Assembly (NCBI GenBank): GCA_017935165.1
Contig: JAGBID010000179.1
Location: 1-44,816, forward strand
From: Clostridia bacterium
Lineage (GTDB): Bacteria > Bacillota > Clostridia > Oscillospirales > Acutalibacteraceae
Direction of reading: 5' to 3'
Length of the DNA stretch: 44,816 nucleotides
The position numbers and the translations under genes were made by a program. The notes under the pieces were generated by a model. It searched no databases and was not told where the DNA came from. It worked only from the letters and a program-made list of their open reading frames with translations. Positions 1 through 44,816 of the stretch are shown piece after piece; positions within the stretch are counted from its first letter, which is position 1, and every line of letters starts with the position of its first letter.

Positions 1-4
1 ATAA

Positions 5-2479
5 ATGAAAAAGCGTTTACTGTCACTTATACTTATATTTACCATATTATTTTCCGCTGTGCCCTTCACTTCTTTTGAGGCAGAAGCTGATACAGCCGAG
101 GCTCAGAACGTTTCCGAGGGTGTAGAAAACATTGTTAAAAGAGCAAGGCAGATGACTGAAATTGAGTGGACCCCAAAGAAAAATATCACGGGTTGGGGCT
201 ACGAATACACCTACGAGGCAGGCGTAACCTACAAGGGTCTGCCTTACGGTCAGCCTACAAATGCCAACGGCTGCCGCGGTGACTATGTACCCTGGGAAGC
301 TTCCCTTGATAAATTCTTAGCCGCCGTCAACGATGAAACAAGCCTTATTTATACTTCAAGCGCTAACTACAGCGAAATTGCACCTTACTATTCCGTTGAC
401 TGCAGCGGTTTCGTTTCCTGGGCGTGGGATTTACCCGTAAGAACAACTGCCAGCGGTATAAGAAGCTACGCAACCTTAATAAGCACAGATTCCTACGAGG
501 ATGCCGAAATAGGCGACTGCCTTTGTAATGCCTCCGCCCACGTTACCCTTATCACGGACGTTACAAGGGACTCAAACGGCAAGGTAACAAGCATTGAGAT
601 TTCAGAATCCAACGTAGGCTACGATAATAATTACTGCTGTTATTCCGTAAGATACGGTGAGGGCGGCGAATACACCCTTACCAAGTTTATGAATAAGTTT
701 ATAAACCGCGGCTACTACATTTACCGCAGTAACACAAGGGACCAGGCTGAGTACACCCACAGCTGTGCAGTACCTTTGGAAGGCGATAACTGTGACAAAT
801 GCGGTTACAGCAGTGCGGCTAATGCAAGAGATTTCATTGAAAGCACCTACCCCTCCTATGCTGAAATTGTAACCAAGGCGCCTGCAAAGGTTTACTCCTT
901 CCCCTGCACAAGCGAAGTAACAAGCGATTCCTTAAACATCCACACAACAACCGCAGGCGAAACTTTAACAGCCACGGCTTTATGCCTTAACACCAATGGC
1001 GAATACTGGTACAAGGTAAGCATAGACGGTGCAGTAGGCTATATATACGGTGGTGATACAGGCCTTAACAAGCTCCTTGACTCCGACATTACTGCCACAA
1101 ATATTGCCGAGCCCAAGGAAGTAACGGTAGGCAATCCCTTTAACCTTGGCGGTGTTTTGAAGGCTGTATATAATAAGCTTACCAAAATAGAAGTTCAGGT
1201 AACCTCCAACGGCACGGTTAACTTAAGCAGCAGCGCAAACGTTATAAATAACTCCTATAATTTAAAGAGCAGTTATATTGACAGCACCATAATTTTTAAC
1301 GATTTACTTGTAGGCAATTACGATTACGAGATTTACGTAACCGCTGAAAGGTACTACACCTCTGACGGTGCCAGCCTTAACAGCGACACAACAAAGTTCC
1401 TTATCCACGTAAACCCCTTCAAGGTTATAAGCGACATTGAGCACGATTGCGACAAGGGCAGCTTCAAATACGCAGGCGAGGCTCACCCCCATTACTCCTA
1501 CTATGAATGCTCACAGTGCGGCCTTATAAATGAATTTACCGACGAAACAAACCATATAAGCACCTGTACTCTTTGCAGACCCGAAAAACCCGTTTTAGCT
1601 GCCGAATATCAGGAGGATTGCAGCGGTGAAATAGACGTAAGCTTCAGCTGGGAAAAGGCTTCAAACGTTTCCTACTACGCCCTTACAATTTATGAAGAGC
1701 AGGCTAACGGCAACTATATGGAGACAGATTACGTAATAAATGCCGAAAGCGGTGTGGTTATACCCTTCACTTCAGGCAAATATAAGGTGATATTAACAGC
1801 TTACAACGAAAATTTTGAAGCAAGCGACGGCAACAGCCACGCATATACTGACAGCGACGAAATATATATCACAGTTTCCTCCGGCCACGAGTATGAGTCC
1901 TCCGTAAAGGCTCCTGACTGTATTTCCGAAGGCTATACACTTTACGTCTGCAAGCATTGTAAAGATGAATACAAGGAAGATATCATTCCTGCAACGGGTA
2001 TTCACACTTACAGCAACAATGCGGACGCAACCTGCAACGTGTGTGACTACGTAAGAGTGGCACCCGTCAAGTCAGTTCCCATGTACAGAATGTACGACAA
2101 AAACGGCGGCGAGCACTTCTACACAGGCAGCACCGAGGAACGCGACTTCCTTATTTCAGCAGGCTGGAGCTACGAGGGTGTAGGCTTTAACTTCCCTGCT
2201 GCAGGCAAGCCTGTCTACAGACTTTACGAGCCTATTACAGGCGAACACCTTTACACAATGGACTTAGAGGAGAAAGCAAAGCTTATTGAGGAAGGCTGGA
2301 ATGACGAGGGCGTTGCCTTCAACAGCGCTGACGAGGACGAAATTCCACAGTACCGCTTACATAACCCCAACGCATCAAGAGGTGCTTACCACTTTACAGG
2401 CAGCACCGAAGAGCGTGACATACTTATAGCCGCAGGCTGGGAATACCAGGGCATCGGCTTCTACAGCTGCAAGAGATAA
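5..2479 (+). CDS. Secreted multidomain cell-wall-associated protein. Contains a signal peptide, an NlpC/P60-like Cys-His peptidase domain, an SH3b-like segment, Cys-rich modules and three C-terminal DUF5648-like repeats.
   Basis: Hydrophobic N-terminus MKKRLLSLILIFTILFSAVPF. The DCSGFVSWAW motif plus downstream HVTLI resembles an NlpC/P60 catalytic Cys/His pair. GEYWYKVSIDGAVGYIYG looks SH3b-like. Several CxxC pairs are present. Three tandem ~40-aa units of the form YR.Y.P..GEH.YT...E...L...GW..EG..F span about 2081-2476. Confidence 0.6.
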   Translation: MKKRLLSLILIFTILFSAVPFTSFEAEADTAEAQNVSEGVENIVKRARQMTEIEWTPKKNITGWGYEYTYEAGVTYKGLPYGQPTNANGCRGDYVPWEASLDKFLAAVNDETSLIYTSSANYSEIAPYYSVDCSGFVSWAWDLPVRTTASGIRSYATLISTDSYEDAEIGDCLCNASAHVTLITDVTRDSNGKVTSIEISESNVGYDNNYCCYSVRYGEGGEYTLTKFMNKFINRGYYIYRSNTRDQAEYTHSCAVPLEGDNCDKCGYSSAANARDFIESTYPSYAEIVTKAPAKVYSFPCTSEVTSDSLNIHTTTAGETLTATALCLNTNGEYWYKVSIDGAVGYIYGGDTGLNKLLDSDITATNIAEPKEVTVGNPFNLGGVLKAVYNKLTKIEVQVTSNGTVNLSSSANVINNSYNLKSSYIDSTIIFNDLLVGNYDYEIYVTAERYYTSDGASLNSDTTKFLIHVNPFKVISDIEHDCDKGSFKYAGEAHPHYSYYECSQCGLINEFTDETNHISTCTLCRPEKPVLAAEYQEDCSGEIDVSFSWEKASNVSYYALTIYEEQANGNYMETDYVINAESGVVIPFTSGKYKVILTAYNENFEASDGNSHAYTDSDEIYITVSSGHEYESSVKAPDCISEGYTLYVCKHCKDEYKEDIIPATGIHTYSNNADATCNVCDYVRVAPVKSVPMYRMYDKNGGEHFYTGSTEERDFLISAGWSYEGVGFNFPAAGKPVYRLYEPITGEHLYTMDLEEKAKLIEEGWNDEGVAFNSADEDEIPQYRLHNPNASRGAYHFTGSTEERDILIAAGWEYQGIGFYSCKR

Positions 2480-2484
2480 AAAAC

Positions 2485-2513
2485 AGAGAGGCAATTATAA
2501 AAATTGTCTCTCT
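2485..2513. terminator. Bidirectional rho-independent terminator shared by the convergent 824-aa gene (+) and the RT gene (-)
   Basis: The ~12-bp stem agagaggcaatt / aattgtctctct has one wobble or mismatch and an ataaa loop. It has an A-tract on the left and a T-tract on the right. It fills the 35-bp gap between the two stop codons (2477-2479 and 2515-2517). Confidence 0.6.
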
Positions 2514-2514
2514 T

Positions 2515-3720
2515 TTATTTTTCCTCTTCAATTTTATAGTATTCGTGAACAAGGCTTCTGTACCCCAGCTTTTTTATATCCTCGTAGCGGAAGTCGTACA
2601 TTTTTTTGGTGTGCCTGCCTGTTGCTAAAAACCTTATATTATACTGGCAATATTCGTCTATTAATTTTAAGGATTCGTCGGTATTTATAATGGGGAAGTA
2701 CCACCTTGCCCAGGTAAGCTCCTTATCCTCTGTGTTTTCGTAAAGCTTTCTGTTGAAGGCTTTTACAAAGGCTTTGGCGGCTTTTTCGTTTGTTAGCTTC
2801 TTTCTTGCCTGCCAGCGCTTTAAGGCTCGCGCCTTCCTGCGCATTTTATCCTTCAGTTTTTTAACTGACACAGGCGAAACGTCCACCTTACCGTTATTAT
2901 AGCAAAAGCCTAAGTATACCCAGGGCTCCATAGGCTTCGTAAACTCCTCTTTTTTAGGGTTAACGCAAAGACCTTTGCTTATTAAATAGCTTTTAATTTC
3001 CTCGGATGCTTTTAAAATTTCAGCTTCATCTTCGGAAAAAACGATAATATCGTCGGAATACCTTGCATACAGAACGCCCTTTTTTTCAAAATACTTATCC
3101 ATATCCGCAAGGTATAAATTGGCAATAAAGGTTGAAACAGGTACGCCTGCCATTATGCCCTTTTTATTTTCCTCGTTTATAAGCTTCTCTCTGTCGTAAA
3201 CCAAGGTGTTATTTAAAAGAGAAATAATAAACTCAGCCGCCTCCCCGTCCTCTTTAAGTGTGCTTAAAAGCAGAGGCGTTATTTTGTCCACGGGTACGGA
3301 ATTGAAATAATCGCTTATATCCACCTTGTAGGAGTACATATTTCTTATATTTTTATAAGAAGTAAGCTTTTTCACAGCATCGCGGACAGATCTTTTCCTT
3401 CTGAAGGAGTAAAGGTTTTCGGGGAAAATATAGTCGTATTTTTCCTGCAAAAGGTAGGTTAAAAGCTTCAAAACGAAGTTTTCGCCCTCGGGAAAGGTGT
3501 AAACCACTCTTTTTTTCTCAGAACCCAGCTTGCTTATATACTTCTTTTTAGGTATGGGAAAATTTTCACCCGAAAGCATTTTGTTTACGATAGGGAGGTA
3601 CTCTTTATTTTCTATAAAAACCTTAAGGATTTTTTCGTCCCTTTTACTTAAGTGACCGCTGTTTATTTTATATTCCAAAAATTCCTGCCAAACATTTTCA
3701 AGCAAAAGCTGACTTAACAT
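2515..3720 (-). CDS. Stand-alone reverse transcriptase (RVT_1-type, 401 aa) with a group-II-like thumb region. It is not embedded in an intron and is a candidate retron-like or defence-associated RT.
   Basis: Catalytic YSDD is encoded at 3049-3060 (tat tcc gac gat on the minus strand). Motif A-like YKVDISDYFNSV, motif B-like GIMAGVPVSTFIANLYL and a LYSFRRKRSVRDAV motif are present. YLGF follows the palm domain. The C-terminal WARWYFP....LIDEY....IRFL segment resembles a maturase or thumb. A strong RBS gggagggg lies 5 nt upstream of the ATG. Confidence 0.85.
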   Translation of the reverse strand: MLSQLLLENVWQEFLEYKINSGHLSKRDEKILKVFIENKEYLPIVNKMLSGENFPIPKKKYISKLGSEKKRVVYTFPEGENFVLKLLTYLLQEKYDYIFPENLYSFRRKRSVRDAVKKLTSYKNIRNMYSYKVDISDYFNSVPVDKITPLLLSTLKEDGEAAEFIISLLNNTLVYDREKLINEENKKGIMAGVPVSTFIANLYLADMDKYFEKKGVLYARYSDDIIVFSEDEAEILKASEEIKSYLISKGLCVNPKKEEFTKPMEPWVYLGFCYNNGKVDVSPVSVKKLKDKMRRKARALKRWQARKKLTNEKAAKAFVKAFNRKLYENTEDKELTWARWYFPIINTDESLKLIDEYCQYNIRFLATGRHTKKMYDFRYEDIKKLGYRSLVHEYYKIEEEK

Positions 3721-3743
3721 ATAACCCCTCCCTTCTTAATATT

Positions 3744-3877
3744 AAAACAGAGAGAAAGTGCATTAAAGCATGCTTAACATTTCAGCATTCTACCGGGCCG
3801 TACACAGGCAGCTGCCTGCAAAGCTTATAAAGCCTGTGCTGTGCCCTTCGCAGGCGCAAAGCGTTTCTCTCTGTTTT
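3744..3877 (-). ncRNA. Candidate structured ncRNA (retron msr/msd-like) closed by a perfect 14-bp inverted repeat, lying directly upstream of the RT
   Basis: aaaacagagagaaa at 3744-3757 is the exact reverse complement of tttctctctgtttt at 3864-3877. The 106 nt between them has stop codons in all six frames and is G+C-richer. It contains four caggc/gcctg elements (3805-3809, 3814-3818, 3832-3836, 3851-3855), including the palindrome caggcagctgcctg. The element sits between the upstream stop (3899) and the RT start (3720). Strand is assumed to match the RT. Confidence 0.45.
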
Positions 3878-3898
3878 TAGCTATGTAATTTAGTTTTA

Positions 3899-4894
3899 TT
3901 ACTTAAGTGCTGCTTTTACTCTGCTTTTTACGTAGGTTTCGCTGTTACGGAAATTGGGAATAAACCTGATGGCGGGTATACCCTTTTCCTTTACAGCACT
4001 AAGAATATTACTTACCTTTCTTTCAGACAAATCACCGGTACCGAAAAGGAATATGGCAAGCTTTATTTCGCCATCCTTCCATAAAGCAAAGTCCGCTTTA
4101 ATATTTTCATCGGTTAAAATGCAGTCCTTATAAATATCATAATCACTGAAATTCTGTAAAAGTAAACCGGCAAAATAATCCTTTGGCTCGCCCCAATAGT
4201 GGTAAATATCCGCAGGGAAGTAACCATCAGTTACGCCTTTGCCAAAAAGCATATTGGCAGCTTTAAGGTCTCTTTTATTTGCATTAACCGTTATAGTCGC
4301 ATTCATACCCTTACAAACGCACTCACTAAAAGCACCAAGAATAGTGTTGTCATCCGTTCTGTCGATATAGGTAATTTTGCAGAAAGGCCCGAAAGCACTG
4401 CCGATAAACACGTTGCTGTCAAGCTGTGCATATCCATCAATAACTTTTCCCGTAAGAGTATTGCCCTTAATTTTGCTTACTGCGAATCTGAATGGTCCTG
4501 CAGGTACCTTTGAAACATCCGCCTCAGTAATAAGGGTACCGTTAATATTCGTTTCTTCATAAGGCTCCCAACTGCCGCTTACAATTTCGCCTTCATCGCT
4601 TTCAATTTCCCATTCACCCTCGTAGGTAATATCCTCTTCGGATGCTTCCCAGCTGCCGCTATAAATAACTTCCTCCTCTTTGTTTTCATCGGGAAGCTCT
4701 ATCTCGATTTCATCAACGGGGACATATTTTTCCTCTTTTTTCTCCTCAGCTTTATTTTCGCTTGTACCAATGCCTAATTTTTCACGGAGGTGTTCCATCG
4801 AATAGGTAAGTCCGCACTCAATGCAGGTAGCGCCCTTGCCGCCCTTGTTGATTTCCAAAGTACCGCCGCAGAGGTCGCAGGTAAGTTTTTTCAT
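3899..4894 (-). CDS. Hypothetical protein and candidate RT-associated effector. Domains in order: N-terminal zinc ribbon, acidic SGSWE-repeat linker, beta-barrel resembling translation-factor domain II, and a C-terminal DUF2726-like (PD-(D/E)xK-fold-like) domain.
   Basis: CDLCGG...CIECG forms the zinc ribbon at aa 6-27. The E/D-rich tract carries two SGSWE units at aa 45-115. aa 131-220, PFRFAVSKIKGNTLTGKVIDG...MLFGKG, follows the EF-Tu domain 2 spacing pattern. The tail ADFALWKDGEIKLAIFLFG....KGIPAIRF follows the DUF2726 pattern vDFvl...laIEldg...GiPvlRf, but with F where the acidic residue is expected. RBS aaggag lies 7 nt before the ATG. That it is coding is secure; the domain calls are from memory. 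Confidence 0.5.
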   Translation of the reverse strand: MKKLTCDLCGGTLEINKGGKGATCIECGLTYSMEHLREKLGIGTSENKAEEKKEEKYVPVDEIEIELPDENKEEEVIYSGSWEASEEDITYEGEWEIESDEGEIVSGSWEPYEETNINGTLITEADVSKVPAGPFRFAVSKIKGNTLTGKVIDGYAQLDSNVFIGSAFGPFCKITYIDRTDDNTILGAFSECVCKGMNATITVNANKRDLKAANMLFGKGVTDGYFPADIYHYWGEPKDYFAGLLLQNFSDYDIYKDCILTDENIKADFALWKDGEIKLAIFLFGTGDLSERKVSNILSAVKEKGIPAIRFIPNFRNSETYVKSRVKAALK

Positions 4895-4923
4895 AATTTT
4901 GCTCCTTAATTTATATTAAATTA

Positions 4924-5340
4924 TTATTTTTCCGTTTCGTACTGCCAGGTTAAAATCCCGCCGAATTCATAGATATTTTCGTAGCCAAGCTCTGCTAAAA
5001 TTTTGGAAGCCTCTTTACTTCTTCTGCCGCTTCTGCAGTAAACAAGAGTTTTTATATCCTTTTCCTTAATAACTTTAATTGCTTCTTCCTCAGCTTTATT
5101 GCTCTTTAAAACACTTAAAGGTAAAAGCACAGCGCCCTTTATATGGCTTTCGGCGTATTCTTCCGCTTCCCTTACGTCCACTATAAGCACATTTTCCGTG
5201 TCCATAATTTCCTTAGCCATATCCTGAGTGATTTCGGTATATCCGTAAATATTTTTCTCCATTTTAATTTCTCCTTCACTTTTCCCGCAGGAAACTAAAA
5301 GTAATATTATTAATAAAATAAAAATAATCAGCTTTTTCAT
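4924..5340 (-). CDS. Rhodanese-domain lipoprotein (sulfurtransferase-like)
   Basis: Lipoprotein signal with lipobox LLVSC. Single rhodanese domain with active-site loop CRSGRRS. Its start overlaps the upstream gene stop in an ATGA arrangement. Confidence 0.8.
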   Translation of the reverse strand: MKKLIIFILLIILLLVSCGKSEGEIKMEKNIYGYTEITQDMAKEIMDTENVLIVDVREAEEYAESHIKGAVLLPLSVLKSNKAEEEAIKVIKEKDIKTLVYCRSGRRSKEASKILAELGYENIYEFGGILTWQYETEK

Positions 5341-5687
5341 TTTCTTAAAATTTTCTCCATAGCCTTGCCTTTACTCAGTTCATCCACAAGCTTATCAAGG
5401 TAACGGATTTCAAGCATTAATGGGTCGTCAATACTTTCAAGTTTAACTCCACAGACCGAACCCTTTATAAGGCGGCGGTTTTCATTTAAAGAGGGTGCAT
5501 TCCTGAAAAAATCCCCGTAACTTATTTCACTTTCAAGGCATTTTGCTATATCTTCATAACTGTAGCCTGTAAGCCAGCAGCTTACTTCCAGCACTTCGTT
5601 TTTAGTTCTGCCCTTTCTTTCTGCTTTATTTATAAGCAGCAGGTAGACCTTTTTAAAGCTCATATCAAATATTTTATCATTTGCCAC
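5337..5687 (-). CDS. DUF2200-family protein
   Basis: 116 aa. KAERKGRTKNEV...WLTGY...FF.NAP...LIKGSVCGVKLE.IDDPLM..IRYLDKLVDEL.KGKAMEKIL matches my recollection of DUF2200. GTG start, with AGGAGG 7 nt upstream. Confidence 0.6.
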   Translation of the reverse strand: MANDKIFDMSFKKVYLLLINKAERKGRTKNEVLEVSCWLTGYSYEDIAKCLESEISYGDFFRNAPSLNENRRLIKGSVCGVKLESIDDPLMLEIRYLDKLVDELSKGKAMEKILRK

Positions 5688-5710
5688 AGCATCCCCTCCT
5701 TTTAAATATT

Positions 5711-5739
5711 ATTGTACCCCAAAGCTATAAATTTTGCAA
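5711..5739 (-). promoter_or_regulatory. Putative sigma-A promoter for the DUF2200 / rhodanese / Zn-ribbon gene / ncRNA / RT string
   Basis: On the minus strand: TTGCAA (5739-5734), a 17-nt spacer, then TACAAT (5716-5711). This lies about 25 nt upstream of the GTG start at 5687. Confidence 0.4.
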
Positions 5740-5745
5740 CAAGGC

Positions 5746-5774
5746 TTTACTTAGTTTGAAAATGTTTTTATAAT
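5746..5774 (+). promoter_or_regulatory. Putative sigma-A promoter for the glycerate kinase gene
   Basis: TTTACT (5746-5751), a 17-nt spacer, then TATAAT (5769-5774). This lies 32 nt upstream of the ATG at 5807. Confidence 0.35.
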
Positions 5775-5806
5775 AGAACTATAAAAATTTTGATTTTGGT
5801 GGTAAT

Positions 5807-6946
5807 ATGAAAGTTACTGTAGCTATTGATTCTTTTAAAGGCAGCCTCAGTTCCCTTGAGGCAGGAAGCGCTGTAAAGGAAGGCATACTTAAAGTATACG
5901 AAAATGCTGAGGTTAAGGTATTCCCATTAGCTGATGGCGGTGAAGGCACAAGTGAGGCTTTGACCCTCGGTATGGGCGGAGAGCTTATAAACACAGAGGT
6001 TCACGACCCACTTATGCGAAAGATTGATGCAGCTTACGGAATAATAAAAAATGAAAGGCTTGCCATAATGGAGATGGCATCTGCCTCCGGCATTACCCTT
6101 GTAAATGAAAGTGAACGCGATATTTTAAAAGCCACCACCTACGGCGTAGGCGAGATGATAAAGGACGCTATAAAAAAGGGTGCAAGAAACTTCATAATAG
6201 GCATAGGAGGCAGCGCCACCAACGATTGCGGCAGCGGTATGCTTATGGCTTTAGGCTTTGATATACTTGATAAAGAGGGTAATAAAATTCCCCTTGGTGC
6301 CATAGGTTTAAAGGACGCTTACAGAATTGAAAGCAAAAATGTAATTCCTGAGCTTAAGGACTGCAGCTTTAAAATTGCCTGCGACGTTAAAAACCCCTTA
6401 TGCGGCGAGCTTGGCTGCAGTAATATTTACGGACCTCAGAAAGGTGCCACAAAGGAAAATATTCCATTAATGGATTCCTACATCTCTCATTTTGCAGATG
6501 TAACAAAAGGATTTAACTCTGATGCCGACAAGGATTACCCGGGCACAGGTGCCGCAGGAGGCTTAGGCTTTGCTTTCAAATACTTTTTAAACGGCGAATT
6601 AAAAAAGGGTGCGGAGATAGTTACCGAAAGCATTAAAATCGAGGAGGATATAAAGGACAGCGACCTTGTTATAACGGGCGAAGGCAGGCTTGACAGCCAG
6701 ACCGTTATGGGTAAAGCGCCAAGTGCAGTTGCAAGCCTTGCAAAAAAACACGGAAAGTCCTGCATTGCTTTCTCAGGCTGTGTAAGTGAGGATGCCGCTC
6801 TCTGTAATGAAAAGGGAATTGACGCCTTTTTCCCCATACTTAGAAATGTGGTTACCCTTGATGAAGCTCTTGACGTAAATAATGCCTATGAGAACGCAAA
6901 AAACACAGCCGAGCAGGTTATGAGGCTTATTAAAATATTTAAATAA
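5807..6946 (+). CDS. glxK: Glycerate kinase
   Basis: MKVTVAIDSFKGSLSS N-terminus, PLADGGEGT, and GEGRLDSQT..GKAP near the C-terminus are hallmark glycerate kinase (GlxK/GarK) motifs. Length is 379 aa. RBS is ggtgg. Confidence 0.9.
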   Translation: MKVTVAIDSFKGSLSSLEAGSAVKEGILKVYENAEVKVFPLADGGEGTSEALTLGMGGELINTEVHDPLMRKIDAAYGIIKNERLAIMEMASASGITLVNESERDILKATTYGVGEMIKDAIKKGARNFIIGIGGSATNDCGSGMLMALGFDILDKEGNKIPLGAIGLKDAYRIESKNVIPELKDCSFKIACDVKNPLCGELGCSNIYGPQKGATKENIPLMDSYISHFADVTKGFNSDADKDYPGTGAAGGLGFAFKYFLNGELKKGAEIVTESIKIEEDIKDSDLVITGEGRLDSQTVMGKAPSAVASLAKKHGKSCIAFSGCVSEDAALCNEKGIDAFFPILRNVVTLDEALDVNNAYENAKNTAEQVMRLIKIFK

Positions 6947-6966
6947 AAGTCATTTTCATAAAAGAG

Positions 6967-6997
6967 AAACGGGAGAATTTAACTCCCGTTTTCTTTT
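6967..6997 (+). terminator. Rho-independent terminator after the glycerate kinase gene
   Basis: 9-bp stem aaacgggag / ctcccgttt (6967-6975 / 6983-6991) with loop aatttaa, followed by a T-rich tail. Confidence 0.7.
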
Positions 6998-7077
6998 AAC
7001 TGAGCAATTTTGTTATTGCTTTAAAATTCTTTTTATATTAAACTTTGATTAATAGAATGGAATTGAAGGTGCGGAAA

Positions 7078-8763
7078 ATGGATACAAGCTACACTAAAAA
7101 TACTCCTGCTGAAGAACTTGCAAATATATTTATGAAAACTATTGAAAAGGAAGCTATTATTGCCGAGATTTTCAATTTCTTTGAGTTTTCACCCATTGCC
7201 CGCTGTAACGAGGACCCCGGTAAAATTGATAACCCCATAAAGGACTTTATAGATTCAGATTACAGCGATATAAACACCCTTGTAAAAATTATCAATATTG
7301 TTAAAAAGGGCTCCGAAAATTCCGAAAAACAGGAAAAGGAGCTGGTGGAAAAGGTAAAACGCTTTACCGAAAACCACCTTACCGAAAACTTAGGCATTGA
7401 GGATATAGCGGAAAGCATTCACGTAAGCTACTACTACCTTTGTCACATTTTCAAACAGCAGACGGGGATGTCCATTAATACCTATAAAAATATGAAGCGC
7501 ATTGAAAAGGCTATAAAGAAGCTTTCCCTTTCCGATGCAAAAATAGCCGACATAGCCTCAAACTGCGGTTTTAACAACATAAGCTATTTTGCCGAGGTTT
7601 TCACAAGATTTACAGGTCTTTCCCCTACAGCCTTCAAGCAGAAAATTAAGGATATGAAAATCCACAGCTTCTATGAGCTTAACGATATGCTCCTTGCAAG
7701 CAAAATGGATTTTAAAAGCTTTTTAAGTGAGGATATTGAAAAGCTCAGCGATAAAGTATTTGACGTTTCCTCCGTAAACGACCCTGATGCTGAATTTAAA
7801 TTCCTCCACGAAACTGCAATAATTGAATTTAAAAACGTCCTATATGCCGCCTGGTACGAATGTCCCGAAAACGAGCTTATGGGTTACACACCTATTGTGG
7901 GCAAACGCTCCTACGACGGCGGTAAAACCTGGACGGAGAAAGAGATAATTGCCAAGCCTGAAGAAGGCAGCGACAATATTCTTTTTTGCCCGCCTGTTTA
8001 CGGAATTTGTGACGGCAAGCTATATATTTTACTTAACGAAATGGTGGCGCCCGACCACATCCACGCCCTCGATTTATACGTTCTTGATGAGGAAAGTGAC
8101 AAATTCAAATTCCTTTGGTCAAGACCTATTCCCTTCAAGCTCAATACAAACACAGTAAGTCTTTCAAACGGCAAGCTTATGCTGCCGGGAAGAATAGCCG
8201 AAATGGACTCCTTCCCCAATACTCCCGCAGTTTTAATTTCTGACGACGGCAAGATAGACAGCAATTGGCGACTTGTTAAAATAGCGGAAAACGGCGACTT
8301 AGTGGACGAAAGCAAGCTTATTCACCCTGAAATAACTGTTATTGAACACGGAAAAATACTTTATATGTTCTGCCGTAACGATATGCGCCACGTGCCTCTC
8401 CTTTATATTTCAAAGGATTTCGGCGAAAGCTGGAGCAAGGAAACAGCAATTGACATACCCTTTGTAAGCACAAAAATATACGCAGGCACCCTTAAGGACG
8501 GCAGAAATTATATTATCTGCAATACCGATAATCTTGACAGAAGCAAGCTTACAGTTTATTTCTCCGAGAAAAACAAAATGGTATTTAATAAGGAGCTTAC
8601 CTTATTTGACAGGGAAAGCGAGCGCCTGCCTTTTGTTACAGCCTGCCACTACCCTGCCGCAACCGAAAGCGGTAACAAGCTTTATATTATAGCTACCAAA
8701 AACTTCGAAACCTTTATAAAGCGCGGCGCCGTGCTTTTCACCGTAGACCTTGATAAAATTTAA
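7078..8763 (+). CDS. AraC-family HTH regulator fused to a C-terminal BNR/Asp-box sialidase-like beta-propeller domain
   Basis: HTH_AraC signature IEDIAESIHVSYYYLCHIFKQQTGMS...IADIASNCGFNNISYFAEVFTRFTGLSPTAFK. Asp-boxes SYDGGKTW (about 7908-7934) and SKDFGESW (about 8410-8436). No signal peptide. I prefer the ATG at 7078 (RBS gaaggtg) over the TTG at 7045 in the ORF track. Confidence 0.7.
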   Translation: MDTSYTKNTPAEELANIFMKTIEKEAIIAEIFNFFEFSPIARCNEDPGKIDNPIKDFIDSDYSDINTLVKIINIVKKGSENSEKQEKELVEKVKRFTENHLTENLGIEDIAESIHVSYYYLCHIFKQQTGMSINTYKNMKRIEKAIKKLSLSDAKIADIASNCGFNNISYFAEVFTRFTGLSPTAFKQKIKDMKIHSFYELNDMLLASKMDFKSFLSEDIEKLSDKVFDVSSVNDPDAEFKFLHETAIIEFKNVLYAAWYECPENELMGYTPIVGKRSYDGGKTWTEKEIIAKPEEGSDNILFCPPVYGICDGKLYILLNEMVAPDHIHALDLYVLDEESDKFKFLWSRPIPFKLNTNTVSLSNGKLMLPGRIAEMDSFPNTPAVLISDDGKIDSNWRLVKIAENGDLVDESKLIHPEITVIEHGKILYMFCRNDMRHVPLLYISKDFGESWSKETAIDIPFVSTKIYAGTLKDGRNYIICNTDNLDRSKLTVYFSEKNKMVFNKELTLFDRESERLPFVTACHYPAATESGNKLYIIATKNFETFIKRGAVLFTVDLDKI

Positions 8764-8776
8764 CTTTCAAAAAAGT

Positions 8777-8802
8777 AAAGCAGGATTTTTACATCCTGCT
8801 TT
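8777..8802. terminator. Bidirectional terminator between the AraC-BNR gene (+) and the DegV gene (-)
   Basis: 10-bp stem aaagcaggat / atcctgcttt with loop ttttac, flanked by A- and T-tracts. Confidence 0.7.
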
Positions 8803-8805
8803 ATT

Positions 8806-9663
8806 TTATGCGTTTGCGCCCAGCTTTTCAAAGCCTACCAAAAGTCCGCCCTTTTCTGCGTAGAAGCTGCAAAGACCTCTTGTTTTGCTTATTTCAACTA
8901 TGGAATTAAAGGTATTTTCAATCATTTTCTTTAATTCCAAAGCAGCCTTTTCGTTAAAACAGTGGCTGATTTTCACCTTGCCGCCAACGTGGCCCAAGCT
9001 TTTCATTCTCTCCACAATTGCCTGCAAGCCTTTCTGCTCGCCGCGGCACTTGTCAAGGGGCTCTAAAGTACCTTTGTCGCTGGCTTTACCAACTATTCTT
9101 ATGCCTAAAAGTCCCACCGCCTTAGCTACAAGAGGGCTGACTCTGCCATTGTTGGCAAAGTTTTTCATAGATTCCAGCATAAAAACAAGCCCTGTGTGCT
9201 TTTTATATTCCTCAATTTCCTTTGCGATAATTTCGAAAGTCTTGCCTTCCTTTATAAGCTCTATAAGCTTTTCAATAATAAGCTTTAACTCAGGTCCTGC
9301 TGAAAGGGAGTCAATAACGTGAACCTTTCTGCCGGGATTATTAAACTCATAATCCCTTTTAGCCACCATAGCGGCATTGTAGCTGCCTGAAAGACCGCTT
9401 GTTATGGTAACGCAGTATATGTTTTTACCACCTTCGAAAGCCTTTAAGTAGTCGCCTATACCCGGGCAGGCAGAGGAAGATTTACCGTTATACTTTAAAA
9501 GCTCGTTTACCATAGCCTCAGTATCAAGGTAAGCATTATCCACGTATTCCTTTTTATCGGTAACAATTTTCATAGGAGCCGCCGCAAAAGGAAGGTCCTT
9601 TAATATAAAAGTGTCAGCAGAAGAATCTGCTACTATCTTATTCTCATAAACTATATTTGTCAT
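8806..9663 (-). CDS. DegV-family fatty-acid-binding protein
   Basis: 285 aa. Typical DegV layout: N-terminal DSSADT and ITSGLSGSYNAA motifs. Confidence 0.85.
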   Translation of the reverse strand: MTNIVYENKIVADSSADTFILKDLPFAAAPMKIVTDKKEYVDNAYLDTEAMVNELLKYNGKSSSACPGIGDYLKAFEGGKNIYCVTITSGLSGSYNAAMVAKRDYEFNNPGRKVHVIDSLSAGPELKLIIEKLIELIKEGKTFEIIAKEIEEYKKHTGLVFMLESMKNFANNGRVSPLVAKAVGLLGIRIVGKASDKGTLEPLDKCRGEQKGLQAIVERMKSLGHVGGKVKISHCFNEKAALELKKMIENTFNSIVEISKTRGLCSFYAEKGGLLVGFEKLGANA

Positions 9664-9820
9664 ATTCCATACCTTGCCTTACGGCACCTTTCCTTAATTA
9701 AAATAATTAACAGTCGATTTTTGTTGTTTGCTCAACATTACACCTTATATTATATTAAATTTTCCAAAAATTTTCAAGCGCAGGCAAGCGATATTAACAA
9801 AAGCTTTAAAATTGTTGCAC

Positions 9821-9854
9821 AAAAAATTAAGCCTGCAGATTTCTGCAAGCTTAA
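9821..9854 (-). terminator. Rho-independent terminator after the MgtC-family gene
   Basis: Stem ttaagcctgca / tgcaagcttaa (9827-9837 / 9844-9854), with one wobble in the minus-strand RNA. It is followed on the minus strand by TTTTTT (9826-9821). Confidence 0.6.
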
Positions 9855-9858
9855 TATA

Positions 9859-10581
9859 TCAGTTAAGTTCTTCAATATGGTAAACGTAATCCAGGGTACT
9901 TAAAGCTTCAATTATCTCCTTGTGTGTCTTATATTTTTTAAGCTCCTCACTTCTTATTGTAAGTGCTACAGTAAAAACACTCAGGCCTGAATTGATATAG
10001 GCGGGGTTGGCTTCAATATCGTCTATTTTCAGGTTAAGCTTTCTTATTGTGGTAACAAAGTCCTGAAGGTTTGTTTTGTTCTTAAGCTCAAGGTGAATTT
10101 CAAAGTGGTTTGAACGGTTCTTAAGGTAAAATTCAAGCTTCGGGAAAAATGAAAGGCAAACTATCAGAGCAAAATAAGCAATTACTGCAGCTGTGTAAAA
10201 ACCTGCACCTAAAGCTATACCTATAATTCCGCTTGCCCAAAGACCTACAGAGGTGGTTAAGCCCTTTATCTGATTTTTTGAGCTGAATATCAAAGTATTG
10301 CTGCTGATTATTGCAATGCCTATCATGGTAGCGGCTGAAATAATGGGTATATTCCAGCTGTTTCCCTCACATATAAACGTATCCAGCATAACCGCCATAC
10401 TTGTAGCAAGGGACACAAGCATAAAGGTTCGAAGTCCTGCTGCGTGACGCTTTGTAGCTCGCTCACAGCCAAGAATAGCTGAAAATATAACTGCCACCAA
10501 AGTACGCAGCAGTACAGAATAAACGTTAAGCTCAGTTGACCAAGCTCCTAAAAATAAAGCAATCGGGTCTTTTATATCCAT
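9859..10581 (-). CDS. MgtC/SapB-family membrane protein
   Basis: CERATKRHAAGLRTFMLVSLATSM motif, four to five TM helices and a soluble C-terminal domain. I prefer the ATG at 10581 (aaggag 8 nt upstream) over the GTG at 10590 in the track. Confidence 0.8.
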   Translation of the reverse strand: MDIKDPIALFLGAWSTELNVYSVLLRTLVAVIFSAILGCERATKRHAAGLRTFMLVSLATSMAVMLDTFICEGNSWNIPIISAATMIGIAIISSNTLIFSSKNQIKGLTTSVGLWASGIIGIALGAGFYTAAVIAYFALIVCLSFFPKLEFYLKNRSNHFEIHLELKNKTNLQDFVTTIRKLNLKIDDIEANPAYINSGLSVFTVALTIRSEELKKYKTHKEIIEALSTLDYVYHIEELN

Positions 10582-10599
10582 AATACACACTCCTTTTCC

Positions 10600-12039
10600 T
10601 TATCTGCGGTTTCTGAAATTGGAAATTCGCTGATTCGGGCTTAAATACAGTTCTTCGGCAGCCTCGTTAAAGGCGTCTTCTTCCTCCTCATATAGTGAAT
10701 GAGGGGGAATTTCCTTTTGTATAGCCTGAATCCTTCTTACTAAAATCTCAGCATCGCTGAGCTTCTCACCGTCGGGTCCTGTTTCCTCAATTTCCGTTAT
10801 CTCCTCCAGCTTATCGGAATAAGAACCTGAAAGCTTAAGGGAAAGAGCTGCAGCAGCAGGGCCCACTATCTCACACAGTATGCTTGCGGCAAGAATAATT
10901 GTTTCAAGGTCACTGCCCATTTTACCGCCAATGGTTCTTGCTGCCAGAGAGGCAAGGCCTATTGCCACACTTGCCTGAGGGATAAGTGCAAGACCTAAGT
11001 GATTTCTTACCTTTTTGTCCTTTCGGGTAACTGCACATCCTAAAAAAGCGCCTGCATATTTACCGATTATTCTGACGGCGAAATAACATATACCAACTAC
11101 AAGTAACGGCATTCCCGTGCTTGACGCCGAGAAATCAAACATAGCCCCAAGGTTGAAGTTAAGTCCGCTTCGAACAAAGAACAAAAGAAGTATAGGCGGA
11201 CTGAAGTAATTAAGCTGTTTAAAAAGCTTATCATCCTCGGTTATATTTATATAAACGGTACCCATCATAAGGCAGCCTAAAAGGGGTGAAACATCCAGAA
11301 GCGCGCAAATTCCGCAGAAAGCAAAAAGCATACTTACGGAAATAATAAGTCTGTTATCCGTGGAACGTTTTTTAGGCATCGATAATTTCATTAAGAAAGC
11401 AAAGCCTGCGCCTAAAGCCAATGCAAAAACGTTGGTTATTATAGGTTCTAAAATATCCTTAAAGCTTAAAACCGCCGCGCTTGAAATTGTGGTGAAAGCC
11501 ACGGAAACCGCCACGCTGTAAGCTATAAGACTCAGCACGTTATCGATCGCCACAACCTGCAATAGGGTATCAACAAAGTCGCCTTTTGCGCCCGTTTGCC
11601 TTATAGTCATTATGGTGGAGGCAGGGGTTGTAGCTGAAGCCAGCGCCGCAAATATAATTGAGAAGCCTAAGCCTAAATTCAGTATAAAATAGGTAAGGAT
11701 AAATACGAAAAGTGACGCTGTTAAAGCTTCTGCCGCTGTAATTATAAGTACCCTTGGTCCGTTTTTCTTAAGAGTGCTTATTTTGAAAAATTCACCTACA
11801 CTGAAGGCTATAAAGGCAAGTGCAATATCCGAAAGGAAGTCAAGTCCTTTTACTATGTCAGTAGGAATCAGATTACAGCAGTAAGGTCCGATTATTATGC
11901 CCGTTAAAATGTAACCCGTTACGTTTGGCAGGTGGAGCCTTTTTGTAATTCTGGTGGAAAGGAACCCTAAGAACAGCATCAAAGCTATTGAAATAATAAC
12001 CGATGCCGCGCCTGAAAGTCCTTCAATATATTGAGCCAT
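10600..12039 (-). CDS. Cation:proton antiporter (Na+/H+ exchanger family, CPA-type) with an acidic C-terminal tail
   Basis: 479 aa with about 12 predicted TM helices. N-terminus LHLPNVTGYILTGIIIGP is typical of Kef/NapA-type exchangers. Strong RBS aaggagg. Confidence 0.8.
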   Translation of the reverse strand: MAQYIEGLSGAASVIISIALMLFLGFLSTRITKRLHLPNVTGYILTGIIIGPYCCNLIPTDIVKGLDFLSDIALAFIAFSVGEFFKISTLKKNGPRVLIITAAEALTASLFVFILTYFILNLGLGFSIIFAALASATTPASTIMTIRQTGAKGDFVDTLLQVVAIDNVLSLIAYSVAVSVAFTTISSAAVLSFKDILEPIITNVFALALGAGFAFLMKLSMPKKRSTDNRLIISVSMLFAFCGICALLDVSPLLGCLMMGTVYINITEDDKLFKQLNYFSPPILLLFFVRSGLNFNLGAMFDFSASSTGMPLLVVGICYFAVRIIGKYAGAFLGCAVTRKDKKVRNHLGLALIPQASVAIGLASLAARTIGGKMGSDLETIILAASILCEIVGPAAAALSLKLSGSYSDKLEEITEIEETGPDGEKLSDAEILVRRIQAIQKEIPPHSLYEEEEDAFNEAAEELYLSPNQRISNFRNRR

Positions 12040-12081
12040 AGCTTCACCTCCTTTTAAAAGTGCACGTTGTTATAATCACTA

Positions 12082-12110
12082 ATTATAGCACCCGCCATAT
12101 TTATTTTCAA
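12082..12110 (-). promoter_or_regulatory. Putative sigma-A promoter for the antiporter-MgtC operon
   Basis: On the minus strand: TTGAAA (12110-12105), a 17-nt spacer, then TATAAT (12087-12082). Confidence 0.5.
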
Positions 12111-12222
12111 GCATTAAAAAATAATGTTTTCTTTCTTAAAATGCACATTATTTTCTCTTGTTTATCCGCTATAAAGATGTTATTATTAATATGTATGTGA
12201 ATTTTTAAAAGGCGTGAACAAA

Positions 12223-13491
12223 ATGACAAATAAATTTGACAGCAAGAAAAATTTCAAAGAAAAATCATACAAAAAGAATATTTCTAAAACTGAAAGCAAG
12301 TTTTCAAATAAAGCTGAGGAAATTAAAAAGCCTGAAGCTAAGCCCTCCGACCATAAAAAATGCCCCGTGTATAAAAAGTGCGGCGGATGTCAGCTGCAGA
12401 ATTTAAGCTACGAAGAACAGCTTAAGCTTAAGGAAAAGCTTACCACAATGCACTTAGGCAAGTTTGCCAAGGTAAACCCCATTATAGGAATGGAAAAGCC
12501 TTACCATTACAGAAACAAGGTGCAGGCAGCCTTCCATACAGACAGGCAGAAAAGGATAATTTCCGGCATTTACCAGTCAAGCACCCACAACATAGTGCCT
12601 GTAGACAGCTGTATGACTGAGGATAAAAAAGCCGACGAGATTATTGTTTCCATAAGAAAGCTTGTTAAGGACTTTAAGCTTACCACTTATAACGAGGTTA
12701 CCGGCAAGGGATTTTTACGCCACGTGCTTATTAAAAGAGGTTTTTCAACCAACGAGATAATGGTTGTTCTGGTTGTGGGTACACCTATATTCCCTGCCAA
12801 GAATAATTTCTGCGAGGCTCTTTTGAAGCTTCACCCCGAAATTACCACCATCGTTATGAACTTAAACGATAAATTTACCTCCATGCTTTTAGGCAAAAAC
12901 GAAAAGGTCTTATACGGTGAAGGTACCATTACCGATATTTTATGCGGATACAAATTCAGAATCAGTCCCAAATCCTTCTACCAGATAAATCCCGTACAGA
13001 CGGAAAAGCTTTACGGCAAAGCAATCGAGTACGCAGGCTTAAAGGGAAACGAAACCGTAATTGACGCTTACTGCGGCATTGGTACCATAGGTATTGCGGC
13101 TTCAAAAAGCGGCGCCAACATTTTAGGCGTTGAGCTTAACCCCGACGCTGTTAAGGATGCCAAATTTAATGCAAAGCTTAATAATATCGAGAACATAAAA
13201 TTCGTTACCGCTGATGCAGGCGAGTTTATGACAGAGATGGCTGAAAAAGGCGAGAAGTGTGACCTTCTGTTTATGGACCCTCCCCGTGCCGGCAGCGACA
13301 TTCCTTTCCTTAGCTCCGTTTGCAAGCTTGCCCCGAAGAAGATAGTTTACATCTCCTGTAACGTAGAGACAATGGCAAGGGATATAGCTTATTTAACAAA
13401 ATATAAATATAAGGCAGTTAAATTCACTCCCGTTGATATGTTCCCCCACACAAACCACGTGGAATGCGTAGGACTTTTAACTTTAAAATAA
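12223..13491 (+). CDS. 23S rRNA (uracil-C5)-methyltransferase, RumA/RlmCD family
   Basis: CPVYKKCGGCQLQ Fe-S cysteine cluster, SAM-binding DAYCGIGTIG, and FMDPPRAG followed by the catalytic region YISCN. The ATG at 12223 is preferred over the GTG at 12214. Confidence 0.85.
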   Translation: MTNKFDSKKNFKEKSYKKNISKTESKFSNKAEEIKKPEAKPSDHKKCPVYKKCGGCQLQNLSYEEQLKLKEKLTTMHLGKFAKVNPIIGMEKPYHYRNKVQAAFHTDRQKRIISGIYQSSTHNIVPVDSCMTEDKKADEIIVSIRKLVKDFKLTTYNEVTGKGFLRHVLIKRGFSTNEIMVVLVVGTPIFPAKNNFCEALLKLHPEITTIVMNLNDKFTSMLLGKNEKVLYGEGTITDILCGYKFRISPKSFYQINPVQTEKLYGKAIEYAGLKGNETVIDAYCGIGTIGIAASKSGANILGVELNPDAVKDAKFNAKLNNIENIKFVTADAGEFMTEMAEKGEKCDLLFMDPPRAGSDIPFLSSVCKLAPKKIVYISCNVETMARDIAYLTKYKYKAVKFTPVDMFPHTNHVECVGLLTLK

Positions 13492-13508
13492 ATATCAGGA
13501 GTATTTAT

Positions 13509-15917
13509 ATGGTTATTTTATATATTATTCTTATTGCTTTAGTTCTTGGCTTAGCCCTTAATTTTATGTCCTTTATACTTGAAAATTTAGGAATTGTAAT
13601 TATAGTTGTAGCAATTATAATTGCACTCATTTTCGGTATTTCCTATCTTAAGGAAAGAATCGCCGACGAAATTGCTGTAAAACAAATAAGAAAGCGCCGT
13701 GCGGATATACACAAGGACCTTGAAAAGAGCCGTAATTTTAAAAGCGCAGACGAACTTCCCGAGGATAAGGACGTGCTTGCTGCCCTTGTAAAAGATTGTG
13801 AAAATAAGGGCGACCGTGAAAGGCAGTTTATCGCCGCACAGAAGCTCTATGAGGTTTCCGATGACGGTATAATGCTTTCAAAGTGCTACTTTGACGGTAT
13901 AGGAACTGAGAAAAACACAGAAAAAGCCAAAGAACTGCAAAAGGAAACCATTGCCAAGCGTATGGCATACTTAAACGGTTATGATGCTTTAACGATATGG
14001 AATAACTGGTGGAAAGGCACCGAGTACCGTGTGGACCTACAGGCAATGCTTGAAATTGCCAGGGACTTCTGTGAGAAGAAAAATCCTTTAGGAATAGGAT
14101 TTATGGAGGACGTTCAGCTTGCTATCGCTTCCAAACTTCCTGAAAAATCCTTAGCGGGCAACACCTGGCGATACCGCTTAGGCTACGAGCCCTACACCGT
14201 TCATCACTTAGGCCACAGAGCCCTTAATAAGGATGAGCTTCCCGATGAAAACAGCACCGAGAAATATAACGTAACAGCCTACCTTCTCAATAAAGAATGT
14301 GCTTTTGCCGTTAATACTACTCTTTCGGACGAAAAGCTTAAAACTTTACAGAATAAGCTTAAAAGTGAACTTAACTACCGCTTACCCTACCCCAAGCAAA
14401 TAGAAAAGGATGCTATTGCCCGCGCTGAGAAAATATGGGAAAGTATCCGTAAATTTGAAAGTGCCAAAGAAGCTTTAGAAGCAGGCAGGGAAAAAGAAGC
14501 TGAAGCTGTTATGAACGATTTAAAAGACAGTACGGAAGGCTTCAGTTTAATATGGCTTTTAAGAAACAAGGCATATATATTCGCATTTGATAAAACCGAC
14601 TACCGCCAAAGCGGTATAGCAAAAAGCCTGGAAACAAAGGGCGCCGAAATTTACAGAACAAAGGCTATAAACGGAAACGCTGACGCACAGTACCACCACG
14701 CTATACATTTAGAGCAAGCAGCCTACGGAATTACTCCTGCTCCCGATTTAGCTAAGGCGCTGGAACTTTTAAGAAATGCCGCAAGACGAAAGCACGCATT
14801 ATCTATGGGTGAGCTTCTTAATATGGTAGATTTCGGCGTATCCTTCGAGGAAGCAGATACCTACGCAAAATGGATAGAAGAAAACTGCACTACAACCGAT
14901 ACCTTTGAAGAAAGGGCTGTAATGCGCGCTCTTATAGCATATAAAATCCGCCGTAAGCTTTCAGATGAGTGGACTATACTCAGGAAAACAAAGGAGGAGG
15001 CACCGGGCAACAATGCAAAAGAGTGCTATGAACTCGCAAAGAAGTACGTAGAATTAGACCTTACGGATGTAAGGGCAGGCAATATTAAAACAGCAACCTT
15101 TAAGGAAGTCGGTTTCATAAAATGTGCTGATCAAATATACCGTAACGATCTTCATGATATTTATATATTGTTATATGAATACACTCTTCGTATCAGCAAC
15201 CTGATTTTTTACAAATATAATAACCCCTTTGAATGGGAACGCGAGTATTATAATAAAGGCCGTGTAAAAGAAGTTTTAAAGCTTAACAGACACCATATAT
15301 ATGAATTCGATATCATCGCAGCTGCGCTTACACAGTACTATGCATATAAATACTGGGAACGGGCAAAGTCAGGTAACCTTGATGCTATAAATAATTTATG
15401 CAAATTATTTAACGGCCGCAATTTTGACAACGTGCGTAAAGGTATAGACGTATTTAATGATATGAAGATCTATTGGTGTGATGCCGCCACAGAAACCGGT
15501 ACCGCCCGTGGCTACTATATTGCAGGCTATTATAATAATAATAAATACTACCTGCAAAAAGCCGTTGATATGGGTTATACCAAAGCTAAAGAGGCCCTTG
15601 AATCTATTGAAAGTCTCGAAAGCATGAAAGCTGAAACAGACCGTTTATATAGCACTCCTTACCGTTCAGAGAGCCATTCATCCGAAAGGAACAGCTTTGA
15701 AGATTCCAATCCTATGGATGACTATAATTCAAATCACAGCTGTAAAAATATGCCCAATACAATTTACGACAGCAGCAATAACACCTGGCGCAAGATGCAC
15801 GCCTACGAAAATTCTGCCGTTTACAAAAATGATGAACTTGGCGAGGAAACCATAACCTACTGCGATATTTCATCGAAAACCGCTTCCGGCTACAGCAGAT
15901 CTTTCCACTGGTGGTAA
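13509..15917 (+). CDS. Membrane-anchored Sel1/TPR-like repeat protein with a low-complexity S/N/Y-rich C-terminus (hypothetical)
   Basis: Two N-terminal TM helices (MVILYIILIALVLGLALNFMSFILENLGIVIIVVAIIIALIFGI). Sel1-like units such as KCYFDGIGTEKNTEKAKEL and GNADAQYHHAIHLEQAAYGI..DLAKALELLRNAA. The ATG at 13509, with aggag 7 nt upstream, is preferred over 13464. Confidence 0.55.
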   Translation: MVILYIILIALVLGLALNFMSFILENLGIVIIVVAIIIALIFGISYLKERIADEIAVKQIRKRRADIHKDLEKSRNFKSADELPEDKDVLAALVKDCENKGDRERQFIAAQKLYEVSDDGIMLSKCYFDGIGTEKNTEKAKELQKETIAKRMAYLNGYDALTIWNNWWKGTEYRVDLQAMLEIARDFCEKKNPLGIGFMEDVQLAIASKLPEKSLAGNTWRYRLGYEPYTVHHLGHRALNKDELPDENSTEKYNVTAYLLNKECAFAVNTTLSDEKLKTLQNKLKSELNYRLPYPKQIEKDAIARAEKIWESIRKFESAKEALEAGREKEAEAVMNDLKDSTEGFSLIWLLRNKAYIFAFDKTDYRQSGIAKSLETKGAEIYRTKAINGNADAQYHHAIHLEQAAYGITPAPDLAKALELLRNAARRKHALSMGELLNMVDFGVSFEEADTYAKWIEENCTTTDTFEERAVMRALIAYKIRRKLSDEWTILRKTKEEAPGNNAKECYELAKKYVELDLTDVRAGNIKTATFKEVGFIKCADQIYRNDLHDIYILLYEYTLRISNLIFYKYNNPFEWEREYYNKGRVKEVLKLNRHHIYEFDIIAAALTQYYAYKYWERAKSGNLDAINNLCKLFNGRNFDNVRKGIDVFNDMKIYWCDAATETGTARGYYIAGYYNNNKYYLQKAVDMGYTKAKEALESIESLESMKAETDRLYSTPYRSESHSSERNSFEDSNPMDDYNSNHSCKNMPNTIYDSSNNTWRKMHAYENSAVYKNDELGEETITYCDISSKTASGYSRSFHWW

Positions 15918-15945
15918 ACTTTACACAAGAGGAGGATATTACAAT

Positions 15946-16719
15946 ATGAGTACTTTTAAATTTACATTTTTAGGCACAGGCGCGGCGGACTTCCCCTACC
16001 CTTTCCCTGAGCATAGCTTCGACAGCAAAGCGCGCCGCAGTACCTGTAACCTTTTAAACGGCAACACTCTTATTGATTTCGGTGTGCACGGACTTAAAAG
16101 TCTTGAAATACTTAATAAGGACTTTAATGAAATTGAGAATATTATTATTTCTCACATTCATTCCGACCATTTTAATATAGAAAACATCGGGAAAGTTGCC
16201 GCAAAAAAGGACAAGCCCTTAAACCTTTATGTAAGTAAAGGTGTTAAAACAAAATTTGAAATTCCCGAAAACGTTATTGTTACAGAAATGGAGTATTTTA
16301 AGGAATATAAAATTGGTGATTTGCTTGTAACGGGTGTACCTGCCAACCACGACCCCAATATTTTCCCCCAGCACCTTATAATTGAAAAGGACGGAAAGAA
16401 AATATTCTACGGACTGGACGGTGCCTGGCTTTTAAACGAAAGCTATTACTTTATGAAGGGCAAAAAGTTTGACCTTATGATTTTGGATGCCACCTGCGGC
16501 GATTATGCAGGCGACTTCAGAATGGCTGAGCACAACAGTATTCCTATGATAAGGCTTATGCTTGCATCCTTTAAAACGATGAATATTACCTGCGAAAAAA
16601 CAATGGTATTTCTTTCACATATTGCGCCCTCCCTTCATAAGTCAAACGAGGAGCTTTCAGTAACAGCAAAAGAAATGGGTTGTGAGCTTGCCTTTGACGG
16701 TATGACGGTTGAGATTTGA
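15946..16719 (+). CDS. MBL-fold metallo-hydrolase
   Basis: HxHxDH motif ISHIHSDHF. 257 aa. RBS aggagg. Confidence 0.7.
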   Translation: MSTFKFTFLGTGAADFPYPFPEHSFDSKARRSTCNLLNGNTLIDFGVHGLKSLEILNKDFNEIENIIISHIHSDHFNIENIGKVAAKKDKPLNLYVSKGVKTKFEIPENVIVTEMEYFKEYKIGDLLVTGVPANHDPNIFPQHLIIEKDGKKIFYGLDGAWLLNESYYFMKGKKFDLMILDATCGDYAGDFRMAEHNSIPMIRLMLASFKTMNITCEKTMVFLSHIAPSLHKSNEELSVTAKEMGCELAFDGMTVEI

Positions 16720-16734
16720 AAGAGGTAAATTGGT

Positions 16735-17505
16735 ATGAATGAATTGGTATTGAAATTCGAAGAGATAATAAGAAAAGCAGGCGACATTGTTTTAAACGCT
16801 GACGAAAGCAAAATGGAAATCGACAGTAAGGCAGGCATAGGTAACTTTGTAACCTACTACGATACAAAGGTTCAGGAATTTTTAAAAACCGAGCTTTTAA
16901 AGGTTCTTCCCGAAGCTAACTTCGTTGGTGAAGAAGAGGAGCTTCACAGCGAGATAAAGGAAAAGGGCTACACCTTTATAGTTGACCCTATTGACGGCAC
17001 CGCTAACTTTACAAAGCATTTTCAGACAAGTGCTGTTTCCATAGCTCTTTTAAAGGATGCCGAGCCCTATATTGGTGTTTGCTTTAACCCCTACAAGAAT
17101 GAGCTTTTTAAGGCGGAAAAAGGAAAAGGCGCTTACTTAAACGGCGAAAAAATCCACGTTTCCGAAAAAATGATGAAGGATGCCCTTGTTATGTCAGGCA
17201 GTGCACCTTATTACCCTGAGCTTCGCGAAAAATCCCTTCAGGCTTTTTCCTGCTTCTTTAAGGCTTGTGCCGATTACCGCCGTTTCGGTGCGGCTGTTTT
17301 GGACCTTTGCTATGTAGCCGCAGGTAAGGCCGAGCTTTTCTACGAGGTTATATTACAGCCCTGGGACTACGCCGCAGGCATGCTTGTGGTTACCGAGGCG
17401 GGCGGCAAGGTAACGGATATGGAAGGAAATAAAATCCGTTTCGATAAACCTTGCTCAATTTTGGCAAGTAACAATAAAGAGGATTATTTAAAATATTTAG
17501 AATGA
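16735..17505 (+). CDS. Inositol monophosphatase-family protein (SuhB-like)
   Basis: EE..... VDPIDGTANF and the WDYAAG motif are characteristic of the IMPase family. Confidence 0.85.
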   Translation: MNELVLKFEEIIRKAGDIVLNADESKMEIDSKAGIGNFVTYYDTKVQEFLKTELLKVLPEANFVGEEEELHSEIKEKGYTFIVDPIDGTANFTKHFQTSAVSIALLKDAEPYIGVCFNPYKNELFKAEKGKGAYLNGEKIHVSEKMMKDALVMSGSAPYYPELREKSLQAFSCFFKACADYRRFGAAVLDLCYVAAGKAELFYEVILQPWDYAAGMLVVTEAGGKVTDMEGNKIRFDKPCSILASNNKEDYLKYLE

Positions 17506-17520
17506 TTTGAGGTATTAATA

Positions 17521-18891
17521 ATGGAAAGAGAACGCTTAGGAAGCCGCTTAGGCTTCATACTTTTAAGTGCGGGTTGTGCAATAGGCCTTGGCAACGTGTG
17601 GATGTTCCCTTACAGAGCAGGAGCCAACGGCGGTGCGGTATTCGTACTTTTCTACTTACTTTTCCTTGTAATTATGGGTATACCCGTTATGACAATGGAA
17701 TTTGCTTTAGGCCGTGCAAGCCAGAAAAGTCCCGCAAGGCTTTACCACACCCTTGAACCCAAGGGAAGCAAGTGGCACCTTCACAGCTACGCCGCCCTTG
17801 CAGGCAACTACCTTTTAATGATGTTCTACACCTCTGTATCAGGCTGGCTTTTAAAATACTGTGTGGCTACAGCGGCAGGCGACTTTGAAGGTCTTGACAA
17901 AACAGGCATTGAAAATTATTTTGCATCAATTAAAGCAGACCCCTTACTTATGATATTTCTGGTGCTCTTTGTTGTTGTTTTAGGTTTCTTTGTTTGCTCC
18001 TTCAGCTTACAGAAAGGCATTGAAAGAATTACAAAATATATGATGAGCGCCCTGCTTGTCATTATGATAATTTTAGCAATAAACAGCTGTTTCCTTGAGG
18101 GCGGCAGTGAAGGCTTAAAATTCTACCTTGTTCCCGATTTCGAGAAGGTTCAGAAAGTCGGTCTTTTAAACATTATAGTTGCCGCTATGAATCAGAGCTT
18201 TTTCACTTTAAGCCTCGGTATAGGTTCCATGGCAATTTTCGGCAGTTACATTGGCAAGGAAAGAGCTTTGATGGGCGAATCCGTAAGAGTTGCCGTGCTT
18301 GACACCTTCGTAGCTATTACAAGCGGTCTTATTATTTTCCCTGCCTGCTTTGCATACGACGTTGACGTTAACGCAGGCCCTGACCTTATTTTTATCACAC
18401 TTCCCCACGTATTCAACAACTTACCCCTTGGAAGAGTATGGGGCACCTTCTTCTTTAGCTTCCTTATTTTTGCCGCATTCTCCACAGTACTTGCTATTTT
18501 CGAAAATCTTATCTCCTGCACTAAGGATTTATTCGGCTGGAGCCGTAAAAAAGCAAGCCTTATCAACTGCATTTTAATGTTCGTGCTTGCCCTCCCCTGC
18601 GCTTTAGGCACAAATCTTTTAAGCTTTGTTAAGCCATTCGGCGGCAGCTCCACCATAATGGACTTCGAGGATTTCCTTGTTTCCAACTTACTTTTACCCA
18701 TCGGCTCACTTGTATTCGTTGTTTTCTGTTCCCATAAATTCGGCTGGGGCTGGAAAAACTTTATAAAGGAAGCTAACACAGGTAAAGGCTTGAAATTCCC
18801 TGAGAAAATAAGACCTTACATCGCTTACGTTTTACCCGTAATTATTTTCGCACTTTTCCTTTTAGGTCTATACAGCTTCTTTGTTAAATAA
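17521..18891 (+). CDS. Sodium-dependent neurotransmitter:sodium symporter (NSS/SNF) family transporter
   Basis: N-terminal GFILLSAGCAIGLGNVWMFPY motif and about 11-12 TM helices. Confidence 0.85.
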   Translation: MERERLGSRLGFILLSAGCAIGLGNVWMFPYRAGANGGAVFVLFYLLFLVIMGIPVMTMEFALGRASQKSPARLYHTLEPKGSKWHLHSYAALAGNYLLMMFYTSVSGWLLKYCVATAAGDFEGLDKTGIENYFASIKADPLLMIFLVLFVVVLGFFVCSFSLQKGIERITKYMMSALLVIMIILAINSCFLEGGSEGLKFYLVPDFEKVQKVGLLNIIVAAMNQSFFTLSLGIGSMAIFGSYIGKERALMGESVRVAVLDTFVAITSGLIIFPACFAYDVDVNAGPDLIFITLPHVFNNLPLGRVWGTFFFSFLIFAAFSTVLAIFENLISCTKDLFGWSRKKASLINCILMFVLALPCALGTNLLSFVKPFGGSSTIMDFEDFLVSNLLLPIGSLVFVVFCSHKFGWGWKNFIKEANTGKGLKFPEKIRPYIAYVLPVIIFALFLLGLYSFFVK

Positions 18892-18897
18892 AAAAAC

Positions 18898-18933
18898 ATA
18901 CCGCAAAGTACTCAGTACTCTGCGGTATTTTTA
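18898..18933. terminator. Bidirectional terminator between the NSS transporter (+) and the SDR gene (-)
   Basis: 14-bp stem ataccgcaaagtac / gtactctgcggtat with one mismatch and loop tca. A-tract upstream and TTTTT downstream. Confidence 0.7.
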
Positions 18934-18999
18934 CGTCATTTTGCAATCTGATTATATCATTTTATCACTATCTGGATATAGTATTATAATCAGAAATCC

Positions 19000-19779
19000 T
19001 TATAATTTAGAAAGTGAAATTGCAAGGTCGTTAGGGAGAATTTTGGAAAGGAATCTGTAAAGCTTATAATAGAATTTTCCTATATACATTCTCTTGCCCT
19101 TCATCATTGCTTTCATAGATTTTTCCGCTATCTTCGAAGGATTATCCCTTGGAAGTGAGAAGAATTTTTTGGAGGAGCCTTCCTTGATGTTTCCTGCATT
19201 GAAGAAGTTTGTTTCCATAGGACCGGGGCAAACGGCTGTTACGGTAATGCCCTTTTCCTCAAGCTCCTCGGCAATTGCCATTGAAAAGGAAGAAACGTAG
19301 GCTTTGGTAGCACAGTAAACGCTCATATTTGCAGTAGGTGCAAATGAACCTATGGAGGAAACGTTTAAAATAAAGGAATCCTCACCCATATAGGGAAGGC
19401 AGACCTTAGTCATCATAGTTAAGCCTAAAGCATTAAGCTTAACTGTGTCCGCAGCCTCCTTTTCCGTAAGGTTTTCGAAGGATTTTAAATTACCTGCTCC
19501 TGCATTATTTATAAGCAGCCTTATATCAGGCTTATGCATTTCGAAAATCTTACCAAGCTTTTCGTAGCTTTCCTCCTTACTTAAATCAAGGTAAACTGCG
19601 ATAACCCTTTTCTTCTCGTTATCTATACTTTGAGCAAGAGCGTCAAGCTTCTCCTTGCTTCTTGAAATTATCCAGATTTCATCAATGTCCTCAAAATTAT
19701 TGGCGGCAAGGTTAAAGTATTCTTTACCTAAGCCTGAGGATGCTCCCGTTATAACAGCAGATGCCACAACAATCACCAA
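19000..19779 (-). CDS. SDR-family oxidoreductase
   Basis: TGASSGLG cofactor motif, NNAG, and catalytic YCATK. The start is a non-ATG codon (TTG at 19779 or GTG at 19776), so the exact N-terminus is uncertain. Confidence 0.8.
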   Translation of the reverse strand: MVIVVASAVITGASSGLGKEYFNLAANNFEDIDEIWIISRSKEKLDALAQSIDNEKKRVIAVYLDLSKEESYEKLGKIFEMHKPDIRLLINNAGAGNLKSFENLTEKEAADTVKLNALGLTMMTKVCLPYMGEDSFILNVSSIGSFAPTANMSVYCATKAYVSSFSMAIAEELEEKGITVTAVCPGPMETNFFNAGNIKEGSSKKFFSLPRDNPSKIAEKSMKAMMKGKRMYIGKFYYKLYRFLSKILPNDLAISLSKL

Positions 19780-19894
19780 GACTTAAAGCTTTTAAGTCAT
19801 TCCTTTAAAATTATATAATTTATGGTATAATTATAAGGTATGCACTTTAAATAGTCAATTTAAACTTAAACATAAAAGGAAGGAAATCAGGAAT

Positions 19895-21067
19895 ATGAAT
19901 TATAATGAAAAAGCCATAGAAATGCACGAAAAATGGCAGGGTAAAATAAGAGTGGAAACAGCCTGTCCTCTTGATTCAAGGGACGACCTTTCCACAGCCT
20001 ACACACCGGGTGTAGCCGCACCCTGCCTTGAAATAGCCAAGGATGCTTCCCTCTCCTACAAATACACAAGGCGCGGCAACTTGGTAGCCGTTGTGACCGA
20101 CGGCACAGCGGTCTTAGGCCTTGGTGATATAGGTCCCGAGGCAGGTATGCCTGTTATGGAGGGTAAATGCGCCCTCTTTAAGGCATTCGGAGACGTAGAT
20201 GCTTTCCCCATCTGTATAAGAAGCAAAAACGTTGACGAGATAGTAAAAACCGTTGAGATGATTGCAGGCTCCTTCGGCGGTATTAATTTAGAGGATATCT
20301 CTGCTCCCAGATGCTTTGAGGTGGAAGAGAGACTAAAGAAAAGCCTTGATATCCCTGTTTTTCACGATGATCAGCACGGCACCGCAATTGTCGCCCTTGC
20401 ATCCATGATAAACGCTTTGAAGGTAGTTAAAAAGGATATAAAAACAGTTAAGGCGGTTGTAAACGGTGCAGGTGCAGCAGGTATAGCAGTTACAAAGCTT
20501 TTAATGAGCTATGGCCTTAAAAATGTAATTATCTGCGATAAGAACGGCCCTATTTATGAGGGTATGGAGAATATGACATGGGCTCAGGCTGAGCTTGCAA
20601 AAACAACCAATCCCGAGAAAATAAAGGGCACACTTATGGACGCCATAAAGGGTGCGGACGTTTTCTTCGGTTTCTCTGCTCCCAATTGCCTAAAGCCCGA
20701 AATGGTAGAAGCTATGGCAGAAAAAGCCTGTGTGTTTGCCTGTGCAAACCCCACACCCGAAATTTTCCCCGAGGAAGCTAAAAAAGCAGGCGCTTACGTT
20801 GTGGGCACAGGCCGTTCCGATTACCCCAACCAGATAAACAACGTCCTTGTATTCCCCGGACTTTTCCGCGGTGCTTTGGACGTAAGGGCAAGGGAAATCA
20901 ATGATACTATGAAAATTGCAGCGGCGGAAGCAATTGCAGCTTATGTTCCCGAAAGTGAGCTTAGTGTGGATAACATTATCCCCTCCGCGCTTGATAAAGC
21001 AGTTTCAATGGCTGTTGCAAAGGCAGTAGCCGAGGCTGCAGTAAAAACAGGTGTAAACCGCATATAA
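19895..21067 (+). CDS. NAD(P)-dependent malic enzyme (short bacterial form)
   Basis: LSTAYTPGVA, VVTDGTAVLGLGDIG, GINLEDISAPRCFE, FHDDQHGTA and VNGAGAAG motifs. 390 aa. Confidence 0.9.
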   Translation: MNYNEKAIEMHEKWQGKIRVETACPLDSRDDLSTAYTPGVAAPCLEIAKDASLSYKYTRRGNLVAVVTDGTAVLGLGDIGPEAGMPVMEGKCALFKAFGDVDAFPICIRSKNVDEIVKTVEMIAGSFGGINLEDISAPRCFEVEERLKKSLDIPVFHDDQHGTAIVALASMINALKVVKKDIKTVKAVVNGAGAAGIAVTKLLMSYGLKNVIICDKNGPIYEGMENMTWAQAELAKTTNPEKIKGTLMDAIKGADVFFGFSAPNCLKPEMVEAMAEKACVFACANPTPEIFPEEAKKAGAYVVGTGRSDYPNQINNVLVFPGLFRGALDVRAREINDTMKIAAAEAIAAYVPESELSVDNIIPSALDKAVSMAVAKAVAEAAVKTGVNRI

Positions 21068-21083
21068 AGGAAGAAGGTATTTT

Positions 21084-21641
21084 ATGGAAAAGAAAAACAC
21101 AATTTACAAAATTGCCACCACAAGCATTTTTGCCGCTTTGGTATTTGTTTCAAATATGATAAGCGTGCCCATCCCCGTAGCAATCGGCGACGTATCCCGA
21201 ATTCATTTCGGCAACATTTTCTGCCTTTTATCCGGCCTTGTTTTAGGCGGACTTCAGGGCGGTTTGGCAGCAGGTATCGGTTCGTTTTTATACGATTTAA
21301 CAATCCCTGCCTACATAGCATCCTCACCCTTTACCTTTGTATTTAAGTTTCTGCTTGCTTTCACAGCAGGTGCACTTTCCCGCATTGGTGACAAAAACGG
21401 TGAAAAATTCTTATGGAACCTGCTTTCCTGCACCTTAGGTCAGGTAGTTTACATTGTTCTTTACTTATCAAAAAGCTTTTTCCAGGGACTTCTGGAAGGC
21501 AGTGCTCCCATGGCGCTTATCCCCTCAATAGTCACAAAGCTTACAACCTCCTCAATAAACGCTGTGATCGCTATAATAATTTCCATTCCCTTAAGCATAA
21601 TTATTCGTAAAGCGCTTGTTAAAAGTAAGCTTTTGGGTTAA
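21084..21641 (+). CDS. Small polytopic membrane protein, likely an ECF-transporter S component
   Basis: 185 aa with five to six TM helices. The N-terminal pattern KIATTSIFAALVFVSNMISVPIP is typical of S components. Substrate is unknown. Confidence 0.5.
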   Translation: MEKKNTIYKIATTSIFAALVFVSNMISVPIPVAIGDVSRIHFGNIFCLLSGLVLGGLQGGLAAGIGSFLYDLTIPAYIASSPFTFVFKFLLAFTAGALSRIGDKNGEKFLWNLLSCTLGQVVYIVLYLSKSFFQGLLEGSAPMALIPSIVTKLTTSSINAVIAIIISIPLSIIIRKALVKSKLLG

Positions 21642-21774
21642 CTGTTTTAGTCATAAATTGTTAATTGTTTCTTCAAATATTTCATATAATTTTATCACAT
21701 TGATGTCACAATTAAAGGGCATACTTTTATCAATGAAAAAGTAAAAACTTTTAATATAAGAAAGGTTGAAAGTT

Positions 21775-23277
21775 ATGTTTAGCCCAAACGAAAATCCTAA
21801 CTTAAATAACAATACACCTGTTGACCCTCAGGAAAACGAAAACACAAACGCTAATTCTAACGACAATAGCGAAAGAGAAAGGGTTTACACCACACCCGAC
21901 GGCTACTACCACTACTATAAGCCACAGCAGAATGTAAACTACACTTCTCAGAATCCGTACGGAAATAATCAACACCAGAATAATTCCTACTCAAACAATC
22001 CTTACCAGAATCAGGGTTATCCTGCACCTTACGGCAGTAACCCTTACTACCCACCCTACAACGAAGCTCCCAAAAAGGAGAAAAAAAGCGAGGATAACAA
22101 GAGCAAGAAAATTTTAATATTTGCCCTTTCAATGGTTCTTTCCTGCCTGATTGCTTTCGGTGCTTCCTTTGGCGCTATAACACATATGATATCCACAGGT
22201 GCAATTCAGGTTGAAAGCACTGAGGATAACGACAAAGAGGCGGTTTTCACCATTACAAAGGTGGAAAAGGAAGCTGAAAATAACGAGAATGATGCTCCTC
22301 CCGTCGGTTCAATTTCCAAGCTTACAAATCAGGAAATTGCAAAAAAGCTTATTCCTTCGGTTGTATGCATCCAGAACTACCAGATAGTTGAATATTATAA
22401 TTTCTTTGGCGGCACAACACAGAAGAGTGACGAGGTTTCACCTGCAGGTGAAGGTAGCGGCATTATCTTCAGCAGTGACGGCTACATTATCACTAACGCT
22501 CACGTTGTTAGCGGTGCCGACAATTTAAAGGTAATAACCTCTGACGGTGCTACCTATGAAGCTGCATTAATCGGCAGCGATGAAATTACGGATATTGCAG
22601 TTATTAAAATTGAGGCTGAAAACCTCCCTGCTGCTGAATTCGGCAAGGCTGAGGATTTAAACGTAGCGGACATAGTTTTGGCAATCGGTAACCCCGGCGG
22701 TATGACCTTTAATTCCAGCGTAACAATCGGTTACGTTTCTGCCCTTAACCGTGAAATTGAAGTAGGTGACGGCGGCTACACAATGAAGTGCATCCAGACA
22801 GACGCTGCTATCAACCCCGGTAACTCAGGCGGTGCACTTGTTAATGAATACGGCCTTGTTGTTGGTGTTAACAGCGCAAAGTTTGTAGCAGACGGTTTTG
22901 AAGGCTTAGGCTTTGCAATTCCCAGCGAAACAGTTCTTGACGTTGCAAGCGACCTTATCAACCACGGCTACGTAAAGGACAGAGCAATATTGGGTATTCA
23001 GGGCCAGTTTATTGACAGCGTATCCTCCAGATTCTACGGTCTTTCCGTTGGTATGTACGTTTACGATTTCATAAGCGATGAGGCAGCTAACTCCGGACTT
23101 GAAAAGTATGACGTTATCACAAGTATTGACGGCATCAAAATTACTTCAAGCAACACTATTACAAACTATTTAACACAGAAAAAGCCCGGTGACACAGTTA
23201 CACTTACTGTGGACAGAGCTTTGGAAAACAAAAAGGATATTACCGTTACGGTTGTTCTTTCCGAATATGAACAGTAA
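21775..23277 (+). CDS. HtrA/DegP-like trypsin-type serine protease with a PDZ domain, a membrane anchor and a Q/N/Y/P-rich N-terminal region
   Basis: Catalytic motifs TNAHVV, D(I)AVIK and GNSGGALV. C-terminal PDZ domain (DVITSIDGIKI). One TM helix (ILIFALSMVLSCLIAFGASFGAI). The ATG at 21775 is preferred over the TTG at 21766. Confidence 0.85.
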   Translation: MFSPNENPNLNNNTPVDPQENENTNANSNDNSERERVYTTPDGYYHYYKPQQNVNYTSQNPYGNNQHQNNSYSNNPYQNQGYPAPYGSNPYYPPYNEAPKKEKKSEDNKSKKILIFALSMVLSCLIAFGASFGAITHMISTGAIQVESTEDNDKEAVFTITKVEKEAENNENDAPPVGSISKLTNQEIAKKLIPSVVCIQNYQIVEYYNFFGGTTQKSDEVSPAGEGSGIIFSSDGYIITNAHVVSGADNLKVITSDGATYEAALIGSDEITDIAVIKIEAENLPAAEFGKAEDLNVADIVLAIGNPGGMTFNSSVTIGYVSALNREIEVGDGGYTMKCIQTDAAINPGNSGGALVNEYGLVVGVNSAKFVADGFEGLGFAIPSETVLDVASDLINHGYVKDRAILGIQGQFIDSVSSRFYGLSVGMYVYDFISDEAANSGLEKYDVITSIDGIKITSSNTITNYLTQKKPGDTVTLTVDRALENKKDITVTVVLSEYEQ

Positions 23278-23312
23278 ATTTTAGACACTCCACTCCTCCA
23301 TTTTTCTAAAAA

Positions 23313-23337
23313 AACGCTCAGTTTAAAGCTGAGCGTT
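23313..23337. terminator. Bidirectional terminator between htrA-like (+) and the ROK regulator (-)
   Basis: 9-bp stem aacgctcag / ctgagcgtt with A-tract and T-tract flanks. Confidence 0.65.
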
Positions 23338-23343
23338 AATTTT

Positions 23344-24537
23344 TTACCATTCTTCGGTTATTTTTATATTACCTGTAAAAACCTCTTCGGCAGCTGCTGC
23401 AGCCGCACCAATTATGGGAGCGTCACCTTTAAAGGCAGAGCTTATCACCTTTATTTTTCTGTACTTCCCTGCAAAAAGCGATGAGTTGATTTTTTCTTCC
23501 AGCATCTTTTCAATAAGCCCGTTTTCGCCGTGGTAGCTTAATACGATGTGATGCGTATCAATAAAATTGAGGGCGGAAACCAATGCCGCAGAAAGGTAAT
23601 TTAAGAAGTTATCCAAGGCAAATAAAGCAGCTTTATCACCTTCGTTTACCTTCTTTATTATTTCTTTAAGACTTGTGTTATCAAGCTTTTCCTCTGATAT
23701 GCTGTTATAATCCGCAGTCAGGTTCATTTCGTTAGCATAATTTTCAAGGCATCCTCTGCCGCCGCATGAGCATTTTTCTCCCTTATGGTCAATTGATATA
23801 TGTCCAAGCTCACCGCCAAGACCCATAGCACCGTCAAAAAGCTGCCCTTTAACTATAATTCCGCTGCCTATACCGTTGTGAAGATGGACTAAAAGGAAAC
23901 TATCCATACCTTTACCCTTGCCGTAAAGAAGCTCACCCTGCGCAGCGCAGGCGGTATCGTGAGCTAAAACGCAGGGAAGCTTAAGCTTATTTTCAAGTAT
24001 TTCCTTGATATTTAAGTTGTTTATCCCGAAAAAGTTTGAAGGTGATAAAATAATTCCCTTATTTCTGTCAAGAGGGCCGGGAGCGGATATGCCCACACAT
24101 AATATTTCACGGTCAATTTTACTTTTGACACAGGAAAAAAGCTCCGTGATAAATAAAACAAGATCCTCAGCACTGTTTATTTCCTTATATTCACGTCTTT
24201 CCTCGGAAATTTTATTGGCACAAAGGTCACAAAAAAGCACGCTGCAGCTTTTTCTTCCTACGTAAATTCCGCCTACGATTGGAGATTTTTCGCTTAAGGT
24301 TAAAGCGGTGGGACGTCTGCCCGCGCCTTTTGCGCCTTCCTCCACAGCTGTTTCTTTAATAAGGCAAGCGCCCATCAGGTCCTCTGCTATATTTGTAGCC
24401 GTCATCTTTGAAAGACTTGTTTTATTCATAATTTCACTTCTCTTAATTTTGCCTTCCGTACAGAGAAGCTTTAAAACCAAAAGGCGGTTTAAGTTTTTCA
24501 TATCCTTGGAGCTTTCGCCCTTTTTTATTCTTTTCAT
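23344..24537 (-). CDS. ROK-family transcriptional regulator (NagC/XylR-type)
   Basis: N-terminal wHTH (NLNRLLVLKLL....RSEI...SLSKMT). ROK glycine-rich motifs. Zinc motif GEKCSCGGRGCLE. The ATG at 24537 (gaaaagg RBS) is preferred. The upstream ATG at 24579 sits right after a TATAAT-like sequence. Confidence 0.85.
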   Translation of the reverse strand: MKRIKKGESSKDMKNLNRLLVLKLLCTEGKIKRSEIMNKTSLSKMTATNIAEDLMGACLIKETAVEEGAKGAGRRPTALTLSEKSPIVGGIYVGRKSCSVLFCDLCANKISEERREYKEINSAEDLVLFITELFSCVKSKIDREILCVGISAPGPLDRNKGIILSPSNFFGINNLNIKEILENKLKLPCVLAHDTACAAQGELLYGKGKGMDSFLLVHLHNGIGSGIIVKGQLFDGAMGLGGELGHISIDHKGEKCSCGGRGCLENYANEMNLTADYNSISEEKLDNTSLKEIIKKVNEGDKAALFALDNFLNYLSAALVSALNFIDTHHIVLSYHGENGLIEKMLEEKINSSLFAGKYRKIKVISSAFKGDAPIIGAAAAAAEEVFTGNIKITEEW

Positions 24538-24653
24538 AACTGTACCTTTTCCAAGAAATTTATTGCATTTTGTTTTCATTTATATTATAATATATACAAA
24601 GCAATTTGTAAAGTCATTTTACTAATTAAATATATTATTAAAAGGAGATTTGT

Positions 24654-25622
24654 ATGATAAGTTTCACACCCAATACCATTGATTTTACCAAAATCACAAC
24701 CTACACAGCTGCAAACCGCCACAATTTGGTACGTATTGATAATCTCCGCACGCCCGATAAGGATAAAGATAATCTCTTTACAAACGAGGAGTTTGAGATA
24801 CTTATTGAAAAATTAAAGGAAGCCAAAGAAAACGGTGAAGCTGTCACCTGTTTTATAGGCGCTCACGTAATTAAATGCGGTCTTTCCCGCTACCTTATAT
24901 GGCTTATGGAAAACGGCTACATCACCCACCTTGCCTCTAACGGCGCAGGCTCTATTCACGATTTCGAGCTTGCTTACTTAGGCGGCACCAGCGAGCACGT
25001 ACCTACAGCCATTGAGGACGGCTCCTTCGGTATGTGGGAGGAAACAGGCGCATGGATGAACGAGGCTATTAAGCTTGGTGCCAAAAAGAATTACGGCTAC
25101 GGCGAAAGCCTTGCCCATTACGTGGACAAAAACCCTGAAAAATTCCCCTACAAAGAGGATTGCGTTTTTTACAGAGCTTACAAAATGGGCGTACCTATGA
25201 CCTACCACGTAACAATGGGCACCGACATTATTCACCAGCACCCCGAGGTTGATTTCGAGGCATTGGGCAAAACCAGCGGTAAGGATTTTTCCTACTTCTG
25301 TTATTCTGTTATGCAGCTTAAGGATAAAGGCGTCCACTTAAATATCGGCTCAGCTGTAACAGGAGCAGAGGTCTTCCTGAAAGCTCTTTCAATTGCGAGA
25401 AACCAAGGCTACGGCTTAAAGCATATAACAACCGCCAACTTCGATATAATTCCTTTAGGCGACTATAAAACCGACGTGGGTAAGGATAAATACGAATATT
25501 ATTACCGCCCCAGAAAAAACATCATCAACCGCCCTGTTTCTATGGGTGGTACAGGTCTTTACATTTGCGGGAATCACGAGGAAACCATACCCTCTATTTA
25601 CTCAAGACTTTGTGAGGAATGA
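24654..25622 (+). CDS. Hypothetical protein with tentative resemblance to the deoxyhypusine-synthase-like fold. First gene of the ROK-adjacent sugar operon.
   Basis: GAHVIKCGLSRYLIWLMENGYITHLASNGAGSIHDFE resembles the DHS-family pattern (small residues, a G-rich loop, then an acidic residue). Good RBS aaggag. Coding is confident; the function is not. Confidence 0.35.
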   Translation: MISFTPNTIDFTKITTYTAANRHNLVRIDNLRTPDKDKDNLFTNEEFEILIEKLKEAKENGEAVTCFIGAHVIKCGLSRYLIWLMENGYITHLASNGAGSIHDFELAYLGGTSEHVPTAIEDGSFGMWEETGAWMNEAIKLGAKKNYGYGESLAHYVDKNPEKFPYKEDCVFYRAYKMGVPMTYHVTMGTDIIHQHPEVDFEALGKTSGKDFSYFCYSVMQLKDKGVHLNIGSAVTGAEVFLKALSIARNQGYGLKHITTANFDIIPLGDYKTDVGKDKYEYYYRPRKNIINRPVSMGGTGLYICGNHEETIPSIYSRLCEE

Positions 25623-26653
25623 AAATGAAAGAAGTAAAATTAAGCCTTCAAAGAGTAAAAGAGATTACAGAGCTTATAAAAAAGGTAAAAATCTGTGTTA
25701 TCGGCGATGTTTGCCTTGATATTTACTGGCGTGCGGATATGAAGAAAAGTAAGCTTTCAAGAGAAACACCTCACTACCCTCTGCCCGTTGTAAGCGAAAC
25801 TTATTCCCCCGGCGGCTGCGGAAACGTTATCAATAACGTAAACGACTTGGGTATAGAAAAGCTTATTTCAATATCTGCAATTGCTGAAGATTGGCGCGGT
25901 TTCCTTTTGACAAAATATTTTAAGGAAAAGGGAATTGAAACCGATAACCTGATAATCAGAAAGGAAGGACTAACTCCTTGCTACTGCAAGCCTTTAAGGA
26001 TGGGAATTTCCGATGTAATTTACGAGGACCCCAGGCTTGACTTCGAAAACTTTGAAGCAATTGACGAAGAAACAGAGAACAAAATAATAGCTGCCATAAA
26101 AAAGGCTTCCGAAGAATGTGACCTTATAGCGGTTTCCGACCAGTTTATGTGCGGTATTATCACTCCGAAAATAAGGAATTACCTCTCATCAATTGCAACA
26201 AAAATACCGGTTATAGTTGACAGCCGCGAAAGGATAAATGAATACAGCGGCGTTATAGTTAAACCAAACGAGCTTGAAGCTGCTTTTGCTTTAGGCGAGG
26301 ATATTAAAGGTAAAAGCCTCAGCTTAGAGGAATTTACAACCCTTGCAAAAAGGCTTTACGAGAAAAACAACAGCCCCGTAGCTGTGACCCTTGGTGATAA
26401 AGGTGCCTTGTGGCAGGATGAAAAGGGTTTAGTTTACGCACCCACCGTTAAAGCAAAAGGTGAAATTGATATTGTAGGCCCAGGCGATACCTTCCTTTCA
26501 GCTTTTTCCTGCGCTTATGCAGCAACAAAAAACGGCGGCGAGGCTTTAGCCTTTGCAAACTTAGCTTCAGGCGTAACCGTTAAAAAAATAGGTACTACAG
26601 GCACAGCCACCCCTGAGGAAATAATAAACAAATGGGAGGAATATTATCTATGA
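25619..26653 (+). CDS. PfkB-family sugar(-phosphate) kinase resembling the heptose-7-phosphate kinase domain of HldE/RfaE
   Basis: VIGDVCLDIYW......SRETPHYPLPVV......GGCGNV matches the RfaE domain I pattern GDxxLDxYw...isPEaPvPVv...GGAaNV. C-terminal DIVGPGDTF is the PfkB signature. ATGA overlaps occur at both ends. Confidence 0.7.
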   Translation: MKMKEVKLSLQRVKEITELIKKVKICVIGDVCLDIYWRADMKKSKLSRETPHYPLPVVSETYSPGGCGNVINNVNDLGIEKLISISAIAEDWRGFLLTKYFKEKGIETDNLIIRKEGLTPCYCKPLRMGISDVIYEDPRLDFENFEAIDEETENKIIAAIKKASEECDLIAVSDQFMCGIITPKIRNYLSSIATKIPVIVDSRERINEYSGVIVKPNELEAAFALGEDIKGKSLSLEEFTTLAKRLYEKNNSPVAVTLGDKGALWQDEKGLVYAPTVKAKGEIDIVGPGDTFLSAFSCAYAATKNGGEALAFANLASGVTVKKIGTTGTATPEEIINKWEEYYL

Positions 26654-27462
26654 AGGATATTGAGCTTATAACAAACCGCCTCCCAAAAGGCAGAATAAAA
26701 GCCGCTGTATTTGACTTTGACGGCACCTTCTCCACCCTTCGCTGCGGCTGGGAAAGGGTTATGAAGCCTTTGATGTTAGAATCCATTTCAGGCGGCAAAA
26801 AGGATGCTTACCCACCTGAGCTTGAAGAAAAAGTGGATAAATATATAGATGCCTCTACGGGCATTCAGACGGTTTACCAGATGCAATGGCTTAAGGAGGA
26901 AACAGAAAAAGCAGGCTTCGGAAGCGAAGAAAAGGACGCCTGGTACTATAAGGATGAATACAACCGCCGCCTGATGGAGGAAATCAAGGGCAGAATAAAA
27001 AGCCTTGAAACAAAGGAAAAATCTCCTGATGACTTCCTTATTAAAGGCGCTAAGGAATTTTTAAAAATGCTTATAGACTCAGGTATTGAAGTTTACTTAG
27101 CAAGCGGCACCGACCACAAGGACGTTGTAAAGGAAGCCTCCGCCTTAGGTGTAGCCGATAAATTTACTGAAATAAAAGGTGCTCCCGAAAGGAAAGCTGC
27201 CTGCTCCAAGGAAGCTGTAATCAAAATGATTTTAGAGGAAAAGAACCTTCCCGGTGAAGCTTTACTTTTAGTTGGCGACGGTAAGGTGGAAATTGCTTTA
27301 GGAAAAGAGTGCGGCGCTTTCACAATTGGCGCTGCAACCGACGAAGAGCACCTGGAAGGCTTAAACCCCGTTAAACGCGAAAGACTTATTAAAGCCGGTG
27401 CCGATATAATAATAGGTGATTTTCAGAATTTAACAGCCCTTAAAAACTGGCTGGGAATTTAA
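26650..27462 (+). CDS. HAD-superfamily hydrolase (phosphatase-like)
   Basis: Motif I is FDFDGTF. The late motif is VGDG. The ATG at 26650 (gggagg RBS) overlaps the kinase TGA. Confidence 0.65.
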   Translation: MKDIELITNRLPKGRIKAAVFDFDGTFSTLRCGWERVMKPLMLESISGGKKDAYPPELEEKVDKYIDASTGIQTVYQMQWLKEETEKAGFGSEEKDAWYYKDEYNRRLMEEIKGRIKSLETKEKSPDDFLIKGAKEFLKMLIDSGIEVYLASGTDHKDVVKEASALGVADKFTEIKGAPERKAACSKEAVIKMILEEKNLPGEALLLVGDGKVEIALGKECGAFTIGAATDEEHLEGLNPVKRERLIKAGADIIIGDFQNLTALKNWLGI

Positions 27463-27478
27463 AAAAGAAAGGAAGTTT

Positions 27479-30400
27479 ATGTTTATGCAGTACACAAGCC
27501 GAATTATTTTCACAAATAAAATGCAGATGCTTGAGCCCTACGTTTACACGCAGAAAAAGAATATCGATACTTTCCTTACAAGAGAATACAATTACGAGGA
27601 AGCAATAAAGTTCACTCCCATTGACGAAGAGTGGAAGGAAATTAAAATAGGCGACCATTGGAATTCCACCTTCGATAAAACAAGATTTTTTAAAACTACT
27701 GTCACAATCCCTGCGGAGTATGAAGGCAAGCAGGCTGTTTTGGTTCTTGATTTAGGCGGTGAAGGTCAGGTAAGAATTAACGGCGAGATTATTTCAGGTG
27801 TTACCTCCTATAAGGATGCCTCCTACTTAACACCTCGCCTTCGTTCACGCGTATATATTCCCGAAAAATATAAAGCGGGTGATACACTTGATATTGAAGC
27901 GGAATGCTGCTTTAACTTCCTTGAATCCGGCTATACAATCAACCTTCCCGGGCAGCACACCATGGTGGAATATACAGTAAGAACCGCTTTCCTTGCTGCT
28001 GTAGATCCTATGGTTGAAGATTATTACTTCGATTTAAGAAATGCAGTTGAAGCTATGGACACCTTCCATAACCCCTTTGACACTTTGGAGGAATCAAACG
28101 CACGAATTCATAACAGTACTGTGGGAAAAATAATAAGGGCAAGCAATCAGGACAGCTACCTTCACAGCAAGCTTTTCAGGGTTATTATGGAGTCCGTAAG
28201 CCTTCTTGAGTTTGAATTTGACGAAGAAACCTTAAAAGCCTCCGTGCCAAAAGCAAAAGAAGCCCTTAAAAAAGGACTTGAAGCTATTCCTCACAAGGCT
28301 TCTGCCATGGTTAAATTTGTAGGTCAAAGTCACATCGATACCGCTTGGCTGTGGCCTTTAAAGGAGACCGTAAGAAAATGCGGCAAAACCTTCTCCAACG
28401 TTATTGCATTAATGGAAAAGTACCCCGAATTTATATTTGCTTTCAGCCAGCCACAGCTTTTTGCATATCTTGAAGAATTCTACCCCGACCTTTTTGAGCA
28501 AGTAAAAGCACGTGTTGAGGAAGGCAGAATTGAGCTTGTTGGCAACGCCTGGGTCGAAATGGACACAAACGTTCCTTCAGGTGAAAGCTTGGTAAGGCAG
28601 CTTTTATACGGCAGAAATTATTATCTTGAAAAATTCGGCAAGGAGAGTAAAGTTTTCTGGATGCCCGACGTATTCGGTTACACATGGGCACTCCCCCAGA
28701 TCATGAAGCGTTCAGGCGTGGATTACTTCTTTACCTCCAAGCTTGTTAACAACGATACCAATAGCTTCCCCCACTCTCTTTTCAAGTGGAAGGGTACTGA
28801 CGGCACCGAAATTCTCTCCTACTTACAGCGCCTTAGTTATAATGGCGACCTTTCAGCAGGTACACTCTCCGAGATTTATAACCTCTTTTCCGAAAAGGAC
28901 GTATGCGACACCTTGCTTATGACAATAGGCTACGGTGACGGCGGCGGCGGTCCCAGCTACCAGATGCTCGAAAAAGCAAAAAGACTTAAGGATTTCCCCG
29001 GCCTACCCAAGTCCGAATTTGCTACAGCCGAGTCCTTCTTTAAGGAAGCTGAGAAATGTGAAAAGGACTTAGAGGTCTGGAACGATGAAATGTACTACGA
29101 ATTCCACCGCGGCACCTATACCTCTCAGGCAAACGTCAAGAAAAACAACCGCAAAGGTGAATTATTCTTAAGAAAAACTGAAATAGCCTGTACTATGGCT
29201 AAGATTTTGCTTAATAAAGAGTACCCCGCTAAGGAAATCGGCGACGTTTGGAAGAAGCTTTTAACAAACCAGTTCCACGATATCCTCCCCGGCTCTTCCA
29301 TAAATCAGGTTTATAAGGACTGCGAAAAAATTTATGCAGATATATTTGCTTCTGCAGGTAAAATTTACGATGAAGCTATAGAAGCTTTAAACAGCGCTTT
29401 GGGTCTTAAGGAAAATCAGGTTGCTGTTTGGAACTTCCTTGGTACCGAAAACAGCGGCAGCGTATGTGTAAGCTTCCCCGGCGACTACACATATCTTGAG
29501 GATAGCTGCGGTAATAAAGTTAAGTGCGACGTAATAAATACCGACTGCTGCAGTGAATTCCTTTTCACAGCCGAAAACATCCCCGCTATGGGTGTTAAAA
29601 TCTATACCGCTAAGCGTGAAGCCGCACCTACTTACTCAGGCAATGCCACAAAGAATCTTCTTGAAAACGCTTACTTAAAGCTTACATTGGATGACGACGG
29701 CAATATTTTATCTCTCTACGATAAAAAGGCTGAGCGCGAAGTGTTCACAAGCGAGAAAGTTTCCAATCTCCTTACAATCTTCGAGGATATCCCCCACCGC
29801 GAGTCCGCCTGGAATATTGATATGTAGTATAAGAACAAGTACTGGGAGCTTATTAAATCCGAGTCAAGCCTGCTTTTAGAGGATAACGAAGTAAGAAGTG
29901 TGGTAAGAACAGTTAAGAAATTCAATAAATCCACAATCACTCAGGATATTATCCTTGAAAAAGATGCAAAAAGAGTGGACTTTGTAACTCACGTTGATTG
30001 GTACGAGACACAGAGAATGCTTAAAGCCGCTTTCTACACGGACATTCTCTCCCCCAAGGCAACCTACGAGATTCAGTTTGGCTCTATCGAGCGTCCCACC
30101 CACTATAACACAAGCTATGACAGAGCAAAGTTCGAGGTTTGCGGACACAAATGGGCTGACCTCAGCGAGGGCTTATACGGCGTAAGTATTTTAAACGACT
30201 GCAAATACGGCTATGATATTAAGGATAACTGTATGCGCCTGACTTTACTTCGCGCTCCTAACTTCCCTGACCCCGTTGGCGACAAGGGTGTCCACGATTT
30301 CGTATACTCCATTTATCCTCACGAAAACGATTGGCGCCTTGGCGGTACAGTTAAGGAGGCTTACAAGTTAAACGTACCTATGGAAGCACACAGAGGCTTG

Positions 30401-30682
30401 GGCGGTGATAAGCTTATTGATTTACAGAGCTTTGTTTCCATCAACAAGGAAAACGTAATTATCGACACTATAAAAGGCGCTGAGGATAATGACGGTATTA
30501 TTATAAGAGTTTACGAATCCCAGGGCGCAAGGGTTAAGGCTAAGCTTAATTTCAGCTTCGAGGTAAATTCCGCTACCGAAACTAACCTTATGGAGGTTAA
30601 CGAGCAGGAAATTGAAATAAAGGAAAGAAGCATTGAATTTAACATCAAGCCATACGAAATCAAAACCTTCAGAATCAAATAA
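27479..30682 (+). pseudogene. GH38 alpha-mannosidase interrupted by one in-frame TAG (29825-29827). It is either a pseudogene, a sequencing error or a read-through/recoded gene.
   Basis: N-terminal GH38 core (VGQSHIDTAWLWP, WMPDVFGY, QFHDILPGS) in ORF 27479-29827. The C-terminal GH38 region (AKFEVCGHKWADLSE, LTLLRAP) is in ORF 29900-30682, in the same frame (offset 2421 = 3 x 807). The 72 nt between them have no other stop. Confidence 0.6.
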
Positions 30683-30690
30683 ACACAAAA

Positions 30691-30715
30691 AAGCCACGGC
30701 GAAAAACCGTGGCTT
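30691..30715. terminator. Bidirectional terminator between GH38 (+) and gdhA (-)
   Basis: 9-bp G+C-rich stem aagccacgg / ccgtggctt with loop cgaaaaa and A/T tracts on both sides. Confidence 0.75.
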
Positions 30716-30736
30716 AATTTTATGTAGGTAAATCTA

Positions 30737-32077
30737 TTAAACAACACCCTGAGCGAGCATAGCTTCTGCAACCTTTTCGAAACCTGCAATGTTAGCACCT
30801 GCGCAGAGGTCGCCCTCAACACCGTACTTCTTAGCAGCATCCCAGGATGCCTTGTAGATGCCCTTCATGATCTGCTTTAACTTAGCGTCAACCTCTTCAG
30901 CTGTCCAGCTGTATCTCATGGAGTTCTGGCTCATTTCAAGACCGGAAACAGAAACACCGCCTGCGTTAACTGCCTTGGAAGGAGCAACAATAAGGCCTGC
31001 CTTCTTAAGGTAAGCAGCAGCTTCGTTAGTTGTGGGCATATTGGAAACTTCTACGTAGTACTTAGCGCCGCAAGCAACAATCTTTTCTGCCTCAGCCATA
31101 CCAACTTCGTTCTGTGTAGCACAGGGCATTACGATGTCAACCTTAACGCCCCAGGGCTTCTGACCCTCGAAGTAAGGTACACCGAACTTGTCAGCATAAT
31201 CCTTAACCTTGTCGTGGCCGCTTGCACGCATTTCAAGCATGAAGTTGATCTTTTCTTCTGTGTTGATACCGTCCTCATCATATACATAGCCGTCGGGACC
31301 GGAGATTGTAACAACCTTACCGCCAAGCTCTGTAGCCTTCTTAACAGTACCCCAAGCAACGTTACCGAAACCGGAAACTGCAAATGTCTTGCCTTCGATT
31401 GTATCGCCAAATGACTTAAGCATTTCGTCTACATAGTAAACTGCGCCGTAGCCTGTAGCTTCGGGACGGATAAGAGAACCGCCGTAAGAAAGGCCCTTAC
31501 CTGTTAAAACGCCCTCATAAACGTTCTTAAGTCTCTTATACTGACCAAACATATAACCGATTTCTCTTGCGCCTGTACCGAGGTCACCTGCGGGAACGTC
31601 AGTATCAGCACCGATATGACGGAAAAGCTCTGTCATAAAGCTCTGGCAGAAAGCCATGATCTCGCGGTCGGACTTACCTCTGGGGTCAAAGTCGGAGCCG
31701 CCCTTACCGCCGCCCATAGGAAGGCCTGTAAGAGAGTTTTTGAATGTCTGCTCAAAGCCGAGGAACTTCATAACGCTGAGGTTAACAGAGGGATGAAGTC
31801 TGATACCGCCCTTGTAAGGACCGATAGCAGAGTTAAACTGTACTCTGTAGCCGCGGTTTACCTGTACCTTACCCTGGTCGTCAACCCAAGGTACACGGAA
31901 CATAATTGTTCTTTCAGGCTCAACGATTCTTTCGATGATACCTGCTGCCTGATATTTAGGATTAGCCTCGATTACGGGTTCGAGGGATTCGAGAACCTCT
32001 GTAGCAGCCTGAATAAATTCGGGCTCGCCGGGATTTTTCTTCTTTAAAAGTTCGAGCTGTTCACTTACGTATGACAT
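30737..32077 (-). CDS. gdhA: NADP-specific glutamate dehydrogenase
   Basis: 446 aa. Hallmark motifs are GPYKGGIRLHP, KNSLTGLPMGGGKGGSDFDP, and GFGNVAWG (Rossmann). Confidence 0.95.
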   Translation of the reverse strand: MSYVSEQLELLKKKNPGEPEFIQAATEVLESLEPVIEANPKYQAAGIIERIVEPERTIMFRVPWVDDQGKVQVNRGYRVQFNSAIGPYKGGIRLHPSVNLSVMKFLGFEQTFKNSLTGLPMGGGKGGSDFDPRGKSDREIMAFCQSFMTELFRHIGADTDVPAGDLGTGAREIGYMFGQYKRLKNVYEGVLTGKGLSYGGSLIRPEATGYGAVYYVDEMLKSFGDTIEGKTFAVSGFGNVAWGTVKKATELGGKVVTISGPDGYVYDEDGINTEEKINFMLEMRASGHDKVKDYADKFGVPYFEGQKPWGVKVDIVMPCATQNEVGMAEAEKIVACGAKYYVEVSNMPTTNEAAAYLKKAGLIVAPSKAVNAGGVSVSGLEMSQNSMRYSWTAEEVDAKLKQIMKGIYKASWDAAKKYGVEGDLCAGANIAGFEKVAEAMLAQGVV

Positions 32078-32148
32078 AAGTAGATACTTCCTTTCGTGTT
32101 TTATGGCAATAGAAATAATCTATTGGGTTCAAAATGAATACGCGAATA

Positions 32149-32177
32149 ATCATAACACAAAACTTGTATTTTGGCAA
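32149..32177 (-). promoter_or_regulatory. Putative sigma-A promoter for gdhA
   Basis: On the minus strand: TTGCCA (32177-32172), a 17-nt spacer, then TATGAT (32154-32149). This leaves a leader of about 70 nt. Confidence 0.4.
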
Positions 32178-32340
32178 GATAAACTGTAAAAAAAATTAAA
32201 GATTTTTGCAATTTTTTGTTTTGCAAATTGCATTTTTATCAAATTTAACAGTTGTTTACGGCTTTTAAAAGGCATTTTATGAAACAATGACAATTTTTCC
32301 TTCGTTAAGATTTTATCAATCAAACCAATTTATAAAAAAT

Positions 32341-32374
32341 GGCAGGAGCATACTTCATTAAGTATACGCCTGCC
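32341..32374 (-). terminator. Rho-independent terminator after the ABC exporter pair
   Basis: Stem ggcaggagcatact / agtatacgcctgcc with two mismatches. It is followed on the minus strand by a TTTTTT run. Confidence 0.6.
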
Positions 32375-32435
32375 TTTTAATTTCTATGAAGGAATTTATT
32401 TTAAATATCTTGCTTTTAAGTCCTGCAAATTACAA

Positions 32436-34241
32436 TCACTCGGTTTCGCCGAAATAAAGCCTTTCCTGAGCTTTATACATCTCAGAATACTTACCGTTTC
32501 TGCCGTAAAGCTCCTGGTGAGTGCCCACTTCGACCACCTTGCCCTTATCCATACAGATAATCTTATCGCAAATCTTAACGGATGAAAGGCGGTGGGAAGT
32601 AAATATTACGGTCTCGCCCTTAGTGTTTTCCGCAATCAGCTTGTAGAATAAGGTCTCCTGCTTAATATCCATAGCGGAGGTAGGTTCATCGAAAATATAA
32701 AGGTCGTGATTTTCATAGAAGCAACGGGATAAAGCAAGCCTTTGCTTTTCACCGCCTGAGAAATCCGTACCGTTTTTATCGAATTCCTTTGTAAGCTGAT
32801 CTTTCATATCAGCGCCGGTCTTTGTCAGTACACTGTAAAAGCCTGTTAAAAGCATTGCTTTTTTAACCTTTTCAGGGTCGGCAGCTTTATCCATTGAGGT
32901 ATTTTTCTCAATGCTTGTAGCATACATCTGAAAATCCTGCAACAGCACACCGAAATGCTTTCTGTAAGAATCGAGATTTATGTCCCTTATATCCTTGCCG
33001 TTTAGCTTAATGCTGCCGTTTTCAGCCTCGTAGAGCCTTAAAATCACGTTAATAAGGGTGGATTTACCTGAGCCGTTCTCACCAACTATAGCAATTTTCT
33101 CGCCCTTTTTAATGTGAAGATCGATATCACTTAAGCCGAAATCGCTGTGAGGGTAAGCAAAGCTGAGGTTTTCGATTGTTAAATCCTCAAATTCGCCTTC
33201 AATATCCCCCTTATACTTACTTGACTCATAAATTTTAGAGGGTATTTTCATAAATTTATTATACCTCTCAATAAATAAGCCGTTCTGCATAAAGTCTGCA
33301 TACCTTCTTATCATAAATTCCAAATCGCCTGAAATACGGAAAGCAGCGTTTACAAGTCCGATAAATGAGCTGACGGGCAGGTTATGAAGAATGGAAATTC
33401 TGATAACCAAATAAACTGTCAAAAGGAAGTCAAGAACAAAGCCGTAAGCCACGCTGTCGTTAACAAAATCCAAGAATGCTTTTTTCTTATTGATCTCATC
33501 TACCGCCTTATCCTTATCAATTCTGTTCTTTTCAAGGTGAAGCTTAATAAGGCTTAAAAGCCCTGTAAGTCTTAACTCCTTGCTATACTCAGGAAGGTAA
33601 ACGACTCTCTTTAAGAATTTATCCTCTTTATTAAGAATCTGAATTCTGTCGTCGTACTTTACGCCAAGCTTAGCTATCTTCTTAGTAAGGAAGAAGGAAA
33701 TAACAACGGATAAAAGGCAGACGAATATCATAAGGAAGTCCATCGAAAGTACAAGACCTAAAACAGCGACTATCTCTACAATGGCACCGATAATGTAAAA
33801 CACATTATCCATTACCTTTAAGATTCTCTCGCTTGCTTCAGCACTTGCCAAAGTGATACTATCGTAAAGCTCCTTTTCGCCGTGGGAGATATAGTCGATA
33901 TTTTTAATACTATCGAAAACTTCCATCTGAAGCTTTTCGCTTAAGCGCTCGTTCTTTATTCTGAAATATGTTTTATCCAGTATGTGCTGTAAAATATAGG
34001 TTAAAACTATAACTGTAAAAGAAACAATAAGGAAGTTTATGATTTTTAAGGGCTCGGTATTTTCTTCAAACTGCTTTAAAACGTATTGCATTAAAAATAC
34101 CCATAAAAACGCACCTCTTAAATCAAGCATTATCTGGTATAAAAGCTTTGTAACAAAGTAAACGGGCTCAAATTTGAAAGCTTTCTTTAAGAAATAGAAG
34201 TTATTTTTAAATATAAGCTTGGTGTTTTTCTCCTTATTCAT
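32436..34241 (-). CDS. ABC transporter permease/ATP-binding protein (type I exporter half-transporter)
   Basis: N-terminal six-TM domain. Walker A GENGSGKST, signature FSGGEKQRL, Walker B LYIFDEPTSAMD. It overlaps the upstream partner by 8 nt. Confidence 0.9.
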   Translation of the reverse strand: MNKEKNTKLIFKNNFYFLKKAFKFEPVYFVTKLLYQIMLDLRGAFLWVFLMQYVLKQFEENTEPLKIINFLIVSFTVIVLTYILQHILDKTYFRIKNERLSEKLQMEVFDSIKNIDYISHGEKELYDSITLASAEASERILKVMDNVFYIIGAIVEIVAVLGLVLSMDFLMIFVCLLSVVISFFLTKKIAKLGVKYDDRIQILNKEDKFLKRVVYLPEYSKELRLTGLLSLIKLHLEKNRIDKDKAVDEINKKKAFLDFVNDSVAYGFVLDFLLTVYLVIRISILHNLPVSSFIGLVNAAFRISGDLEFMIRRYADFMQNGLFIERYNKFMKIPSKIYESSKYKGDIEGEFEDLTIENLSFAYPHSDFGLSDIDLHIKKGEKIAIVGENGSGKSTLINVILRLYEAENGSIKLNGKDIRDINLDSYRKHFGVLLQDFQMYATSIEKNTSMDKAADPEKVKKAMLLTGFYSVLTKTGADMKDQLTKEFDKNGTDFSGGEKQRLALSRCFYENHDLYIFDEPTSAMDIKQETLFYKLIAENTKGETVIFTSHRLSSVKICDKIICMDKGKVVEVGTHQELYGRNGKYSEMYKAQERLYFGETE

Positions 34242-36012
34242 TTACTTCGCCCCCTTCCGCAGCTACTTCGCTTCTTGCATATTGGGAGCTTTGTAAATTA
34301 AAGAGCTGAGCGTATCCGCCGCCTTTTTCTATAAGCTCTTTGTGGGTGCCCTGCTCACTTATTCTTCCTTTTTCAAGGAAGATAATTTTCTCGGCAAATG
34401 AAGTGGAGCAAAGCTTGTGAGAAATAAAAAGGACTGTTTCATCCTTAAATTTCTCGCCTATAAGCTTATAAAGCCTTTCCTCGTTAATCGGGTCTAAGGC
34501 AGAGGTTGGCTCATCAAGAATTACGAAGGAGCTTTTTGATGTAAGCACACGTAAAAATGCAAGCCTTTGATTCTGACCGCCTGAAAGGTTGTAGCCTTCT
34601 TCGTCGAATTCCCTTGTCATACCGCGGTCAAGTTCCTTTATTTTCTCGGAAAGTCCTAAAAGCTTTAAGCCCTCCTCTATCTCACTGTCACTGCCATTTA
34701 AATCCATTAAAGCATTCTCCCTGACAGTGAAGGGGTAGATATTATAGTCCTGAAAAAGTGAAACAAAAAATTTATTTCTCTCCTCAGTATCTATGTCGGT
34801 TACGTCGGCGCCGTTTAGCTTTATACTTCCCGATGTCGGCTTATAAAGGCCCAAAATAAGGTTAACGAGGGTAGTTTTACCTGCGCCGTTTTCGCCTACT
34901 ATAGCGATTTTCTCGCCCTTTTTAATACATAAACTGATTCCGTCAATTATGTTTTTACTGTTTTCGTCATAAGAAAACTGAACATCATTAAGGGTGATTT
35001 CAAATTCCTCCTTATTAATATCCTTTGTTTTTCCTTCTTCAAAATCACAGCTTATAAACTGACGGAATTCCTTAACGTGGGGCACAGCCTCCATAGCGTT
35101 ACGGATGTTTTCGCCTGCCCATTGAATGTCCCAGGCAAAATAGGTTATGGAATTATAGATACCTAAAAAGTCGCCGTAGCGGTACTTTGTACCGAAAATA
35201 ATTCTTATAAGCATATAGATGAAGGCAGCAAACATATTAAAGCCATCTTCAAAAATTGAAATCAATGTACTTATTACGGCAAGCTTTGTACCTATCTTCT
35301 TATGCTTTTCAATATGCTCCTTGGTGCCCTCGCTATATATCCTCTTAACCTCCTCGGAAACAGAGCTTAGCTTAATCTCCTTGCTGTATTCGGGAAGGTA
35401 GAAAATTCTTTTAGCGTAGTCCTTTTTTCTTATGGGCATGGTAGTTTCTTCCTTAAGCTTAAAATTCAGCTTGGAAGAAATTTTGCCGAATATAAGGGAG
35501 GTTACAACGGGAACAAATGAAATAAGAAGTGCGTAAGGGTCAACCGTGAAAACGTAGGCGCTTATCATAGCTACGTCCACAATTACGGACACAGCGTGAG
35601 CTATAGCGTTAGAGGTTTTCATCAGGTTTTCCGATGTGTTTTGTGAAATTCTTGAAGCCTTGTCCAGGGTTTCAGGCTTATTGAACTCCTTAAAGGGAAT
35701 TTTCCTTGCTGTTTCGGCTATATCGGTAAGCACCTGCTCGTTTACTTTGTTCGTCATTTTGTCGTTAAAAACGTTAAACAAGCACCTTTGTGCATACCAG
35801 TAAGCAGTTTCGATAACTATTAAAATCACAGCAACCGAAAAAGAAGCCCAGAAGGACGCCCCTGCTTCAAGATTGTAGAGAATGATTCTCAGAAAATAAA
35901 CTCCGTAGAATGCATTGAAAAAGGAGCCAAATGCTTTGATCAAGATGGAAAAGATAAGTATTTTAGGTGAAATTTTGTTTAAATACTTAATTCCGAAGAG
36001 TAGTTCTTTCAT
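34234..36012 (-). CDS. ABC transporter permease/ATP-binding protein (heterodimer partner)
   Basis: Six-TM domain. Walker A GENGAGKTT, signature LSGGQNQRL, Walker B FVILDEPTSALD. Confidence 0.9.
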   Translation of the reverse strand: MKELLFGIKYLNKISPKILIFSILIKAFGSFFNAFYGVYFLRIILYNLEAGASFWASFSVAVILIVIETAYWYAQRCLFNVFNDKMTNKVNEQVLTDIAETARKIPFKEFNKPETLDKASRISQNTSENLMKTSNAIAHAVSVIVDVAMISAYVFTVDPYALLISFVPVVTSLIFGKISSKLNFKLKEETTMPIRKKDYAKRIFYLPEYSKEIKLSSVSEEVKRIYSEGTKEHIEKHKKIGTKLAVISTLISIFEDGFNMFAAFIYMLIRIIFGTKYRYGDFLGIYNSITYFAWDIQWAGENIRNAMEAVPHVKEFRQFISCDFEEGKTKDINKEEFEITLNDVQFSYDENSKNIIDGISLCIKKGEKIAIVGENGAGKTTLVNLILGLYKPTSGSIKLNGADVTDIDTEERNKFFVSLFQDYNIYPFTVRENALMDLNGSDSEIEEGLKLLGLSEKIKELDRGMTREFDEEGYNLSGGQNQRLAFLRVLTSKSSFVILDEPTSALDPINEERLYKLIGEKFKDETVLFISHKLCSTSFAEKIIFLEKGRISEQGTHKELIEKGGGYAQLFNLQSSQYARSEVAAEGGEVNE

Positions 36013-36103
36013 TTTCTTATTAAGTTATGTGATCCTTGGAAATATGCCTTTTCCTTGAGGGTAACTATCTTAAGAAGTACATACTTTTTAGGAAAACAAA
36101 AGA

Positions 36104-36721
36104 TTATACCTGCTTTTTAAACCTTTCAATGAATCCGATTATTCTGCCTGAGAGAATTACAGTCAAAAGGGAGTACATTATCTTTCCCACGGGTATATAG
36201 GAAAGTGAAAGTAAAAGCACGGTAAGGTCGCTCACGAGGTAAATTACCTCGATTTTAACTTTTATCAGATGAGAAAGGCTCATGGCGACGGCATCATCCG
36301 CACAGGGAGCACCGCCCATCCTCACTGATAAGCCTACTCCTACACCTACGAACAAAGCTCCTAACAGAGAAGCCGCTATAGGGTAGTTTATGATTTCAGG
36401 GTAAATTGGCGGGAAAATTTCGCAAACTGCGTAAGCTATTGAATAAGCCGCGGTGGAAACAGCCGAATAGCCTATAAATTCCTTACCAAGCACCTTAAAA
36501 CCGATTAAGTAGGATATTACATTTACGGTAAACCCCGTCACGGCAGGGGAAATACCGAAATGGTAATCAAGAAGTAAACAAAGGCCCAAAGAGCCGCCCT
36601 CGGTAACCTTGGCTACCGAGTGTACGTTATAAAGCCCGAAGGCAAGTATTATACTGCCCAAAATTATAACAAGGCAGTTTTTAAGCTTTAATTTGGGAAT
36701 AAAATTTTTAAGTTTTCGCAT
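36104..36721 (-). CDS. YitT/YczE-like membrane protein (short form)
   Basis: 205 aa with five to six TM helices. The GGSLGLCLLL and NVISYLIGFKVLGKEF patterns are typical of YitT-family proteins. It lacks the C-terminal soluble domain. Confidence 0.55.
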   Translation of the reverse strand: MRKLKNFIPKLKLKNCLVIILGSIILAFGLYNVHSVAKVTEGGSLGLCLLLDYHFGISPAVTGFTVNVISYLIGFKVLGKEFIGYSAVSTAAYSIAYAVCEIFPPIYPEIINYPIAASLLGALFVGVGVGLSVRMGGAPCADDAVAMSLSHLIKVKIEVIYLVSDLTVLLLSLSYIPVGKIMYSLLTVILSGRIIGFIERFKKQV

Positions 36722-36782
36722 TTTGAAACTGAAATTGCCGAAAGCAAGTTAAGTATATAGTTTTATTTTCGTCAAGTAAATT

Positions 36783-36817
36783 CCAAACTTGCCAAAAACC
36801 GACCAAACTTGCCAAAA
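36783..36817. repeat. Two perfect 15-nt direct repeats ccaaacttgccaaaa with 20-bp periodicity, upstream of the YitT-like gene
   Basis: Copies at 36783-36797 and 36803-36817. They lie just upstream (in the minus-strand sense) of a TTGACG -35-like hexamer at 36775-36770. Confidence 0.8.
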
Positions 36818-36822
36818 CAAAT

Positions 36823-37764
36823 TTAATTTTCTGTGCTGTTATCGTAAACCTTCAGGTTAACAAATTCGTTTAAATCACATTCGCCGTAGGAATTTTTGCC
36901 GGTGGCGTAAACCATACCGTCCTTTTTAAGGACAGCTGTATGGAAGCTGCCAAGGCTTATATCCAAAGCATCGGTGATTCCTTCCAGATTACATTGACCT
37001 TGGTTATTGTCACCTGCAAAAAGCAAGCTGCCGTCTTTTTTCAACGCAACAATATGGCTGTAAGAGGCGTCGATTTTCTCTACCTCCGTAAAGGCAGTTA
37101 CCGCCGCCTGCATATTTTCATCCATGCCTGCAAAAAGCACGGTGCCGTCACTTTTAACAGCCACGCTGTATTTTCTGCCTGCATCAATAAATTTTACGTC
37201 CGTCCAAAGGGAAACCTCGCACTGGCCGTTTTCGTTATTTCCTATGGCTTCAACCTTTCCGTCACGCCTTAAAGCCATAGTGTAACCCATTTCAGCATTT
37301 ACGGCAACAATATCCTTGAAGCTGTAAGTGTCACACTCACCGTAAAGGTTATAGCCCACAGCAACAACAGTACCGTCTGCCTTTAAGCCTACGGTATGGT
37401 AACCGCCTGAAGCTATGGAAACAATATCCTGCCACTTGCTTACGTCACACTGACCGTATTCGTTATCGCCGACAGCTACCACTGTGCCGTCCTTTTTAAG
37501 TCCAAGAGTATAATAGGCGCCGCACTCAACTGCGATAATATCCTTCCAGTCACTTGTTTCACACTGGCCGTAATCGTTATTTCCCTTAGCAATAACGGTG
37601 CCGTCCTCTTTTAAAGCCGCTGTGTGGTAATAGCCTGCGCTTAGGGTTTTTCTGACTGCAATATTTTCCCATTCCTTGTATTTATCACCTGCACAACCGG
37701 AAAAAGCTGTTGCGATAAGAAGTAATACAAGTAAAAGTGCAGATAATCTTTTTAATCTGTTCAT
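36823..37764 (-). CDS. RCC1-repeat (beta-propeller) lipoprotein
   Basis: Lipobox AFSGC. About six tandem ~50-aa units of the form DGTV.A.G.N.YGQC.V..W.DI..I..G..HT..LK. Confidence 0.8.
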   Translation of the reverse strand: MNRLKRLSALLLVLLLIATAFSGCAGDKYKEWENIAVRKTLSAGYYHTAALKEDGTVIAKGNNDYGQCETSDWKDIIAVECGAYYTLGLKKDGTVVAVGDNEYGQCDVSKWQDIVSIASGGYHTVGLKADGTVVAVGYNLYGECDTYSFKDIVAVNAEMGYTMALRRDGKVEAIGNNENGQCEVSLWTDVKFIDAGRKYSVAVKSDGTVLFAGMDENMQAAVTAFTEVEKIDASYSHIVALKKDGSLLFAGDNNQGQCNLEGITDALDISLGSFHTAVLKKDGMVYATGKNSYGECDLNEFVNLKVYDNSTEN

Positions 37765-37773
37765 TTTTGCCTC

Positions 37774-38484
37774 TTAGTTTTTCTTATGGAGCATTTCGTC
37801 ATCGGGATTCATAATTTTATGACCGGGGTGACGGCCTGTAACACGGTAGAAAGGTCTTAAATTAATAAGCTTCTGGATATTTTCATTGCTGATATCGAAG
37901 CTGCCGCCTAAAATAACCGCGTTAATGGTAATTTTTGCCCAGAGTTCAAGGCTTTCCATTCTGTAGAAAGCTGTAACAAGGTCGCTGCCAACAGCAAGGG
38001 CGCCGTGGTTTTCAAGGAGCACAACGTCGTGCTCCTCTAAATAGGGCTCGATGGAGTTGGGAACCTCCTCTGTAGAGGGTGTTCCGTAAGGAGTTAAGGG
38101 TACGGAACCGATAACAGCTACGTCCTCAATCATATTATACATATCCATGGCTTTGTGAGCTACGGCAAAACCCGTTGCTCCCGGAGGATGGGCGTGAATA
38201 ACGCTGAATACGTCCTCGCGCTTTTCGTAGCATCTTAAGTGCATTTTAATCTCGCTGGAAACCCTTAAGCCTTCAGCACCTTCAATAACGTTACCTTTAC
38301 TGTCGATTCTTATTAATTTGTCGGGTGTGATAAAGCTTTTGCTCATACCTGTGGGTGTAGCAAGGAAGGTTCCGTCGGGAAGCTTAACACTTACGTTACC
38401 GTCATTAGCGGCTACCCAGCCTAACTGCCACATTTTATGGCATATATCACACATAAGTAATTTCTGTTCTTCTATGTAACTCAT
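37774..38484 (-). CDS. Class II aldolase/adducin-family protein (fuculose-phosphate aldolase or ribulose-5-P 4-epimerase-like)
   Basis: NDGNVS near the N-terminus, metal-binding IHAHPP and LLENHGALAVG motifs. 236 aa. Confidence 0.8.
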   Translation of the reverse strand: MSYIEEQKLLMCDICHKMWQLGWVAANDGNVSVKLPDGTFLATPTGMSKSFITPDKLIRIDSKGNVIEGAEGLRVSSEIKMHLRCYEKREDVFSVIHAHPPGATGFAVAHKAMDMYNMIEDVAVIGSVPLTPYGTPSTEEVPNSIEPYLEEHDVVLLENHGALAVGSDLVTAFYRMESLELWAKITINAVILGGSFDISNENIQKLINLRPFYRVTGRHPGHKIMNPDDEMLHKKN

Positions 38485-38726
38485 TATTATTCCTCCAAAT
38501 GAAAATAGTTATTTATATAATAGCAGATTCTTGAAGCTTTTACCATAGCATTTGCAAAAAAACTTATCACTCGCGACTTTGTTAACTTTTTATCAATCCT
38601 ATTGCATTATTAAATAAGTGGTGCTAAAATTTTTTTACAAGAAAGAAGCTTCATAAAATTTGCAATAAAATATTGCGGGACGCCCTTTATTTTATGCAAA
38701 ATCCGTTTGGAAAGGATTTTAATGAA

Positions 38727-39743
38727 ATGAAAAAGGTTTGGGAAATAACCAAAAAGTATGCAAAAAGGTATTTTGTTGATGCTATGAGTGCTATGGCACT
38801 GGGACTTTTCTCCTCCCTGATTATAGGACTTATTCTTTCACAGTTAAGCCAGATACCTTACCTTGAATTTTTAAAGACCTTCAGCGACATTGTCTCCGCA
38901 TCATCTCCCGTAGTCGGCGGTGCTATAGGTGCGGCCATTGCCTGGGGACTTAAAGCTAAACCCCTTGTTGTATTCAGCAGCGTGGTAACGGGCGCTATAG
39001 GCTACTCCTTAGGCGGTCCCGTTGGTGCTTATGTGTCAGCTTTAGTTGGCGAGGAAATCGGCTCCCTGGTATCAGGCAAAACAAAGGTGGATATAGTTAT
39101 ATCTCCTATAGTAACCATCGTAGCAGGCGGCGGCGCAGGAATGCTCGTCGGTCCTCCCATTCAGGGCTTTATGAACGGACTTGGTGCATTAATTAACACA
39201 GCCACCACCCTTTCTCCTGTACCTATGGGTATTTTGGTAAGTGTTATTGTAGGACTTGCTTTAACAGCACCCATAAGCTCAGCTGCCCTTTGCATTATGC
39301 TGGGCCTTGACGGTTTGGCAGCAGGTGCCGCTGTAGTAGGCTGCAGCGCACAGATGATAGGCTTTGCGGTAACAAGCTTTAAGGATAACGGCTGGGGCGG
39401 ACTTATCTCCCAGGGCATAGGCACAAGTATGCTTCAGTTTGGCAATATTATGAAAAAGCCTGCAATATGGCTTGCTCCCACTTTAGCAGGCGCAGTTTTA
39501 GGACCCATCTCCACCGCTGTATTCGGTATGACCAACACAGCTTCAGGCGCAGGTATGGGTACAAGCGGCTTGGTAGGTCAGTTTGGCGCATTTGCAGCTA
39601 TGACAGATGTAAACCCCTGGTACACACTTTTGCTTGTAGTTTTAATGCACTTTATATTCCCTGCAATACTTAGTTTAGGTTTCGATTTTATCTTCCGCAA
39701 ACTTGGCTGGGTAAAAGACGGCGATATGAAAATTAACGTATAA
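38727..39743 (+). CDS. Polytopic membrane protein resembling the PTS EIIC_2-type sugar permease family
   Basis: About 10 TM helices, Gly/Ala-rich. The MKKVWEITKKYAKRYFVDAMSAMA N-terminus recalls the PF13303-type family. The start is uncertain: TTG 38673, ATG 38694 and ATG 38727 are all in frame. Confidence 0.45.
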   Translation: MKKVWEITKKYAKRYFVDAMSAMALGLFSSLIIGLILSQLSQIPYLEFLKTFSDIVSASSPVVGGAIGAAIAWGLKAKPLVVFSSVVTGAIGYSLGGPVGAYVSALVGEEIGSLVSGKTKVDIVISPIVTIVAGGGAGMLVGPPIQGFMNGLGALINTATTLSPVPMGILVSVIVGLALTAPISSAALCIMLGLDGLAAGAAVVGCSAQMIGFAVTSFKDNGWGGLISQGIGTSMLQFGNIMKKPAIWLAPTLAGAVLGPISTAVFGMTNTASGAGMGTSGLVGQFGAFAAMTDVNPWYTLLLVVLMHFIFPAILSLGFDFIFRKLGWVKDGDMKINV

Positions 39744-39750
39744 ACAGTAA

Positions 39751-39776
39751 AAAGGGCTCAGCTGAGTCCTTTTTTA
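39751..39776 (+). terminator. Rho-independent terminator after the EIIC-like gene
   Basis: Stem aaagggctc / gagtccttt (includes one G-U pair) with loop agct, followed by a T-tract. Confidence 0.55.
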
Positions 39777-39827
39777 TTGCGCTGAAAACTTTTATATGTT
39801 ATATTAATTTAATAAGGAGGGGATTTT

Positions 39828-41624
39828 ATGAATTTTAATTTATCGGCACCTGACATTACAGATGTCCTGAACAAAGTAAATAAGCCTGATTTTTCTATTC
39901 CCGAAAACAAAAGGCAGAGCATATTAAATAATCCGTCTCTTAAATTTTATCTTGATTCTATAGAGAAAACTGCCGCAAAACACCGCGGAACTGTTATTCC
40001 ATCGATTCCGTACTCACTTTTTAAACTTTTCTATGAAAACGGCAACCGAAATGAATTTCAGTTCAGTGAAAAAGGCGGCTATTTTCCACGCAGAGAAAGA
40101 CTGGCTGCTTTCGCGCTTTCCTTTTGGCTTTATGAAAAAGATGAGGATTTGAAAGAACTCCAGGATATTATATGGGCTATATGCGACGAGTACACCTGGG
40201 CCTTACCACCTCATCTTATAGTAAGTGATAAAGAAAACAGTTTCACAGACCGTCTTGAGCACGGCGACTATACAGTTGACCTTTTCGCAGCCGAAACCGC
40301 AGAATCCCTTGCGGAAATTTTAATACTTATTGGAGATAAAATCTCTCCCCTTATTAAAAAGAGAGTCGTTCATCTTATTAACGAAAGAGTTTTTGAGCAA
40401 ATACTGAAAAACGATTACTGGTGGATGACTGCCGAAAATAACTGGGCGACAGTTTGTGCGGGCAACGTAGGTATGGCAGCCATATATCTTATAGACGATA
40501 ACGAATATCTTGCCAAAATAATAAACCGCCTTCTCCCTTCTTTCGAAGCCTATTTAAGAGGTATCCCCGAAGATGGCGGCTGCCTTGAAGGTATAAAATA
40601 CTGGGACTACGGTTTTGGCTATTACGTATATTTTTCAGAGCTTCTATACCGCAGGACAAACGGCAAAATCGATTTACTTTCCGACTCTAAGGCAGAAAAA
40701 GTCGCAGAATTCCAGCAGAAATGCTATTTTAAAGGTGGCAGGAGCCTTAGTTTTTCCGACAGCAGCAGCCGTATGGAATTTCACATCGGTCTTGCATCCT
40801 TTTTAAGCCGCAAATTCGAAAAAGTTATAATGCCTCCGAAAGAAGCCGCAGGAAGCTTTAATATGGACGTTTGTTACCGTTTTGCCGCAAACCTGCGCGA
40901 CCTTATATGGACGGAAAATTTGTATACAGAAGAAAATTTCAATTGCTATATGCTTCCTTCTTCCGAAATTTACATTTCAAACAGTAAAAAGGGAGTAGGT
41001 ATTGCCGCAAAAGGTGGGTACAATAACGAGCCCCACAACCACAATGACGTGGGCTCCTTCCAGATTTTCAAAAACGGCGAGGAGATTTTCGCGGATATAG
41101 GTTCCATTGAGTACACCCGTGATGGCGGCAATCAAAATATCAGGTATAAAATGACAGGCCCCGGCTCAGACAGCCACAACCTGCCTTTAATTGACGGCAA
41201 AGCTCAGCTTTTCGGCGAAAACCACAGAGCTACCGATTTCAAAATGAACGAAAACGGCATCACAGCGGATATTTCGAAGGCTTACGGTTTAAATTATATG
41301 CCCTCGCTTATCCGTGAAATTAAGTTTAATTCTGAATCAGGAGAAACACGCCTTAAAGATACCTTTATTTTCACGGAAGATAATCACCAAATTTCAGAGC
41401 GTTTTGCCACCTTTGGTGATATTGAAATATATGAAAACACTGTAAAAATAAAAGCAAATGGCGAAATAATGGCAATTTCTTTCGACCCTTCTCTTTTTTG
41501 CGTAAAATATAAAAACGAAAGCTATAAAGATATAATGGGTGAAACTCAAATAATTAAGTTTATAGATTTTGAAGCAAAAATAGGAAAAGAATTCACAGCT
41601 GATTTCAGAATTTACCCCGTATAA
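39828..41624 (+). CDS. Heparinase II/III-family protein (polysaccharide lyase-like), no obvious signal peptide
   Basis: The NEPHNHNDVGSFQIF motif is typical of the heparinase II/III C-terminal domain. The N-terminal region has alpha/alpha-toroid-like character. RBS aaggagggg. Confidence 0.6.
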   Translation: MNFNLSAPDITDVLNKVNKPDFSIPENKRQSILNNPSLKFYLDSIEKTAAKHRGTVIPSIPYSLFKLFYENGNRNEFQFSEKGGYFPRRERLAAFALSFWLYEKDEDLKELQDIIWAICDEYTWALPPHLIVSDKENSFTDRLEHGDYTVDLFAAETAESLAEILILIGDKISPLIKKRVVHLINERVFEQILKNDYWWMTAENNWATVCAGNVGMAAIYLIDDNEYLAKIINRLLPSFEAYLRGIPEDGGCLEGIKYWDYGFGYYVYFSELLYRRTNGKIDLLSDSKAEKVAEFQQKCYFKGGRSLSFSDSSSRMEFHIGLASFLSRKFEKVIMPPKEAAGSFNMDVCYRFAANLRDLIWTENLYTEENFNCYMLPSSEIYISNSKKGVGIAAKGGYNNEPHNHNDVGSFQIFKNGEEIFADIGSIEYTRDGGNQNIRYKMTGPGSDSHNLPLIDGKAQLFGENHRATDFKMNENGITADISKAYGLNYMPSLIREIKFNSESGETRLKDTFIFTEDNHQISERFATFGDIEIYENTVKIKANGEIMAISFDPSLFCVKYKNESYKDIMGETQIIKFIDFEAKIGKEFTADFRIYPV

Positions 41625-41629
41625 AGAAA

Positions 41630-41660
41630 CCCCGAGTAAGAAAATAATTCTTACCCGGGG
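41630..41660. terminator. Bidirectional terminator between the heparinase-like gene (+) and rlmH (-)
   Basis: 13-bp stem ccccgagtaagaa / ttcttacccgggg with one mismatch and loop aataa. Confidence 0.7.
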
Positions 41661-41665
41661 AATTT

Positions 41666-42142
41666 TTATTTATGATATTTTGTTCCTGCGCTTATCTGGA
41701 AGGCTCTGTATATTTGCTCACAGAGCATTACTCTTGCAAGCTGATGGGGAAAGGTCATTCTGGACATTGACATTCTCTCTCCTGCTTTTTTCACTGTTTC
41801 ACTTAAACCGAAGGAGCTGCCTATAATAAAGGATACGGCACTTTCGCCCATTAAGGCTAAATTATCAAGCTTTTTACTAAGCTCCTCGCTGGAAATAAGC
41901 TTGCCTTCAATGCAAAGGGAGATTACGGCAGAACCGTTTGCCGCCTGCAAAATAGCCTTGGCTTCCTCCTCTAAAGCTTTATTTACAGAAGCTTCTGAGG
42001 GGTTTTTGTCGCATTTAGCTTCAGGTAATTCAATAACCTGAAACTTACAGTGAGCTGAAAGGCGCTTGCTATACTCCTTCACGGCATCCACCCAATATTT
42101 TTCTTTTAAATTTCCTACACAGATTATTTTTACGTTAAGCAT
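41666..42142 (-). CDS. rlmH: 23S rRNA (pseudouridine1915-N3)-methyltransferase
   Basis: 158 aa SPOUT fold with IICVGNLKEKY at the N-terminus, IGSSFGLS, and FPHQLARVML.EQIYRA at the C-terminus. Confidence 0.9.
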   Translation of the reverse strand: MLNVKIICVGNLKEKYWVDAVKEYSKRLSAHCKFQVIELPEAKCDKNPSEASVNKALEEEAKAILQAANGSAVISLCIEGKLISSEELSKKLDNLALMGESAVSFIIGSSFGLSETVKKAGERMSMSRMTFPHQLARVMLCEQIYRAFQISAGTKYHK

Positions 42143-42933
42143 TAAAATATCACACTTTCAAGGTTAATATTTTCTTTCGGGGATACATTTAAAGTAAAGT
42201 CCTTGTTTTCTTCGAATCCTGCCATTTTAAGGCTGCAAAGTGAAGTTTCAAAGCTTAACTCCTTGGTATTATTTTCGGAGCTTAAGTGGGCAAGCATGAA
42301 CCTTCTTGTGCCCTTCTTAACAAGTTCAGGGAGCAAGCCTGCTGTGGTTTCGTTGGAAAGGTGACCTCTTTCGGAAAGAATCCTGCGCTTTAGCATATAG
42401 GGGTAAGGTCCGTTTAAAAGCATATTTACGTCGTGGTTAGACTCAATTACAGCAAAATCACAGCCGCATAAGTTTTCAAAAACCTCATCGGAAACAAAGC
42501 CTAAGTCCGTAGCAAAGGAAAGAACGCGTTCATCCTCCGTGTATATCTTATATCCTCTGCCGTCGGCACAGTCGTGGGATATTTTAAAATTCTTCACGGT
42601 AATTCCCGCTACCTCTATTTTATTTTCCACACTATGTATTTGGAAGCTGCCGTCGTGTATTTCCATATCTCTTAAAGCAAGTATGGTTTTTTCGGAGGCA
42701 AACACAGGAAGCTTGAACTTGCTTGCAAATACCCTTAAGCCCTTTACGTGGTCGATATGCTCGTGGGTAACGAATATACCTTTAACGGCTGAAGGTTCAA
42801 TATCGAACGAAGCCAGCTTTTCCTTTATCTGTTTTGCACTTCTGCCTGCATCGATAAGTATTCCGCTTTTTTTGGAGCCTATATAATAGCAGTTGCCGCT
42901 GCTGCCGCTGAATAGCGGTATAAGTCTTGCCAA
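42142..42933 (-). CDS. MBL-fold metallo-hydrolase, YycJ/WalJ-like
   Basis: SGSSGNCYY and VTHEHIDHVKG motifs. 263 aa. TTG start with a ggtgg RBS. It forms a TAATG overlap with rlmH, a conserved pairing in Firmicutes. Confidence 0.75.
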   Translation of the reverse strand: MARLIPLFSGSSGNCYYIGSKKSGILIDAGRSAKQIKEKLASFDIEPSAVKGIFVTHEHIDHVKGLRVFASKFKLPVFASEKTILALRDMEIHDGSFQIHSVENKIEVAGITVKNFKISHDCADGRGYKIYTEDERVLSFATDLGFVSDEVFENLCGCDFAVIESNHDVNMLLNGPYPYMLKRRILSERGHLSNETTAGLLPELVKKGTRRFMLAHLSSENNTKELSFETSLCSLKMAGFEENKDFTLNVSPKENINLESVIF

Positions 42934-42967
42934 ATTACTACCACCTTTTAAAAATACTCAAAAAAAC

Positions 42968-43010
42968 TGCTCCGAATATCCGTGATAAATCACCTTCGAT
43001 ATCAGGAGCA
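42968..43010 (-). terminator. Rho-independent terminator after murA
   Basis: Long imperfect hairpin tgctccgaatatc ... gatatcaggagca with an inner gtgat/atcac stem. It is followed on the minus strand by TTTTTTT. Confidence 0.6.
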
Positions 43011-43036
43011 ATATTATTTAAATTAAACTAATAACC

Positions 43037-44323
43037 TCAGCCTGCGTTCATACCGAACTCGTCAGGCTTACGGCTTAAGTATATCTCAGCGCCTAAAGCT
43101 TTAAGCTTTTCCACGATATCCTCGTAGCCGCGCTCAATATATTTTATATCCTCAACATAGGTTACACCCTTTGCAATAAGACCTGCAATAACCATTGCTG
43201 CACCTGCACGTAAGTCGGTTGAACGTACGGATGCACCCATAAGATGGTCAACACCTTCGATAACCGCAATTCTGCCGTTAACGTTTATTCTGGCGCCCAT
43301 TCTGATAAGCTCGTCCACATACTGGAAACGGTTATCCCAAACGCTTTCGTTAACTATACTTGTACCCTTACCTATTGTAAGGAGAACGGAAATCTGGGGC
43401 TGCATATCAGTAGGGAAGCCGGGATGAGGCAGAGTTTTAACAGAGCACCTTTTAACGGGACGGCTTCTTGTAACTCTTACAGCATCGTCAAATTCCTCAA
43501 TTACAACGCCCATTTCCTCAAGCTTTGCGGAGATAGACTCCAGGTGCTTGGGAATAACGTTCTTGATAAGCACGTCACCGCCTGTTGCAGCAGCTGCCAC
43601 CATATAGGTACCTGCTTCAATCTGGTCGGGGATAATTGAATAGGTACAGCCCTTTAAGCGCTTTACACCTCTTATTTTAATAACGTCAGTACCTGCACCG
43701 CGGATATCCGCACCCATTGTGTTAAGAAAGTTAGCAAGGTCAACGATGTGAGGCTCTCTTGCAGCATTTTCAATAACAGTAAGACCGTTTGCCTTTACGG
43801 CTGCAAGCATTGTATTAATAGTAGCGCCAACAGTAACAAGGTCCATATATACGTTATCGCCCACAAGCTCCTCGGCAGAAACTTCGATCATACCTTCCTC
43901 TTTAACGACACACTCACAGCCTAAAGCCTCAAAGCCCTTTAAATGCTGATCAATGGGTCGTACACCGAAGTCGCATCCTCCGGGAAGGGGACACACAGCT
44001 CTTTTATATCTGCCAAGAAGTGCACCGATAAAGTAGTAGGAGCCGCGCATTTTTCTGCCAAGCTCGGAAGGTACCATATCTGCGTCCACGGGTCTGGGGT
44101 CTATTTCGATAGTGTTCTTATCAATATTTCTTACCACAGCGCCCATCTCAGCCAAAATTCGCTTAACTGTATGAACGTCGGAAATATCAGGGAGATTTTC
44201 GAGAATACAAGGGCCGTCGGAAAGAATTACGGCAGGCATAATGGCAACAGCCGCATTTTTTGCGCCGCTTATTGTAACCTCTCCTTTAAGAGGTGTACCG
44301 CCCTTTATTACAAACTTATCCAC
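43037..44323 (-). CDS. murA: UDP-N-acetylglucosamine 1-carboxyvinyltransferase
   Basis: MDKFVIKGGTPLKGEVTISGAKNAA N-terminus, the active-site region LPGGCDFGVRPIDQHL, and length 428 aa. GTG start. Confidence 0.95.
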   Translation of the reverse strand: MDKFVIKGGTPLKGEVTISGAKNAAVAIMPAVILSDGPCILENLPDISDVHTVKRILAEMGAVVRNIDKNTIEIDPRPVDADMVPSELGRKMRGSYYFIGALLGRYKRAVCPLPGGCDFGVRPIDQHLKGFEALGCECVVKEEGMIEVSAEELVGDNVYMDLVTVGATINTMLAAVKANGLTVIENAAREPHIVDLANFLNTMGADIRGAGTDVIKIRGVKRLKGCTYSIIPDQIEAGTYMVAAAATGGDVLIKNVIPKHLESISAKLEEMGVVIEEFDDAVRVTRSRPVKRCSVKTLPHPGFPTDMQPQISVLLTIGKGTSIVNESVWDNRFQYVDELIRMGARINVNGRIAVIEGVDHLMGASVRSTDLRAGAAMVIAGLIAKGVTYVEDIKYIERGYEDIVEKLKALGAEIYLSRKPDEFGMNAG

Positions 44324-44499
44324 TTTGTCACAAACCTTTCATCTGCCAAAAAAACAGAATGTAAATAGAAATATATATTAATCTTAAAAAAGGGTATATC
44401 AAATAATGATAAATATATTATTTACCGCATTTATCATAATACAAGAAGAAAGAAAAGTCAACATAATTAATTTACCATAATCACGAAAAACGCAAAAAA

Positions 44500-44528
44500 G
44501 CACGGAAATTTTAGCCATATTTCCGTGC
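44500..44528 (-). terminator. Rho-independent terminator after plsY
   Basis: 10-bp stem gcacggaaat / atttccgtgc, followed on the minus strand by TTTTTT. Confidence 0.7.
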
Positions 44529-44548
44529 GGGAATATTATGTTTGCTTA

Positions 44549-44816
44549 TTACTTATTCTTTTTTGCAACTGAGAATTTTGATTCTGTTCCGTTAATAAGT
44601 CGCTTAATGTTTGCGCGGTGCTTAAAGACAATAATTCCGCCTATTGCAGCAGCTGAAATTGTAACTGTTGCAAGGTACACGGGAGTAATCTGATTGCCGC
44701 TTTGTAATGAACCGAAGAAGTAGGATATAATAAAGGTCATTACGGGGAAAAGCGCTGAAACAACGCAGGAGCCAAGGGAAACGTACTTTGTGCTTACAAC
44801 AATAATAATGAATATA
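44549..44816 (-). CDS. plsY: Glycerol-3-phosphate acyltransferase PlsY, C-terminal part (the gene runs off the window end)
   Basis: The C-terminal FKHRANIKRLINGTESKF is the conserved PlsY tail. The frame stays open to position 44816, so the Met at 44740 in the track is internal. Confidence 0.75.
   Translation of the reverse strand, partial: IFIIIVVSTKYVSLGSCVVSALFPVMTFIISYFFGSLQSGNQITPVYLATVTISAAAIGGIIVFKHRANIKRLINGTESKFSVAKKNK

What the first reader, a model, noticed from the sequence alone, without database searches (positions are those of the whole stretch)
2480..4894. Candidate uncharacterised RT system: Zn-ribbon/nuclease-fold protein, then an inverted-repeat-closed ncRNA, then a stand-alone reverse transcriptase
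Seen in the sequence: three co-oriented minus-strand elements lie with no intervening terminator hairpin. They are a 331-aa protein (4894-3899), a 134-nt non-coding element closed by a perfect 14-bp inverted repeat (3877-3744), and a 401-aa RT with an intact YSDD box (3720-2515). The cassette ends in its own terminator (2485-2513). Established knowledge: stand-alone bacterial RTs that are paired with an upstream structured ncRNA and an accessory protein are the architecture of retrons and several DRT/UG defence systems. In those systems the RT makes a cDNA from the ncRNA and an effector causes abortive infection. Inference: this may be such a system. However, I do not recognise the accessory protein architecture as any retron or DRT effector I know. 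The RT also lacks retron-specific motifs, so it may represent a new type. I saw no integrase, CRISPR, group II intron RNA or DGR repeat nearby.
Basis: partly seen in the sequence, partly recalled or inferred. Interest (0 to 1): 0.9.

Follow-up and report, generated by a model that had tools for sequence, protein, structure and literature searches.

The report
UG26 reverse transcriptase–ncRNA–accessory cassette
This is a real, intact three-part bacterial cassette (small protein, folded RNA, reverse transcriptase), but it belongs to an already catalogued family (UG26 reverse transcriptases with the Rfam RT-5 RNA) whose function nobody has yet tested, so it is not a new type.

Summary

- The RT is a full-length match to PADLOC RT_UG26 (E 8e-166), a class 2 UG/Abi group.
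- The RNA is Rfam RF03026, RT-5 (71 bits, cut-off 45.7).
- The accessory C-terminus matches PADLOC RTasCOG2852, the partner already reported for UG26.

Across 139 informative homologous loci, 121 keep accessory–ncRNA–RT and 16 keep only ncRNA–RT. The RNA shows strong covariation in 48 pairs. These include the closing stem and a 7-bp pseudoknot, neither of which appears in the Rfam structure line.

Flanking genes are unrelated housekeeping genes, there is no defence-island signal, and the family is absent from viral contigs.

The accessory domain has a restriction-endonuclease-like fold but no invariant acidic or lysine residue.

No paper I could search has characterised UG26. By analogy with DRT9, DRT10 and UG27, I infer that the RT copies the ncRNA into cDNA. 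Priming is probably from the conserved C-terminal Tyr-Tyr. The template may be the junction after P4, which often carries an A-B-A' repeat.

The parts
3899..4894 (-). Accessory gene, 331 aa, the first gene of the cassette
   Evidence: ORF. A promoter-like site lies at 4948-4920(-), just upstream. A homologous C-terminal domain sits upstream of the ncRNA in 121 of 139 informative loci.
4814..4879 (-). N-terminal CxxC...CxxC zinc ribbon (residues 6-27)
   Evidence: Visible in the sequence. AF2 models beta strands at 12-15, 21-24 and 30-32 with pLDDT 77-89. It is found only in the closest relatives, L001-L006 and L009.
4520..4765 (-). Acidic, disordered linker (residues 44-125) carrying SGSWE / EGEWE repeats
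   Evidence: pLDDT is below 50. An S-W-G motif is nearly invariant across the accessory family.
4241..4492 (-). Middle beta-barrel (residues 135-218), similar to EF-Tu domain 2
   Evidence: AF2 gives pLDDT 78-94. Foldseek against PDB matches EF-Tu, eEF1A and EF2 at E about 1e-4. The domain is absent from most family members.
3902..4210 (-). Conserved C-terminal domain of the accessory (residues 229-331), restriction-endonuclease-like alpha/beta fold
   Evidence: PADLOC RTasCOG2852, E 1.7e-7. The AF2 model of this domain alone has pLDDT 90.4 and pTM 0.84. The best PDB folds are I-Bth0305I, Bax1, the R2 RLE domain and restriction enzymes, with TM 0.5-0.6 and E about 0.02. Invariant residues are F241, F249, N317, Y321, V322 and R325, with Y240 conserved in at least 90% of sequences. 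There is no invariant D, E or K, and the family's roughly 90%-conserved Glu is F282 here.
3744..3877 (-). Structured ncRNA, 134 nt (Rfam RT-5 core at 3755-3859 plus closing stem P1)
   Evidence: Rfam RF03026 at 71.1 bits against a gathering score of 45.7. My own covariance model R1 scores 106.8 bits. A covariation count on 100 sequences shows 94.7% of cells paired and 44 of 48 pairs with compensatory changes.
3864..3877 (-). P1 5' arm (AAAACAGAGAGAAA)
   Evidence: In one search, all 15 P1 pairs carry double changes and 97.3% of cells are paired. Distant members (L084, L093, L105) have an entirely different P1 sequence that still pairs.
3744..3757 (-). P1 3' arm (UUUCUCUCUGUUUU), running into a U-rich tail
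3849..3855 (-). Pseudoknot 5' strand (GCCUGCG)
   Evidence: It pairs with 3814-3820. The helix has 7 pairs, 99.9% of cells paired, and 6 pairs with compensatory changes such as GC:85 / AU:11.
3814..3820 (-). Pseudoknot 3' strand (UGCAGGC), in the apical loop of P3b
3794..3847 (-). Central arm P2-P3-P3b (5' strands 3847-3832 and 3825-3822; 3' strands 3813-3810 and 3809-3794)
   Evidence: (helices 3 and 4), and the Rfam consensus structure.
3770..3788 (-). P4 hairpin (AUGCU...AGCAU)
   Evidence: (helix 5: all 7 pairs with double changes).
3758..3769 (-). Junction J4/1 (GCUUUAAUGCAC) with the nearly invariant UUUAA; candidate template loop (inference)
   Evidence: T119 and A122 are invariant, and T120 and A121 are conserved in at least 90% of sequences. 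A direct repeat A..A' of at least 4 nt is present in 48% of 83 distinct sequences against 20.5% in shuffles, with a period of 8-9 nt. In the window the pattern is CUUU-AAUGCA-CUUU.
2515..3720 (-). Reverse transcriptase gene, 401 aa, UG26 group
   Evidence: PADLOC RT_UG26, E 7.8e-166, covering residues 2-399 of 401. Pfam RVT_1 covers 81-272. All NCBIfam RT models score below their cut-offs.
3049..3060 (-). YSDD catalytic box (residues 221-224)
   Evidence: Invariant in 160 of 160 homologues.
2536..2541 (-). C-terminal Tyr394-Tyr395, candidate protein-priming residues (inference)
   Evidence: Invariant in A1. The pair is YY in 107 of the 116 distinct C-terminal tails that match the surrounding motif. 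It is analogous to the two C-terminal priming tyrosines of DRT9 (PMC12483538).
2485..2513 (.). Hairpin terminator after the RT stop, shared with the convergent gene at 5-2479(+)
   Evidence: 12-bp stem with T-runs on both strands.

Best explanation
The cassette is a UG26-type class 2 UG/Abi reverse-transcriptase system. It consists of an accessory protein, a 134-nt ncRNA (Rfam RT-5) and the RT.

Shown:
- The identity of all three parts.
- Their conserved order.
- The RNA architecture: a closing stem P1, a central arm P2-P3-P3b whose apical loop forms a 7-bp pseudoknot with the 5' junction, and a 3' hairpin P4.
- The invariant core of the system is ncRNA plus RT.

Inferred from characterised class 2 relatives (DRT2, DRT9, DRT10, UG27):
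- The RT binds this RNA as both scaffold and template and makes a cDNA from part of it (probability about 0.7).

Most likely specific version (probability about 0.35):
- Synthesis is primed by the conserved C-terminal Tyr394/Tyr395, as in DRT9 and some DRT10 enzymes.
- The enzyme reiteratively copies the short junction between P4 and the P1 3' arm (UUUAA-N3-5). In about half of the family this junction has an A-B-A' repeat of the kind DRT10 uses for template realignment.
- The predicted product is a short tandem-repeat ssDNA. For the window the unit is about 10 nt, 5'-GTGCATTAAA-3'.

The accessory protein has a restriction-endonuclease-like fold but a degenerate active site. It more likely binds nucleic acid or the RNP, as cofactor, sensor or effector, than acts as a canonical nuclease.

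An anti-phage role is plausible by family membership but is not evidenced here.
For: Identity:
- RT_UG26 scores 549.7 bits over the full length; the next groups are UG27 at 112.9, UG17 at 104.8 and Drt9 at 91.2.
- RT-5 scores 71.1 bits against a cut-off of 45.7.
- RTasCOG2852 matches the accessory C-terminus.
- Mestre 2022 reports UG26 co-located with a COG2852 cluster.

Synteny:
- 121 of 139 informative loci have accessory+ncRNA+RT and 16 have ncRNA+RT. The median gaps are 22 nt and 30 nt.
- There is one ncRNA per locus, always on the RT strand.

RNA structure:
- 48 pairs, 94.7% of cells paired against 80.4% in shuffles and 40-49% when partners are slid.
- 667 compensatory cells against 155 in shuffles.
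- The pseudoknot is 99.9% paired.

Mechanistic analogy:
- All 160 RTs keep YSDD, and most keep a C-terminal YY.
- DRT9 primes from two C-terminal tyrosines.
- DRT10 uses a template loop just 3' of a stable stem-loop with an A-B-A' pattern.
- J4/1 occupies the same relative position. It shows A..A' repeats of at least 4 nt in 48% of sequences against 20.5% in shuffles, and more shared k-mers within a sequence than between sequences (z = 4.1).
- A varies by lineage: GAUUUU, GGAUUU, GCUUU, GGUUUU, CUUU.
Against: - There is no experimental data on UG26 in the searchable literature.
- The template is not identified. The A-B-A' signal is present in only about half of the sequences and is inflated by U-runs. 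It has no phylogenetic correction, and the single-base test gives only p of about 0.02. It could instead reflect an alternative pairing partner for the P4 5' arm.
- The nearest HMM neighbour, UG27, makes short hairpin cDNAs rather than repeats.
- There is no defence-island context in the window or in 36 other loci, where 127 of 139 flanking ORFs are singletons and mostly housekeeping.
- The family is absent from IMG/VR.
- The accessory has no invariant acidic residue or lysine, and it is missing from 12% of loci.
- P1 plus the U-run could be a terminator or attenuator.
Confidence: 0.6

Rival explanations
1. UG27-like mode. The RT, perhaps together with the accessory protein, copies a defined hairpin of the ncRNA once into a short (about 40-100 nt) ssDNA hairpin. 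The likely template is the central P2-P3-P3b arm. There would be no repeat addition.
For: UG27 is the closest other group by profile score (112.9 bits). Its ncRNA units are a similar size (about 135-167 nt), have a basal hairpin and a pseudoknot, and carry conserved motifs bracketing a central stem. [quoted passage not shown] The UG26 RNA likewise has conserved junction motifs (ACGC.., GUAC, GUA) bracketing a sequence-variable central arm.
Against: The UG27 start and stop motifs (AUC-N7-UANAG and UUYA) are not recognisable in RT-5. UG27 is phage-borne and uses arrays of units and two different accessory proteins. UG26 has a single unit, a single unrelated accessory, and is absent from viral contigs. 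The apical loop of the central arm is locked in a conserved pseudoknot and its sequence is highly conserved, whereas UG27 templates are diverse.
Confidence: 0.2
2. Retron. The inverted repeat corresponds to a1/a2, the RNA is an msr-msd, the RT primes from a 2'-OH of a branching G to make msDNA, and the accessory is the toxin or effector.
For: A perfect inverted repeat closes a structured RNA immediately upstream of an RT, with a co-oriented accessory gene.
Against: The RT is UG26, not a retron RT. PADLOC retron RT models score at most 61 bits against 549.7. NCBIfam retron St85 scores 65.7 against a cut-off of 235, and the retron-TIR model scores 26.6 against 600. No retron ncRNA family in Rfam matches, even at E up to 1. 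The characterised relatives DRT9 and DRT10 prime from protein, and a candidate Tyr-Tyr is conserved here.
Confidence: 0.04
3. DRT2-like rolling-circle reverse transcription. P1 brings the template ends together, giving concatemeric cDNA that encodes a never-ending ORF.
For: A closing stem juxtaposes the two ends of the RNA, and the arrangement is ncRNA directly upstream of the RT, as in DRT2.
Against: The length of the P1-enclosed unit is not constrained to multiples of three (38/35/26 for mod 3 = 0/1/2). It varies from 128 to 183 nt through loop insertions. NCBIfam Drt2 scores 75 bits against a cut-off of 390. The high nucleotide-level conservation of unpaired junctions fits an RNA scaffold, not a coding template.
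Confidence: 0.03
4. The RNA is only a cis-regulatory leader. It would be an RT-binding autoregulatory element or attenuator, with P1 plus the U-run acting as a terminator that controls RT expression, and it would not be a template.
For: The P1 3' arm is followed by a U-run in most loci and lies 18-30 nt before the RT start. Some loci add a separate GC-rich hairpin terminator between the RNA and the RT (L015, L031, L046, L047).
Against: Distant members (L084, L093, L105) lack the U-run after P1. A five-helix RNA with a pseudoknot is far more elaborate than an attenuator needs. Every characterised class 2 UG/Abi ncRNA is a template. The RNA is separated from the RT by an ORF in L026 and by more than 200 nt in L062.
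Confidence: 0.08

Closest known systems
UG26 group of class 2 UG/Abi reverse transcriptases (Mestre et al. 2022, NAR, PMC9226505; PADLOC model RT_UG26)
   Same: Full-length profile match (E 7.8e-166). The protein is about 400 aa with no extra domain and has YSDD. Its neighbour carries the COG2852-like domain (PADLOC RTasCOG2852).
   Different: Nothing separates the RT from the group. The published description gives the accessory in only 9 of 35 members and mentions no ncRNA. Here the accessory domain is found in 121 of 139 loci and the ncRNA in 137 of 139. The window's accessory additionally carries a Zn ribbon, an acidic linker and an EF-Tu-domain-2-like barrel.
Rfam RF03026, RT-5 RNA motif (Weinberg et al. 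2017, PMC5737381)
   Same: The match scores 71.1 bits over all 104 model positions and lies next to an RT gene, as the motif was defined.
   Different: The Rfam structure line shown by cmscan covers only P2-P3-P3b and P4. The closing 14-15-bp P1 stem and the 7-bp pseudoknot, both supported by covariation here, are not in that line. The 2017 paper only speculated that RT motifs might be retron or DGR parts.
DRT10 (UG17): RT + 137-nt ncRNA + SLATT (PMC12632851)
   Same: A class 2 UG/Abi RT in a tripartite locus with an ncRNA of about 135 nt. DRT10's template loop lies just 3' of a stable stem-loop and uses A-B-A' realignment with priming from the RT C-terminus. UG26 has a comparable junction after P4, frequent A..A' repeats, and a conserved C-terminal YY.
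   Different: The RT belongs to a different group (RT_UG17 scores only 104.8 bits). The accessory is not a SLATT membrane protein. The gene order is accessory-ncRNA-RT here, whereas in DRT10 the ncRNA lies upstream of SLATT. The product and the defence role are untested here.
DRT9 (UG28): RT + ncRNA, protein-primed poly-dA (PMC12483538)
   Same: An ncRNA upstream of a class 2 RT. Two conserved tyrosines sit in the C-terminal tail. A conserved U-containing motif lies near the 3' end of the RNA, after the last stem-loop. Many members are two-component, as are 12% of UG26 loci.
   Different: The Drt9 profile scores only 91 bits over the RT core. The UG26 junction has UUUAA rather than a long poly-U tract. 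There is no evidence for a hexamer or for poly-dA.
UG27 phage-encoded RT systems (bioRxiv 10.64898/2026.09.22.753630)
   Same: It is the nearest group by profile score. Its ncRNA units are of similar size, with a basal stem and a pseudoknot, and its accessory proteins are needed for cDNA synthesis.
   Different: UG27 is carried by phages and prophages, has arrays of many units, and has two other accessory proteins. UG26 is chromosomal in Clostridia, has a single unit, and has one unrelated accessory.
Retrons
   Same: An inverted repeat closes a structured RNA next to an RT, with an accessory gene nearby.
   Different: The RT clade differs, no retron ncRNA model matches, and the priming chemistry is probably different.

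Membership tests
UG26 (class 2 UG/Abi RT system) | The RT matches the UG26 profile over its full length and better than any other RT group | tested here: met
   549.7 bits, residues 2-399 against profile positions 4-397 of 398. The next best group scores 112.9 bits.
UG26 (class 2 UG/Abi RT system) | An RT of about 400 aa with no additional known domain and an intact YxDD box | tested here: met
   One search finds only RVT_1. Searches show YSDD.
UG26 (class 2 UG/Abi RT system) | Co-located COG2852-like accessory protein (cluster 1531 of Mestre 2022) | tested here: met
   RTasCOG2852, E 1.7e-7, on residues 229-330; the domain is upstream in 121 of 139 loci.
Rfam RT-5 RNA (RF03026) | Covariance-model score at or above the curated gathering score, next to an RT gene | tested here: met
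   71.1 bits against 45.7, all 104 model positions, 23 nt upstream of the RT start.
Retron | The RT belongs to the retron RT clade | tested here: not met
   retron-type PADLOC models score at most about 61 bits; retron St85 scores 65.7 against a cut-off of 235.
Retron | An msr-msd RNA with a1/a2 repeats and a branching G that primes msDNA | tested here: inconclusive
   A closing inverted repeat exists. No Rfam retron RNA matches at E up to 1. Branch priming cannot be tested in silico.
Group II intron RT/maturase | The RT reaches the group II RT/maturase cut-off and is embedded in intron RNA domains | tested here: not met
   TIGR04416 scores 108.6 against a cut-off of 300; no group II intron RNA in the window.
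DRT2 (UG2) | Drt2 RT profile, and an ncRNA template that gives a stop-free concatemeric ORF | tested here: not met
   75.2 bits against a cut-off of 390; no length constraint to multiples of three, and variable insertions.
DRT10 (UG17) | UG17 RT with a SLATT partner | tested here: not met
   RT_UG17 scores 104.8 bits against 549.7 for UG26, and the accessory's only PADLOC hit is RTasCOG2852; no Pfam domain in the accessory.
DRT10 (UG17) | [quoted passage not shown] | tested here: inconclusive
   enriched (48% against 20.5% with |A| of at least 4; z = 4.1 across sequences), but not universal and not corrected for phylogeny.
DRT9 (UG28) | UG28 RT, a universally conserved poly-U template, and C-terminal priming tyrosines | tested here: inconclusive
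   Drt9 scores 91.2 bits over the core only, so this is not a member. Only UUUAA is conserved. A C-terminal YY is conserved.
UG27 | A phage-borne locus with arrays of ncRNA units and two accessory proteins | tested here: not met
   no UG26 in IMG/VR; one unit per locus. RT_UG27 scores 112.9 bits.
PD-(D/E)xK / Vsr-like (DUF559, COG2852) nucleases, for the accessory C-terminal domain | Restriction-endonuclease-like alpha-beta-beta-beta-alpha-beta fold | tested here: met
   pLDDT 90. The top PDB folds are all RE-like nucleases, but the matches are weak (E about 0.02, TM 0.5-0.6). No Pfam or PDB sequence hit was found.
PD-(D/E)xK / Vsr-like (DUF559, COG2852) nucleases, for the accessory C-terminal domain | Conserved catalytic D...(D/E)xK (or the Vsr D/E/H) residues | tested here: not met
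   the invariant residues are F241, F249, N317, Y321, V322 and R325, with Y240 conserved in at least 90%. The only acidic residue conserved in at least 90% of the family is Phe (F282) in the window protein.
Anti-phage defence system (generic) | Enrichment next to known defence genes, or an experimentally shown phage resistance | tested here: not met
   the flanks are variable housekeeping genes with only sporadic defence hits. A phage assay is not testable with these tools. Mestre 2022 also called UG26 'inconclusive'.

The most novel reading that the evidence does not exclude
UG26 may be a further, still undescribed mode of class 2 RT action. In this reading, a chromosomal RNP that is not linked to defence islands uses its C-terminal Tyr-Tyr to prime telomerase-like synthesis of 8-10-nt tandem-repeat ssDNA. 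The template would be the UUUAA-containing junction of RT-5 RNA. A catalytically degenerate restriction-endonuclease-fold protein would read or cap the product instead of cutting DNA. In the window's lineage that protein is fused to a Zn ribbon and an EF-Tu-domain-2-like barrel. The role could even be something other than phage defence.
Probability: 0.25. Interest if true: 0.75.

Novelty: new member of a known kind. Interest (0 to 1): 0.5.

Why it matters
Each class 2 UG/Abi RT studied so far has turned out to make a different and unexpected DNA product. DRT2 builds a gene by rolling circle, DRT9 makes poly-dA, DRT10 makes telomerase-like repeats, and UG27 makes short hairpins.

UG26 is one of the groups still untouched. 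This work shows several things about it:
- It is common in rumen and gut Clostridia, with at least 581 matches in species-representative genomes.
- Its core is an RT plus a highly structured RNA that already has an Rfam model.
- The RNA has a closing stem and a pseudoknot that do not appear in the Rfam structure line.
- Concrete, cheap predictions are available to test: the template junction, the priming tyrosines and a non-catalytic accessory.

The window itself adds only one more member, with an unusual accessory architecture.

Tried and rejected
1. Retron reading. Rejected on RT profile scores and the absence of a retron RNA match.
2. Group II intron, Drt2, Drt3a, Drt4 and Drt5. All score below the NCBIfam cut-offs.
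3. DRT2-type never-ending ORF. The RNA length modulo 3 is 38/35/26 and loop insertions are common.
4. The 11-nt CTCTCTGTTTT repeat at the ncRNA 3' end and after the RT stop, considered as a possible second P1 partner or attachment-site duplication. It is not conserved in 148 loci.
5. The alternative 3-bp helix CGC/GCG proposed by RNAalifold. It is compatible with the sequences but has no covariation beyond conservation. The pseudoknot that uses the same bases is supported instead.
6. The plain MAFFT + RNAalifold consensus mis-registered P1 and missed P4. I replaced it with a hand-set structure and a covariance-model realignment.
7. Pfam, NCBIfam and PDB sequence searches on the accessory found nothing. 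The full-length fold search was dominated by the EF-Tu-like barrel, so the C-terminal domain was modelled separately.
8. Phage origin. One unrelated 28%-identity hit in IMG/VR.
9. Defence-island context. Not seen. The mad3, mad8 and AriA hits accompany ABC-transporter ATPases in the Pfam scans of the same proteins and are probably those.
10. The supplement of the RT-5 paper is not held.

Full report
**1. Observation**

The window has, on the minus strand, a 331-aa ORF (3899-4894) and a 401-aa ORF (2515-3720). A 178-nt spacer lies between them.
- The spacer holds a perfect 14-nt inverted repeat, with arms at 3864-3877 and 3744-3757.
- The 134-nt element these arms enclose folds at -52.6 kcal/mol, z = -3.8 against shuffles.
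- The RT has YSDD at residues 221-224.
- The hairpin at 2485-2513 is real, but it has T-runs on both strands and also serves the convergent gene at 5-2479.
- A promoter-like site lies at 4948-4920(-), just upstream of the first gene.

The description is therefore confirmed.

**2. What the parts are**

- The RT matches PADLOC RT_UG26 end to end (E 7.8e-166, 549.7 bits). The next groups are UG27 (112.9), UG17 (104.8) and Drt9 (91.2).
- Pfam sees only RVT_1 in the RT.
- All NCBIfam RT models fall far below their cut-offs: group II RT/maturase 108.6 against 300, Drt2 75 against 390, and retron St85 66 against 235.
- The spacer RNA is Rfam RF03026, RT-5, at 71.1 bits against a gathering score of 45.7. 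It is the only Rfam hit in the whole 44.8-kb window.
- The accessory protein has no Pfam or NCBIfam family. Its C-terminus (229-330) matches PADLOC RTasCOG2852 (E 1.7e-7).
- Mestre et al. 2022 (PMC9226505) list UG26 as a class 2 UG/Abi group. They found it co-located in 9 of 35 members with a COG2852/YcjD-like cluster, and called its defence prediction 'inconclusive'.
- Weinberg et al. 2017 (PMC5737381) described the RT-1 to RT-19 motifs only as RNAs near RT genes, perhaps parts of retrons or DGRs.
- I found no paper that characterises UG26 or that links it to RT-5.

**3. Conservation**

The RT family is large.
- The 120 best of the database hits are all about 400 aa and 53-97% identical.
- UG26-specific peptide patterns found at least 581 confirmed matches in species-representative genomes and at least 562 in metagenome contigs.
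- Nearly all hosts are Clostridia from rumen or gut.
- IMG/VR gave only one unrelated hit at 28% identity.

I classified the 160 UG26 loci fetched (the one viral locus excluded); 139 have enough upstream sequence to be informative.

| Architecture | Loci (of 139) |
|---|---|
| accessory domain + ncRNA + RT | 121 |
| ncRNA + RT only | 16 |
| RT alone | 2 |

- The median gap is 22 nt from the accessory stop to the RNA, and 30 nt from the RNA to the RT start.
- In the 16 two-part loci the upstream gene is an unrelated housekeeping gene.
- In L008 and L067 a -35/-10 pair sits directly 5' of P1 (sequences).

The invariant core is therefore ncRNA + RT, and the accessory is frequent but dispensable in some lineages.

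**4. RNA structure**

I set a structure by hand on a MAFFT alignment of 54 sequences. I then built a covariance model (R1) and realigned 100 distinct RNAs to it.

On that alignment:
- 48 pairs are 94.7% paired, against 80.4% in column shuffles and 40-49% when partners are slid by 1-3 columns.
- 44 pairs show compensatory double changes.
- There are 667 compensatory cells against 155 in shuffles.

| Helix | Pairs | Note |
|---|---|---|
| P1 | 15 | 97.3% paired |
| P2+P3 | 15 | |
| P3b | 4 | |
| P4 | 7 | |
| Pseudoknot | 7 | 99.9% paired, 6 pairs with double changes |

- The pseudoknot joins the 5' junction (GCCUGCG, 3849-3855) to the P3b apical loop (UGCAGGC, 3814-3820).
- Distant members (L084, L093, L105) have unrelated P1 sequences that still pair.
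- The alignment was fitted to the model, which favours the structure. Even so, the compensatory changes are already plain in the raw sequences.
- P1 and the pseudoknot are not in the structure line that cmscan prints for RT-5.
- A competing 3-bp helix suggested by RNAalifold has no covariation support.

**5. Context**

- In 36 diverse loci, 127 of 139 flanking ORFs have no homologue next to any other locus.
- The families found in these flanks are ABC transporters, alanine racemase, Maf, UPRTase and similar housekeeping genes. Defence hits (DpdF, PsyrT, BrxH) occur in single loci only.
- The window is likewise metabolic, with glycerate kinase, EPSP synthase, PTS, GH38 and glutamate dehydrogenase.

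The cassette is therefore a self-contained module in variable chromosomal sites. It shows no defence-island or prophage signal.

**6. Accessory protein**

The family has at least 871 90%-identity clusters. Every source name shown among the 120 best is 'hypothetical protein', and none of the 120 carries a Pfam domain apart from one zinc-ribbon hit.

AlphaFold2 on the window protein gives four regions:
- a Zn ribbon at residues 1-40;
- a disordered acidic linker at 44-125;
- a beta-barrel at 135-218, which Foldseek matches to domain 2 of EF-Tu, eEF1A and EF2 (E about 1e-4);
- a C-terminal alpha/beta domain.

Modelled alone, the C-terminal domain is confident (pLDDT 90.4, pTM 0.84). Its best PDB neighbours are all restriction-endonuclease-like nucleases: the I-Bth0305I catalytic domain, Bax1, the R2 RLE domain, DrdV and EcoT38I. 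The scores are weak, though (E about 0.02, TM 0.5-0.6).

The invariant residues are F241, F249, N317, Y321, V322 and R325, with Y240 conserved in at least 90% of sequences. There is no invariant Asp, Glu or Lys. The single Glu kept in at least 90% of members ('VVELM') is Phe282 in the window clade.

'Nuclease fold' is therefore fair, but 'nuclease effector' is not supported. A binding, cofactor or sensor role seems more likely (inference).

**7. Mechanism**

The characterised class 2 relatives all use the neighbouring ncRNA as scaffold and template.
- DRT10 (UG17) makes protein-primed tandem repeats. Its template is an A-B-A' loop placed 3' of a stable stem-loop.
- DRT9 (UG28) makes poly-dA from a U-tract, primed by two tyrosines in the C-terminal tail.
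- UG27 copies a central hairpin into 50-100-nt ssDNA and needs its accessory proteins.

UG26 RTs keep a C-terminal Tyr-Tyr (Y394/Y395). It is invariant in 26 aligned RTs, and it is YY in 107 of the 116 distinct tails that match the surrounding motif.

The junction between P4 and the P1 3' arm carries the nearly invariant UUUAA. It lies at the same relative position as the DRT10 template loop.

In 83 distinct sequences this junction shows a direct repeat A..A':

| Repeat length | Observed | Composition shuffles |
|---|---|---|
| at least 4 nt | 48% | 20.5 ± 4% |
| at least 5 nt | 30% | 3.7 ± 2% |

- The period is mostly 8-9 nt.
- A differs between lineages: GAUUUU, GGAUUU, GCUUU, GGUUUU, and CUUU in the window.
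- Within-sequence matches exceed between-sequence matches (3.67 against 3.35 ± 0.08, z = 4.1).
- A single-base identity test gives 41 of 80 against 31 expected (p about 0.02).

This is suggestive, not proof. U-runs inflate the signal and the sequences are related to one another. The same pattern would also arise if A' were an alternative partner for the P4 5' arm.

A DRT2-type coding template is unlikely, because there is no length constraint to multiples of three and loop insertions are common.

I therefore rate the steps as follows:

| Claim | Probability |
|---|---|
| Identity of the parts | about 0.95 |
| ncRNA-templated cDNA synthesis | about 0.7 |
| Protein-primed reiterative copying of J4/1 | about 0.35 |
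| UG27-like hairpin copying | about 0.2 |

**8. Verdict**

The finding is real and well described, but it is a member of a catalogued family (UG26, RT-5 and the COG2852-like partner), not a new type.

What remains open, and is worth an experiment, is what UG26 makes and what it is for. The analysis here supplies an extended RNA model, the near-universal synteny, the lack of defence-island context, a degenerate accessory active site, and specific template and priming predictions.

Noticed in passing
window 3744-3754 and 2480-2490 (minus strand): The 11-nt CTCTCTGTTTT forms the end of the ncRNA P1 3' arm and recurs inside the hairpin just after the RT stop, so it brackets the RT gene. It is not conserved in 148 other loci, so it is probably chance or T-rich terminator composition.
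   Followed up: yes
L008, L019, L022, L033, L054, L067, L071, L093, L105, L118, L120, L121, L136, L150, L152, L155: Sixteen of 139 loci carry only ncRNA + RT, with unrelated housekeeping genes upstream. In L008 and L067 a sigma-70-like -35/-10 sits directly 5' of P1, which suggests the ncRNA can have its own promoter.
   Followed up: partly
L034:2607-3776: The accessory ORF (389 aa) contains two tandem copies of the conserved C-terminal domain.
   Followed up: no
L026:1938-2660: A 186-aa ORF lies between the ncRNA (1938-2074) and the RT start (2660). In L062 the RNA is more than 200 nt from the RT. The RNA therefore need not be the RT's immediate leader.
   Followed up: no
window 4520-4765 (accessory residues 44-125): A disordered acidic linker carries SGSWE twice plus EGEWE. 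An S-W-G peptide is nearly invariant across the whole accessory family, even though it lies in a low-complexity region. It may be a docking motif.
   Followed up: no
window 4241-4492 (accessory residues 135-218): This is a beta-barrel similar to domain 2 of EF-Tu, eEF1A and EF2. It is present only in the window's closest relatives, and most family members have a low-complexity N-terminal region instead.
   Followed up: partly
L011, L029, L033, L075, L076, L122, L133: Large insertions of up to about 50 nt or more occur in the 5' junction, in the P3 internal loop or in P4. In L122 and L133 the P3b/pseudoknot loop region is missing from the alignment. The distal parts of the RNA are therefore tolerant to change in some lineages.
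   Followed up: no
L037-L066 (Acutalibacteraceae MAGs): About twenty species-level MAGs from one study share an identical ncRNA and a nearly identical 171-aa accessory. This could reflect recent spread, very close genomes or shared contigs.
   Followed up: no
L031: This is the only one of the 80 genome loci binned outside Bacillota (Phoenicibacter, Coriobacteriia). It sits on a 2.3-kb contig, so horizontal transfer or a binning error are both possible.
   Followed up: no
window 5-2479 (+): This is the convergent neighbour. It encodes an 824-aa protein with an N-terminal signal-like hydrophobic segment, many Cys-rich repeats and a C-terminal DUF5648 domain. It is unrelated to the cassette.
   Followed up: no
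L072, L023, L008, L045, L031, L079, L017 (antisense of the ncRNA): Weak covariance-model hits (25-29 bits) appear on the opposite strand at the same place. They are a consequence of the helices reading similarly on both strands, not a second RNA.
   Followed up: yes

What the first reader, a model, noticed from the sequence alone, without database searches (positions are those of the whole stretch)
2515..3720. The RT does not look like a canonical retron, DGR or intron RT
Seen in the sequence: the palm motifs are complete (YKVDISDYFNSV, GVPVSTFIANLYL, RYSDDIIVF). After the palm, the protein has YLGF where, as I recall, retron RTs carry a conserved VTG motif. LYSFRRKRSVRDAV sits where retron RTs have an NAxxH-type motif. 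The C-terminal segment WARWYFP...LIDEY...IRFL resembles the group II intron maturase/thumb pattern (GWxNYF...LD...R+R). Only 178 nt of non-coding sequence lie upstream and 35 nt downstream, which leaves no room for intron domains I-VI. Motif B (S-T, then FIANLYL) is somewhat DGR-like (SQ, FFANVYL), but no template/variable repeat pair is visible. Inference: this is a group-II-like or unknown-group RT recruited to a new context. Hand counts of individual 60-nt lines gave about 25-42% G+C inside the RT gene. The same count gave about 38-60% in the neighbouring genes, including the Zn-ribbon gene, which hints at separate acquisition. This needs a proper calculation.
Basis: partly seen in the sequence, partly recalled or inferred. 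Interest (0 to 1): 0.6.

Follow-up and report, generated by a model that had tools for sequence, protein, structure and literature searches.

The report
UG26 reverse transcriptase with RT-5 RNA
The gene encodes an intact stand-alone reverse transcriptase of the catalogued but experimentally untested UG26 group, a defence-type relative of group II intron enzymes; it sits beside its usual partner RNA (Rfam RT-5) and accessory protein, so "not a retron, DGR or intron" is correct but the class and its context are already known.

Summary
Retron VTG and NAxxH motifs are absent. No intron RNA domain and no TR/VR repeat pair were found.

The protein matches PADLOC RT_UG26 end to end (E 7.8e-166). The next model, UG27, scores E 4e-33. 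Group II maturase, retron and Drt2/3/4/5 models all fall below their curated cut-offs. UG26 is a Class 2 UG/Abi group (Mestre 2022).

The predicted structure (pLDDT 93) is closest to the group II intron RT GsI-IIC (Z 31 over 366 residues). DRT9 (Z 24), DRT2 (Z 22) and retron RTs (Z 18) are more distant.

The 178-nt upstream spacer holds the Rfam RT-5 RNA (71 bits). This is a pseudoknotted ncRNA found with UG26 RTs in 21 loci, and in sampled genomes it occurs only where a UG26 RT occurs. The upstream gene is the known COG2852-like UG26 partner.

The suspected G+C anomaly is not real. The RT is 38.0% G+C against a genome mean of 40.8 ± 3.3%, and its GC3 and codon usage are typical.

Most likely this is an ncRNA-guided DNA-synthesis module of the DRT kind, with unknown product. 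The scan has found the same cassette on other DNA.

The parts
2515..3720 (-). UG26 reverse transcriptase, 401 aa, with an intact active site (D134, Y221-S222-D223-D224, K257, LGF 270-272)
   Evidence: PADLOC RT_UG26 E 7.8e-166, covering residues 2-399 against model positions 4-397 of 398. Pfam RVT_1 E 2.2e-23. AlphaFold2 model pLDDT 93.3. VIA-align Z 31.1 to GsI-IIC RT over model residues 1-398. Invariant catalytic columns in the 24-sequence alignment A2.
3744..3877 (-). RT-5 ncRNA (Rfam RF03026) with its closing stem P1. The 5' arm is 3864-3877 and the 3' arm 3744-3757. The Rfam core is 3755-3859. The pseudoknot strands are 3849-3855 and 3814-3820.
   Evidence: Rfam 71.1 bits against a gathering score of 45.7, E 2.9e-13, full model 1-104. 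My own covariance model R1 scores 119.7 bits. The pseudoknot is 98.6% paired, with 5 of 7 pairs compensatory; core covariation is 0.548 against 0.25 in shuffles (0 of 500 reach it). P1 is 8-18 bp, with different sequences in different loci.
3899..4894 (-). Accessory protein, 331 aa. It has an N-terminal CxxC...CxxC zinc ribbon, an acidic linker, an EF-Tu-domain-2-like barrel and a C-terminal COG2852/DUF559-like alpha-beta domain (about residues 235-331).
   Evidence: PADLOC RTasCOG2852 E 1.7e-7 on residues 229-330. My own profile of the C-terminal domain finds it directly upstream of RT-5 in 11 UG26 loci. AlphaFold2 model: C-terminal domain pLDDT about 90, whole protein 66.9. The middle domain gives weak but consistent EF-Tu/eEF1A domain 2 matches. 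Alignment A1 shows no invariant acidic or His residue.
2485..2513 (.). Hairpin terminator shared by the convergent RT gene and DUF5648 gene
   Evidence: 12-bp stem followed by a T-run; sequence read.
3037..3063 (-). RT motif C (RYSDDIIVF, catalytic YSDD)
   Evidence: invariant Y221, S222, D223 and D224 in A2.
2626..2712 (-). Thumb (group II intron domain-X-like) segment, WARWYFP ... LIDEY ... IRFL
   Evidence: W337, F342, D355 and R363 are invariant in A2; the structural alignment to GsI-IIC runs through this region.

Best explanation
The RT is the catalytic subunit of a UG26 module (Class 2 UG/Abi). Three parts lie on one strand: an accessory protein, the roughly 134-nt pseudoknotted RT-5 ncRNA, and an RT with full group II intron RT architecture (N-terminal extension, fingers, YSDD palm, X-like thumb, C-terminal domain).

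Shown here:
- membership of UG26;
- an intact active site;
- an ncRNA conserved by covariation that co-occurs strictly with the RT;
- the partner gene present in about half of the loci.

Inferred by analogy with the characterised Class 2 systems DRT2, DRT9 and DRT10:
- The RT binds RT-5 RNA as scaffold and template.
- It copies a short part of that RNA into a defined, probably repetitive, cDNA.
- Accumulation of the cDNA on phage infection blocks phage growth.
- The nuclease-fold protein, which lacks the usual catalytic residues, acts as an optional sensor, binder or effector adaptor and not as a nuclease.

The template, the primer and the product are unknown.
For: Family assignment:
- PADLOC RT_UG26 549.7 bits, full length. 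The runner-up, UG27, scores 112.9 bits.
- TIGR04416 (group II RT/maturase) 108.6 bits against a cut-off of 300; retron St85 65.7 against 235; Drt2 75.2 against 390; Drt3a 64.1 against 200.
- Mestre 2022 places UG26 in Class 2 and records the COG2852 partner in 9 of 35 members.

ncRNA:
- Rfam RT-5 at 3755-3859.
- 17 of 20 UG26 loci carry it on the RT strand, and 21 loci are found with my own model.
- Covariation includes a pseudoknot and a closing stem P1 that varies in sequence.
- In the 151 genomes sampled from the class, RT-5 is found only in G000, G056, G070 and G131. These are exactly the genomes of that sample with a UG26 match at E<1e-100.
- There is one RT-5 copy in the window's own genome.

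The RNA looks like a separate unit:
- It lies 7.3 kb from the RT in G158 and 1.2 kb away in G290, with a gene on the other strand between them there.
- A -10 hexamer matching at least 5 of 6 positions lies 2-12 nt before P1 in 10 of 20 loci, against 1.2 expected; 0 of 2000 controls reach 10.

Other points:
- Characterised Class 2 UG systems all use an ncRNA template (DRT10 preprint).
- The cassette sits among unrelated housekeeping genes in every locus examined and is patchy (12 of 217 genera), as expected of a mobile accessory module.
Against: - No experiment exists on any UG26 member. Mestre 2022 rated its defence association "inconclusive".
- None of the six loci examined lies in a recognisable defence island.
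- I could not identify a template. A search for A-B-A' repeats around the conserved UUNAA junction is not above chance (P 0.15). No stop-free circular reading frame is conserved.
- The RNA-seq contigs available show only low-depth cover of the RT 5' end and of the partner, and none of the ncRNA.
- The partner is missing from about 45% of loci, so it cannot be essential.
Confidence: 0.62

Rival explanations
1. The module works like a retron. The stem-closed RNA upstream of the RT would be an msr/msd analogue, with P1 as the a1/a2 repeats. The RT would prime from a 2'-OH of a conserved G and make a branched msDNA that holds the accessory protein in check.
For: The layout is superficially retron-like: an inverted-repeat-closed ncRNA directly 5' of the RT plus an accessory gene. 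Weinberg 2017 speculated that the RT-1 to RT-19 motifs might take part in retrons.
Against: Retron RT models score far below UG26 and below their cut-offs: retron St85 65.7 bits against 235, and PADLOC retron RT models E around 1e-15 to 1e-17. There is no VTG or NAxxH motif. Retron RTs are the most distant bacterial RT structures in the comparison, at Z 17-18 against 31 for GsI-IIC. The RNA core is a compact pseudoknot without a long msd hairpin.
Confidence: 0.1
2. It is a domesticated group-II-intron-like RT with a housekeeping role, such as DNA repair like G2L4, and not a defence system. RT-5 would be a regulatory or chaperoned RNA.
For: The best structural matches are GsI-IIC (Z 31), other intron RTs (Z 26-27) and G2L4 (Z 27). 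Neighbours are housekeeping genes and there is no defence island. The partner has a Vsr/DUF559-like, repair-type fold. No close relatives were found on phages or plasmids.
Against: The distribution is patchy (20 of 399 genomes, 12 of 217 genera, and not found in the other genomes of the same family that were searched), and each locus has a different genomic context. This fits an accessory, horizontally moving cassette and not a core function. All characterised UG relatives act in phage defence. The partner lacks conserved catalytic residues.
Confidence: 0.15
3. It is a remnant or ORF-only copy of a mobile group II intron, or a DGR reverse transcriptase whose partner elements lie elsewhere.
For: The thumb and motif 2a (LYSFRxxRSxxDA) resemble intron RTs. 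TIGR04416 aligns over residues 10-363.
Against: TIGR04416 scores 108.6 bits against its cut-off of 300. No intron RNA family was found at E<=1 in 2300-5100. Only 178 and 35 nt flank the ORF. There is no TR/VR pair within 12 kb. The DGR RT structure is more distant, at Z 24.8. The conserved flanking RNA is RT-5 in 21 loci.
Confidence: 0.03
4. It acts by a DRT2-like mechanism: rolling-circle copying of the whole ncRNA into a concatemer that encodes a stop-free "neo" gene.
For: DRT2 is a Class 2 relative with an upstream ncRNA. DRT2 Z is 22.
Against: No circular stop-free frame exists for the window's RNA on either strand, with or without P1, and none is conserved across the 18 homologues tested. 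The Drt2 model scores 75 bits against 390.
Confidence: 0.05

Closest known systems
UG26 group of Class 2 UG/Abi reverse transcriptases, with associated cluster 1531 (COG2852/YcjD-like) (Mestre et al. 2022, PMC9226505; PADLOC models RT_UG26 and RTasCOG2852)
   Same: Full-length HMM match. The RT carries no fused domain. The partner gene with a COG2852-like domain lies directly upstream. The host is a Clostridia gut bacterium.
   Different: The paper describes no ncRNA for UG26 and reports the partner in 9 of 35 members. Here RT-5 RNA accompanies essentially every UG26 RT, and the partner is present in 11 of 20 species-level loci. The window's partner is a rare long form with a zinc ribbon and an EF-Tu-D2-like barrel. 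Only four other sequences of that form were found in 5.8 billion.
Rfam RF03026, RT-5 RNA motif (Weinberg et al. 2017, PMC5737381)
   Same: Full model match above the gathering score, upstream of an RT gene.
   Different: The 2017 paper assigned no RT class and no function, and speculated about retrons. Here the motif is tied to UG26 RTs, has an outer closing stem P1 and a small 5' hairpin outside the Rfam model, and often has its own -10 element.
GsI-IIC and other group II intron RTs (PDB 6ar1, 7uim, 8t2r)
   Same: Best structural match (Z 31.1, rmsd 3.4 A, 366 residues, model 1-398 against chain 3-418). Motif 2a and the X/thumb motif are shared.
   Different: Identity is 18-21%. There is no intron RNA. 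The protein falls below the intron maturase family cut-off. The partner RNA is a 134-nt pseudoknot.
DRT9 (UG28), DRT10 (UG17) and DRT2 (UG2): the characterised Class 2 systems
   Same: A stand-alone RT with a cognate structured ncRNA encoded just upstream, and an optional or required extra protein (SLATT in DRT10). A hairpin (P5) sits immediately 5' of a conserved single-stranded junction, as the template boundary stem-loop does in DRT10.
   Different: These are different UG groups (E 1e-21 to 1e-31 against 1e-166). The ncRNA family differs. The partner is a nuclease-fold protein and not SLATT. No poly-U template loop, A-B-A' motif or neo-type frame could be demonstrated. The priming mode is unknown.
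UG27 (gut-phage RT with ncRNA)
   Same: Second-best HMM match (E 4.2e-33). It also carries an intergenic ncRNA.
   Different: UG27 is phage-borne and has partner clusters 337 and 346. Its ncRNA has three long stem-loops. UG26 is chromosomal, and no close relative was found in the phage or plasmid collections.

Membership tests
UG26 (Class 2 UG/Abi RT) | Full-length match to the group's profile, clearly better than to any other RT group | tested here: met
   RT_UG26 E 7.8e-166, 549.7 bits, model positions 4-397 of 398. The next model, UG27, scores 112.9 bits. The same result comes from the genome search.
UG26 (Class 2 UG/Abi RT) | RT not fused to any other known domain (the Class 2 criterion of Mestre 2022) | tested here: met
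   401 aa. Pfam finds only RVT_1. The model aligns end to end with a fingers-palm-thumb-D RT.
UG26 (Class 2 UG/Abi RT) | Co-location with the cluster 1531 / COG2852-like protein (optional; 9 of 35 in the paper) | tested here: met
   RTasCOG2852 E 1.7e-7 on the C-terminal domain of the upstream gene. The same domain lies upstream in 11 loci.
UG26 (Class 2 UG/Abi RT) | Anti-phage function | not testable with these tools
   No experimental report was found. Mestre 2022 rated the defence prediction inconclusive.
Rfam RT-5 RNA | Score above the curated gathering threshold over the whole model | tested here: met
   71.1 bits against 45.7, model 1-104 of 104.
Retron RT | Retron RT profile above cut-off, plus retron-specific motifs (VTG, NAxxH) | tested here: not met
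   Retron St85 65.7 bits against a cut-off of 235. No VTG or NAxxH in the protein.
Retron RT | Production of branched msDNA | not testable with these tools
   This needs nucleic-acid extraction from expressing cells.
Group II intron RT/maturase | Family profile above cut-off | tested here: not met
   TIGR04416 108.6 bits against a cut-off of 300.
Group II intron RT/maturase | ORF embedded in intron RNA domains I-VI | tested here: not met
   No intron family was found in an Rfam scan at E<=1 of 2300-5100. The flanks are 178 nt and 35 nt.
DGR | TR/VR repeat pair near the RT | tested here: not met
   There is no such repeat in 1-12000. The contig starts 2.5 kb beyond the RT, so only one side is fully seen.
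DRT2 / DRT3 / DRT4 / DRT5 / DRT9 | NCBIfam or PADLOC profile at family level | tested here: not met
   Drt2 75.2 bits against 390, Drt3a 64.1 against 200, Drt4 27.2 against 450, Drt5 28.1 against 550. PADLOC Drt9 E 1.5e-26 against UG26 E 7.8e-166.
DRT10-type telomerase-like template | A-B-A' repeat in a template loop after a boundary stem-loop | tested here: inconclusive
   Short repeats flank the UUNAA junction in many homologues, but they are not above shuffled controls (P 0.15).

The most novel reading that the evidence does not exclude
UG26 with RT-5 RNA is an uncharacterised ncRNA-templated DNA-synthesis system. Its enzyme is the free-standing UG-type RT that structurally most resembles a group II intron RT. 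Its RNA is a trans-acting pseudoknotted scaffold that can sit kilobases from the RT gene. Its optional partner is a catalytically degenerate nuclease fold. Experiments might reveal a cDNA product or priming mode different from those of DRT2, DRT9 and DRT10, and a link between intron RTs and Class 2 defence RTs.
Probability: 0.3. Interest if true: 0.7.

Novelty: new member of a known kind. Interest (0 to 1): 0.35.

Why it matters
The finding settles what this RT is. It is a typical member of a group catalogued in 2022 that nobody has tested.

Its value is as a candidate for study. The cassette is compact at about 2.4 kb, the active site is intact, the ncRNA has very well supported structure, and the RT has the full architecture of the biotechnologically used GsI-IIC enzyme. 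Every Class 2 UG system studied so far (DRT2, DRT9, DRT10) has revealed an unexpected mode of DNA synthesis, so UG26/RT-5 is a reasonable next one to try.

The explicit pairing of UG26 with Rfam RT-5 was not found in the literature I could search. The same holds for the evidence that the RNA is its own transcription unit. Other reports of this scan have noted the UG26/RT-5 pairing.

Tried and rejected
- G+C or codon anomaly of the RT: rejected.
- DGR repeats: none found.
- Intron or retron RNA families: none found.
- Telomerase-like A-B-A' template motif next to the conserved UUNAA junction. Eye-catching repeats exist (for example AUGC-UUUA-AUGC in the window), but the longest-repeat statistic over 21 homologues is not above mononucleotide shuffles (sum 88 against 83.2 ± 4.1, P 0.15).
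- DRT2-like stop-free circular frame: absent in the window and not conserved. Only two boundary choices were tested.
- The third copy of the P1 3'-arm core (CTCTCTGTTTT) in the RT terminator is real in the window but absent downstream of the RT in all other loci examined, so it is probably coincidental terminator similarity.
- Expression evidence. Only assembled contigs were available. One bovine metatranscriptome has low-depth contigs over 3524-3725 and 4091-4283, none over the ncRNA, and no joints. This says nothing about RNA ends or cDNA.
- Synteny with same-family genomes, to show that the cassette is an insertion: the relatives are too diverged and no conserved flank was found.
- The partner model gave no Foldseek match at E<=0.001.

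Full report
**Observation**

The minus-strand ORF at 2515-3720 encodes 401 aa. Motif A lies at residues 131-142, motif B at 192-204 and the YSDD motif C at 220-228. The LGF motif is at 269-272 and the motif-2a-like LYSFRRKRSVRDAV at 103-116. The thumb segment WARWYFP ... LIDEY ... IRFL spans 337-365.

The protein has no VTG and no NAxxH. The flanking non-coding stretches are exactly 178 nt (3721-3898) and 35 nt (2480-2514). The 35-nt stretch is a hairpin terminator shared with the convergent DUF5648 gene. No TR/VR-like repeat lies within 12 kb. A permissive Rfam scan finds no intron or retron RNA.

**Composition**

The G+C hint does not survive calculation.

- The RT is 38.0% G+C, against 40.8% for the 2.39-Mb genome. 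Windows of 1206 nt have sd 3.3%, so the RT is at the 19th percentile.
- Its GC3 of 46% is at the 68th percentile of 1188 long ORFs.
- Its codon usage is at the 41st percentile.
- The low total comes from GC2 of 27%, which reflects amino-acid composition. The neighbouring rhodanese and DUF2200 genes are as low or lower.

**Family assignment**

PADLOC's RT_UG26 profile matches end to end (E 7.8e-166, 549.7 bits). The next profiles are UG27 (112.9 bits) and UG17 (104.8 bits).

The curated NCBIfam models all miss their cut-offs by a wide margin:

| Model | Score (bits) | Cut-off (bits) |
|---|---|---|
| Group II intron RT/maturase | 108.6 | 300 |
| Retron St85 | 65.7 | 235 |
| Drt2 | 75.2 | 390 |
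| Drt3a | 64.1 | 200 |
| Drt4 | 27.2 | 450 |
| Drt5 | 28.1 | 550 |

UG26 is one of the "unknown groups" of Mestre et al. 2022 (PMC9226505). It belongs to Class 2, whose RTs carry no fused domain. The paper listed 35 members, 9 of them next to a COG2852/YcjD-like protein (cluster 1531). It rated the defence association inconclusive and described no ncRNA for the group. I found no later paper on UG26, and no DRT number assigned to it.

**Structure**

An AlphaFold2 model built on 24 homologues is confident (pLDDT 93.3, pTM 0.87). By sequence, the nearest solved proteins are group II intron RTs (7uim at E 1.4e-16, GsI-IIC at E 2.1e-15).

By fold, the ranking is as follows:

| Structure | Z |
|---|---|
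| GsI-IIC RT (rmsd 3.4 A, 366 residues, model 1-398 on chain 3-418) | 31.1 |
| Other group II intron RTs | 26-27 |
| G2L4 | 27.0 |
| DGR RT | 24.8 |
| DRT9 | 24.4 |
| DRT2 | 22.2 |
| Retron RTs | 17-18 |

The enzyme is a free-standing RT with complete intron-RT architecture.

**The spacer is an RNA gene**

The 178-nt spacer contains Rfam RT-5 (RF03026) at 3755-3859. It scores 71.1 bits against a gathering score of 45.7, over the full model. Weinberg et al. 2017 described RT-1 to RT-19 only as motifs near RT genes, possibly retron parts.

I collected UG26 loci from species-representative genomes. RT-5 lies upstream of the RT on the same strand in 17 of 20 loci by Rfam, and in 21 loci with my own covariance model, which includes the outer stem.

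The structure is well supported:

- The 7-bp pseudoknot joins the 5' strand GCCUGCG to the apical loop UGCAGGC. It is 98.6% paired, and 5 of its 7 pairs show compensatory changes.
- Over the core, 24 of 29 pairs change on both sides. The covariation score is 0.548, against 0.25 in shuffles (0 of 500 reach it) and at most 0.18 when partners are slid.
- An outer stem P1 of 8-18 bp closes every copy. It has several unrelated sequences and is usually followed by a U-run.
- A small variable hairpin precedes the pseudoknot strand (read from the alignment).

**Linkage of RNA and RT**

In a 151-genome sample of the class, RT-5 occurs only in G000, G056, G070 and G131. These are exactly the sampled genomes with a UG26 match below 1e-100. 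The window's own genome has one copy of each.

In G158 the RNA lies 7.3 kb upstream of the RT. In G290 it lies 1.2 kb upstream, with a glycoside-hydrolase-like gene on the other strand between them. Both elements are intact in each case.

A -10 element matching at least 5 of 6 positions sits 2-12 nt before P1 in 10 of 20 loci, against 1.2 expected by chance; 0 of 2000 controls reach 10. These are mainly loci without the partner gene. In the window the best -10 is a weak TAAATT. The RNA therefore appears to be a transcription unit of its own that begins at P1 and can act in trans.

**Partner**

The upstream gene (3899-4894, 331 aa) matches PADLOC RTasCOG2852 in its last 100 residues (E 1.7e-7). 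A profile of that domain finds it directly upstream of RT-5 in 11 of the 20 strong UG26 loci, usually as a 154-177-aa protein.

The window's form adds a zinc ribbon, an acidic linker and a barrel with weak EF-Tu domain 2 similarity. Only four other such long forms turned up among 5.8 billion proteins.

No acidic or histidine residue is invariant in the shared domain. The positions that carry the ExD of DUF559 proteins (recalled from memory, not tested here) read F-L-F in the window. An active nuclease is therefore unlikely. Because about 45% of loci lack the gene, RNA plus RT is the core of the module.

**Context**

Genes flanking the cassette differ in every locus examined and are housekeeping genes: an AlaX-like protein, MFS and MatE transporters, an amylase, a short-chain dehydrogenase and TrkH. 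The group is patchy, occurring in 20 of 399 genomes and 12 of 217 genera of the class, and it was not found in the other genomes of the same family that were searched.

No close relative occurs in the phage or plasmid collections. The best matches there are 23-29% identical and are intron RTs or uncharacterised gut-phage RTs. DNA holders of the stretch are animal gut and rumen metagenomes.

**Mechanism**

Membership, active-site integrity, RNA conservation and RNA-RT linkage are shown. The rest is inference from the Class 2 relatives, all of which copy part of a cognate ncRNA:

- DRT2 does rolling-circle copying primed from the RNA 3' end.
- DRT9 makes protein-primed poly-dA.
- DRT10 makes protein-primed tandem repeats, set by an A-B-A' template after a boundary stem-loop.

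RT-5 has a comparable layout. A hairpin (P5) is followed by a conserved single-stranded UUNAA junction and then the P1 3' arm. However, I could not show an A-B-A' motif above chance (P 0.15), nor a conserved stop-free circular frame. The invariant Y379 and the nearly invariant Y387 in the C-terminal domain are candidates for a priming residue, but I did not test this.

**Verdict**

This is a new member of a known, uncharacterised kind. Other reports of this scan reached the same identification for the RNA and the partner in this window, and for similar cassettes in other genomes.

Noticed in passing
G158:C18 (RT 59195-60388, RT-5 67682-67786; loci L012/L030) and G290:C38 (loci L009/L029): The RT-5 RNA and its UG26 RT are separated by 7.3 kb in G158. 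In G290 they are 1.2 kb apart, with a GH43-like gene on the opposite strand between them. Both elements are intact, which suggests the RNA works in trans.
   Followed up: partly
Upstream of P1 in L009, L011, L008, L015, L017, L003 (TATAAT) and L013, L019, L021, L018: A near-consensus -10 hexamer lies 2-12 nt before the closing stem of RT-5 in 10 of 20 loci, mostly those without the partner gene. The window itself has only a weak TAAATT.
   Followed up: yes
window 2480-2490 and 3744-3754: The 11-mer CTCTCTGTTTT (minus strand) ends both the RT-5 closing stem and the terminator after the RT. This is not seen downstream of the RT in any other locus examined, so it is probably coincidence.
   Followed up: yes
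L019:1-1463 (-): Downstream of this UG26 RT lie two copies of a zinc-ribbon protein whose CxxC...CxxC N-terminus resembles that of the window's partner. A 314-aa protein of unknown function lies between them.
   Followed up: no
L005:5287-5468 (-): A TwoAYGGAY RNA (RF01731, 56.9 bits) lies just downstream of this UG26 RT, on the opposite strand.
   Followed up: no
window 2123-2187 and 2396-2460: A 65-nt direct repeat (77% identical) lies inside the DUF5648 gene. It reflects the tandem C-terminal domain repeats of that secreted protein and is not a DGR TR/VR pair.
   Followed up: partly
window 5711-5739 (-) and 4920-4948 (-): Promoter-like sites lie upstream of DUF2200 (TTGCAA-17-TACAAT) and just upstream of the partner gene. 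The cassette could be read through from the DUF2200-rhodanese operon.
   Followed up: no
L020-L023 (G131, G287, G309, G151): These are divergent UG26-like RTs (E 1e-81 to 1e-105). Their RT-5-like RNA is below the Rfam threshold or undetected, so they may form a sister subgroup with a diverged RNA.
   Followed up: partly

Follow-up and report, generated by a model that had tools for sequence, protein, structure and literature searches.

An RT-5 RNA with a covarying closing stem and pseudoknot as a candidate non-coding RNA subunit of a UG26 reverse transcriptase

Class 2 UG/Abi reverse transcriptases (RTs) have repeatedly surprised with their chemistry, from the gene written by DRT2 and the poly-dA made by DRT9 to the telomerase-like mode of DRT10 and the hairpin cDNAs of UG27. 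The neighbouring non-coding RNA (ncRNA) was key in DRT2, DRT9, DRT10 and UG27. The ncRNAs of Class 2 RTs carry the template between two helices (10.64898/2026.06.29.735271), and in every solved Class 2 RT-ncRNA complex two stem-loops flank a template that is short and single-stranded. DRT9 and DRT10 prime on a C-terminal Tyr or Ser (PMC12483538; 10.64898/2026.06.29.735271), and UG27 requires both of its accessory proteins (10.64898/2026.09.22.753630). Mestre et al. 2022 place the UG26 group in Class 2; in that work its defence prediction was inconclusive and no ncRNA was described for it (the name DRT11 refers to UG5). In the literature that we searched, we found no functional study of UG26 and no RNA assigned to it. 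The RT-5 RNA motif, in turn, was described by Weinberg et al. 2017 (PMC5737381). Here we analyzed a locus in a 44.8-kb stretch of clostridial DNA (hereafter the window) in which an RT-5 RNA lies between a UG26 RT gene and an accessory gene. The features of this locus are as follows:

2515..3720, minus strand: reverse transcriptase of 401 aa, UG26 group (Class 2 UG/Abi), assigned by PADLOC and Pfam RVT_1
3725..3732, minus strand: Shine-Dalgarno-like GGGAGGGG, lying 5-12 nt before the start codon of the RT, read from the sequence
3743..3878, minus strand: whole ncRNA, consisting of the Rfam RT-5 core and the closing stem, a three-way junction (P1, P2, P3) with a pseudoknot, from Rfam and our own covariance model
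3744..3757, minus strand: 3' arm of P1, RNA UUUCUCUCUGUUUU, pyrimidine-rich with a U run at its end, from sequence and covariation
3758..3769, minus strand: J3/1 linker GCUUUAAUGCAC, from P3 to the P1 3' arm, candidate template loop, from conservation and its position between helices
3770..3788, minus strand: P3 hairpin (AUGCU ... AGCAU) of variable sequence, from covariation
3795..3846, minus strand: P2, a long hairpin with an asymmetric internal loop, in agreement with the Rfam consensus structure
3814..3820, minus strand: 3' strand of the pseudoknot, UGCAGGC, in the P2 apical loop, holding the gcctg at 3814, from covariation
3849..3855, minus strand: 5' strand of the pseudoknot, GCCUGCG, in the single-stranded P1-P2 linker, holding the caggc at 3851, from its pairing with 3814-3820
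3864..3877, minus strand: 5' arm of P1, RNA AAAACAGAGAGAAA, purine-rich and next to a conserved CGC, perfect 14-bp complement of 3744-3757
3899..4894, minus strand: accessory gene, 331 aa, from PADLOC RTasCOG2852 and fold comparison
3902..4219, minus strand: predicted restriction-endonuclease-fold domain of the accessory protein (residues ~226-331), from AlphaFold2 and Foldseek

The RT matches the PADLOC model RT_UG26 at 549.7 bits (E = 7.8e-166); UG27 is the next-best model at 112.9 bits, and the UG17 and Drt9 models score 104.8 and 91.2 bits. Its YSDD active site is intact, and two tyrosines located six residues from the C-terminus (Y394-Y395) are invariant in 32 RT sequences. Among 2.9 million viral contigs we found two distant relatives of the RT, and by this survey of sequences UG26 is cellular. 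The genes surrounding the locus in the window are housekeeping genes and do not form a defence island.

The RNA upstream of the RT is matched by Rfam RF03026 ("RT-5") at positions 3755-3859 of the minus strand with 71.1 bits (gathering score 45.7, E = 4.6e-12), over the full length of the model (positions 1-104 of 104). Our own covariance model R1, which includes P1 and leaves out the pseudoknot pairs, matches positions 3743-3878 of the same strand at 98.3 bits. The window RNA shares with RF03026 the P2 and P3 helices, the conserved strings UUGCGCCUGCG, UUGCAGGC, GUAC and UUUAA, and adjacency to an RT gene. The RF03026 model breaks off within P1 and treats both strands of the pseudoknot as single-stranded, which is a difference in the model and not in the window element itself. 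We found RT-5 at the same place in all 11 sampled homologous loci, and a covariance-model search of 160 homologous loci (1.3 Mb) returned 152 matches; no locus had more than one, and each match lies upstream of the RT in the same orientation. RT-5 was not detected in the two RT relatives from viral contigs, nor in locus L036, and the 44.8-kb window holds no second copy. The RNA 3' end lies 23 nt from the RT ATG in the window (median of 32 nt across 151 loci). On the other side, the accessory gene ends with its stop codon at a median distance of 19 nt upstream of P1, which makes co-transcription followed by processing or termination the probable origin of the RNA; a scan for a promoter directly upstream of the RNA gave nothing convincing. 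When extra genes have been inserted, the RNA stays beside the accessory gene: it lies 1.4-5.4 kb from the RT in four loci (L066, L076, L160 and L063) and 0.6 kb away in L026, and in L066 (1.36 kb) three other ORFs lie between the two. Since the RNA keeps with the accessory gene when genes intervene, as in L066, it is not merely a leader of the RT. We conclude that the window element is almost certainly a member of RT-5 and the partner of the UG26 RT, and the analogy with other Class 2 systems indicates that RT-5 is very probably a functional RNA subunit of this enzyme.

The element is closed by a perfect 14-bp repeat, as the preliminary description of this DNA had read from the sequence: aaaacagagagaaa (3744-3757) is fully complementary to tttctctctgtttt (3864-3877), with 106 nt enclosed. 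No other perfect inverted repeat of at least 14 nt whose arms lie far apart is present in the 44.8-kb window, where the arm word occurs at just these two sites compared to 0.16 chance matches expected. Folding of the minus strand (3721-3898), which had been suggested as a check, gave a minimum free energy (MFE) structure that includes the closing stem (-53.6 kcal/mol, z = -2.08 compared to shuffles). By itself this fold energy is just mildly unusual, and the case for a structured RNA rests mainly on conservation and covariation across 150 other loci. P1 measures 12-21 bp across homologues, and in two independent locus sets 94.4% and 93.6% of its cells were paired, with changes on both sides at 16 of 16 and 15 of 16 pairs; the proposed closing repeat is thus a real helix with compensatory changes. 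P2 is built from three substems, P2a (GGGC/GCCC), P2b (GCACAGGC/GCCUGUGU, with the caggc at 3805 and the gcctg at 3832) and P2c (AGCU/AGCU), in which 91-96% of cells were paired and most pairs showed double changes. For P3 about 95% of cells were paired, with double changes in 7 out of 7 modelled pairs, and its loop is enlarged by insertions of 19-64 nt in some homologues. The pseudoknot consists of 6-7 bp (duplex energy of ~-11.7 kcal/mol), with 100% (MAFFT alignment A2), 99.6% and 98.9% of cells paired and double changes in 3-5 of 7 pairs (GC to AU, CG to UA, UA to CG). Strong covariation was seen for all three helices and for the pseudoknot: the observed value was matched in none of 500 shuffles, and in a control in which the structures were shifted by 1-3 columns pairing dropped to 30-51%. 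These observations uphold the earlier proposal of a discrete structured non-coding RNA that is tied to the RT gene. A CGC/GCG mini-hairpin suggested by RNAalifold was discarded: it shows no double changes and competes with the covarying pseudoknot.

The preliminary description had also pointed to four short words inside the element and to their alternative pairings as a possible conformational switch. The words are located where it placed them (caggc at 3805-3809 and 3851-3855; gcctg at 3814-3818 and 3832-3836), and so is the 14-nt palindrome caggcagctgcctg among them (3805-3818). The switch itself does not hold, since the supposedly exclusive pairing of gcctgc (3814-3819) with gcaggc (3850-3855) is the conserved pseudoknot, which coexists with the P2 stem formed by cacaggc (3803-3809) and gcctgtg (3832-3838). 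The fold with two local hairpins is possible in 3 of the 132 distinct RNAs, all from the window's own lineage. In the window this fold reaches -46.5 kcal/mol, about 6 worse than the MFE of -52.6 kcal/mol, or ~-59 kcal/mol with the pseudoknot. A second palindrome, aagcatgctt, is present as described, located one base away from the 3767-3776 given before (3766-3775). The CGC that had been noted directly 3' of the 5' arm in the RNA sense is there as well: the 5' arm of P1 is followed by AACGC, at least 90% conserved, which places a conserved G 2 nt 3' of the stem; the RT family lends no support to a branch point at this G. At the other end of the RNA, a run of at least five U at or just beyond the 3' end is found in 101 of 131 homologues; judging from the sequence, it may mark the RNA 3' end or act as a terminator. 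The ends of the RNA are predicted close to 3877-3880 (5') and, within the U run, close to 3740-3744 (3'). What is new here is the addition of the closing stem, the pseudoknot, the UG26 link and the link to a nuclease-fold accessory protein to the known RT-5 family, none of which we found in the literature searched.

The third component of the locus is the accessory protein, which consists of an N-terminal zinc ribbon, an acidic linker, a beta-barrel similar to EF-Tu domain II and a C-terminal domain with a restriction-endonuclease fold. The latter matches PADLOC RTasCOG2852 (E = 1.7e-7, residues 229-330), and both this HMM match and its restriction-endonuclease-like fold place the protein in the COG2852/DUF559-like RT-associated group (Mestre cluster 1531). 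Modelled with AlphaFold2, the C-terminal domain reaches a pLDDT of 89.7, and Foldseek relates it to I-Bth0305I (TM 0.66-0.70), BstEII, Bax1 and R2 RLE domains. The full-length model is poor (pLDDT of 60.8), with Foldseek matches that reflect the beta-barrel alone. We found no match to the accessory protein in Pfam or NCBIfam and no sequence match in the PDB, and a word search returned four homologues; PADLOC and fold comparison alone identified it. In 122 out of 146 loci, the RNA is immediately preceded by sequence coding for the same C-terminal domain. Conserved PD-(D/E)XK catalytic residues are absent from the 49 sequences compared, in which N96 and R104 are the sole invariant columns and no acidic or lysine column of the domain is conserved. 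The window protein has F in place of the E of the consensus VVEL.

By analogy with the characterized Class 2 systems, the RNA is probably the cis-encoded ncRNA subunit of a three-part UG26 system, in which it would provide the RT with both scaffold and template, and on the same grounds we lean towards a role as template. A candidate for the template itself is J3/1, whose length is 9 nt in 125 out of 134 RNAs. Its UUUAA motif (3763-3767 in the window) is near-invariant, with each position conserved in 120-125 of 125 RNAs, and is followed by a variable N4. The layout of P3, J3/1 and P1 fits a short single-stranded stretch framed by two stem-loops, although the variable bases give a weak signal for an A-B-A' direct repeat (z = 3.5-4.0 compared to permutation), about equal to that of a rival mini-hairpin (P4) that would close the UUUAA (z = 2.6-3.4). 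In a mutual-information scan, no J3/1 column covaried with any other at a fixed register, and neither A-B-A' nor P4 appeared. Moreover, 9 nt compared to the ~19 nt of the DRT10 template loop leaves little room for linkers together with an A-B-A' template. We tentatively regard J3/1 as a possible template.

Following the gene order (nuclease-fold accessory protein, ncRNA, RT), we propose that the RNA would bind the RT as a scaffold with an internal template, as inferred from DRT2, DRT3, DRT9, DRT10 and UG27. The likeliest template would be the short linker, with P3 as its 5' boundary and P1 as its 3' boundary, and one or other of the invariant tyrosines at the C-terminus would serve as primer. 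The product might then be short-repeat or A/T-rich DNA that is sensed or acted on by the accessory protein. Its repeat units would be complementary to UUUAAUGCAC in the window, or of ~8 nt, such as TCATTAAA, following the family consensus; alternatively, slippage on the UUU could yield poly-dA. UG26 could in that case represent a further Class 2 mode, in which the UUUAA-N4 loop is copied repeatedly from a C-terminal tyrosine into A/T-rich short-repeat DNA that is read by a catalytically degenerate nuclease-fold protein with swappable N-terminal modules. We offer this mode as a conjecture that may well prove wrong.

An alternative is that the RT, similar to that of UG27, copies one hairpin (P2 or P3) once between a fixed start and stop, resulting in a discrete single-stranded cDNA hairpin of ~40-60 nt. 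UG27 provides the next-best PADLOC model for the RT (112.9 bits, as above), and its ncRNA units of 135-167 nt contain a basal hairpin and a pseudoknot, with a central hairpin that templates cDNAs of 50-100 nt (10.64898/2026.09.22.753630). In addition, the P2b and P3 stems are variable yet strictly paired and tolerate insertions, which is expected if the shape of the product outweighs its sequence. However, the start and stop motifs of UG27 (AUCN7UANAG and UUYA) were not found by eye at comparable places, the apical loop of P2 is locked in the conserved pseudoknot, and RT-5 is present as a single copy per locus and not as an array. UG26 is also cellular (two distant relatives in 2.9 million viral contigs), whereas UG27 is phage-carried. 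We consider copying of a single hairpin unlikely.

It is also conceivable that the RNA is a cis-regulatory leader, in which P1 and the U run serve as a terminator or attenuator that sets the expression of the RT, with no role as subunit or template. The U run that follows the 3' arm in 101 of 131 loci and the short median distance of 32 nt from the RNA end to the RT start would suit such a function. This is quite improbable given the loci described above in which the RNA lies 0.6 kb (L026) or 1.4-5.4 kb (four loci) from the RT, with three ORFs between them in L066. Furthermore, a three-way junction, a near-invariant pseudoknot and an invariant 5-nt single-stranded motif far exceed what a terminator needs, and all studied Class 2 UG RTs require the neighbouring ncRNA as a template.

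The preliminary description favoured a retron-like template RNA, in which P1 would represent the a1/a2 repeats and the G 3' of the 5' arm would be the branching G, with its 2'-OH priming an msd hairpin to form 2'-5' branched msDNA. We judge this very improbable. The RNA does resemble a retron msr-msd in being adjacent to the RT (directly upstream of it), in its closing inverted repeats and in its conserved G near the 5' arm (2 nt after it), and many of the RT-1 to RT-19 motifs have been speculated to belong to retrons (Weinberg et al., 2017; PMC5737381). However, membership fails because the RT is not retron-clade: it is typed as UG26 at 549.7 bits compared to ~55-61 bits for the PADLOC retron RT models listed (RT_I-B, RT_II-A and RT_VI), and its match to NCBIfam retron_St85_RT (65.7 bits) falls below the cut-off of 235. 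We also read the RT protein for VTG and NAxxH, which are motifs of retron RTs, and saw neither. P1 does provide covarying flanking repeats of the a1/a2 type, but these are not diagnostic of a retron since they are common to the terminal stem of DRT10. The RNA itself, 134 nt with a three-way junction and a pseudoknot, differs from the msr-msd layout, and characterized Class 2 UG enzymes all use an internal template, with DRT9 and DRT10 priming on protein.

Rolling-circle copying of the ~105-nt P1 insert, as in DRT2, would produce a concatemer with a never-ending ORF. Here P1 joins the ends of the insert as the DRT2 template stem does, and in many loci one AAYG immediately follows the 5' arm and another immediately precedes the 3' arm. 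Nonetheless, the window unit has stops in all six frames, as reported before, at every choice of boundary, and no stop-free concatemer frame emerged from either strand when the unit boundary was moved by up to 6 nt in either direction. Frames anchored to a conserved column are open in at most 30 of 52 loci, and the insert varies from 99 to 112 nt (longer with insertions), so that its length is not fixed modulo 3. The stops and the lack of a conserved open frame rule out a Neo-like endless ORF in the concatenated insert, which leaves DRT2-like copying with hardly any plausibility. Finally, a REP/MITE-like dispersed repeat that happens to lie near the RT, the outcome that the preliminary description had proposed to check for, shares with the element a terminal inverted repeat and nothing more, and it can be practically dismissed. 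Across the 160 loci (1.3 Mb) RT-5 is not dispersed, with no more than a single copy at any locus and a strand and side relative to the RT that never vary, and the window has no second copy.

Our preferred reading remains that of a three-part UG26 system with RT-5 as its ncRNA subunit. For the window itself the result is modest: an already known RNA family gains a further member, which is not a retron. For the family, an orphan Rfam motif is tied to UG26, which gives a defined three-part system of ~2.4 kb that is directly clonable. To this we add a closing stem, a pseudoknot, an invariant candidate template loop, a candidate pair of priming tyrosines and a constant accessory domain.

When compared to the characterized UG systems, the locus resembles DRT10 (UG17) in having a Class 2 UG RT (the UG17 model scores 104.8 bits here), a cis-encoded ncRNA of ~137 nt and C-terminal hydroxyl residues (10.1101/2025.10.16.682844; 10.64898/2026.06.29.735271). 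The order of SL5, template loop and terminal stem SL1 in DRT10 has the topology of P3, J3/1 and P1, and in both RNAs the two ends form the terminal stem. In contrast, the DRT10 loop is ~19 nt long and poorly conserved, whereas that of RT-5 has 9 nt of which the first five are invariant, with a weak A-B-A' signal. RT-5 additionally contains a pseudoknot and has no obvious pseudo-symmetry, and the accessory protein is a SLATT protein in DRT10 compared to a nuclease-fold protein in UG26. UG27 (10.64898/2026.09.22.753630) comes closest among the RT groups when ranked by HMM score and has a similar unit size with a basal hairpin and a pseudoknot. Its RNAs are phage-carried, sequence-diverse and arranged in arrays, whereas RT-5 is cellular, strongly conserved in sequence and single-copy. 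UG27 makes no repeats but copies its central hairpin into short cDNAs, which counts against the reading of J3/1 as a repeat template. DRT9 (UG28), in which a poly-U template directs the synthesis of poly-dA (PMC12483538), has, like RT-5, a universally conserved U tract in a loop of the 3' part of the RNA (U4, compared to U3-4 in RT-5), and like RT-5 a further U run, seemingly dispensable, at the 3' end. It differs in that the U tract of RT-5 is always followed by AA and abuts P3, and the Drt9 model scores 91.2 bits on the window RT. Both enzymes carry two conserved tyrosines in the C-terminal tail of the RT.

Two minus-strand open reading frames (ORFs) flank the element, which is on the same strand as both; the downstream one encodes a reverse transcriptase (RT; Pfam RVT_1):

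3899-4894, minus strand: 331-aa ORF (accessory gene), upstream of the element
3744-3877, minus strand: the 134-nt element
2515-3720, minus strand: 401-aa ORF (RT), downstream of the element

An Rfam scan of the whole window gave a single match, RF03026 "RT-5 RNA", which spans the full model at 3755-3859(-) with 71.1 bits (gathering score 45.7). The element adds one member to this catalogued family, one of the RT-1 to RT-19 motifs found adjoining RT genes, whose membership of retrons was speculation by the original authors (Weinberg et al., 2017, PMC5737381). PADLOC typed the RT clearly as UG26 (549.7 bits, E = 7.8e-166), with UG27 (112.9 bits), UG17/DRT10 (104.8) and Drt9 (91.2) as runners-up and the listed retron RT models at about 55-61 bits; none of the NCBIfam models for retrons, group II introns or Drt2-5 matched the window RT at cut-off. 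The preliminary description had proposed a retron-like template RNA: the element is indeed an RNA partner of the RT and probably serves it as template, whereas these scores reject retron identity. UG26 belongs to Class 2 of the UG/Abi RTs and is at times linked to a COG2852 protein; its defence prediction was "inconclusive" and no ncRNA was described for it (Mestre et al., 2022, PMC9226505). The literature searched contained no later functional study of this group. New here are the link to UG26, the closing stem, a pseudoknot, a candidate template loop, candidate priming tyrosines and a near-constant accessory domain with a nuclease fold.

Reading the sequence confirmed what had first been observed in it. 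aaaacagagagaaa (3744-3757) and tttctctctgtttt (3864-3877) form a perfect 14-bp closing repeat spaced by 106 nt. A search of the 44.8-kb window for inverted repeats of 13 nt or more within 250 nt gave no other perfect case with widely spaced arms, and the arm word does not recur in the window (0.16 matches expected by chance). The minus-strand minimum-free-energy fold includes this stem (-53.6 kcal/mol, z = -2.08). The positions given in the preliminary description for the 14-nt palindrome and for all four caggc/gcctg words are correct, and every one of the six frames of the enclosed sequence contains stops, also when the sequence is taken as a circle; the 10-nt palindrome is present but shifted by one base, at 3766-3775.

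For comparison, we used 80 genome loci, all from gut or rumen Clostridia MAGs, and 80 metagenome loci, with RTs 47-60% identical to the window RT, plus two close relatives (97% and 80%). A covariance model that included the closing stem (R1, from 52 upstream regions in MAFFT alignment A2) gave 77 and 75 matches in 1.3 Mb, exactly one per locus, in every case 5' of the RT gene and on its strand, and no second copy in the window. On this evidence the element is no dispersed repeat, and the preliminary reading passes its own check for copies independent of RT genes. The Rfam RT-5 model matched the same spot in all 11 sampled loci. From the 3' end of the RNA to the RT start the median distance is 32 nt, and 138/151 loci have 150 nt or less. 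Where genes are inserted before the RT, the RNA remains beside the accessory gene and is parted from the RT (L066), which argues against a mere RT leader. The RNA-RT gap is 0.6-5.4 kb in a few loci (L066, L063, L076, L160 and L026); the L066 insert (4642-5994) contains three ORFs, two of them ~150 aa long and the third a membrane ORF of 122 aa, and in L063 an ORF of 794 aa adjoins the start of the RT. L036 (RT 6001-7194, 6 kb of upstream sequence) gave no RT-5 match at any position; the RNA may be lost there or too diverged for detection.

The closing stem, P1, is absent from the Rfam model. In two independent sets, 94.4% and 93.6% of cells in its 16 modelled pairs are paired, and both sides change at 16/16 and 15/16 pairs, so that the stem shows the covariation proposed as a check on it (arm pairs across loci include ACAGAAAGAGAA/UUCUCUUUCUGU, CAGUGGGAAA/UUUCCCACUG, GGGCGCGGGAA/UUCCCGCGUCC and CAUUAUUGUUUUCAAA/UUUGAAACAAUAAUG). 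The long hairpin P2 (P2a-P2c) and the second hairpin P3 covary heavily and match the Rfam consensus. The RNA has two permissive insertion sites: extra hairpins of 19-64 nt occur in the P2 internal loop (L029, L050, L070, L078, L111) and in the P3 loop (L012, L032, L084, L089, L090, L150), the L029 insert being a duplicate of the GCAGGCAGC loop motif. GCCUGCG (3849-3855), single-stranded directly 3' of P1, forms a pseudoknot with the P2 apical loop (C/U)GCAGGC (3814-3820). Its cells are paired in 100% of cases in the plain MAFFT alignment and in 99.6% and 98.9% in model alignments, whose covariance model does not contain these pairs, with compensatory changes at 3-5 of 7 positions (G-C to A-U, C-G to U-A, U-A to C-G). 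A mutual-information scan also linked the P2a/P2b bulge base (3841, column 40) to the first apical-loop base (3820, column 62), as G-C in 96 RNAs and A-U in 30, two RNAs being exceptions. A tertiary contact may thus fold the P2 tip back onto the P2 base, though it shows only two states, which are partly lineage-linked.

The proposed conformational switch among the caggc/gcctg pairings did not hold. The words at 3814 and 3851 make the pseudoknot and those at 3805 and 3832 the ordinary P2b stem, and these pairings coexist. P2b and the pseudoknot strands resemble each other only in the window's lineage: both words occur two or more times in just 4/132 distinct RNAs, and the local palindromic hairpin could form in just 3/132. 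The window's alternative fold reaches -46.5 kcal/mol at best against a nested minimum of -52.6 (its consensus fold has -47.2, and the pseudoknot duplex contributes about -11.7 more). We reject the switch because the alternative fold is both lineage-limited and less stable.

The last ~105 residues of the accessory protein match the PADLOC RT-associated COG2852 model (E = 1.7e-7), and an ORF with this domain lies upstream of the RNA in 122/146 loci (median 19 nt from ORF end to RNA), far above the 9/35 reported in 2022 (Mestre et al., 2022, PMC9226505). The domain is confidently predicted to adopt a restriction-endonuclease-like fold (pLDDT 89.7), with fold matches including I-Bth0305I (TM 0.66-0.70), BstEII, Bax1 and R2 RLE. 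Its nuclease activity is doubtful, because the aligned homologues have no conserved catalytic acidic or lysine column. The N-terminal part is variable and appears to be a swappable module on a constant C-terminal domain: most homologues (165-200 aa) start with the conserved short peptide MSLLSKLL followed by a linker, and the window's lineage has a zinc ribbon and a barrel like that of EF-Tu domain II instead. The window protein is a long form, in which residues 1-225 hold the ribbon (CxxC...CxxC), a low-complexity linker rich in acidic residues and the beta-barrel (Foldseek 1g7c_A, E = 1.2e-5).

The window flanks are housekeeping genes, and this copy is thus outside any obvious defence island. 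The accessory gene is immediately preceded by rhodanese and DUF2200 genes, both here (4924-5687, minus) and in the 97%-identical relative (L161), so that in this lineage the 2.4-kb RT module has conserved housekeeping surroundings. Converging on the RT gene is an 824-aa secreted-looking protein (5-2479, plus), with a C-terminal DUF5648 domain and cysteine-rich repeats, that seems unrelated to the RT system. Since 2.9 million viral contigs yielded only two distant relatives (L163 and L164, IMG/VR; 34-38% identity), UG26 is cellular; neither has an RT-5 match, and they may represent some other UG group whose RNA is different.

Regarding the template, the linker from P3 to the P1 3' arm (J3/1) is 9 nt long in 125/134 RNAs, its first five bases, UUUAA, being conserved in 120-125 of 125 and the following four variable. 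An A-B-A' repeat in the style of DRT10 is readable across UUUAA in many loci (GCUUU-AAC-GCUUU, GGAUUU-AA-GGAUUU; AUGC-UUUA-AUGC in the window). It consists mostly of conserved U runs, the variable bases showing only a weak identity excess (z = 3.5-4.0), and a rival mini-hairpin reading does about equally well (z = 2.6-3.4). The main rival to a J3/1 template is copying of a central hairpin into short cDNAs, as in UG27 (10.64898/2026.09.22.753630), the group nearest to the window RT (112.9 bits). A coding concatemer of the DRT2 type is excluded by the stops in all six frames, circular reading included. In favour of J3/1, every structurally characterised Class 2 system (DRT2, DRT3, DRT9, DRT10) holds a short single-stranded template between two RT-anchoring stem-loops (10.64898/2026.06.29.735271), and the RT-5 order P3, J3/1, P1 has the topology of SL5, template loop and terminal stem SL1 in the 137-nt DRT10 ncRNA (10.64898/2026.06.29.735271; 10.1101/2025.10.16.682844). 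The DRT9 template is a conserved U4 tract, and DRT9 and DRT10 both prime on a C-terminal Tyr or Ser (PMC12483538); in UG26, Y394-Y395, invariant and six residues before the C-terminal end, are candidate priming tyrosines. By analogy only, the shared topology, the DRT9 U4 tract and these tyrosines make J3/1 the best template candidate.

Follow-up and report, generated by a model that had tools for sequence, protein, structure and literature searches.

What does a 331-residue protein that joins a Zn ribbon to a nuclease-like fold do beside a reverse transcriptase (RT) and a structured noncoding RNA? The question is raised by a locus in a 44,816-nucleotide stretch of DNA from a Clostridia bacterium (contig JAGBID010000179.1; hereafter the window), where three elements follow one another on the reverse strand. 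The first is the accessory gene (3899..4894), with an ATG start and AAGGAG ahead of the start codon, which by the ORF list and the sequence encodes 331 residues plus a stop and whose product is predicted to comprise a Zn ribbon, an acidic linker, an EF-Tu-domain-II-like barrel and a Vsr-like pseudo-nuclease. It is followed by an RT-5 noncoding RNA (3746..3875) and, 178 nt downstream of the accessory gene, by the gene for a 401-residue UG26-class RT with a YSDD active-site motif (2515..3720). The three-part locus is compact (~2.4 kb) and suited to experiments.

Both partners of the accessory gene were assigned by profile. The best PADLOC match of the RT is RT_UG26 (E 7.8e-166), followed by UG27, a generic RT model and, in fourth place, UG17; the protein also matches Pfam RVT_1. 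A retron reading was tried and rejected, since the NCBIfam model retron_St85_RT reached 65.7 bits against a cut-off of 235 and the PADLOC best match is RT_UG26. The RNA matches Rfam RF03026 at 71 bits (E 4e-13), with the Rfam core at 3755..3859. Its closing stem is formed by 3864-3875 and 3746-3757, while 3851-3855 base-pairs with 3814-3818 in a pseudoknot. Across 17 loci, compensatory changes occur in 11 of 17 pairs, a value that none of 500 shuffles reaches, and this covariation supports the RT-5 structure. An orphan Rfam motif is now tied to UG26, with the closing stem and pseudoknot as covariation-supported additions.

To define the accessory family, we used an alignment of 72 sequences, with about 70 full-length homologues, and compared the loci that encode them. 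Nine loci found via the accessory protein (eight distinct ones, L002 and L003 being duplicates) all carry an RT-5 RNA (77-93 bits) and then an RT on the same strand, the RTs being 50-59% identical to that of the window. A pattern-based metagenome scan with the RT gave two loci; RT loci were sampled via contigs encoding relatives instead. Six loci were found through the RT: three encode a full accessory protein, one (L013) a 51-residue remnant and two (L010 and L011) none; the RT-RNA core therefore does not depend on the accessory. Overall, 15 of the 17 distinct related loci, counting the one with the remnant, encode a protein with the accessory's C-terminal domain directly upstream of RT-5 and a UG26 RT, on the same strand. 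Variants that keep only the C-terminal domain, preceded or followed by either a transmembrane segment or an amphipathic helix, also precede RT-5 and a UG26 RT. Within the same loci the accessory proteins share 25-35% identity and the RTs 53-61%; the accessory diverges faster than the RT, as expected for a phage-facing component.

These comparisons bear on the simplest alternative, that the accessory gene has nothing to do with the RT and only happens to lie beside it. A rhodanese gene lies 29 nt upstream of it on the same strand, and the two may be co-transcribed; moreover, the window locus is surrounded by housekeeping genes and sits in no defence island, a setting that also counts against the mechanism we favour below. 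Yet wherever the contig is long enough, RT-5 and a UG26 RT come after the homologue, in diverse Clostridia metagenome-assembled genomes whose other neighbouring genes are unrelated, and this conserved synteny contradicts the alternative, which we regard as hardly credible. The original prediction suggested that the protein could be partnered with the RT, and the gene order kept in those 15 of 17 loci supports a functional partnership with both the RT and the noncoding RNA; in this small sample, co-occurrence with the RT, which it proposed as a check, contradicts a mere neighbour. The accessory is a dedicated subunit of a three-part module made up of the accessory gene, the RT-5 RNA and a UG26 class-2 RT, and the module is a candidate anti-phage system.

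The surroundings of these loci vary. GC content around the window module shows no clear anomaly of the kind a foreign island would give, and the window contains no tRNAs. Viral contigs scanned with the family alignment yielded no accessory relatives, so nothing suggests a phage-borne gene. Elsewhere, defence-type neighbours are present in some loci, where L013 has a TIR protein and L012 a STAND-like ATPase. Small membrane proteins are encoded in many related UG26 operons; no such membrane partner was found in the window, which again counts against the favoured mechanism.

The domain make-up of the accessory protein had been proposed from sequence patterns, and three of its parts, a CxxC-x14-CxxC Zn ribbon, an acidic linker with two SGSWE copies and an EF-Tu-domain-II-like barrel, were borne out on closer analysis. 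The Zn ribbon (aa 1-40; 4775..4894, reverse strand) has the form C6-x2-C9-x14-C24-x2-C27 and is followed by an LREKL helix. All 72 aligned sequences keep C6 and C27, and conservation of C9 and C24 is 90% or higher. The AF2 model places strands at residues 12-15, 21-24 and 30-32, with pLDDT 84-93 over residues 1-40, while Pfam and NCBIfam Zn-ribbon models match below threshold. The two conserved CxxC knuckles on a small modelled beta structure indicate a real Zn ribbon, for which metal binding is predicted. Paralogous small membrane proteins (Zn-ribbon-2TM) of related operons begin with this module too.

The linker that follows (aa 41-130; 4505..4774, reverse strand) carries a net charge of -24 and appears disordered, with pLDDT below 50 over residues 45-62, 66-92 and 107-116. 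It contains SGSWEASEE at aa 79-87 and SGSWEPYEE at aa 106-114, whose coding sequences agree at 20 of 27 bases, and a third, degenerate unit, YEGEWE, lies between them, so that three units are centred on W82 (SGSWE), W95 (EGEWE) and W109 (SGSWE). About 6% of same-composition shuffles contain a repeated 5-mer, and the SGSWE repeat by itself is therefore weak evidence. A similar linker motif, (I/V)(I/V)Y(D/E)V.(D/E)WE, recurs in the family: at least 16 of the 72 aligned sequences have it, either once or three times, which argues that the repeat is a family feature of a disordered tether.

The tether leads to a predicted beta-barrel (aa 131-222; 4229..4504, reverse strand), flanked on its other side by the Vsr-like domain; in the AF2 model the barrel itself spans residues 134-220. 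The best 50 Foldseek matches of the barrel in the PDB are all translational GTPases, EF-Tu, eEF1A, eRF3, LepA and Hbs1 among them, with the exception of Pbp11 (7anu); the best E value is 6.3e-5, probabilities are 0.99-1.00, and the superpositions give an rmsd of ~3-4 Å (all below 5) over about 95-105 columns. Pfam GTP_EFTU_D2 (PF03144) matches two of the 72 homologues (best E 8.5e-8), the window protein itself giving no match to it, and a PDB search with the barrel profile gave nothing meaningful, Hbs1 domain II matching weakly at E 0.59. Based on the model and these matches, we take the middle domain to be an EF-Tu domain-II-type barrel. It shares with EF-Tu domain II both the beta-barrel fold and a G.V..G.i..Gd.v pattern; in EF-Tu, however, domain II comes after a G domain, whereas the accessory has neither a G domain nor a domain III beside its barrel.

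One might suppose from this likeness that the barrel mimics EF-Tu domain II, either to sense, as a decoy, some phage factor whose normal target is EF-Tu, or to bind the ribosome or aminoacyl-tRNA and so stop translation. EF-Tu is a known hub of phage and toxin interactions, the EF-Tu/CdiA complex 7vmc is among the Foldseek matches, and fold and weak sequence homology both lead to domain II of translational GTPases. However, the domain-II fold is also widespread outside translation, the G domain and domain III are missing, and the barrel is an optional module: 27 relatives consist of Zn ribbon and C-terminal domain without it, about 30 of the C-terminal domain alone, and in some relatives the barrel lies C-terminal to that domain. 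We consider such mimicry very improbable.

The C-terminal domain (aa 225-331; 3902..4222, reverse strand) is the part common to these variants. AF2 models the tail (ADF...KLAIFLFG...IRF) as an alpha-beta-beta-beta-alpha-beta-alpha domain (pLDDT 89.9, pTM 0.84), whose best Foldseek match in the PDB is 3r3p (I-Bth0305I; TMq 0.62, probability 1.0), itself joined to E. coli Vsr by sequence (E 4e-4); viral proteins named "VSR homing endonuclease" and "DUF559" match as well (TMq 0.60-0.66). Among profiles, PADLOC RTasCOG2852 matches aa 229-330 of the window protein (E 1.7e-7, 29.8 bits) over about positions 68-166 of its 167, leaving the N-terminal third of the model unmatched, and it matches 71 of the 72 aligned sequences (best 8e-15) with modest scores of 18-41 bits. 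Searches of the full 331-residue protein against Pfam, NCBIfam and PHROGs gave nothing significant, with no Vsr, DUF559 or DUF2726 match in Pfam at E<=1; for 22 C-terminal domain sequences Pfam gave no match at E<=10, including to DUF2726, Vsr (PF03852) and DUF559 (PF04480), and a PDB profile search with the domain found no nuclease. A comparison with E. coli Vsr by hhalign gave a probability of 0.05, that is, no profile similarity, so the Vsr link is one of fold only. The original prediction of a DUF2726-like tail thus survives as a PD-(D/E)xK-type fold and fails as DUF2726 membership, given that DUF2726 (PF10881) has no Pfam match, that no DUF2726-named protein is among the best 50 viral fold matches and that the nearest structures are of Vsr/DUF559 type.

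With catalytic positions equated by secondary-structure register rather than by residue-level superposition, F282 and F284 of the window protein occupy the E.D positions of DUF559/DUF2726-type proteins. Of the 72 sequences, 62 have F at position 282, and residue 284 is one of I, V, L and F, in line with the earlier remark that F replaces the acidic residue expected in IELDG. The beta-3 motif reads IFLFG in the window protein and VFLI(D/H/N)S in the family consensus, where a DUF2726 type would have IE.DG. Position 268, the equivalent of Asp51, is S in 29, N in 16, D in 13 and T in 9 of the 72, the window protein having D268. The domain thus shares a fold and a similar DF...hhhh.hG...R...G..hRF pattern with the Vsr/DUF559/I-Bth0305I (EDxHD) endonucleases, but the positions of their catalytic Asp, Glu and His are unconserved in the accessory family. 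Other residues are conserved across the alignment (Y231, Y240, D288, R292, Y315, R316, N317, D318, Y321 and R325), Y321 and R325 being invariant (72/72). From the model and the alignment columns, the C-terminal domain is a Vsr/DUF559-like PD-(D/E)xK fold without the canonical acidic residues, family-wide; lacking these catalytic acids, it most likely binds rather than cuts.

A different outcome would be that the domain still cuts, its active site having been rearranged; the accessory would then be a toxic effector that the RT-cDNA complex releases or activates once infection occurs. Defence systems often use nucleases as effectors, Vsr-type and homing endonucleases share this fold, and acidic candidates are at hand in D288 (63/72), in position 239 (E/D, mostly acidic across the family), in position 285 (mostly D, H or N) and in D268 of the window protein. 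On the other hand, all members of the family have hydrophobic residues at the positions equivalent to the DUF559 E.D, the Asp51 equivalent is mostly S, N or T, no sequence profile ties the domain to any nuclease family, and the separate membrane proteins of many operons look more effector-like. On balance we find catalysis unlikely.

We favour, as the best reading, a non-catalytic adaptor or sensor that binds nucleic acid and serves the RT's cDNA, the binding itself being suggested by fold and residue type. For the RT, the pseudoknotted RT-5 RNA would be both scaffold and template in making cDNA, as in its characterised class-2 relatives DRT2, DRT9 and DRT10, and the accessory would use its conserved Zn ribbon to dock either to the RT-RNA complex or to partner proteins. 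The flexible tether would join the ribbon to a read-out unit formed by the barrel and the Vsr-like domain, the latter probably holding nucleic acid (the cDNA or its ends) without cutting it. In fuller operons the signal would be handed on to the small membrane proteins headed by this type of Zn ribbon; other variants have the C-terminal domain fused straight to a membrane anchor, and the window would represent a minimal version without a membrane partner. Taken as a whole, dedicated subunit plus cDNA-reading mechanism, this explanation stands in our estimation at about even chances.

The accessory could also act earlier, as a cofactor of cDNA synthesis (in priming, processivity or template-boundary definition, second-strand synthesis or end protection) rather than as a reader of the product. 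Its gene is placed tightly and invariantly just upstream of the noncoding RNA, the invariant Tyr and Arg (Y321 and R325) would suit such a role, domain II binds 3' ends in EF-Tu, and related UG RTs use protein priming, which the published accounts of DRT9 and DRT10 describe. Against this, the priming residue of DRT9 and DRT10 lies within the RT itself, and RT and RT-5 occur with no accessory in L010 and L011 and with a mere remnant in L013. We rate a cofactor role as rather improbable, and the product-reading adaptor remains our preferred account.

A more specific version of that account would make UG26, RT-5 and the accessory a new mechanistic type of class-2 DRT. Here the RT would iteratively copy a ~45-nt stretch of RT-5 between two GCUUUGC copies, the catalytically dead Vsr-like domain would read that cDNA specifically, aided by the EF-Tu-domain-II barrel gripping a 3' end, and growth arrest would follow, brought about by membrane partners linked via the Zn ribbon or, where the locus is minimal as in the window, by the accessory alone. 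We hold this version to be doubtful. More broadly, the accessory represents a modular pseudo-nuclease family whose partners (Zn ribbon, barrel and membrane anchors) hint at read-out of a cDNA signal; the result by itself reveals no new principle.

The pairing has a history. Mestre et al. (2022, NAR) noted UG26 with "COG2852" (cluster 1531, YcjD-like), found the two co-located in only 9 of 35 members, against 15 of 17 distinct loci in the small sample here, and rated the defence association of UG26 "inconclusive"; their main-text sentence on the pairing mentions no Zn ribbon, barrel or UG26 noncoding RNA. Apart from Mestre et al. 2022, our literature searches returned no work on UG26, no functional study of it and nothing that links RT-5 with UG26. 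PADLOC already lists the pairing through its models RT_UG26 and RTasCOG2852, and the window has both the matching RT and the matching accessory C-domain, adjacent on one strand. The original prediction had called the protein unusual; instead, Zn ribbon-barrel-C-domain is the commonest architecture of its family (86 of 234 fetched relatives), and the pairing was on record (PADLOC RTasCOG2852; Mestre et al. 2022).

Two further kinds of system invite comparison. Retrons likewise have three parts, with an RNA closed by a long-range stem, an RT and an accessory gene, but the window RT belongs to the UG/Abi lineage rather than the retron lineage, and its RNA is RT-5, listed by Rfam as an sRNA motif and not as a retron msr/msd. 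The other is the class-2 UG group to which UG26 belongs, whose members make repetitive cDNA from noncoding RNA templates and whose characterised representatives use such cDNA in strikingly different ways: de novo gene synthesis in DRT2, poly-dA in DRT9 and telomerase-like repeats in DRT10. DRT10 (UG17: RT, noncoding RNA and SLATT membrane effector) also has a class-2 UG RT, a structured pseudoknot- or stem-bounded noncoding RNA beside it and one accessory gene; it makes telomerase-like tandem-repeat cDNA and couples RT and RNA to a membrane effector, and small membrane proteins likewise occur in related UG26 operons. The UG26 module differs from DRT10 in its order (accessory, RNA, RT), in its RNA family (RT-5) and in its accessory, which is a SLATT protein in DRT10 and here a soluble protein of predicted Zn ribbon-barrel-pseudo-nuclease design.

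The 331-aa protein encoded at 3899..4894 (-), whose ATG is preceded by a good AAGGAG ribosome-binding site, is a dedicated accessory of a module that also contains a UG26-class reverse transcriptase (RT) and the RT-5 noncoding RNA; it comprises three folded parts, including a nuclease-like domain without canonical catalytic residues. All of the features listed in the original prediction are found in this ORF. A Zn ribbon (C6-x2-C9-x14-C24-x2-C27), its four cysteines invariant or at least 90% conserved in an alignment of 72 homologues, is followed by a highly acidic linker (aa 41-130, net charge -24), a beta-rich middle segment, and a tail, ADFALWKDGEIKLAIFLFG...KGIPAIRF. In the full-length AF2 model (mean pLDDT 77), residues 1-40 form a Zn ribbon predicted with confidence; a disordered linker (pLDDT <50) leads to a barrel at about 134-220 and an alpha-beta-beta-beta-alpha-beta-alpha domain at 237-330 (hereafter the C-domain). 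The linker carries the repeats SGSWEASEE (aa 79-87) and SGSWEPYEE (aa 106-114), with a degenerate third unit, YEGEWE (W95), between them. A repeated pentapeptide appears in ~6% of same-composition shuffles and is weak evidence alone; a related motif, (I/V)(I/V)Y(D/E)V.(D/E)WE, recurs in one or three copies within the linkers of no fewer than 16 of the 72 aligned sequences, which marks the repeat as characteristic of the family's disordered tether.

The nuclease-like domain was modeled alone with good confidence (AF2 pLDDT 89.9, pTM 0.84). Among PDB structures it matches best with the catalytic domain of I-Bth0305I, a homing endonuclease (3r3p; TMq 0.62, probability 1.0) that is linked by sequence to E. 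coli Vsr (E 4e-4); the next matches are Bax1, a restriction-endonuclease-like protein, the R2 endonuclease domain, and tRNA-splicing endonucleases. The best named matches in a viral structure library (TMq 0.60-0.66) are annotated as "VSR homing endonuclease," "DUF559 domain-containing protein," and "Very-short-patch-repair endonuclease." At the sequence level, a profile search of PDB sequences with the C-domain was empty, hhalign against Vsr gave a probability of only 0.05, and 22 C-domain sequences had no Pfam match even at E ≤ 10, so that the DUF2726 membership proposed earlier is not upheld. One family model alone matches, PADLOC RTasCOG2852: the window protein scores E 1.7e-7, and of the 72 aligned sequences 71 are recognized, in each case at model positions 67-166.

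We placed the expected catalytic positions by secondary-structure register and read each in the columns of the 72-sequence alignment. The Asp expected at the start of beta-2 (position 268) is S in 29, N in 16, D in 13, and T in 9 sequences, with D in the window protein. In beta-3, the E of the expected E.D motif (position 282) is F in 62 of 72, and its D (position 284) is I, V, L, or F; the replacement of the expected acidic residue by F that had been pointed out for the window protein is thus real and family-wide. The acidic residue expected after beta-3 (position 288) is D in 63 of 72, and that in alpha-1 (position 239) is E or D in 55 of 72. The most conserved residues are aromatic or basic (Y231, Y233, Y240, F241, R292, Y315, R316, N317, D318, Y321, and R325), with Y321 and R325 invariant. 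We read the C-domain, on its modeled fold and these substitutions, as a pseudo-nuclease that would bind rather than cut; alternatively, it may be an active nuclease effector with a non-canonical active site.

Foldseek comparison of the barrel with the PDB gives translational GTPases for all of the best 50 matches except the small Pyrococcus protein Pbp11; they include EF-Tu, eEF1A, eRF3, LepA, and Hbs1, aligned over ~95-105 columns (best E 6e-5, probability 0.99-1.00). Pfam GTP_EFTU_D2 matches two homologues in the 72-sequence alignment (best 8.5e-8), while for the window protein itself no Pfam model reaches threshold. The EF-Tu domain II assignment of the original prediction thus holds as a matter of fold and distant homology. 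The resemblance could be taken to mean that the accessory is an EF-Tu-mimicking decoy; with the barrel being an optional module of the family, this explanation loses weight. An initial search found only four relatives, a profile search ~75 full-length ones, and an exhaustive representative search 616 matches at E ≤ 1e-3, 34 of these at E ≤ 1e-30. Over 234 fetched relatives, the order Zn ribbon-barrel-C-domain occurs in 86, Zn ribbon-C-domain in 27, the C-domain alone in 27 (plus 5 with a TM segment), and two barrels in 4. The label "unusual" therefore does not fit the window protein, whose domain order is the most frequent in the family. Separately, an extra ~100 aa after the C-domain in L014 2618-3784 (aa ~290-388) and in the relative P0122 (aa ~160-265) looks by eye like a second EF-Tu-D2-like barrel, with no profile match.

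The association with the RT is evident from related loci. The window RT (2515..3720, -) has a YSDD motif and scores E 7.8e-166 with the PADLOC model RT_UG26. Nine loci (eight when the duplicates L002 and L003 are counted once) were reached via the accessory, from Oscillospiraceae, Lawsonibacter, Faecousia, and other Clostridia MAGs and metagenomes; in every one, RT-5 RNA (77-93 bits) is succeeded on the same strand by an RT with 50-59% identity to the window RT. This shared order of accessory, RT-5, and RT bears out the suggested RT partnership, and wide conservation of the accessory away from the RT was looked for and not seen in the sampled loci. Six further loci were reached via the RT: three have a full accessory (L012, L014, and L015), L013 retains only a 51-aa C-domain remnant (1553-1708), and L010 and L011 have the UG26 RT and RT-5 RNA without it, indicating that the RT-RNA core persists without the accessory. 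In two short variants (L016 4001-4480 and L017 1997-2512), nothing but an amphipathic helix (P0134) or a transmembrane segment (P0149) stands N-terminal to the C-domain, and RT-5 and then a UG26 RT lie downstream in both. What stays constant in the association with the RT is thus the C-domain. Within the same loci, identity to the window sequences is 25-35% for the accessory and 53-61% for the RT, so the accessory evolves faster.

The Rfam match to RT-5 (RF03026; 3755..3859, -; 71 bits, E 4e-13) lies 40 nt downstream of the accessory. In a 17-locus alignment the RNA reaches past both ends of the Rfam match (3746-3875, -), with a 12-bp closing stem (3864-3875 with 3746-3757) and a 5-bp pseudoknot between GCCUG in the 5' single strand (3851-3855) and CAGGC in a hairpin loop (3814-3818). 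In these helices, pairing holds in 95% of cells and compensatory changes occur at 11 of 17 pairs, a level reached by 0 of 500 shuffles, with slid controls at ~50% pairing. Between the closing stem and the RT ribosome-binding site lies a U-rich run. The direct repeat GCUUUGC, at ~3856-3862 in the 5' single strand and ~3819-3825 in the hairpin loop, flanks ~45 nt; it is only partially conserved in divergent loci. By analogy, the two copies might be template-flanking repeats, as they recall those described for DRT2 and DRT10.

Many related operons contain one or two additional genes upstream of the accessory. The first type encodes a small protein with the accessory's Zn ribbon and two transmembrane helices, ending in FIFKPWKVYGGK; the second (L012 and L014) encodes a larger protein (279-305 aa) that contains repeats, a TM region, and a Pro-rich linker and has its Zn ribbon at the C-terminus. 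Genes of these types lie at L012 1738-2973, L014 1322-2621, L005 4782-5222, L008 5998-6390, and L002 698-1024; neither type is present in the window. Since the Zn ribbon is common to the accessory and the membrane proteins, it looks like a shared docking module, and the membrane proteins are likely effectors. An alternative upstream paralogue (L004 5992-6471 and L001 383-844) combines a Zn ribbon with a ~100-aa beta-rich domain, lacks TM helices, and has no family match. Defense-type neighbors were seen at L012 1-1741 (a 969-aa ATPase/TPR, STAND-like protein) and L013 6123-7067 (a TIR/Sel1 protein), and none near the window locus. There, rhodanese and DUF2200 genes lie upstream of the accessory, and the remainder of the first 12 kb holds housekeeping-like genes; no GC anomaly was found around the module and no tRNA in the window. 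A 12-bp hairpin with flanking T-runs (2485-2513), between the RT gene and a convergent 824-aa surface-protein gene, is probably a bidirectional terminator marking the 3' end of the RT module.

UG26 is treated under the class 2 UG/Abi RTs (Mestre et al. 2022), and PADLOC carries models for both the RT and the accessory (RT_UG26 and RTasCOG2852); this kind of system is thus already catalogued and, as far as our literature searches show, experimentally untouched, those searches having found neither experimental work on UG26 nor an RT-5/UG26 link. RT-1 to RT-19 were described as RNA motifs located close to RT genes and lacking a known function (Weinberg et al. 2017), and the orphan RT-5 gains context from the UG26 module. 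The locus alone demonstrates no new principle; it is a compact entry point to a class-2 DRT-like system for which the searched literature contained no functional study. We propose that the RT would produce cDNA from the RT-5 RNA, that the Zn ribbon would serve as the docking part of the accessory, that the barrel and pseudo-nuclease domain would bind the cDNA or its ends, and that, where membrane partners exist, the signal may be handed to them; a rival explanation makes the accessory a cofactor of cDNA synthesis. Recent preprints describe class-2 relatives of UG26 that make repetitive ncRNA-templated cDNA and show DRT10 to consist of three components, the RT, an ncRNA, and a membrane effector. 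The Zn-ribbon membrane proteins of the fuller UG26 operons look comparable to the SLATT protein of DRT10.
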